A stretch of 63,917 bases of DNA, the filler included, from Octopus bimaculoides (lineage: Eukaryota), in NCBI RefSeq assembly GCF_001194135.2. It is 6 parts of 6 records of this genome, joined end to end, with 100 filler letters (N's around TTAATTAATTAA, not from the genome) between each part and the next. Parts side by side here need not be neighbours in the genome. Positions count along the whole stretch, not along the records: positions 52,309 to 61,062 come from NC_068984.1; 5 more parts are not named here. One strand, given 5' to 3'. Both the position numbers and the translations under genes were made by a program. Below, piece by piece: positions 1 through 63,917 of this stretch. Each line of letters opens with the position of its first letter. Position 1 is the first letter of the stretch. The notes beneath the pieces were generated by a model. That model was given only the letters and a program-made list of their open reading frames with translations. It searched no databases and had not been told where the DNA came from.

Positions 1-31
<31 letters not shown>

Positions 32-155
32 ATTAAAGAATGACAAATGAACAAGAGTTACACAGTTTCCTTATTTAGCTTACAGCTGTTTCTTCTGTAG
101 GAAACATTGCACTCATATTGAATCAAAATATGAAACCAATATTCCACATCAATAT

Positions 156-570
156 GGCACAGAGCTGGCAGAAGTGTTAGCATGCTGGGTGAAATGTATG
201 GCGTTACGTTCTGAATTCAAATTCTGCCAAAGTCGACTTTGCCTTTCATCCTTTTGGATTCGATAAATTAAGTACCAGTTATGCACTGGGGTCGATATAA
301 TCGACTTAATCCCTTTGTCTGTTCTTGTTTGTCCCCTCTATGTTTCGCTCCTTGTAGGCAATAAAGAAATAAGAATCGTTAGCACACTGGGTGAAATGCT
401 TAGTGGTATTTTGTATGCCATTACGTTCTGAGTTCAAATTCTGCCAAAGTTAACTCTGCCTTTCATCCTTTTGATGTTGATAAAATAAGTACCTGATGAA
501 CGCTGGGGTCGATGTAATCGACTTGACCCCACCCCTGAATTTGCTGGCCTTGTACAAAAATTTGAAATCA
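156..570 (+). mobile_element. Two tandem copies of SINE family A
   Basis: Shared body 'gttctgagttcaaattctgcc...gcctttcatcc...gataaattaagtaccag...ctggggtcgat..aatcgac' occurs twice head-to-tail and recurs at many other places in the window. Confidence 0.8.
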
Positions 571-689
571 GTACTTCACATCAGTTCTGCCACTAATACT
601 CTTGAATAGAAGATGGGAAACACTACCACCTAACAGTTCATAAATACCTACTGAAATCCTTTGGACTGCTCCAAAACAGTCATCATTAA

Positions 690-965
690 CTTTTATGCTT
701 TTCTTAATATTTTATTCTTTCTTTTTCTATCTATTCACTTCACCTTCCATTCTCATCCCATCTTTTTCTTTTTATTCTCACCTTTGTTTTCTTTCCTTTA
801 TCTTTTTGTTCTTTCTTTTCATTTCCTTTTTTTTATTCTCTTTACCCTTTTTATTCCTACATTATTCTCTTTATTTTATCCACTTCATTCTTTTCTATAG
901 CTACACTTCTTTCTTCCTGTCTTTTATCCCTTTTCCTTCCTTTCCTTTCTCCTCTCTTTCTTTGC
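690..965. repeat. C/T-rich low-complexity tract
   Basis: Nearly pure pyrimidine stretch; source of the F/L/S-rich ORFs in the track. Confidence 0.85.
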
Positions 966-1267
966 CCTTCTTCATTCGTTGCTTTGATGAGAACAAACTT
1001 TATAATCCTAACAACTCCTATAAAAGTGGTTTCAATTGGCCAGAGACACCAAAGTGTTATCTTACAGTAATTATCTTCTATAAGGCTCATTAAACTCAAC
1101 ACAGATAGAATTTCTTCATTTATCAGATAATATAGCTTTCTCTCCTTTAAATATGTTATTTTTTCTTTCTTTTTTTTTTCTTTGTTAGTTCTTGCTTTTG
1201 TTTTCAATATCACAACTTACAAATTTATTATTTGTCGGAATTTTAAAGGTGTTATTTAGCTTCCTTT

Positions 1268-1361
1268 GTAAATAATAATAATAATAATAATAATAATAAG
1301 GATAATAATAATAATAATAGTGAGAAGAAGAAGAAGAAAACAATGACAACAATAATAATAC

Positions 1362-1418
<57 letters not shown>

Positions 1419-1528
1419 CGACGATGACGATGATGATGATGATGATAAAAATAGAAATAATAATAATGGTGGTAGTAATAATAATAATAATAATAACAAC
1501 AATAATAATAATAATAATAATAATAATG
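1268..1528. repeat. Compound (AAT)n/(AAG)n/(GAT)n microsatellite
   Basis: Direct reading of trinucleotide runs. Confidence 0.95.
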
Positions 1529-1539
1529 CCCTGATACCA

Positions 1540-1705
1540 GGCAGTGGCTCTCATGGTTTCTGATCTTGACTGATTGGAAGTGTTCGGTAAAAGAGACCGA
1601 TAGAATAAGTACTAGACTTACAAAGAATAAGTCCTGTGGTTGATTTGCTTGACTAAAAGTGTTGCTCCAGCATGGTCATAGTCAAATGACTGAAACAAGT
1701 AAAAC
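1540..1705 (-). mobile_element. SINE family C copy
   Basis: Reverse complement of 'cttgtttcagtcatttgactg..gccatgctggagcac...gtacttattctatcggtctc', also seen at 8.36, 20.95, 34.48, 56.1 and 60.64 kb. Confidence 0.75.
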
Positions 1706-2570
1706 AGTAAAAGAGTACAAACATTTGTCTCCTTTCAGTTTTGATCTTCCAAATCCACAAGATTTTGGTCGTCCCAAGACTATACTAGAAGCAATGCAAG
1801 GGAACTGAACCCGAAACTATATGAATGGGAAGAAAGCTTCTTAGTCATATGGACATGTCTGCACTTAACATACAGATGGTACTTATTTTATCACTACTGA
1901 AATGGGTAGTTAACCTTAGCAGCATTTGAACCCAGAATCCCAATGGATGTAAATAAAACCACTTGGCAAGTTTGTCCACCACTCTACAAATTCTGCCATC
2001 TGATAATTTGTTTAATATTAGAAGATTAAAAAGAGAATGTAAATAGAAAGGAAAAAGTAAGTTCACGAATAGAACATAAAAAGCAAAAGAATAAATAAAT
2101 AAATATAAAGGTTATTGATTTTTAAAATACTCAAATTTAGTGATTATGATAATAATGATGAGAATGATGCTCACAGTAATCATCGCTGTCATCGTCGTCA
2201 TCACCAACAGTTTATTATTATTAATGTTGTTGTTATTATTATGTTTGTGGTGAAGGTGGTAACAGGGAAGGTTAGATATAATGCTTGCATTAGATCTACA
2301 TTAAATTGATCAACGAGCCAAGTAAATTTGACTAAATGAAGCCATGGTATTAATTTAGTGCCAGGGACTCTTAGGGAGTTCAGCTTCACTGCTTTTGACA
2401 GGGAGATGTGTATCTAACATATATCAATAGGGACATCACATACGTGCATGTGTGTGTGTGTGTGTCTGTGTGTGAGTGTGTGTGTGGTTGTATGGGTTTG
2501 TGCACGTGTGTACACGTATGTAAAATCATCTGTGCTTGAAGATAAACAGTGAAAACACATGCAGATGCAC

Positions 2571-2627
<57 letters not shown>

Positions 2628-2719
2628 ATATATATATATATTATATATGTATATATATCTTCTAATACATTTGTTTCTACATGCGCATATGTATACGTAT
2701 GTATTCTTCTCTCCTTCTC

Positions 2720-3200
2720 TCTTGGTGTTTTCTTGATACTGAAGAGGTTTCCAAAGTTTCTTTATTGATACTGATGTTATCATTTTTCCTGAATGTGTCT
2801 TCCAATGTTGGAGATGAATTGCTAATCACAAAACAGGTGTTGAAACTTTGTGGATGTGAGCCTTGTCCTAGGAGTCATTGCTCACCTATTTTTTTTCTTC
2901 TTGGTCTATCTCTCTTCAGTATGTTGATGCCAAAAGTTTTCCACAACAAAGTCCCTTCTTTTGTGTGCTTGCCACCAGTTCTAATAATTTCTAGCTACTC
3001 TTTCCTATTTGTAAAGATAAATGTTGAATAAAGATGTGATATTCTGATTGGAACCATGCCAGCATTTGTTATGTACACTTATTGTCGGTGAATTTCTGTA
3101 TGTTCAGTGGACAAGATTTATCTGGGATTTTTGTGCTTGACCTATTTTTGTATGTCACTGGAATTGATTTTTGTTTTTTTTGTAAATTATGATTTGGTTT
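2720..3200 (-). mobile_element. Possible highly decayed Penelope-like (GIY-YIG) remnant
   Basis: Broken minus-strand translations give ...NKC..., ...KIGEQ*L...H and IKKLWKP, loosely matching the order of PLE endonuclease motifs; many stops. Confidence 0.3.
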
Positions 3201-3315
3201 CTTTTAAGTTTTTCTGTTGCCAATGCATTCCTGTTTATGACATAGTTAACCCATTTGTCATTCAAAACCTACCGTAATTGTATTTTTTTTTTCTGAATAA
3301 AATCTCTCAACTTAC

Positions 3316-3359
3316 CATATTTGTTGTTGATGTGTTGTCTAAATCTTTAAATTATAAAG
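3316..3359 (-). other. Candidate 44-nt exon (non-coding, ending in ATG)
   Basis: Minus strand: acceptor tattctctttacacag| and donor ATG|gtaagt. All three frames contain stops, so it would be a 5' UTR exon ending in a possible start codon. Confidence 0.35.
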
Positions 3360-3563
3360 CTGTGTAAAGAGAATACAACAGCATGATGCACCAAAATCTC
3401 AAGTTATAGTTGTACAACATGAGAGAAACACACTCAGCTCACAATGTCACCATCAAGGAATAAAGAGGTGAACAAAATGCTAGCAAGATAAGTGAAAGAT
3501 GAATCTTCTGATTCACCTAGTATAGTAACTTGAAAAGGTCTTCCTTCTGCACCATATGAATAT

Positions 3564-3755
3564 TGGTTTCAAATTTTGGCACAAGGCCAGCAATTTCGGG
3601 AATTGGGTACGATAAATTGATTACATCAACCCCAATGTTCAACTGATACTTATTTTATTGACCCGGAATGAATGAAAGGTAAAGTCAGCTTTGGTGGAAT
3701 TTAAACACAGAACATTAAGAGAGACATAATGCCACTAAGCATTGTGTCCAGTATG
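3564..3755 (-). mobile_element. SINE family A copy
   Basis: Reverse complement of the family A body; CpGs decayed to TpG/CpA. Confidence 0.75.
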
Positions 3756-3989
3756 TCTAGATAGATTAATATTAATTTACAATACCTTGTCATCAACTCC
3801 AAGTGCATCACCACAAGATAGAATCAGTGAACAGAGTTATATCGGAAAACATTTTGCCCAGCATGCTAATGATTCTGTCAGCTTGCTACCTTTCACCAAA
3901 TGAATATTGAATGTATTCATCTTTGTTATGCTGACAGAGAGGTCAACCATTTTTTAAAGATAAGCTGAGTAAAGATGAATTAAGTAAAA

Positions 3990-4240
3990 ATCCTTGTCAT
4001 CCATAAACACAGGCTTGTCCCTTACAGGTGATGGTGCCACATAAAATGCACTTGTGCTTATGCTGCATAAATACACCTGTGTTGGTAACACATGAAAAGC
4101 ACCCGGCATACTCGGTAAAATGGCTGGTGTTAAGAATGACATCTCCAGCCATAGAAACCATGCCACGATAGACAATTGGAATTTGGACAGTTCGCTGGCT
4201 GTCCAGCTTTTGTCAAACTGTCCAACCCAAGTCAGCATAG
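3990..4240 (-). mobile_element. RTE-3'-UTR-related repeat (family E)
   Basis: Contains 'ggtgccacataaaatgcac' and 'aaaagcaccc', related to copies at 7.6, 8.1, 17.3, 21.5, 24.1 and 33.9 kb. Confidence 0.6.
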
Positions 4241-5306
4241 AAAATGTGCATAAAATGATGATAATGGTTACGATGAAGTTAATGCAACAGGTAGATTGGA
4301 TCTGGTTAAAAATGAAACAGCATTGTCATTGACATATTGGTACTCACAGATTAAGGCTGCAGATGTATGATTTTACAATTTATGTTACTATAGGTTAACT
4401 AGTCCTTCATCATATCAGCATTGAAAAGTAACACCAAGTTTGGATTTATAGATGACTTTTATCTATTCATCAGTTACATACTTGTGAAGGCACAAGTACA
4501 AACTCATTTAACACATTTACTATATTTATTACATGACTAAGTTTTTAAACCTAACTATTAGAAGTGTGCATTATACATAAGAATTGTTACCCATATTTTT
4601 CTAGTCAAATATGTTGCCAGATATTAGCTGTATCTACTGTCCAATCTACATGATGCATGTAACAAAGACTTAAGGTGACTCAAATACTGCTATAATTTCC
4701 TCTGATAGTGGAAAGCTATTAAATATTTGGCACAAGAAACAGATACTTGTCCCGTGGAATTACTGTTGTCAAGCTTCTGTATCTAAGGCTAGCATGTAAT
4801 AACTCCTTTGCTGAAAATATTATTTCACTTATTTAATATGAAAATTAAATGAATAAATAATCAATAAGGATATTATGTAGAAGCTGTCATTATTGAAAAG
4901 CGAACATAATTTGCAAAAAGAAAAAAATGATTTTGTTAACATCACTATATACATTTCTATTCAAAGAATGAAAATATTCAATAATAAAAGTATTTAAATA
5001 GAAGTGATTACATTCTGGATGACTTTTCACGAGTTCATTCTACAGGAGATACACTTTTACAGCTTAGACCAGTAAAGATCAAAGAACACTTTTAAATTTG
5101 CATATTGTTCTGAAGATATGAGAAATTTTTCAATGTAATTATATGAGCTCAGACTAAGCACTTCTTTTTCTATAATTCATATTAAAGAAAAAAAAAAAAA
5201 CAGGGCATGTTATACATGAGAGAGATGTTTCCAAAATTTCATAGCTCATAATTAGTAGTGTGCATCATGCATNNNNNNNNNNTATACACACATATATATA
5301 CATATA

Positions 5307-5344
<38 letters not shown>

Positions 5345-5419
5345 ATAGATAGATAGATAGATACAGCTGTGTGTTCATAAGTGTGTGCATGTATGTGAGT
5401 GCATGTGTGTTTGAGTGCA

Positions 5420-5465
<46 letters not shown>

Positions 5466-6159
5466 TAATGGATAGTATAGCATGAATCAGGAGAACTAAG
5501 ATAAATTTTAATTGCACAGAACCCCGTTGGTGATGTAAACATATTTCTTCTATGCTGGGATGTTTGGAAAAAAAGAGCATGTATCCGCCTGATGGATCAT
5601 TTCATGGTTCCTTGTTCACTTCTTAGAGAAGAGGCATACAATTTTCTAACATTTCCAAGTAAGGTACTTTACTCCACTTGTATGCACATGCTGACCCACT
5701 AAACTATGGGAAATACTGTTTATGCAGGATCATGATCATCATATCATCATCATCATCATCATCATCATCTAGTGTTTTAAATCTGGATTTTGTCCCCATT
5801 AATGAGGATGATCAGATCTACCTCAATGCCATAGCAACCGAGGTAGGCAGGTGCAGTCCACATCAGCCTTTGGGCTGGCTTGTGCCATTCTCCTTTACTA
5901 TCATGAGGCATTTTTGAGCTGAATTTTCTATGGGGAGCATGCCCTTGCTTAACCCCAACCTCAGTTTCTAGATATGAGTGGTCCCGAGACCAAGGCCTCT
6001 ACCATGCTTTTCAATAAATGTGGTGGAAAACTAGCTCAGGAAGACAGGGACACTACTCTCTGAAATTAAGTGCCAATCAGTTACTGTGGTCAATGTGATT
6101 GACTATCTCCCTCCCCTCAAATTTCATGCCTTGTGCCTTTAGTAGAAAAGATTGTTATT

Positions 6160-6350
6160 AAGTGTGGCAAACAAACAGAACCGGCCGTTTTTACGTTCTG
6201 AGTTCAAATTCCTCCGTGTTTAACATTGCTTCTTATCTTTTCAGGGCCAAAAAAACAAAAAAAATACCAGTTGAACACTGGGGTCAATGTAATCGACTTA
6301 TCCCGTGCCCCAAAATTGATGCCGTTGTGGCAAAACTTGAAACCATAATG
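6160..6350 (+). mobile_element. SINE family A copy
   Basis: 'tttacgttctgagttcaaattcc...ctggggtcaatgtaatcgac...gtggcaaaacttgaaacc'. Confidence 0.75.
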
Positions 6351-6435
6351 ATATTCTTGTTAAACAACAGCAGAAGCAGCAGTAGCAACTTCAGCAGCAG
6401 CAACTTCAGCAGCAGCAGTAGCCTAATTATCAGTG

Positions 6436-6472
<37 letters not shown>

Positions 6473-6896
6473 ATATTTATTATTCAATGGAAAGAAAGGA
6501 AACATAAAACATCACGATTGGAAGCTGGAAAATGTTGAAAAATAAAATTAAAAACAACACAAAAAAACATAAATATATAAAAATAAAAAAAAAAAATTAA
6601 AATTATAGGGCTGAGTATAGATGACAAGAAATTTATGTTTTCACCAGTTGTAAAACTTTTCTTTGATGTCAGTGAAATGTTGGAGGAGGTGTGTAGATGC
6701 AATCATTTAAAATCCAGTGAGCGTGTGCATGTCAGTGCATACACATATAACTCATGTGAGCAATGTATCGCTATATTTGATTATTTTATTATTTTATGGG
6801 GCCATGTACAGATTACTATGCATGTCTTCATGTATACGCATGTATATTTTTTCATACATACATATATGTGTGTGTGTGTGTGTATATATATATGTG

Positions 6897-6975
<79 letters not shown>

Positions 6976-7206
6976 NNNNNNNNNNNNNNNNNNNNNNNNN
7001 NNNNNNNNNNNNNNNNNNNNNNNNNNNNNNNNNNNNNNNNNNNNNNNNNNNNNNNNNNNNNNNNNNNNNNNNNNNNNNNNNNNNNNNNNNNNNNNNNNNN
7101 NNNNNNNNNNNNNNNNNNNNNNNNNNNNNNNNNNNNNNNNNNNNNNNNNNNNNNNNNNNNNNNNNNNNNNNNNNNNNNNNNNNNNNNNNNNNNNNNNNNN
7201 NNNNNN

Positions 7207-7247
<41 letters not shown>

Positions 7248-7634
7248 GTATACATATATATGTATATGTCTATATGTATGTATGTGTGTACACACACACA
7301 TATATATATAAGCACAGACATATAAATGTATACACACATTCACACAAACACATATATGTATTTATATGTGCATATGTATATATATATGTGTGTGTGTGTG
7401 TAGGCATAATATATATATGTATGTATGTGTGTGTGCATATAAATGTATGTATGTATCATTACAAGCATTCTTTGATCAAGATTCTACAATATCATGATGG
7501 TATCTGTTACTTTTAACAGAAACTTGTGTGGTGGGAACCCATAAGGATTCAAAGAAGTTAGGAATTCAACAGTGTAGCTGACAGTATCTGCAGCATTGGA
7601 AACTAAAAAATCTCCAGAAATCTAATCCAACACA

Positions 7635-7910
7635 CTATTCATCATCATCATCATCATTATCATCATTTAACATCTGCTTTCCATGCTGCCATAAGTTGGA
7701 CAGTCTGACTGAAAACTGGTGAGCCGAGGAATTGCACTTGAAAATGTCTTTCCCACAAGAGTTCCGGATCCCAGTTATGAACTCATTTGCATGCAGCCCA
7801 ATAAGATGGCTGCACCAATCTGATCTGGCAGAGTTTCTACAGTTGGATGCCTTTCCTAATGCCAACCACTCCGAGAGTGTAGTGGTTCCTTTTACGTGCC
7901 ACCGCCACAA
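7635..7910 (-). mobile_element. Family E repeat with (GAT)n tail
   Basis: Reverse complement of 'ggcacgtaaaag..ccactacactc..gagtggttggcattaggaaaggcatcc...gcatggaaagcagatgttaaatgatgat'. Confidence 0.8.
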
Positions 7911-8114
7911 TGTGTATTTATAAAACCTTCAAGCAGTTTCCGTACTATCATATTTGTGAAAAAATTATCTTTTATTGCAAAAGTAATTTAAACTTACTGC
8001 TAACCAGCAAATGATTTCAGTATTGATGATATTGGCATCTGAATAAGAGCCCAATATAAGATTTGCATGGCAATCGGAGGTCACCATTTTGAATGCCAAC
8101 CTTTGTTAACTTGA

Positions 8115-8310
8115 CAACAAGGTCAGGTGAGCTCTGATTGGCTGTATGCAAATGAGTTCATTATTGGGGTCCAAAACTGTCGTGGGAAAAAAAAGTTTCA
8201 CAAGCTGCACCAGGTTCCAATCGGATTTGGCATGGTTCCTATTCCTACAGCTGGATGTCTTTCCTGGTGCTAACCACTCCAAGAGTGTAGTGGGTGCTTT
8301 TATGCCCTTA
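8115..8310 (-). mobile_element. Family E repeat (partial)
   Basis: 'ggatgtctttcctggtgctaaccactccaagagtgtagtgggtgctttt' matches the family E core. Confidence 0.7.
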
Positions 8311-8354
8311 TTCTTCAATTTTTGACGGAAATGTTACTTTTATGTATATCTTCT

Positions 8355-8560
8355 ATCTTTTACTTATTTTAGTCGTTAGACTGCGGCCATGCTAGGGCAC
8401 ATCTTTGAACTTTCATTAAATGAATGAATAACCCCAATACTTTTTTTTAAGCCTAGTGCTTCTTCTATCGGGCTCTATTGTTGAACGACTAAGTTATGGG
8501 GATGCAAACATACCAGCACCCGTTGTCAAGCAGTGGTTGGAGGACTAACACAGATGGAAA
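8355..8560 (+). mobile_element. SINE family C copy
   Basis: 'tactta ttttagtcgttagactgcggccatgctagggcac...cttctatcgg...taagttatggggatg' family C body. Confidence 0.75.
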
Positions 8561-8582
8561 GACACACGCATAGATAGATATT

Positions 8583-8604
<22 letters not shown>

Positions 8605-8619
<15 letters not shown>

Positions 8620-8775
8620 CAGGCTTCTTTCAGTTTCTGTCAACCAAATCCAATCACAAAGCTTTGGACAGCCCATGGCTATACCAGAAAACACCTGCTG
8701 AAGGTGCCATGCAGTGGAACTGAACCCAGAACCATGTGGTTCGGAAGCAAGCTTCTTACCACACAGCAATGCTTG
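8605..8775 (-). mobile_element. tRNA-derived SINE family D copy
   Basis: Minus strand has A-box-like 'tgctgtgtggtaag', B-box-like 'gggttcagttcc' and the end 'gaaactgaaagaagcc' plus a (TA)n tail. Confidence 0.8.
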
Positions 8776-10315
8776 CATTTAAGCATTAGCAATTTCATTG
8801 ATGGTCTTAAAAATTCATGAAAACATTTACAATTAGTTCAATGACAAATGAAAATCATGTACTAATTAAAAATGAATGTAAGCAATTATTTTTATAATTA
8901 TTGAAGGAAAGTGAGGAAGGAGATGGAAGTGCTACTTCCCAGTGAATTTGTGAAGAGATGGATATGTGTGGCAGAAATGGTTTGGGTGAGGAGCTCTATA
9001 CTGTGCATGAATCTGTAGATTGGAGATCAACTGTTGGTTGAGGGGTCGTGCTTTTGGTGGTCAGAATATTTCTAAATCTACTGAGTTCTTTGATTGGCCC
9101 CTGGTTGGAGGTTTTCTTGTATCAGGAGAACTGCATCATTCATATTATCACATATTTTGTATAATATGTATATTGTTATCACATTTCAGCATCTTTACCT
9201 ATTTCTCTCTCCTTGTTTTATGTAAACTCCCACACAAATTCTTGACTGTCCTTGTGACATTCTCCTTCATCTAAGCCTCTGTGGCCAGAAAAATAAATTG
9301 TTATAAAATATTTCCCTAGTAAAACAATTTACAACTACTTAGAAATAGTAACATAAGTATAATTCAGGTGTTTTGTGGGTAGTTTCCATTAACACGTAAC
9401 TGCATGCATGTATGTGTGTATGTATGTATGTATGTATGTATGTAGGTATGTATGTATGTATTTTCCCTGAGCCTGCAACTCATATTGGCACCAGACAACT
9501 TGCTCCAGCTTATCTCTGGATAATGTCAATAAAGTGTAGAGGGTCTATGAGGTGTTGTGCAAACCTTATAGGACCTAAAATTCTGCACAGGCATTGCCAG
9601 CTTCTGCTCAATGTGTGTGTTTTTGGTGGGGTGTTTTTCCCCTATATATATTTATATTGTTTTTAGTTTATATTTATGCTTGTCAAGAGCAGGGCTCATT
9701 AGCCACCAATGGAGCCACAAATGCAAAAATATAAGTTAGTCCTGTATGTATGTATGTATGTGAAAGGGAGAGGATAAAGGACAAGAAGAGCAAAGGAAAG
9801 ATATGAGGATTAATAAGAGGAAGGAGTATGAAACACAGTATGATAGAATAAGATAAAATAAAAAAAGTTTAAAAAATGTTGTGTGTGTGTGCGTGCGCGC
9901 GTGTGTGTGAAAGAAAGAGAGGAGTGGAGTTAGGGAGAGAAAGAAAGAATTGGCAGAGACAATATGGCATCAGATAGAAACATTTAAGGTATTTGTTTTG
10001 ATACTCAGTACACTGAGTTCAAATCCTACAAAGATTAGCTTTGCTGTTCATCCTTTTCGGATCAAGAAAAAACATATTAATCCAAGGCAGAGTATTAGCA
10101 GAACTGTAAAAATGTCAGACCAGACGCTTTACTGTATTGTTCTTGGTCTTTGTTCAAATTCTGCTATGGCATACTTTGAAATTAACTTAAACCCTTAACA
10201 TTGCCACTTGGCTCCTTGGGTGTCTTTAAATGAGTTCACCCTACTGCAAAATTCGGTATAGGTCGTTGCTTTGAGAAGCTGGGAATACTTTCCTTTCCTC
10301 ACTCCCAGTAATCTC

Positions 10316-11090
10316 AGGCATCACCATATTATAGGCATCACCATCATCATCACCATCAACAATTATAGGCATCACCATCATCACCACCATCAACAATTAT
10401 AGGCATCACCATCATCACCACCATCAACAGTTATAGGCATCACCATCATCACCACCATCAACAGTTATAGGCATCACCATCATCATCACCATCAATAGTT
10501 ATAGGCATCACCATCATCACCACCATCAACAATTATAGGCATCACCATCATCACCACCATCAACAGTTATANNNNNNNNNNNNNNNNNNNNNNNNNNNNN
10601 NNNNNNNNNNNNNNNNNNNNNNNNNNNNNNNNNNNNNNNNNNNNNNNNNNNNNNNNNNNNNNNNNNNNNNNNNNNNNNNNNNNNNNNNNNNNNNNNNNNN
10701 NNNNNNNNNNNNNNNNNNNNNNNNNNNNNNNNNNNNNNNNNNNNNNNNNNNNNNNNNNNNNNNNNNNNNNNNNNNNNNNNNNNNNNNNNCATCAATAGGT
10801 ATAGGCATCACCATCATCACCACCATCAACAATTATAGGCATCACCATGATCATCACCATCAATAGGTATAGGCATCACCATCATCACCACCATCAACAA
10901 TTATAGGCATCACCATCATCACCACCATCAACAATTATAGGCATCACCATCATCATCACCATCAATAGTTATAGGCATCACCATCATCACCACCATCACC
11001 AATTATAGGCATTACCATCATCACCACCATCAACAATTATAGGCATCACCATCATCACCACCATCAACAGTTATAGGCATTATCATCATC
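10316..11090. repeat. 34-bp minisatellite (ATAGGCATCACCATCATCACCACCATCAACAATT)n
   Basis: ATAGGC anchors at 10331 and 10365 give a 34-bp period; the array continues on both sides of the gap 10572-10789. Confidence 0.95.
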
Positions 11091-11878
11091 ATCACTACCA
11101 TCATCACCATCTCTATCACCACAAACATCAGACATCTGGCTATAAAATACTGCCTCAAATAAGAATCTAGTCAGTCTCCGCCAGCAAAGTAAAGCTGACA
11201 AATAAATTATACTAAACTATACTTCGAGCTGAAGATGATACTACACAGTCACTTGACCTACTAAAAGCAACAACCAAATTTCCTCAAGTTACATACTAGT
11301 ATTTTTAAATTAGAAAGACACAGTATAGATGGCATACACTTAGTTTTGTACAATAACTGAGGAAAAGATAACCTGGTCATGTTTTGGAACATCTTTGGTC
11401 ATGTGTCTCGTTCAGTCAGGTTTCATCTGAGGCTAAACATAAACACCATGAACTATGTTATGCTGTAAAGGCAGTGCATTAAAGTACATTACACCCACAT
11501 GTAAACTACACTATGTTGGACCGTAAGCATGTTACACTATCTCATAGACTGCACTCATATCATAACTGCATAGACAAACAAAGATGAATGAAGTGACAAA
11601 GAAGTTGTTAAGCATAACAGCAGCAAATATACAATAAAGAATGGGAAGAATAGAAGATGGTTGTCTTGGAAGTCTAAGACATAACAATGAAGATGATGGC
11701 AACAATTTTTTGTCAAATGCTAATAAAACTACTCAACAAGCAAATATAGCTTTCTGATACTAATAGCATATATAAATGGACACCATACAATATACACATA
11801 TATACACACACTTCAAACGTTATATGTGTATATGTGTGTGTATGTATATGTATATTTGCATATTTATATATGTATATG

Positions 11879-11980
<102 letters not shown>

Positions 11981-12662
11981 TAAATATACATACATACATA
12001 TATATATATGAAGTAGAAAGAGTAAAGAGATAAAAATGAAGATATACACACACACATACACACACACATATATATATGTGTGTATTGGTAAATGAACAGA
12101 CAGATAAATGGACAGGTAGGGAGAGAGAGATGGCTAAGTAAATAGAGAGATGGATAAACAGACAGACATATGCATATATTTACACTTGCGATGTTTTCTC
12201 CCAGGCAATATCGGTTAAACCAATACTGCCTTGGAGAAAATTTAATTTATATACAATAAATCACATATAAACAAAATTATGTGTATGGGGATATACATAC
12301 ATATGTCCTCCATACATACATATATGCACATATATGTATGTAAATTATATACATACATACAGAAAAATATATATATATATATATATTTGTGTGTGATCTT
12401 ATATAAACAGATGTATGCATAAGTAGATGCATAAATACATACATACATACTCACACAGACACACATGCATTATACTTAATATAAAGACAGCGTATAGTGT
12501 GTGCAAGTGTATCTGTGTGTGACTGAAAAATAAACAGAGATAAATTGATAGTTATATACAATATACATACGTATAAACATTATATATAGAGATTGAGAGA
12601 GAGAGAGATACATTTACATACACATATGTGTGTGTATATATATATATATATGTATGTATATA

Positions 12663-12720
<58 letters not shown>

Positions 12721-13044
12721 CCAGAGAATTTGACTATTATTGCTTAGAGGCTAACAAATTATATATGAAAAGTTAAATTAATAAACAAAATATGTAATAT
12801 TACAAAAGTTTTTTTTTTGTATTCATTATTAATATTATCATTATTATTATTATTATTATTATTATCATTATTATTATTATTGTTATCATTATCATTATTT
12901 TTTATCATCATCATCATCATCATCATCATCATTATTATTGTTGTTGTTGTTATCATTATTATCATTATTATTATTATTATTGTCCTTATTATTATTGTTA
13001 TTCTCCATTTTATTATTTACATGGTGATCTGGAAGAAATGTTAC

Positions 13045-13237
13045 AACATCGAACAAAATGCTTAGCGGCATTTCTCCTGGTTCTGTACATTCTTTGTTCA
13101 AATTCCACCAAAGTCAATTTTGCCTTTTATCCTTTTGGGGATGATAAATTAAGTGCCAGTGTATTCGACTAGTCCCCTTCCCACAAATTTCAGGCCTTGT
13201 GCCTATAATAGAAAGGATTATTATTATTATTATTATT
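13045..13237 (+). mobile_element. SINE family A copy with (ATT)n tail
   Basis: Family A body ending 'gtgcctataatagaaaggattattatt'. Confidence 0.8.
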
Positions 13238-37158: not shown

Positions 37159-40100
37159 AGATATAGTTATGTATATATATATATATGTTTATGCATATTA
37201 ATATGTATATGTATATATATATATATATACAGATACATATATGTATATATACATAAGTATATATATGTGTGTGTATATACACAAGTATACATATACACAC
37301 ATATATACATGTGTATATATACATATGCATGTGTATATACATACATCCACACATATATGCATACATGCATACGTACATATATATATATATATATNNNNNN
37401 NNNNNNNNNNNNNNNNNNNNNNNNNNNNNNNNNNNNNNTTAATTAATTAANNNNNNNNNNNNNNNNNNNNNNNNNNNNNNNNNNNNNNNNNNNNATATAT
37501 ATATATATATATATATATAAAGCCCGCCTTTTACATAGATATATAGAGAATAACAATCTTCTATGTACTATGCCGGATACATGAGGTGCTCGTTTTGGTA
37601 TGTTGAATCTTTTTGTGTATGTTCATGTACTTTGACCATACCCTACTGATGATCAGAAGTTATATATTGTTGTAATAACTGTGAAATCGTTCGATATATA
37701 GTTCAGTTTGTTTTTAAGAGGCCAGCTTTTTGAGTTGCATTCCCTCGCGTTCGGTAAAAATGTGTTTATTATGATAGTTTGACCTTAGTAGTCCCTCATA
37801 GCGTGAGGCATTCTTGTATAGTAATGCCCTTATATATAATTTGAATGAAACACTACGGTACAACAGTAGTAATCAAATGCGTGGTCTCATTTGTCGAGGA
37901 CCTATTTGGTTTACGAATATACAGTGATGCTTCTGACAAACTTTTGCTGTTGTATAAGAAATATTTAACTGAGTATGTGAAGTCTTCTTTTCAATATTAC
38001 GCACTGGGATTTTGTTATTTTTTTTATTGATAATGTTTTTTTTTTATTCTCGCTATACTTGCTGTCACAATTGAAATATCATCGTTACTATGGCAAACAA
38101 AATATCAAACAATGAATAATTTTAACAACCACTTCTTAAGAAAATACAGTTAACGTCTTAATAATAGCGTCTTATATGGATACAAAACATTAAACAGTAT
38201 TGCATGCTTATGTTGGACTAAAATGAACTGATTTTCCATATACACCAGTAATGTAACTGTCAGTTTCGATGACGAATATTAATTTGACTAACGGAAGTCT
38301 TCCTACTCGTAGACACAGGGGGATTCCAGTGACACGTTTTTCGCCTTTTCTGGACATTTCATCTCTCGGTGGTGTGGTAGGAACTTTGTCACCTGAAATG
38401 AGCCACCCTGAGAATTTAATATCCAGTAAGGCCCATCGATATCCAGCTGCAAAGGAAAGCCAGTTTCTTCCAGAGAACAAAATATGAAATAAGGTAGAAA
38501 GCATGACAGAAGTAGTGTTTGAAGAATTGACTACCAATACTGGGTAGGTGCAATATCAACTCTGAGCTAGGAAAATCGGAGTGACCTTGAGTTATTGTAT
38601 TCGATGTTATAAAAATGCACTTATGTTGTAGCCTGAGATACCTCATTATATTAATAAAATTCGCAGCTAATATAACAGCTAGATTTTCTATTAAATATTC
38701 AACCAAAAGAGAGAAAAGAGAATCAACTAAATACACGATTAGGAGTTTTCATATCACATCACACTAAGATTTCCACTGGAAGTTCAGAAAGACGGAAACA
38801 AAGGATTTCAGTCTAAGGCCCTAAGACGTTTGACAAGTAACAGACTTCAGATTCCATAACAGCGTTAATAGTATGTTGAGTAAATGATAAATGATAAAAA
38901 TCAAGTGGTTCAAAATATGTGAAATTTTACTTGGCTTTCGCGTTCCTGGTGTATATTGAATACAATATGCAACAAAGAAGTGATGTATCTCCTGAATTAT
39001 AAAATATATTTTGAACAAAGCGTTGTTTAAAATATATATTCATACATACGAGTATACACATAAGAACAATCTCTCAGGCGATACATCTGTGTGTNNNNNN
39101 NNNNNNNNNNNNNNNNNNNNNNNNNNNNNNNNNNNNNNNNNNNNNNNNNNNNNNNNNNNNNNNNNNNNNNNNNNNNNNNNNNNNNNNNNNNNNNNNNNNN
39201 NNNNNNNNNNNNNNNNNNNNNNNNNNNNNNNNNNNNNNNNNNNNNNNNNNNNNNNNNNNNNNNNNNNNNNNNNNNNNNNNNNNNNNNNNNNNNNNNNNNN
39301 NNNNNNNNNNNNNNNNNNNNNNNNNNNNNNNNNNNNNNNNNNNNNNNNNNNNNNNNNNNNNNNNNNNNNNNNNNNNNNNNNNNNNNNNNNNNNNNNNNNN
39401 NNNNNNNNNNNNNNNNNNNNNNNNNNNNNNNNNNNNNNNNNNNNNNNNNNNNNNNNNNNNNNNNNNNNNNNNNNNNNNNNNNNNNNNNNNNNNNNNNNNN
39501 NNNNNNNNNNNNNNNNNNNNNNNNNNNNNNNNNNNNNNNNNNNNNNNNNNNNNNNNNNNNNNNNNNNNNNNNNNNNNNNNNNNNNNNNNNNNNNNNNNNN
39601 NNNNNNNNNNNNNNNNNNNNNNNNNNNNNNNNNNNNNNNNNNNNNNNNNNNNNNNNNNNNNNNNNNNNNNNNNNNNNNNNNNNNNNNNNNNNNNNNNNNN
39701 NNNNNNNGGTGCTCCAGCATGGCCCCAGTCACTGGCGGAATTCTGTGGAACAATTCAATATATACATTATTTACATTATTTACATTTGACGGATATTCGT
39801 CCTCATCTTGTTTGTTGTTAACACAACGTTTCGGCTGATATACACTTCTATATTTAAGAGATGAGGAATTATTTACATTATTTACATTATTTACATTTGA
39901 CGGATATTCGTCCTCATCTTGTTTGTTAAATATATATATGTGTGTGTGTGTGTTCTCATAGTAAGTACTGGGGGCGTATATTTTTCATACTGCTGTAGTA
40001 AACTCATCTCATTATAGCGCAAGCAATACAAAAACAATAATTTAATATATAAATACCGACGACCTTTGTTTTAATGTAATAGCTGTTTCTACTAAAATCA

Positions 40101-40310
40101 GTCACACTTGTGCTGTTTGTTAGTTAAAACCCTATTAACAATAAAATGTGTTCATCAAGAAATTAAGCAATTATTATAATGCAGTATTCGTTATTTCGGC
40201 AGTTGGTTTGCATCAGCGTTTTATTTATTCCGTACAAACATGCTAGATAGGAAGTTATAATTTGACATAACATAAAATATTACTAGTCTTTACAAACTTT
40301 GAGAAAAATT

Positions 40311-40337
40311 TTATCTATCTATCTATCTATCTATCTG

Positions 40338-40403
<66 letters not shown>
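40311..40403. repeat. (CTAT)n tetranucleotide microsatellite
   Basis: Direct reading. Confidence 0.95.
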
Positions 40404-40419
40404 CAGTGTGTTGAAGGAA

Positions 40420-41620
40420 TAAACAGAGAAGAGTACTTGATGGCAAACATGAAATCACATGGAACTGCAGGCGTTAAAAGAAATATCTTCCAGCAGAATT
40501 GTTTCTCCCTCGTGTTATTTGTTACAGAGTTAATACCTGTCTCAATGACAAATTAGGATTGGATTGTCAACATGGGCTACAAACTAGTGAGAAATGCATC
40601 TTAAACAGATCAGAAATTCATCATGTGTAAAATAAATATATATTTGCTTTACAGAAGAAAAAAATAGACAGAAATAAATTCACGAGGTGAAATGATGAAG
40701 GCGTGCTGTAGTGATATGGGAATGAAGTTTGGTATATCAAAATCTGCGACTCCATCCATGAAGAAAGAAAGCAAACCCATTTTAATGGAAATAATTTTAT
40801 GGGATGCATATATTTCAGGATCTAATGTCAATGTATAGAATACAAGTATCTAGTTACTGTGGAACTCGATGTTATAATGTGTATGGAAATAATGGAAAAA
40901 TGAAAACTATATGTTTGAAGAGATTAAAGCCAGTATGAATTCGAAGCATAACTCAAAGAATGTGGGAGGTTACGCTCATGTGTTATAGATGTTGGAGTTT
41001 TGAAGTGGAAGAAAGATTAAATAGATGCATTGACAGGAAAACGAGAATAAACCTAATTATGCATGAAGTGCTTTATCCAAAGGCGAATATCAATCGTTTA
41101 TGCATAAAACGAACGAATGGAAGTACAGAACATAGCATTTCAGATTGCGTGGAATGGGAAGAAAATTAACTAAAACTACGTTGTATAGTGTAAAGAAAAT
41201 ATACTTAAATATGTTGTCGACTTACTTGGGTTGAACTTGAAGAGAAGAAAGAACTTGATGTTGAAAACTAAATCACTGTCATTTCTGAAAAGAAAGAAGG
41301 AAACAAAACCAGTTATGAGAGCTCCTCAGAGACACACAGAATGCCAGAAATAGTAAACGTTGTTGCGAAATAGGGGATGAGTTGCAGTGAGAAATCCAAC
41401 TAAAGATTAAACAATAATACAGTAACTAAAACACTTTTCTATATGTTATATGAAGAATATGAGGGTTTCCTTTATCATCATAGGTTTCCACACAGACTAT
41501 GATACAATCTAGAGACATAGCATGGCAGACATGCAAGTATTCCAACACTCATTCTGCTTTGAAACCGAGTTTCTGCGTAAGGCGTTTCTAAAAGCATGAC
41601 AGCAAGAAGTCACAAGAAAA
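40420..41620 (+). mobile_element. Decayed Dong/R4-like LINE RT region
   Basis: KRNIFQQNCFSLVLFVTELIP (for RGIFQGDSLSPLLF), SDMGMKFGISKS, YKYL, and IDRKTRINLIMHEVLYPKANINRLCIKR, all in the expected order. Confidence 0.8.
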
Positions 41621-43354
41621 CCCTTTATGTTATAGCGTTAATACGCAATGAAATAATAGTAATTAAAATGGTATATATGCGTGTACGGGTATGTGTGTGT
41701 TTGTTTGTGTGTTATTATGTTTGTGCTTGTGTGTGCGTGTGTGTGAGTGGGTTTGTACATATTTTGGAGTATTTACAGTTAATATAATTACAAAGCGTTA
41801 TACACGCCCTTTCACAGTTCTATTATCATTGGACTACAATAGTTATGCTAATGTTGCCATTAAAACAAATGCAGAATTATTGATTATTATTTTTTTATGC
41901 TTAGAATTATATTTCTCAGTCTTAATCCCTTTATGATCGAGCTTCCCCTTCGTTCGAATGTCGGTAAATTATAATACCAGCTAAATACCTGCATTATAAT
42001 TTAAGCAACGATAATTTATCAACTATAACCCATCCTACAATGTATCGATTGTGTTCAAATGAGAAATGCATTGATATTAGCTTAGAAAAACGGCAGAATA
42101 ATAGACTCCATCCACAAAAATCAGTTCATTAATTATTCAAGAGCTGTATAGTGTATATTGTGTTATCTGGAATTTAATCTATGTTACACATTTCATTTCT
42201 TTTATGGTTATAAACACGACATTGTCAAATTTGAGATTCGTCTTCAATAGTAAAAGTTAGGGATTTGATTCATTATAATACAATAAATTGCAAACACTGA
42301 ACTACTTTTAGGATTGGTTCCTAAAACTTAGTGGAAGTCATAACGAATAGTGTTTACTTACCGTTCTGCTTATAACGAAAAAAATTTAATACCTATTCTG
42401 TTTAGAGTATGCATTAATACTCTAAAAAAGATGTGGAGAAACACTGATAATTCATGAATAATTAGAAAATCGGAGGTGAGATCAAAAATTTCTAAATGTT
42501 TACGTACCCAAGTGCATGGAATTCCGACACTGTCTCTCGGCCTGCTAGAAAGTGCAGCCAAAATATTCAATAATTCTTAACGTCACAAATATCGAAAGAC
42601 TCTTCAGACATTCTGGTGTGCTAAGAGATGGGTATCTTTCGGCTGAAGCGCCATTTGTCATATATTTCTCTCCAATCAGTCCTGTTCTTTCTTTCCATTT
42701 ATGTTTTCGCTTTTATTTCTGTTTTGACATTTTAGTCTTATTAATTTCTGAATACCAATAACATAGTCTGAGGACTTGCTAACAAAAGATTTAGCAGTGA
42801 ACAAGTTGTGTGCTTTTTGAAGTGATAAAATTTTAAAAGTTTAACTAAAAAGATCGTGTTGTCATTTGCCAATTTTCTCTGAAACTAAATAACATTAAAG
42901 ACAAAATTTAATGAAGAACATGAAAATTCATACTTTTACATTATTCCTTATCTTCCCCTGTCGTACTCGGAAATCGTGACACTAAGTCAACAATGCATGG
43001 CTTTTGTGAAATCACGGAAATAAAATAGTTATTCAATAATATAACCCGTTAAGAAAAGATTTATATTTTCTAAAAATATTAATAATACCTCTCATATTAC
43101 AAAATGAAGAGAAAAATCTGAAGATACTTACGTACCGCATGTATTTACAGTTATATTTATGTATACATTATCAATTACATATGCAGATATAATAATATGC
43201 ATATACACGTTTATAATTATACACATACACACATGCTTTGGAAAAGATGAAATACATATATAGGCACAAGTATATGTATAGTTATATATGTATATAGTTT
43301 TGAATATATCTATGTATATATGGAATGAGGAATACACAGACACACACACACACA

Positions 43355-43442
<88 letters not shown>

Positions 43443-44629
43443 CATATACATATGTACATTTCTAAATAGGTATTCACAACAATATTTTGAATGTGAATAT
43501 ATTCCCAGATCATACGTTTATTTAAAATGTTCTTTATAATTCATTTACTATATAACAAGAACTCTATGCATGATGTGTAGTGTGTGTGATACCTATGTGT
43601 CTTAAAATATAATGGCGATATTACTTAAATACCGTAACGTTCAAAATACATTCGTGCACATATGCATATACGACGCACTCATACATGCATGCATACATAT
43701 GTATATATTTATAGATATATACATATATACATAAACAGAATATTCTGAGTATTCCAAACGTATCCTAATGTAATCCTTATTTACCTATGTACACTCTGAT
43801 GATTTTCGATACAAGATATTTAAAATATAAAATTATATATTTATATAATTTTAATTTGTAATCTTAATTTTTATTGTGAAATGAAACAATTGTAGGTGAA
43901 TATGTTGATTAATTAATAAATTAATTTGTATCAATTACACCTCTATGTTTTCTAACTCCATAATATATATATATATAGTAGTAAGCCTCGAAGCAGTACA
44001 CTTATAAACGTCTTATTCAAATAAGGAATGGCTATATTTCTATTCACATAACTCATGTGCTATTAGAAAATTATCACAAAGCAATTTATTGATGTTTCCA
44101 ATGCATTTGGTACATATGTTTCAAGTGGTTACATAACATTCTACCGCGTACGATCCTTATCCATCAGTTACGAATAAAATACATTAATGTATATAGATTT
44201 AGTCGGAAAATTCACATAAACTATAGAAAGAATTATAGAAAGATAAAGTGAGGGAAAATGCAAAAGGATAAGAGAGATAGCAGTTGAATAGAGGAAGGAG
44301 AGGAGCGATAGCAGAAAGGGCAAGAAAAATAATATCATAATGATGACAATGAAGGCAATAAAAATGTTATTTTAAACATATAGTAAGCCATATTTATACC
44401 AGTTATAACATCGTTACACAGGAAAAAAAAACCTATACGATGACCAATTTCTAGTATATTACTCTATATACGAATCCTATGTGTGTAATCGTAAAGTTGA
44501 AGTAACACACAGTTCATTTGTTATAAACACATATCGTGTATGCAGATATATGCGCTTGGTGAAACACCGCAGATAAAAGGAACAAAGAGAAATCGAAAAA
44601 ATATGGGTGAATACTTAGAATGCAATAGC

Positions 44630-45010
44630 CTAAGATTAAATATTTGCTTCAAATTTTGTCACAAGGACTGCAGTTTCGCAGACGGATCAAGTCGATTATA
44701 TCAGTTTCAGTGCTCACCTGTGGTACTTTAAAAGCTACAAAAGGTGGAAAGGTAGAGTCAACCGGCGCAATTTCGACTCAGAACATAAGAAAGACCAAAT
44801 ATTGGTTTCAATTTTTGTCACAAGGCTAGCGATTTCGAGGATGGATCAAGTCAATTACATCGACCTCAGGGTTTAACTGGTATTTGTTGTATAGACCACG
44901 AAAAAATGAAAGGTAAGTTCGACCTTGGTGAAATTTGAACTCGGAACGTAAAGATGGACGGAGTACTAAATAATTTGCTCGGCGTGCTAACGATTCTGCC
45001 AGGTCACCAC
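44630..45010 (-). mobile_element. Two tandem SINE family A copies
   Basis: Reverse complement family A bodies; CpGs retained. Confidence 0.8.
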
Positions 45011-45119
45011 ATTAGAAAGACCAAATATTAATGATGAGTAATCATAGACTGGGAGAATGATCAAATACATTTAAGTAAATACATGTAACTAAAAATTTCA
45101 TAGGCAGAAAATTTCATAG

Positions 45120-45600
45120 GCTGTCCAAGATACTCTTATGGAATGTGACCAAATGAGTTTTTTTTTTCTAGATATGCGTCATCCGCCTTACGAAATTGGT
45201 TGCAAGTGAGTTTTTTTTTTGTTTCATGTTGAAGGAACAGATGATATTCAAATGGGGATGAATCAAGATAGGAGGGAATCTGATCAATCAGTTTCAAGCC
45301 AGAGTTATTGAAATTGATGAGTTTTGCGCTAGAGCATTGTCCTAATTGTAACAAGACCTTTTGTCAGTCTTCCGGGGTTTTGGTTTCGATAGCCTATCGT
45401 AACTGCCTCAGTACGGTGATATAGTAATCTCCATTGATGGTGTGGCCCTTTTCAAGATAATCAATGAACGCAATTCCCGTTGCATACCCCCAAACCGATC
45501 GCTCTTACCTACCTGCACATGGAACAATCTTTGCTGACTTTGGAGCAGGTGCGAAGGGTGTTTCCACTGCATGGATTGTCTTTGGCTCAAAATAGAGAAC
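45120..45600 (-). mobile_element. Mariner transposase catalytic-domain remnant
   Basis: QRQSMQWKHPS..., ...LKRATPSMEI (for LQKGHTINGEY in another frame), GLKLIDQIPSYLDSSPFEYHLF (for GFELVDHPPYSPDLAPSDYHLF). Confidence 0.8.
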
Positions 45601-48600
45601 CCAGGTTCAAATTATTACATATAAATTTTAAGCCGATGTACTAATTCATATTCCTGAAACAATGCCAAAAAATTGTCGAAGTATAACATTTCAGAGATCG
45701 GTACAATTGAAAAAAACATCAGTTAAATTATATAAATCTAGGAACACCAAAAGTAGAGTGGGCACTGCAAAGGCGCAAAAGTACCGGGGAAATAAATAGT
45801 GGAGTTATTATAAATGCGTACAGTCTTCGACAATTTTCGAATTATGGATGATAGTGTCATATCATTTTGTCGTTCTGGTGAATGACAAATCGATACGCTA
45901 ATTAAAAGCATTATTAAAGGGCAAATTACAGAGTTGACTGTTTTATGCAACGGAGTCGTTATCATACAAATTCATGAATTTTGTATTTTGTTTTAGTGTT
46001 CAGTTGGTGTAGAGACGGAAACAAAAAATATATATAATATGGTTGTGAGACCAGAGAAGGACATGAAATAAAAGGTTCATTTATATCGTGTACAATAGTA
46101 TCAACCATTTCCCGAAGATAATGTTAGGATGTAAATTTATATTTATGTTAACAATCAGCACTAAATATATTGTCTTTCTTTAATTCTATTAGTTAATGAA
46201 ATATTTTTGAACGAAGTAAACAGAGTCTTTCGGGTGGTCTATTGACTTGGTATTGTTTGGCTGAAGCTACATTCCGGAAGTTAATATGATACCATATATT
46301 CCTGGATATCATATTAGAAATATGTTCTGTCAGTAACGTGGAAAATTTTAATTTTCCAATAAAAAAGGATGCTTACAGACATAAGTTCCTTTTTTGTCCG
46401 GGTTAGATGTAATTCTGATCTAACAGTGAGTATTATTATAAATCCTAACTAACGTTGTAGAATACCTTCTCAGACACCATCTAATGGACAGTATTTATTA
46501 AACAACGATTAGAGTTGTTGTTTCTTATCCGGGGAGTGAGTGTAATTTATAATATGTACTACCATATGTAGTGTTACCAAAGAATAAATTTGTTTGCATA
46601 ATTTAATACTTCACATAGTCTGTAATACTATAAAAACCATGCATTTTCCTTAAAAGCCCCAGTTACATAGCCAACCCTTGCACAAATATTTCAGAGATTT
46701 AAAGGCCGACATTTTGCATTTAAAAATCTAAACCATTCTCTTTAAAGTGTTGCAGTGTCCTTCTATAAAAGCTTCTGGTTTTAAATATTTGAAGCAACCA
46801 CAGTTGGTTATTTTAATATGAGAGCTCACATGTTTTTCAAATAAATATAGTTAAGTGTGAAATTCCTCTCTAGGCTAGGAACGGGATAAAATTAGGGGAA
46901 CATATGTTTAAATAGCATTGGCAAAGGATATATTATCTCAGTATATTTCTCGTTTCTAACATAACTTCTGATTGTTACAATATATATATATATGTTGCAG
47001 AGCTCTATGTCTTAGTATAAATCATAAATTCCGCGACGATAATTTTGTTTTTTAGTGATTGAAATGTTAGTATTCTATTTATTAAAAGCGCTTTTATTTT
47101 TTGTGACAAAAGTGCTGTACTTTGCTTTTGGATCAATAGAGATATTACAAGTAATTCGATAAAGAGTATTCGATGCAAACCCTATTGTCCATTTTGTCTT
47201 TAGTATTTTAGGACACCTATTATTGCTATTTAGTTACTAATTTCCATAACATGAAAGCATGTCTTTAAAAACACCACGTTTAAGAGATTCATTGTAATAT
47301 TTTGCATTATTTTTAGATATTTTTATTGGATAAAATGATTGGAGACTCTTATGGAAATATTCTCCATAAAAAGGCGATTTCAGGCTTAATTTGTATGACC
47401 TGATAATCTGTATATATACTACAAATATTCACTTTGTTCATATTATAGGTTAGATTAATTACAGATTAGATTAGAATTAACGTAACATCCAAAAACTTCA
47501 CTGATATTATAGCTTTTTCGAACGTGATGGCTAAATTGAAATTTCGGAAAATATGTAATTGCTTCCTAACACTTTACAGACAAGACGGAGAATAATTATG
47601 AACTATTAGAAGAGAATCATCAGCGTATAGATCTTCCACTAACCTAGAAATAAAGTTAGAATGTTTGGAAATGAGAAATAAACTCACCAGCATAGTCACC
47701 TCGGCCGAATACAAAAACATTCATTGTTATGTGGAATTCCTTTACATTAGAAGCACCAGTCCAAAGCCTAATTATATGACTTCACAATTTGATAATTAAT
47801 ACTAGTGCATATACTTATGAATGTTATATTAGATCGAAGATGTTTTGTAAAAATGTCCATGTGAACGGTGAAAAGCGAGAATCAAGACAATGATTTACAT
47901 ATTCATTTTTAATGCATTCCTCTAGATTCCAACGTAAATAAGCTAATCATTGCTCTATTTTGTTATTGGAAAAAAGAAAACATCTGCCTACAGACGAATA
48001 TGAATTCATAACTCTGTCGATCCATAAGCGTAAGAGGATTTAAAGACATCCAGTGTTTCTCCATCGTCTTCTGTTTGCAGCCAATGATACCCTAATCTAG
48101 TGAATGAAATAAAAATTTCTGGCGCTTGTTTATAAATTCAGCAAACAAATGATTTATTGATGCGTGCTGATATCTGCCAATTGACAATAAGTCGTTAATG
48201 GCGAGAATCAGAACGATGAGATACCTATTCATTCTGATAGTGAGAAAGACAGTGCACTTTTAATATTGCATGTTAAACGCTTCCCTTCAATATGCATGGA
48301 TATATTCAATGTCGATTTTCTCTACAAAGCTTAAAATTTGCATTTCCCCACATCCCCTACAAGTATTGTATTGTTTTCAGATTTAAGTCAGTTTCTGTAA
48401 ACTTAACTCCATTTTGCGAGGAAGTATTTTCTAAATGCAGAATTTTCTTCGGTACGAACTACTTGTATTCTTGTAAGTTAATTCTTCCTAAGGTTAATTT
48501 CAACAATTAAGAATGAAGATAAGACGTATTTATGGAAATTGAAACGTATATGGTTATAAAAAAAATAATTACCTTATGAGATTCGGAAAATAATTGAAAT

Positions 48601-51600
48601 GTGACAATAGTAACACTTACATATTGTCGACACAGGAGCCAAATGTGCATAAATTATACATTTGCAAGTTCTTCATCAAATTTCAAATATGCTAATAACT
48701 CCTAACTTAATAATGTGAAACTTACCTTACACTTGCTATTCTTATCTTAGCTTTTCCATTGAAACTTAACTTAGCAGTTTACTCTTCATGCCCTGAACAT
48801 CAAAATGCATTGTACTTCTTGATATGCATATGTATGTGTTGCATGGGCGATTATATAGATAATGCGTGCATATTTACATTTTATTTTTCATGGATATAAT
48901 ATATTGGTCGATGTATTGTAATATTTAATGCCCGCTAATTCCATAAACTCAGAACAATTTTTATCTTTTGACTTGAATTTTATCGATTTTGTTTCTATTT
49001 CCCGTATTTAGTCAATAGTCTCTACTCTTCAGATAGAGTTCTCTTATTTAAAATTCTCCTTATTTATATTTTCCTTTTGCTTCGTTTCCCCTTTTATTTT
49101 GTTCTCCTGTGAGCTAACCTCTTTAAGCTTTTACAACTTTTTACAACTAATTAATTAATGTGTGGAGCATAAGCGTCAAATTCCAATGGTTGCGCACAGA
49201 ACTTAAGAAATGTATAGTAATTGCGTTTATATATTTACACTAGATTGTTCTGACATTTCTTACGTGCAGTGTATGAACGTGGCCCAATCTACGTGTCGGA
49301 CAATTGTTATTGAAAGTAATATAAAAGATCAGCAAAAGAAGAATTACTAGTGTAACAATTATATAAAATAGAAGTTCAAAGTAATATAGAGCAGTAGGAA
49401 ATGTCAATACGAAATGTTATGACTATTCGTAATGTTCAAACAAATGCATCATCCAATGTTTTTTTATTAACGTTCATTATGTAATCCATGTTTAGAAAAT
49501 AATTGATAGAGGATGATTATGAATTTCTTTTCCTCTTAAAGTGGCATGCAAAAGGAGGTGAGATAAACGACATTTATTTCTAGGAAACTACTAAAAATGT
49601 GATAGAGCTTCGGGGTTCCGAATTTTGGTGTAATGTGATCCCATATAAAAGTAAAGACCCAACTAAAATTGTTTCTTTTGTATGTAACCTTCTACACACG
49701 TGATTAATCAATTGATTGGTTCGCGTAATAATTGTTTTTCTAAATGATATTTAATTTCCAAGTGGTAGTAATATCGAAATGTTTAATGAAATTATGTTTG
49801 ATTTGGGTCAGTCATGGAAAACAGTATCACGAAAACATGTAAATTTCAAACACATTACAATGCGAAAATCTTTTTGCAGGAACAGTAATTTCCAATCTAA
49901 CAAATTGATGCACACAATGCTGCAACAGATTCTACATTCGATGTGGTGGCATCTCTTCTTGGTATTCAATCTAGTAAGTTACAAATGAAATATGTGTGTA
50001 CGAGTTCATCTCATTCACACATCATATAATTGAATCACTACACACTTCTACTCTTTGTCTCTCATACGCTGCTGATATCATTTTAATATATGAATATGCG
50101 TGCCGGTGTATGTGCGTGTGAGTGCGTGTGGTGTTTGTATCATCATTACGTATGACTATCATTTACGTTAAAATTCCCAAGTCTGCGAAGTAACACATTG
50201 TATAACAAATACTTGAGAAACATGAGGTGTTAGTCTCAACTCTACCCTCCACTTCTCCCTCTCACTCTCTATCTCTCTCCAGTTCTTCCTCTCCTTTTCT
50301 GAGATTATTTTTTAAGTTTGAGAAAGAACGCAAGAAGAATGATGATTTATCTTGTGTCAATATCATAAGTTATTAAATTGTGTTAATCCAAGACTACCCA
50401 AGAAACAACGGGCAATAAAAGTATAGCATTTTATCTTAAGTTTTCCCCCGCCATCATTAGTTCATGTCGTAAACCAGTTATTATTAAATTCACATAACAC
50501 TGGTATTTACCATACTGGTGTTGACTTCTGGTTACGTGTACAGTACTAAATTCTTTTCTGCACTGATACCACTTATAATCTCCTCGGCTAACTTATTTCG
50601 TACTCTGTTATAATCTCCTTCTTTATGGTCTCCGCGGTTACCTTTCTACGTATTCTGTGTCCATAGAATCAAATATTAGTTTCTTGGGAATCAGATGTAG
50701 AATTTGCTCTCGTAAATCATCAAAGAATACCATATCGATGTTTATGAACCGACAAGAAAATTCTACGATGATTGATCAGAATTACCAACTTTCAAATCAC
50801 GACAATCTTTCTTATAAAGAATAGGCACATCCGTGATGCTAATCTTATATAAACTGTCCTTGAAAACAAAGTATTTGGAGTACCTTCAAATGTAGGCAAG
50901 CTCAATGTATATTTATATGTATATCCTAAATATCTTTTTTTCTAACAGATAACAGCAACAGTACTTAACTCTTCGTTGGCCTCACAAAAGAGTATGATAT
51001 ATGTGAAAAGCTTCCCGAAATTAGTGGTTCCCAAAAATGCGTATTTAAACACGTATACATATAGAATAATTCTCACAAGGATGAAAATACCTGCATCATA
51101 AATATTCCATGTTCTATATAAAAGCTGGAATGTTAAATGAAATTAGAAAATATATTACCCAATGTAAATAATTATGTGTTTAAGAATTTTAGTAATTTCG
51201 CGTATTCTCTTAGGATATTTAATCAAGTATGATATATACGTATACTCACACACATACACACACACACACTCTCTCTACCTTTCTTTCTCTCCCCCTCTCT
51301 CTCTCACGCAGACACACGCACTCACATACACATACACACACACGCGTGCTATAGACATTTCTATACATACATATACATGTACATATATATATATATATAT
51401 ATGTGTGCATAAACACCCATGTATATGTATGTGTGCGTTTATGTATACATAATAGATAAAAAGAAATAAATATAGAACGTTTTGCCTCATTCACACACAC
51501 ATGCATACACACACCTAGAAATTCGAATAGATATAATCTACTTGAAAGAAAAATGTATGAGAATAACATAAAAATTATTACTGTCGAATGCGTAAATTAC

Positions 51601-52173
51601 GAATATGTAAATATACAATATAAAGCATAGAAATGTGTATAAATTAATATATAATAGTGTACAAGCACTCTCTATATGCATTTCTGTATGCATAAATATT
51701 AAAAATAAAAATAAATGTAAGTTTAATAAACACATAAATCTTGGAATTATAAATTTCTGTAATAACAAATGACAAGTGAAAAGTATGGAACTGTAAAATC
51801 ATAAAAACTCGACTCCGCACCTATATACATACAGGTAGACGCATACAAACTTTATACATTTATACACAAACACACAGACATACACAGACATACACACACA
51901 CATACACACACGCACACAGATACACACAAAAAACACTCGCATACATAGACATGTTGTTCGTGAATGTATGTGCTTCCAACATGTGTATGTATGCGGGTAT
52001 ATTTGTTTGCTGGTTGCAGTTCTTTGAACAGTTTCCTCACTATAAATAAGTTCTTTTTACAAATTCAGTAATATATACATCTATACTTATATGCGTAGAC
52101 AGATGTACATATATAAAATCACAGACACACACGCATACACACACATGGATACACACACACATATATATGTATA

Positions 52174-52208
<35 letters not shown>

Positions 52209-52308
52209 NNNNNNNNNNNNNNNNNNNNNNNNNNNNNNNNNNNNNNNNNNNNTTAATTAATTAANNNNNNNNNNNNNNNNNNNNNNNNNNNNNNNNNNNN
52301 NNNNNNNN

Positions 52309-52342
<34 letters not shown>

Positions 52343-52589
52343 GTAATAGTCAGCAGATTCTCGCGGGATATAGAAATGGAATTCCGGTAAGTTAAGTGTT
52401 CATACGTGATAACTAATCAAGGAAAGTTTCTCCACCAGACAGAAGAAGACGTCCATCATTGTCTTGTCGATCTCCCCTCTCTGTAATGATGAAGACTTCA
52501 AGCATCTCTGAATCGATGAGAATGTTGCATTGGTTGGTGCCGTGACTAAAACTAGATTAACGAAAGACCATTCCTGTAGACTCCAGAAA

Positions 52590-52800
52590 ATTGGAACTCA
52601 GAGTTGTCTGAATTTAACAAAACCATTTCTAACAATGATTTTGCAATGTCAGTGTTAGTACCAACATTTGGAACATTGAACTGGACACTCGACGAGATAC
52701 GCAGCATTGACATCAAAACCAGAAATGTAATGGCCATTTCCATTTTGACAGCGACACCGATAGAATATTTATGTGAGATGAAGTAATGGCGACAGAAGCA
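52590..52800 (+). mobile_element. Short Dong/R4-like LINE RT fragment
   Basis: FAMSVLVPTFGTLNWTLDEIRSIDIKTRN matches the A.PVL..FG.L.WT..EI..ID.KTR motif. Confidence 0.7.
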
Positions 52801-53188
52801 TAAGATCAGGCCAAACAGCCTCTGAATGTCGCATTGTATCACTCTGACAACACCTGTGACGCCTAAACCAAACACGAATCAACTCAAGTAATTTATTAAA
52901 ATCACATACTGATTGGTCAGAATACAATTTGCAAAAATTAACATTCTGGAGCTTATACAAATATATTTAAGGCACACATTTTAGCCATCTCCCTACAGTT
53001 GTAAATTATAAAATATAACTGTCATCACTACTACATGAACCTGAAAATTGCATAGTTTAATGCATGAAAGTTCTAGTTCAATCAGAATGGACATTTAATA
53101 TTTTATCATTTCATTATAATATATCTTATATTATCTTGTATTATTATAAGATTGTAAATAAAACGAGAGTCAAAGTTGGAATTTTGGA

Positions 53189-53222
<34 letters not shown>

Positions 53223-53289
53223 AATATATGAGTATATGCATATATATGTACATGTATGTACATACCTTCATCTACATGTACATATAGAT

Positions 53290-53575
53290 ACATAACTGGG
53301 TACATGACGTGGCATATGAACATGGACAAAATGATAAACAAGGTACAACAAACAAGCAAGCCACATAGAAACATCTCCTTCATCAGCTGCCACCATTAAA
53401 ACACCGGCGTTTCGAAGAATTAAGGCAGTACGCATCGTTGAAATGGTTCTTCCCACGAACAAAAATTAAATTATTTTCGTGGAGGGTAGTGGCGGACGGA
53501 AAATAAGACAGGAAAACGAAACGATGAAAAAACGAACAAGCATAAAGGCTGTACAGGCAGACGTGAAGTGTGTAT
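53290..53575. mobile_element. Dispersed repeat, possibly a Penelope-like terminus
   Basis: Non-simple CpG-rich block between (TA)n runs; carries GAAAC and CTGATGA boxes on the minus strand. Confidence 0.4.
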
Positions 53576-54711
53576 ATATATATGAATTGGGTGCACCAAA
53601 TAGAAATTAGCACTCAACAATTTTGTTGTACGTATCTAAATTAGAAGTTAACACGTCTCCACCATACGTAAAATCAAAATTTCGTTACACTCTTTCTCGT
53701 TCAATAAAAATCAGATTGCCGATAGTGAGAGATTCAAAGATAGTTACAGAGAGAGAAGGGGAGAGGGAAGGAGAGAGAGAGAGCCAAACAAACAGATAGA
53801 CAGAAACTTAGTCATATATACAGACATAAAAACTAGATACAGTAATATCTAACTACATTTTTGCGTGTAGAGCTTAGAAATTATGAAAGAATCATTTCTA
53901 TCATAATTTAAAAGGTTTTGTAATGATGTTCTTAAGCAGTACTCTTGCAGTTATAGGAATATTTTGGTTCAGCATTTAACAAACAATCACAGTTAAAACA
54001 TTAAACAAATATAGCAATCACGATAGAAAATGTAATGTTAAATGGAATGAGTGTGATTGCCCGATTCATTAAACTCACTTCATTATTGCATCGAAATATG
54101 TCGAAGTATCTGTTCCTTTACAGAATAATTTCAGTAACAAGTAATTATTAATTAATTGCAATTTAATTAGTATTACAATACTAATTTGCATTGATTCTCT
54201 CATTTTCACGTGTTTTCTTTGTGATTGCGAATGTTGTTGAACAATTAACTATTCATACAAATTGTAGATACACTTCATGTTTCCGTTACCGCACGCATAT
54301 TTACGCTCATACGCATTCAAATATATGTATACACATATGCACAAACACCATACACACACATACGCAGCGTCTGAGAGCATATATCAATATATACATGTGT
54401 GTAAGTTTGTGTGTATCTGTTTGTGTATATATAGGTATAATATATGAATACATGTATGTGTGTTTATATATATATATACAAGGTATAAGTGTATATATAT
54501 ATATATATAAATGAGTTGGCGTAGAAAAAAGTGGCACTCAACACATTTTGTTGGAATTACATACGAGCCCGACGGGGTTAGCTTGACGAGCTAACAAAAG
54601 CTGAAGTTGAAAGAAGCGGAATCAAATTATTATTAAATAATGTATAAAATGCGCGTGCATGTACATGTGTTTGTGTATGTGTGCATCTGTCTATGTGTGT
54701 ATCTATATATG

Positions 54712-54761
<50 letters not shown>

Positions 54762-54764
54762 TAC

Positions 54765-54799
<35 letters not shown>

Positions 54800-55279
54800 T
54801 ACATACGCATGTGCATACGTACGTACATACATACATATATACATGCATATACACACATACATACACACATACACACAGACAGACACACATACACACATAC
54901 ATGCATACATACATACATACATACATACGTACGTACGTACATACATACATACATGCATACATACATATATACATACATACATACATACATACACACATAC
55001 ATACATATATGCTACAGAAACCAGAAAGCTATGGCTTTTGTGTTTATAGCAATGTAGAGCCGTTCGTTTTCTTGTTTGTGTTGGTGATTTTGGCTTCAAA
55101 TCACCAAGTTTAAACCCATTGGATATTTAGATGGAAGTGCCTGTCTCATATTTTTTGTTTGTTCTTCGGCGAGTGTATGTACTTTAATTACGAAACACTT
55201 CTCTTGAACCCGTTTGTATTGTAAACGTTTCAAGTCTTATAGCGTCAAGATCAGTTACTTCTGCTTAGACAATACCGCT

Positions 55280-55450
55280 TCTAACCCCGCACACTACAAT
55301 ACATGCAAGCACATTCACACACATAGACAACCTCCAATACAAACCCCGAGTCCCGCAACTACTCAAATCCTACCAACTGCCCACTGGGAGGAACCTGCCT
55401 CTCAAAATCTATGGTGCTTCCCTCACATCACTGACATTACAAGACACGAC
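55280..55450 (+). mobile_element. Penelope-like remnant (Cys motif preceding the GIY-YIG domain)
   Basis: TSNTNPESRNYSNPTNCPLGGTCLSKSMV resembles the PLE C.C....CPL.G.CL...VY motif. Confidence 0.55.
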
Positions 55451-55999
55451 ACACTGAAATTCTATATCTTGTTGGGCATAAATTGTTTCTTCGTATGGTA
55501 AGTTTTATTTTTATGTTTTTATATTTTTTCATTCACTGATGCTACCTGATTGTACTTCGTTATGATTCTAATTCTGATAAGGGTAACATGAATTTAGCGT
55601 TTATGAGCATTTTACGTACACACGCGCGCGCATGCACACACAGTGTATTTCAATTAAAAACAAGCGGGTAGTCCTGATTTGGAAATCGTGGACTGCTAGC
55701 CTTCGAAGATGTTATATATATATATGTGTGTACATAGGCTCAAAACGTAAAAGACTTTCTCACCTTCCTGAGCATTAAACTAATACACCTGTTTGTTGTT
55801 TACACACCTGTCTTCGTCTTTTGTTTTCTTTTTGTAAATTACCACTTTATATATGTGTGTGCGTGGGTGGGTGTGATGTACGTGCCTGCACGTGTGTCTG
55901 TATGTATGTGTGTATATATATTATTAGCGACGGCAACACAATTAATACCAGAGGGTACACTTTATATTACTTCTATATATATGTATATATATGTGTGTG

Positions 56000-56200
56000 T
56001 GTGTGTGTGTTTTTGTCTGTTACCACCTACCCCCACCCACTGCTTGACAACAAGTGTTGGTTTGTTTACATCCCCGAATGTATGCAATTCGGTAAAGGAT
56101 ACTGATAGTATATGTACCAGGCTTAAAAAATATGTACTGCGATCGATTAGTTCGATAAGTTCGGTATCTCCAGCTTGGCCGCAGTCTAACGACTGAAACA
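56000..56200 (-). mobile_element. SINE family C copy
   Basis: Reverse complement family C body with a (TG)n/(TA)n tail. Confidence 0.75.
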
Positions 56201-57687
56201 AGGCAGGGATAAGAAAATACATACACGAACACACATACACATACATACACACACATACACACACACACACACACACGTTACATCAAGCTATATTTATTTG
56301 TGCAGTTTTAATCCAACTAAAACAAGATGCCGCAGTGTACTTCACAATCGCGTAGTCATAGCTGTGCCGTATTTCTGCTATGTTTCTCGGGAGTCAAGTG
56401 AACGCGTACAAGTCACTTTTTTTTTTAGTTTTCGGTTCGAGATGGAAACAGGTTATATAGTGTAATAGCATTGACTCAAAATTTCATCTTTTATTTGAAT
56501 AAAGTTTGTCTTTTATTGAACTGCCACAACTTCGCGTTTCATTTCTGCTGTATATGGCGGACATTGTTGACGATGAAAGGAGACAAATGTCAAAGGTGAA
56601 AGATCTCTTGGTGGTTATTCAGGTAAAGATTTAAATGCGAGTGAAAATTCTTTACACGTTCGGAATATATCAGAGATGATTTAAGAGAAACAGTTCAGTT
56701 TCGAGCAAAAGATGAAAGGCGGTATATTTTGGTTCGGTCAATTTTAAAAAGAGGCCAATATGTATACAAGTGCAGAAAACTAAATTTCAGGTATATGCTG
56801 TGTGTGATATTTAAGGAAAGAGGCAAATGATTCTGTTCGCTTTTATTCAAAGACATAATCATATAAATTGTATTGGACGACATATACATGTATACACTCG
56901 GAGAAATATACACTATTTGAACCGAAAATTTTCCAGCAATACGTTTATCAGTTTGGGATGTATATTGCAAAGGCGCATGCGTGGCTGCGTGATAAGAAGT
57001 TCGCTTTCCAACTACTCGGTTCNNNNNNNNNNNNNNNNNNNNNNNNNNNNNNNNNNNNNNNNNNNNNNNNNNNNNNNNNNNNNNNNNNNNNNNNNNNNNN
57101 NNNNNNNNNNNNNNNNNNNNNNNNNNNNNNNNNNNNNNNNNNNNNNNNNNNNNNNNNNNNNNNNNNNNNNNNNNNNNNNNNNNNNNNNNNNNNNNNNNNN
57201 NNNNNNNNNNNNNNNNNNNNNNNNNNNNNNNNNNNNNNNNNNNNNNNNNNNNNNNNNNNNNNNNNNNNNNNNNNNNNNNNNNNNNNNNNNNNNNNNNNNN
57301 NNNNNNNNNNNNNNNNNNNNNNNNNNNNNNNNNNNNNNNNNNNNNNNNNNNNNNNNNNNNNNNNNNNNNNNNNNNNNNNNNNNNNNNNNNNNNNNNNNNN
57401 NNNNNNNNNNNNNNNNNNNNNNNNNNNNNNNNNNNNNNNNNNNNNNNNNNNNAGGAAAAAATATAGGAAAATGTGTTGTTGAAAATTCACCGAAATTACA
57501 AAAATTCGTAAATGTTTAAAATACATTTATTTACATATATACCAAACTAGTTTCAAAAATATCTTTTGTTTATCAATTGTAAAAATTTAAAGTTATGAAT
57601 TAGAAAAACAGCTTTAAAAGTTTCAATGTTGACAAATTAACATATTTAAAACAGATAAATTTAGCATTATGAATTAGGAGGGATAGA

Positions 57688-57890
57688 CTTACGGTGCACA
57701 GACATCAAATCCGTGACCCCCACCACTAGGAAAATTTCCATAAGCAAGCACCTAGACCAATGCCCTGTAGACACAAGCCCTAAATACCAAAACTCCCTCT
57801 ATCAATGCACTGGAAACACTTCAGCCTAATTTCGTTTAAATAAGGAAAACATACTGATTAAAAAATATAAACCACAGCCTTTAGAAAGAA
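57688..57890 (+). mobile_element. Penelope-like GIY-YIG endonuclease C-terminal remnant
   Basis: LTVHRHQIRDP/TTRKISISKHLDQC...RLNKENILIKKYKP (one frameshift) matches the PLE endonuclease R..H ... H ... E...I...KP pattern. Confidence 0.7.
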
Positions 57891-58027
57891 GAAAAGGCAG
57901 TAAAAAGAAATAAAAAGACCCAATTTCCCCACAAAAACAACCAGGAGCAACACATATTTTTTAAAAATCTTAGTAAGAATCTTCCACCCGGGTTTCGAAA
58001 CCACAACTCCAAATCACCATACAGACA

Positions 58028-58206
58028 CCAGTGGCCGACGTCACCTACCTCCAGTCCAATAAAATTTTATAAATACCAGTTGCTGACGTCACCTACCTCT
58101 AGTCCAATAAAATTTTATAAATACCAGTTGCTGACGTCACCTACCTCTAGTCCAATAAAATCTTATAAATACCAGTTGCCGACGTCACCTAACTCCAGAC
58201 CAATCA
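58028..58206 (+). repeat. 48-bp tandem repeat (~3.7 copies), each unit with CRE-, CCAAT- and TATA-like motifs
   Basis: Units start at 58028, 58076, 58124 and 58172; consensus CCAGTTGCTGACGTCACCTACCTCTAGTCCAATAAAATTTTATAAATA. Confidence 0.92.
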
Positions 58207-58895
58207 AAACCGAACTCCAGCAAATACAACGAAATGACCCTTTGCTGCTTTTGAGGTGGTTGTTGTAGCTGTAGTTGTTGATGTTGTTGTGATTTTTGTT
58301 GTTGTAATTCTTGCTGTTGTTGAAGATTTGATGGGTGGGTAACAAACTCTGGTTGAATGGGCTGTGAACAGCTGGAATCTGAGAAGTTGAACGTTTCATT
58401 AAGTAGGTCATCAATTGTGGTTGAATTAAGGCGTGTTAAAGGTTGAGGCTGGGTCAGTTGTTGCTGCTGTGGTTATTGTTGTTGTTGTTGCTGTGGTGAT
58501 TGTTCTTGTCTTTGCTGTGATGATTGTTGCTGTTGTTGTTGCTGCGGTGGATGTTGCTGTGGCCGAAGTGGTTGCTGTTATTGTCGTGATTGTTGTTGTT
58601 GTTGTTGCTGCTGTGGTAGTGGTTGTTGTTGCTCTTGACCAGTTTTTGAAGAGAAAAACACGTTGGAGTTTTTTTAATGTCTATTAATTAATTTAAATGC
58701 CATTTTAATTTGTTTAAATTTGTTTTGAATCTGCTTCTCGGAGCGATTTCTGAAAAGTTGAATTATATGTCTAGTTATTAGGTCCCGGTATGTGTCCATG
58801 TTCTCCGTTTGGGCAAGAGGATGCCATGAATTTATCAGAAGGTCTATTTCATTCTCAGACCAATTTTGCTTAGATTGTTGCTGTTGAGTAGTCAT
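58185..58895 (-). pseudogene. Myb/SANT-like domain plus Gln-rich protein reading frame with three internal TAA stops
   Basis: ATG at 58895 to TGA at 58185 in a single frame: MTTQQQQSKQNWSENEIDLLINSW...RNRSEKQIQNKFKQIK...RH*...QQQ...Q*...QQQ*...IDDLLNETFNF...QQ...VR*. Stops are at 58674, 58578 and 58473; no frameshift. Confidence 0.7.
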
Positions 58896-58934
58896 CTTAG
58901 AGTTTTTTTTATTTTTTATTTTAATATATTTGTT

Positions 58935-59377
58935 TGTTAATTGCCAAAATGAACGAAAAACTGCTACTCCTCCGTCCAAGACTTGTCAACAGAAGAGAAC
59001 CAATCATTCTTCATGACAATGCTCGGCCATCCTTTTCACTAATGACGCTCCAGAAGTTGAGGGCACTTGGCTACGAAGTTCTCCCCACCCAGCTTATTCC
59101 TCAGACCTTTCTCCTACTGACTACTACTTTTTCAAGCACCTTGATGGTTTCCTCCAAGAGAAGGGGTTCAAAAATCAAACTGATGCTGAAAGTACGTTCA
59201 AAGAGTTCGTCAGCTCCAGAACTCCAGATTTTTATGTTACCGGAAATAAACAAACGTGTAACTCGTTGACAAAAATGTGTTGATTGTAATAGTACTTACT
59301 TTGAAGAATAAAATTGTTGAAATATATTGTGATGAATTTCATGTTTCAAAATATTGCTTACTTTTTACTCAGCCTGA
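58935..59377 (+). mobile_element. Mariner transposon 3' half with right TIR
   Basis: PIILHDNARP...LGYEVL/PHPAYSSDLSPTDYYFFKHLD (D,D34D-type motifs, frameshifted). It ends CTTACTTTTTACTCAGCCTGA followed by TA. Confidence 0.9.
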
Positions 59378-59643
59378 TATACATATCAATATCAATATAG
59401 GCGGTGCTCCAACATAGCCGCTGTGAAATGACTTAAACAAGTAAAAGGAACTAAAAGAATATCTATATATATTCTTAATACGTTCCGACAGATTCCAATG
59501 CAAATATGTTAATTGCTGTTGTGTGTGTCGAGGACTTCCACAAACAACCTTGCCCGCACTTGTGCCTCGGAGGGTAACTCTCTAGGTTCAATACCATGGT
59601 CATTCATGACCGAAGTGGGTCTTCTATATACACACGCACATGT

Positions 59644-59688
<45 letters not shown>

Positions 59689-59714
59689 TGTGTGTGTTTG
59701 TTTTACGTATACAT

Positions 59715-60015
59715 ACGTCATCAGGTGATCGACCAGGCTATCGGATGCTGGTATACGTCGCTGGTCACAATGCGCATTGTATCATTTTAGCTTTCGAAAG
59801 ATGCCACCCCATCTGGCTACGCGGGCAGATCAACATTCTTTCCCCCCACCCCTGATCGGAAGACCATTCTATCGCAGTGTGCACCCATTTAGAGCTGGGT
59901 GGACTGGAGCAACGTGGAATAAAGTGGTTTTGTAAAAAGCACAGCGCATTGCTCAGTCCCGGAATCGCAATCATGATCGCTAGATCGCGAGTGCAACAGC
60001 CTAACCATGACTCCA
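59715..60015 (-). mobile_element. tRNA-derived SINE with a CORE-like central segment
   Basis: Minus strand has A-box-like 'gtggagtcatggttagg', B-box-like 'gattgcgattccggg', and a core 'ttgctccagtccacccagctctaaatgggt'. Confidence 0.7.
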
Positions 60016-60639
60016 CACGCCTTCACACGCAAACATATGTATGTGTGTGCGTGTGTTAATCGTGGTTGGTTGGTTGATTGATTGATTGATTGGCTAAATG
60101 AATGATCGATCGCTTATCTGAGAATGTCAGACGTTTCAAAAGACTGCAGCAATCAATGGATAAATATATTTTCGCACAGCTGAAATGCTTATAACATAAC
60201 AGATTAATAATTTCAGCGTGTGCGTTTCAAGATACAGAGAAGAGCATGAATGCGCATGCGCCCACAGGAAATTCATACAGATGTAATATCAATAGCTGGA
60301 CAAATCGATAGAGCGATACAGAGAGAAATTGGATTAATTAATTTGTCGACTGATTGAGTTATTGATTTTTTGATTGATTGGTTGTTTAATTGAGATATTC
60401 AGCATTGATATGAAACAAGAATATTCAATGTTGATCAAGAAATTTAACAGTTGCAATGCCTCAACAGAAATGCTCTCATATTTCAATTAGATAACGCTAT
60501 ATACTTTTAAACCAATTAACTTACAAACATCTTCGGCTGTAAATGTTTAATATATCGGGAAAATAAACGAAGATTTTTATAAATATTTTTTTGACGATGA
60601 GTTTTCCAGTTTAGACAGAGATCACTCTTTACTCGTTTA

Positions 60640-60840
60640 TTCTTTTACTTGTTTCAATCATTTGACTGTGACCATGCTGGAGCACCACCTTTAGTCGAAA
60701 TCATTCGTCCTACGACTTACTCTTTCTAAGCCTAGTGCTTATTATATCGGTCTCTTTCGCCGAACCGCTAGTTTACGGGGATGTAAACACACCAACATCG
60801 ATTGTCAAGCGATGGAGGGGGACACAGACACACAAATACA
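60640..60840 (+). mobile_element. SINE family C copy
   Basis: Family C body; its 3' end forms the left arm of the palindrome 60777-61062. Confidence 0.85.
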
Positions 60841-60845
60841 TACAT

Positions 60846-60876
<31 letters not shown>

Positions 60877-62676
60877 CATATAATATATATACATATATAT
60901 AATATATATATATACATATATATATGTATATATATATATTATATATATGTATATATATTATATGTATATATATATATGTGTGTGTGTGTGTGTATGTATG
61001 TGTTTGTGTGTCTGTGTCCCCCTCCATCGCTTGACAATCGATGTTGGTGTGTTTACATCCCCNNNNNNNNNNNNNNNNNNNNNNNNNNNNNNNNNNNNNN
61101 NNNNNNTTAATTAATTAANNNNNNNNNNNNNNNNNNNNNNNNNNNNNNNNNNNNNNNNNNNNTTTTCTTACCAAAGTCTACCTGCATAAATCTAAACCAG
61201 TAAATTTTAATAGATTTTCAGAAATACTTTCTCATATATTTTTCTTATTTTAAGAGAACATTCGATATATTAAAAAAACTTTATCTTTTCCATCTCTGAC
61301 GAGCGGAAGTATTGTCTATCAACAATGGAGTCCATTATAATGACAATACTTTTGTGAAACGATCGTAAGATGTATTAATTAACAAATTTTTAAACTGTCA
61401 TGTTTCATATATTTACATATATTTTAAATACAATTCTATTTTAGACATATATATCTTCGTGATATTAAATTTCATGCTATTATTTCAAAATACAGTATAT
61501 ATAATCGCTCGTATTAATGTCTAAAAATTTTATAGTATTAATATTTTTGACATTTTATACAAAGAGCACTCATTATAGATTCTGTGTATAATATTCTAAC
61601 AGAATATATTTAAGTAATATGTAGTAGGTAGAAGGATCCATTGGAGGGGCCCTATTATCGATTTTTTTCAACGGTCTGTCATGAGGATTCCAGACATAAA
61701 TTCTACTCACGTGTTAAATAAAATATAAAAGTTATATTGTCTGCAAAAATTAGAAATTGGACACGCAAAAAATCAATATTCAAAATAATCGAACATAAAG
61801 AATGAAGCCTGTAAAATATTTCTAAATTCGATGGCTCAATTAGTTTCATGAAAATGTATGAACTGTAAAAAAGCAATAAATATTATGATTTCTAAAATAA
61901 GTATAAGTGATACAGGGTGTCGCAACTGAATGTGGTGTGGAAGTTTGGTTTCATTTTTTAAGAATTTTAAGCATTCAAAGTATAAGTTCATTGTATTCGG
62001 ACACACTTATTAAATACGTTCTGGAATCAAAACTTTATGTACTGTCATCGGAAACGTTTAACTGGAAAAATACAGAATTTTCGGAGTTATGGGCATTGAA
62101 AGTGTACATGCATCAAGAAAGTGCAATAGTAAGGTTTAGCAGTTGAAAACTGAGTAGTGAAATGTAGAATTAGGTCCGCTGATCGTGCGAATCAAATATT
62201 GATCGCTTCGCTAAAAACTAACAATTGTAAGTGCTGATGCTATGGATTATTTCCCTTGAGTGTTTAAAAAATATTGTGTAGATGCTACGGGTTATTTCCC
62301 TTGGGTGTTTAAAAAAAATTAGTTATATGAGGTAGATATAAAGATCCCTTCCAGGTGCCGTATATGCATATATATATATGTATATATATGTATATATATA
62401 CACAATAGATCGCTAGCCACTACACACATTTTTTTTCTCTCCTTATTTCTTTCTGTGTTCCTTTCTGTGGAAGAGCGTNNNNNNNNNNNNNNNNNNNNNN
62501 NNNNNNNNNNNNNNNNNNNNNNTTAATTAATTAANNNNNNNNNNNNNNNNNNNNNNNNNNNNNNNNNNNNNNNNNNNNGCAGAATCGATAACACGCCGGG
62601 GAAAAATTCTTCGCGGCCTTTCGTCCGTCTTTACGTTGTGACTTCAAATTCCGCCGGTAGATAGAACGATAGACTG

Positions 62677-62686
62677 ACAGACAGAC

Positions 62687-62754
<68 letters not shown>

Positions 62755-62830
62755 TGATTGATTGTTTCATTCATTCATTCATTCGTTCATTCATCGATTG
62801 ATTGACTGATTGATTGATTGATTGATTCCG
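62677..62830. repeat. (GATA)n/(GATT)n/(CATT)n microsatellite
   Basis: Direct reading. Confidence 0.9.
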
Positions 62831-63549
62831 ATTTCGCTTTAGCATAGCGTTACTAGTGACTAGGTGTAAGAACTCAATATAGTTATTCTTTAGAGTAAAG
62901 CTTCAGATGAGTGCAGTGCGTAATACCAATGTCAGTGAATGACAAAAGAGCAGAAATTACGTAATCATTTTCATTAGCTTACACCTGTTTCTGCTATGAG
63001 AAGTATTGCGCTCAGAGCTGAATGCTTGTGTGACATCTTATAGCTTCCTCGAAGACTTTTAAATGATCAGATAGATAAAAAGGATAGATAGGGAGAGAAA
63101 GAGAGAGAAAGAAGTATTTATCTCCAGTGTGTTGAGCTTTGTCCTTTCCTTTTACACGACCGAATTTGTCCCTGTGTCAATCTGTTCGTCTGTCTCTCTA
63201 AAATATATATATATATATATATAAAACGAGAAAGACCCTTTCTGTTGTCGTGGCAACGCAGTTTTGTGACAACAATTAACTCTTAATAGACTACACGGTG
63301 CAACAACAATAGTAACCAAGGGTACATGACAGTTGACAGTTGTAAGAAAGTGATGGTGGTGGTGGTAGTGGTGGTAGTGGTGGTAGTAGTAGTAGTAGTA
63401 GTAGTTGTGGTGGTGGTGGTAGTTTGTGGTCTGTTTATAGGGGGAGACGAGTGGGGTTAATTTTTGGTCTGTAATGACATGGGCCATTTGATACCTCAAG
63501 TACTTACGTATGTGTACACGCAGAATGCTTTTGTGTTTGACTTCAGGTG

Positions 63550-63741
63550 GAAAGCGACGAGCTGGAAGAATGCTTAGCGGTACTTCTGGCTCTTTACGTC
63601 CTGAGTTCAAATTTCATCGAGGTCGACTTTGCCTTTCATCCTTCCAGGGACGATAAAATAAGTACCAGTTGAGTACTGGTGTCGATGTAATCGACTATCA
63701 CCCTCCCTCATATTTCAGGCCCTGTGGCCATAGTAGAAAGG

Positions 63742-63809
<68 letters not shown>

Positions 63810-63815
63810 TATTAC

Positions 63816-63878
<63 letters not shown>
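63550..63878 (+). mobile_element. SINE family A copy with ~140-bp (ATT)n tail
   Basis: Family A body with intact CpGs ending 'gtagaaaggattattatt...'. Confidence 0.88.
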
Positions 63879-63879
<1 letters not shown>

Positions 63880-63917
63880 TCTCTTTGTTGGAGCGCCTGG
63901 AGTCTTACATGCGTAGT

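What the first reader, a model, noticed from the sequence alone, without database searches (positions are those of the whole stretch)
58185..58895. Hidden 237-codon Myb/SANT + polyQ transcription-factor-like frame, broken only by three TAA codons
The ORF track splits this region, but codon-by-codon reading shows one uninterrupted minus-strand frame from ATG 58895 to TGA 58185. The N-terminus (NWSENEIDLLINSW...RSEKQIQNKFKQIK) has the W-S-x-x-E...L...W and R-S-x-x-Q-I-x-N-K pattern of Myb/SANT-like (trihelix/MADF-type) DNA-binding domains. The rest is Gln/Pro-rich with an embedded acidic-hydrophobic patch (IDDLLNETFNF), the layout of a DNA-binding domain plus activation domain. All three internal stops are TAA, one C>T change from CAA (Gln), and two sit inside Gln runs. 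About 480 nt of slippage-prone CAA/CAG repeat has no frameshift, which suggests the frame was constrained until recently. The frame is seen in the sequence; the domain call comes from family knowledge; function is inference. It could be a TE-borne accessory ORF (PIF/Harbinger elements carry Myb/SANT ORFs) or a young intronless pseudogene.
Basis: partly seen in the sequence, partly recalled or inferred. Interest (0 to 1): 0.75.

Follow-up and report, generated by a model that had tools for sequence, protein, structure and literature searches.

The report
Decayed Myb/SANT-like gene relic
This is the broken remnant of a small Myb/SANT-type DNA-binding gene followed by an expanded CAA/CAG repeat, lying among transposon debris in what looks like an animal genome; it is an ordinary dead gene or transposon relic, not a hidden working transcription factor.

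Summary

- **Only the first 73 codons are more open than chance.** They have 0 stops against 4.4 expected. Codons 74-219 have 3 stops against 2.9 expected.
- **The last ~20 codons and the TGA belong to other sequence.** They lie in an unrelated tract on the opposite strand that ends in a 48-bp tandem array.
- **The domain call holds.** Residues 10-71 hit Pfam Myb_DNA-bind_4 above its curated cut-off (29.1 vs 27 bits).
- **Relatives are very rare.** A search of 1.84 billion proteins found two, both unannotated ORFs in raw assemblies. Both carry the same domain followed by a short EQQQQQ, which supports reading through the first TAA.
- **Both relatives sit next to transposon genes.** One is intact and lies upstream of a LINE endonuclease/reverse-transcriptase ORF. 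The other is decayed and runs in frame into a piggyBac transposase domain.
- **The window copy has no such partner.** It abuts a truncated mariner transposase remnant.

My verdict is a dead, 3'-truncated copy of a sparsely sampled, probably transposon-associated Myb/SANT-like ORF, with a Gln tract that is largely trinucleotide-repeat expansion. The Harbinger idea, the recent-constraint argument and a TAA=Gln code are not supported. Interest is low.

The parts
58677..58895 (-). Intact 73-codon ORF that encodes the Myb/SANT-like three-helix domain. The Pfam match covers residues 10-71, which is 58683-58868.
   Evidence: PF13837, 29.1 bits vs cut-off 27. (two homologues, E=1e-8 and 8e-7). (0 stops vs 4.4 expected). 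(predicted helices 14-24, 33-48, 53-72; pLDDT 62.7).
58674..58676 (-). First in-frame TAA (codon 74). It lies at the C-terminal edge of the domain, not in a Gln run.
   Evidence: The alignment with P0001 and P0002 continues past it to a shared hydrophobic-Ser motif and EQQQQQ. The Pfam match extends to residue 77 when the stop is masked.
58455..58673 (-). Short linker (KNSNVFFSSKTGQE) followed by Gln/Pro-rich tract 1, an imperfect CAA/CAG repeat. It carries the second TAA (58578-58580) and the third (58473-58475).
   Evidence: TRF reports periods of 3, 24 and 27 over 58457-58633. All three frames are open apart from the two TAAs.
58338..58454 (-). Non-repetitive middle segment (LTQPQPLTRLNSTTIDDLLNETFNFSDSSCSQPIQPEFVTHPSNL). 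It is open only in the Myb phase.
   Evidence: stops 0/1/5 in the three frames. No homologue in L001-L005 and no Pfam family.
58245..58337 (-). Gln-rich tract 2 (CAA/CAG repeat), the end of the A/C-rich coding-like sequence.
   Evidence: The composition flips at about 58240-58245.
58185..58244 (-). It is not part of the gene. It is the antisense of a different unit and includes the first, degenerate tandem-repeat copy. The TGA lies inside TGACGTCA.
   Evidence: (family D5).
58027..58209 (.). 48-bp tandem array, 3.8 copies at 93% identity. Each unit carries TGACGTCA, CCAAT and TATAAA-like strings. It truncates the remnant at its 3' side.
58925..59310 (+). Frame-shifted C-terminal third of a mariner (Hsmar1/SETMAR-type) transposase, cut off at about residue 218. 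It abuts the 5' side of the Myb ORF, with about 25 A-rich bases in between.
   Evidence: E=4.4e-48 to SETMAR chain 3f2k_A and 3e-18 to Mos1, with two frames joined by me.

Best explanation
The feature is a non-functional, 3'-truncated remnant of a small ORF. That ORF encoded an N-terminal Myb/SANT-like (Pfam Myb_DNA-bind_4, trihelix-type) three-helix DNA-binding domain followed by a short Gln run.

It belongs to a very sparsely sampled family whose only other known copies sit directly beside transposon enzymes. I therefore read it as a relic of a transposable-element-borne DNA-binding module rather than a host transcription factor.

In an intact copy, the basic third helix (RSEKQIQNKFKQIK) would contact DNA. 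I infer that it would tether the element's enzyme or RNP to specific DNA.

In this copy:
- The family's conserved EQQQQQ has grown by trinucleotide and 24-27-nt repeat expansion into about 130 codons of Gln/Pro-rich sequence.
- Three TAA nonsense codons have accumulated.
- The sequence is cut off at about 58245 by an unrelated unit that ends in a 48-bp tandem array.
- At its 5' side it abuts a truncated mariner remnant.
- Nothing beyond, at most, a 73-residue peptide could be made.

Shown: the frame, the domain call, the homologues and their neighbours, the truncation. Inferred: transposon membership, DNA tethering, repeat expansion.
For: - Frame and stops.
- Domain: PF13837 above its gathering score for the window copy and for P0001 (31.7 bits). 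Three predicted helices. W12, W24, L47-F48 and the RxxxQIxNKxKxI helix are invariant across the three family members.
- Rarity: exhaustive HMMER against 1.84 billion representatives finds only P0001 and P0002, both unnamed ORFs from raw-read assemblies. No annotated host protein was found.
- Context of the relatives: in L001 the intact 157-aa Myb ORF lies 455 nt upstream of, and on the same strand as, an intact 1093-aa Exo_endo_phos+RVT_1 ORF. A continuous A/C-rich, G-poor composition runs across both up to about position 1600. In L002 the decayed Myb domain continues in the same frame into a piggyBac DDE_Tnp_1_7 domain (E=4.6e-10, profile positions 88-253), with spacing that fits an N-terminal extension.
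- Decay: two of the three copies are stop-riddled.
- Expansion: the relatives have 5-6 Gln where the window has a long tract with TRF periods of 3, 24 and 27.
- Truncation and TE-rich setting.
- Past coding use of the tail: the middle segment is open only in the Myb phase. CAG (synonymous) outnumbers TAA and CGA by 13:2:1 in the tracts.
Against: - No transposase, endonuclease or reverse transcriptase lies in the window piece. Six-frame Pfam covers 57530-61062. tblastn with the L001 ORF2 and the L002 piggyBac part covers the whole piece.
- The two relatives point to different transposon classes, so at least one association is mere nesting.
- The closest LINE relative of L001 (71% identical ORF2, L003/L004) has no Myb ORF upstream.
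- More distant relatives carry ordinary ORF1s instead. L006-L008 have a shared non-Myb ORF1 that I read by eye as the coiled-coil/RRM type, with no Pfam hit on record. L005 has a 720-residue upstream ORF that I read by eye as esterase-like, never scanned.
- No TIRs, TTAA-CCC ends, poly(A) or target-site duplication could be defined around the window copy.
- Observed copy number is tiny (1-2 contigs per cluster).
- The structure model is of low confidence and gave no fold match.
Confidence: 0.6

Rival explanations
1. It is a duplicated or processed pseudogene of a lineage-specific host transcription factor (Myb/SANT-like domain plus Gln-rich tail). It is unrelated to any transposon, and the transposon neighbours in all three loci are coincidental in TE-dense genomes.
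For: - The two relatives sit beside different TE classes.
- LINE relatives lack the ORF.
- The window copy has no enzyme partner.
- A domain plus a Gln-rich tail is a common transcription-factor layout (general knowledge).
- The middle segment keeps phase.
Against: - No annotated parent or paralogue was found among 1.84 billion representative proteins or 5.8 billion clustered proteins.
- There is no poly(A) or target-site duplication, although the 3' end is missing.
- In L001, intact Myb and LINE ORFs lie on one strand with continuous composition.
- In L002 the Myb domain is in frame with piggyBac.
Confidence: 0.3
2. It is the accessory Myb-like ORF of a PIF/Harbinger DNA transposon.
For: Harbinger elements encode a trihelix/Myb-like second protein (established knowledge: Kapitonov & Jurka 2004; Sinzelle et al. 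2008, from memory). The domain class matches.
Against: There is no DDE_Tnp_4 transposase on either strand within 57530-61062, nor among the called genes of L001 and L002. No flanking TIRs were found. The relatives' neighbours are a LINE and a piggyBac instead.
Confidence: 0.05
3. The ORF is intact and is read with a nuclear code in which TAA encodes Gln and TGA is the only stop (ciliate-type, table 6).
For: All three internal stops are TAA, two of them in Gln runs, and the frame ends at TGA.
Against: - TAA makes up only 2 of 56 Gln-position codons in the tracts and TAG none. Organisms with this code use TAA heavily for Gln (established knowledge).
- The first TAA aligns with Val and Met in the relatives.
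- The terminal TGA lies in an unrelated tandem repeat.
- TGA-only ORFs in the piece are no longer than TAG-only or TAA-only ones.
- The piece carries an animal-type Hsmar1-like mariner and TG/TA microsatellites.
Confidence: 0.01
4. It is a chance open frame created by a CAA/CAG microsatellite next to a short random ORF.
For: The repeat part is no more open than shuffles. Long TAA-tolerant frames are common in this piece.
Against: The Pfam hit is above its gathering cut-off. Two independent homologues score E=1e-8 and 8e-7 in a library of 1.84 billion. The Myb segment has 0 stops vs 4.4 expected.
Confidence: 0.02

Closest known systems
Myb/SANT-like DNA-binding domain, Pfam PF13837 Myb_DNA-bind_4 (plant trihelix/GT factors; animal Myb/SANT-like domain proteins)
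   Same: The profile match is above the curated cut-off. The layout is three helices with spaced aromatic residues (W12, W24, F48) and a basic third helix.
   Different: No named member is detectably related at sequence level; only two unannotated ORFs are. This copy is broken. It also has a long CAA/CAG-encoded Gln tract that the two relatives lack.
Myb-like accessory protein of PIF/Harbinger transposons (and its domesticated derivative NAIF1)
   Same: It is a small, intronless ORF of Myb/trihelix type found in a transposon-rich setting.
   Different: The defining partner, a DDE_Tnp_4 transposase between TIRs, is absent from the window and from both relatives' loci.
N-terminal DNA-binding modules of transposon enzymes (for example the zinc-finger plus Myb motif of R2 non-LTR elements, or host-domain fusions of piggyBac-derived genes)
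   Same: In L002 the Myb-like domain is in frame with a piggyBac DDE domain. In L001 it sits in the ORF1 position of an APE/RT LINE.
   Different: R2 uses a restriction-like endonuclease and a single ORF. Neither arrangement recurs in the related LINEs I could fetch. Neither partner is present in the window.
Gln-rich (polyQ) activation regions of eukaryotic transcription factors
   Same: The composition is similar: Gln/Pro-rich tracts flank a short acidic-hydrophobic patch (IDDLLNETFNF).
   Different: Here the tract shows tandem 3, 24 and 27-nt periodicity. It is absent from the relatives, carries nonsense codons, and has no homologue or profile match. Repeat expansion is the simpler account.

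Membership tests
Myb/SANT-like domain (Pfam PF13837, Myb_DNA-bind_4) | Profile-HMM score at or above the family's gathering cut-off (27 bits) | tested here: met
   29.1 bits, E=1.3e-6 for the 73-residue ORF, and 29.0 bits for the stop-masked 236 residues. The relative P0001 scores 31.7 bits. Inside a 1177-residue six-frame string the score drops to 24.3 bits.
Myb/SANT-like domain (Pfam PF13837, Myb_DNA-bind_4) | Three alpha-helices with regularly spaced conserved aromatic residues and a basic recognition helix | tested here: inconclusive
   W12, W24, L47-F48 and R51..Q55-I56-x-N58-K59-x-K61 are invariant in the three-sequence alignment. AlphaFold2 gives helices 14-24, 33-48 and 53-72, but the mean pLDDT is only 62.7. 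Foldseek against the PDB gives no match with E<=0.001.
Myb/SANT-like domain (Pfam PF13837, Myb_DNA-bind_4) | Binds DNA | not testable with these tools
   This needs EMSA or a similar assay with an intact copy, such as the 157-residue ORF of L001.
PIF/Harbinger transposon (accessory Myb-like ORF) | A DDE_Tnp_4 (PF13359) transposase ORF in the same element | tested here: not met
   Six-frame Pfam scan of 57530-61062 finds only the Myb hit. The called genes of L001 and L002 show a LINE ORF2 and a piggyBac domain instead.
PIF/Harbinger transposon (accessory Myb-like ORF) | Terminal inverted repeats that flank the unit, with a 3-bp target duplication | tested here: not met
   No inverted repeat brackets 58027-58940. 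All reported arms are microsatellite or the interspersed repeat further right.
piggyBac-like element (N-terminal domain of the transposase) | DDE_Tnp_1_7 domain downstream in the same frame | tested here: not met
   In the window, tblastn with the L002 piggyBac part gives nothing (best E=3.8) and Pfam finds nothing. In the relative L002 the feature is met (E=4.6e-10).
piggyBac-like element (N-terminal domain of the transposase) | TTAA target duplication with CCC...GGG inverted termini | tested here: not met
   There is no TTAACCC, GGGTTAA or relaxed variant anywhere in 52309-61062.
Non-LTR retrotransposon (ORF1 position) | APE/RT ORF2 downstream on the same strand | tested here: not met
   In the window, tblastn with the L001 ORF2 gives a best E of 4.9. 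In the relative L001 the feature is met (Exo_endo_phos + RVT_1).
Non-LTR retrotransposon (ORF1 position) | The same ORF1 type recurs in related elements | tested here: not met
   L003/L004 (71% identical ORF2) have no Myb ORF upstream. L006-L008 carry a shared ORF1 with no similarity to the Myb profile, which I read by eye as the coiled-coil/RRM type. L005 carries a 720-residue upstream ORF that I read by eye as esterase-like. The HMM of the Myb family finds nothing in any of them.
Processed pseudogene of a host gene | An identifiable parent gene, a 3' poly(A) and a target-site duplication | tested here: not met
   No parent was found in the 1.84-billion or 5.8-billion protein libraries. The 3' end is lost at about 58245, so poly(A) and duplication cannot be assessed.
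Variant nuclear code with TAA=Gln | TAA/TAG used frequently at Gln positions, with TGA as the sole stop | tested here: not met
   In the Gln tracts the counts are TAA 2, TAG 0, CAA 41 and CAG 13. The first TAA aligns with Val and Met. TGA-only ORFs show no excess length.

The most novel reading that the evidence does not exclude
The Myb/SANT-like plus Gln-run ORF may be the DNA-binding module of a so far undescribed transposon lineage. One option is a CR1/L2-like LINE that has replaced the usual ORF1 with a Myb/SANT-like protein, as in L001. The other is a piggyBac transposase with an N-terminal Myb/SANT-like domain, as in L002. The window copy would then be a decayed fragment of that lineage.
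Probability: 0.3. Interest if true: 0.4.

Novelty: new member of a known kind. Interest (0 to 1): 0.15.

Why it matters
For the window itself it matters little. It is a dead fragment in a repeat-dense region, and it should not be annotated as a gene or a transcription factor.

One point is mildly interesting. The domain family is almost unsampled: two relatives among 1.84 billion proteins. Both relatives sit in positions where a transposon would carry its DNA-binding or nucleic-acid-binding module.

If that holds up in whole genomes, it would be one more case of modular exchange of ORF1 or N-terminal domains among mobile elements. It could also be a source of new Myb/SANT-type regulators by domestication.

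The case also carries a practical lesson. An open frame across a CAA/CAG repeat is not evidence of selective constraint.

Tried and rejected
- **Word-indexed protein searches.** A search with residues 1-88 found nothing. A search with the three-sequence profile returned only the two sequences already in it.
- **Exact-protein look-ups.** Four window ORFs (73 aa, 101 aa, the 84-aa antisense ORF and the 111-aa mariner ORF) are not on record. The source genome and extra copies could therefore not be reached.
- **Collection scans.** Metagenome and viral scans with the family profile returned no confirmed hits.
- **Structure.** PDB sequence search found nothing significant. The AlphaFold2 model is of low confidence and Foldseek against the PDB gave no match.
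- **Pfam on neighbouring remnants.** Pfam did not recognise the mariner remnant or the possible RT tail at the left edge. The mariner was identified through the PDB instead.
- **Rfam and tRNA scans.** Both returned nothing.
- **Literature.** Searches for the run accessions, for piggyBac with SANT-like, for Myb-like ORF1 of non-LTR elements and for PF13837 with transposable elements gave nothing useful.
- **The 16-nt direct repeat.** ATWAAAAAAACTCYAA at 58663-58678 and 58897-58912 brackets the Myb ORF (D13). I considered it as a possible duplication boundary and rejected it. It is A-rich low complexity, and homology to the relatives runs through it.
- **TTAA strings at the mariner junction.** I rejected these as a piggyBac target site. 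One lies inside the mariner coding homology, and no piggyBac terminus follows the other.
- **dN/dS.** I did not attempt it. The relatives are only 37-50% identical at protein level, with no detectable DNA similarity.

Full report
**1. The observation**

The minus strand of 58185-58895 translates as one frame of 237 codons, from ATG (58895) to TGA (58185). It has exactly three internal stops, all TAA, at codons 74, 106 and 141 (58676-58674, 58580-58578, 58475-58473). CAA occurs 52 times and CAG 17 times.

**2. Is it more than chance?**

Only in part.
- Dinucleotide-preserving shuffles give 4.4 +/- 1.9 stops for codons 1-73 against 0 observed (P=0.008).
- For codons 74-219 they give 2.9 +/- 1.5 against 3 observed (P=0.66).
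- In the two CAA/CAG tracts all three minus-strand frames are open, and the Gln frame is the only one with stops.
- If TAA is ignored, five longer frames (350 to 263 codons) exist in this 8.7-kb piece, because it is full of microsatellites.
- The phase is picked out by the Myb segment (stops 0/8/9 in the three frames) and by the non-repetitive middle segment 58338-58454 (0/1/5). They agree, which is modest evidence that the tail was once coding in this frame.
- The excess of synonymous CAG (13) over TAA (2) and CGA (1) in the tracts points the same way. These counts are not independent, because the tract is built of 24-27-nt tandem units.
- 'No frameshift in 480 nt' is weak evidence of constraint, because trinucleotide slippage preserves phase on its own.

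**3. Where the coding remnant ends**

The sense strand of the ORF is A/C-rich and G-poor. At about 58240-58245 the skews flip sign. The sequence becomes the antisense of another A/C-rich unit that runs on the plus strand from at least 57453.

That unit ends in a 48-bp tandem array (58027-58209, 3.8 copies, 93% identical). Each copy holds TGACGTCA, CCAAT and TATAAA-like strings.

The remnant is therefore about 217 codons and truncated at its 3' side.

**4. The 5' side**

About 25 A-rich bases upstream of the ATG begins the antisense of a mariner transposase remnant (58925-59310, plus strand, frame-shifted).
- It matches the C-terminal 122 residues of SETMAR/Hsmar1 at E=4.4e-48 and Mos1 at about 3e-18.
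- The first ~217 residues of that transposase are nowhere else in the piece.
- A 430-N assembly gap lies at 57023-57452.
- No tRNA or Rfam family is present.

**5. The domain**

- Residues 10-71 match Pfam PF13837 (Myb_DNA-bind_4) at E=1.3e-6 and 29.1 bits, against a gathering score of 27. With the first stop masked the match runs to residue 77.
- AlphaFold2 on a three-sequence alignment predicts three helices (14-24, 33-48, 53-72) at low confidence (pLDDT 62.7).
- Foldseek and a PDB sequence search found nothing.
- No other Pfam family is found in any frame of 57530-61062.

**6. Relatives**

- A word-indexed search found nothing.
- Exhaustive HMMER against 1.84 billion representative proteins found five hits at E<=1e-3. 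Only two are true relatives: P0001 (157 aa, 50% identity, E=1.3e-8) and P0002 (122 aa, E=8e-7). Both are unnamed ORFs from Logan assemblies of sequencing runs.
- The three sequences share N-W-S-E/D-x-E-[IV]-D, W24, L-F-x-x-R, Q-I-x-N-K-x-K-x-I and H73. After 12-15 further residues with a hydrophobic-hydrophobic-Ser motif, all three have E-Q-Q-Q-Q-Q.
- Reading through the first TAA is therefore justified. The relatives have Val and Met at that column, not Gln.
- Beyond the short Gln run nothing is shared.
- The relatives have 5-6 Gln where the window has about 130 Gln/Pro-rich codons. The long tract is best explained as expansion.

**7. Genomic context of the relatives**

*L001 (4.6 kb)*
- The intact Myb ORF (354-827) lies 455 nt upstream of, and on the same strand as, an intact 1093-residue ORF with Exo_endo_phos and RVT_1, that is, a LINE ORF2.
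- The A/C-rich, G-poor composition runs unbroken from position 1 to about 1600, across the start of ORF2.
- Against a unit: the closest relative of that ORF2 (P0007, 71% identity; L003/L004) shares no upstream homology and has no Myb ORF within 3.1 kb.
- More distant relatives have ordinary ORF1s. L006-L008 share a non-Myb ORF1 that I read by eye as the coiled-coil/RRM type (no Pfam hit on record). L005 has a 720-residue upstream ORF that I read by eye as esterase-like (never scanned).

*L002 (1.3 kb)*
- The Myb domain is decayed. The database protein P0002 is an artefact of a TGA=Trp gene call: the DNA has three in-frame TGAs, one of them at the conserved NWS tryptophan.
- The same frame continues into a piggyBac DDE_Tnp_1_7 domain (E=4.6e-10, profile positions 88-253). 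The spacing suits an N-terminal extension of the transposase.
- The first 87 profile positions could not be confirmed.

The two relatives implicate two different transposon classes. The window copy has neither partner.

**8. Interpretation**

The core conclusion is well supported: this is a dead, truncated remnant of a Myb/SANT-like ORF.

I favour transposon origin (about 0.6) for these reasons:
- No host protein of this family exists in very large libraries.
- All three copies sit among, or directly beside, transposon genes.
- Two of the three copies are decayed.
- The composition resembles a retroelement sense strand.

The main rival (about 0.3) is a pseudogene of a fast-evolving host factor.

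The remaining readings fare poorly:
- Harbinger is disfavoured, because no DDE_Tnp_4 and no TIRs were found.
- A TAA=Gln code is rejected. TAA is only 2 of 56 Gln-position codons, the first TAA is not at a Gln column, the TGA lies outside the gene, and the setting is an animal-type mariner with TG/TA microsatellites.
- A pure chance frame is rejected for the domain part.

**9. Source organism**

It is not established. The piece has TG/TA/TGTA microsatellites, an Hsmar1-like mariner and an interspersed repeat (55963-56202, 60648-60887, 59396-59447). From memory I recall that repeat as an abundant octopus SINE-like element. This is a recollection, not a test.

**10. Verdict**

The finding is real as sequence and ordinary as biology. 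It is a new, broken member of a known domain class. There is a modest lead towards an undescribed transposon-borne Myb/SANT module, which only whole-genome copy analysis can settle.

Noticed in passing
58027-58232: A 48-bp tandem array (3.8 copies at 93% identity, plus a degenerate copy). Each unit contains the palindrome TGACGTCA (a CRE-like string), CCAAT and TATAAA. It forms the end of an A/C-rich plus-strand unit that runs from at least 57453. Its identity is unknown; it may be the 3' or 5' repeat region of another mobile element.
   Followed up: partly
58925-59310 (+): A frame-shifted C-terminal third of an Hsmar1/SETMAR-type mariner transposase (E=4e-48 to PDB 3f2k), cut off at about residue 218. 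The missing N-terminal part is not in the piece.
   Followed up: yes
60777-61062: A near-perfect 286-nt palindrome: arms 60777-60919 and 60920-61062 with no spacer (92% complementary ungapped; 97% with gaps in self-BLAST). It is made of TA/TG microsatellite plus interspersed-repeat sequence and ends exactly at the edge of the piece. It could be a real inverted duplication or an assembly artefact.
   Followed up: no
55963-56202 (+), 60648-60887 (-), 59396-59447 (+): Three copies or fragments of one interspersed repeat, 71-81% identical. It contains ...CATCGCTTGACAA.CGATG.TGGTGTGTTTACGTCCCC... and ...GGCGGTGCTCCA.CATGGCCGC.GT.AAATGAC... From memory I recall it as an abundant octopus SINE-like element. 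This is unverified.
   Followed up: partly
52309-52800 (+): A stop-riddled frame (...FAMSVLVPTFGTLNWTLDEIRSIDIKTRNVMAISILTATPIEYLCEMK...). By eye it resembles the region just C-terminal to the RT domain of animal non-LTR retrotransposons. Pfam gave no hit.
   Followed up: partly
L002 (Logan SRR11869391), positions 53, 77, 119: The database protein P0002 exists only because the contig was translated with TGA=Trp. The DNA has three in-frame TGAs, one of them at the conserved NWS tryptophan of the Myb-like domain. The same frame then runs into a decayed piggyBac DDE_Tnp_1_7 domain.
   Followed up: yes
L001 (Logan SRR29346471), 354-827 and 1282-4563: An intact 157-residue Myb/SANT-like ORF sits in the ORF1 position of an intact APE+RT LINE. 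The related LINEs I fetched either carry a different, ordinary-looking ORF1 (my reading by eye) or have no recognisable ORF1 within reach. This may be a case of ORF1 replacement.
   Followed up: partly
57023-57452: A 430-N assembly gap about 600 bp beyond the tandem array. The true distance and content are unknown, which limits any statement about what lies downstream of the remnant.
   Followed up: no
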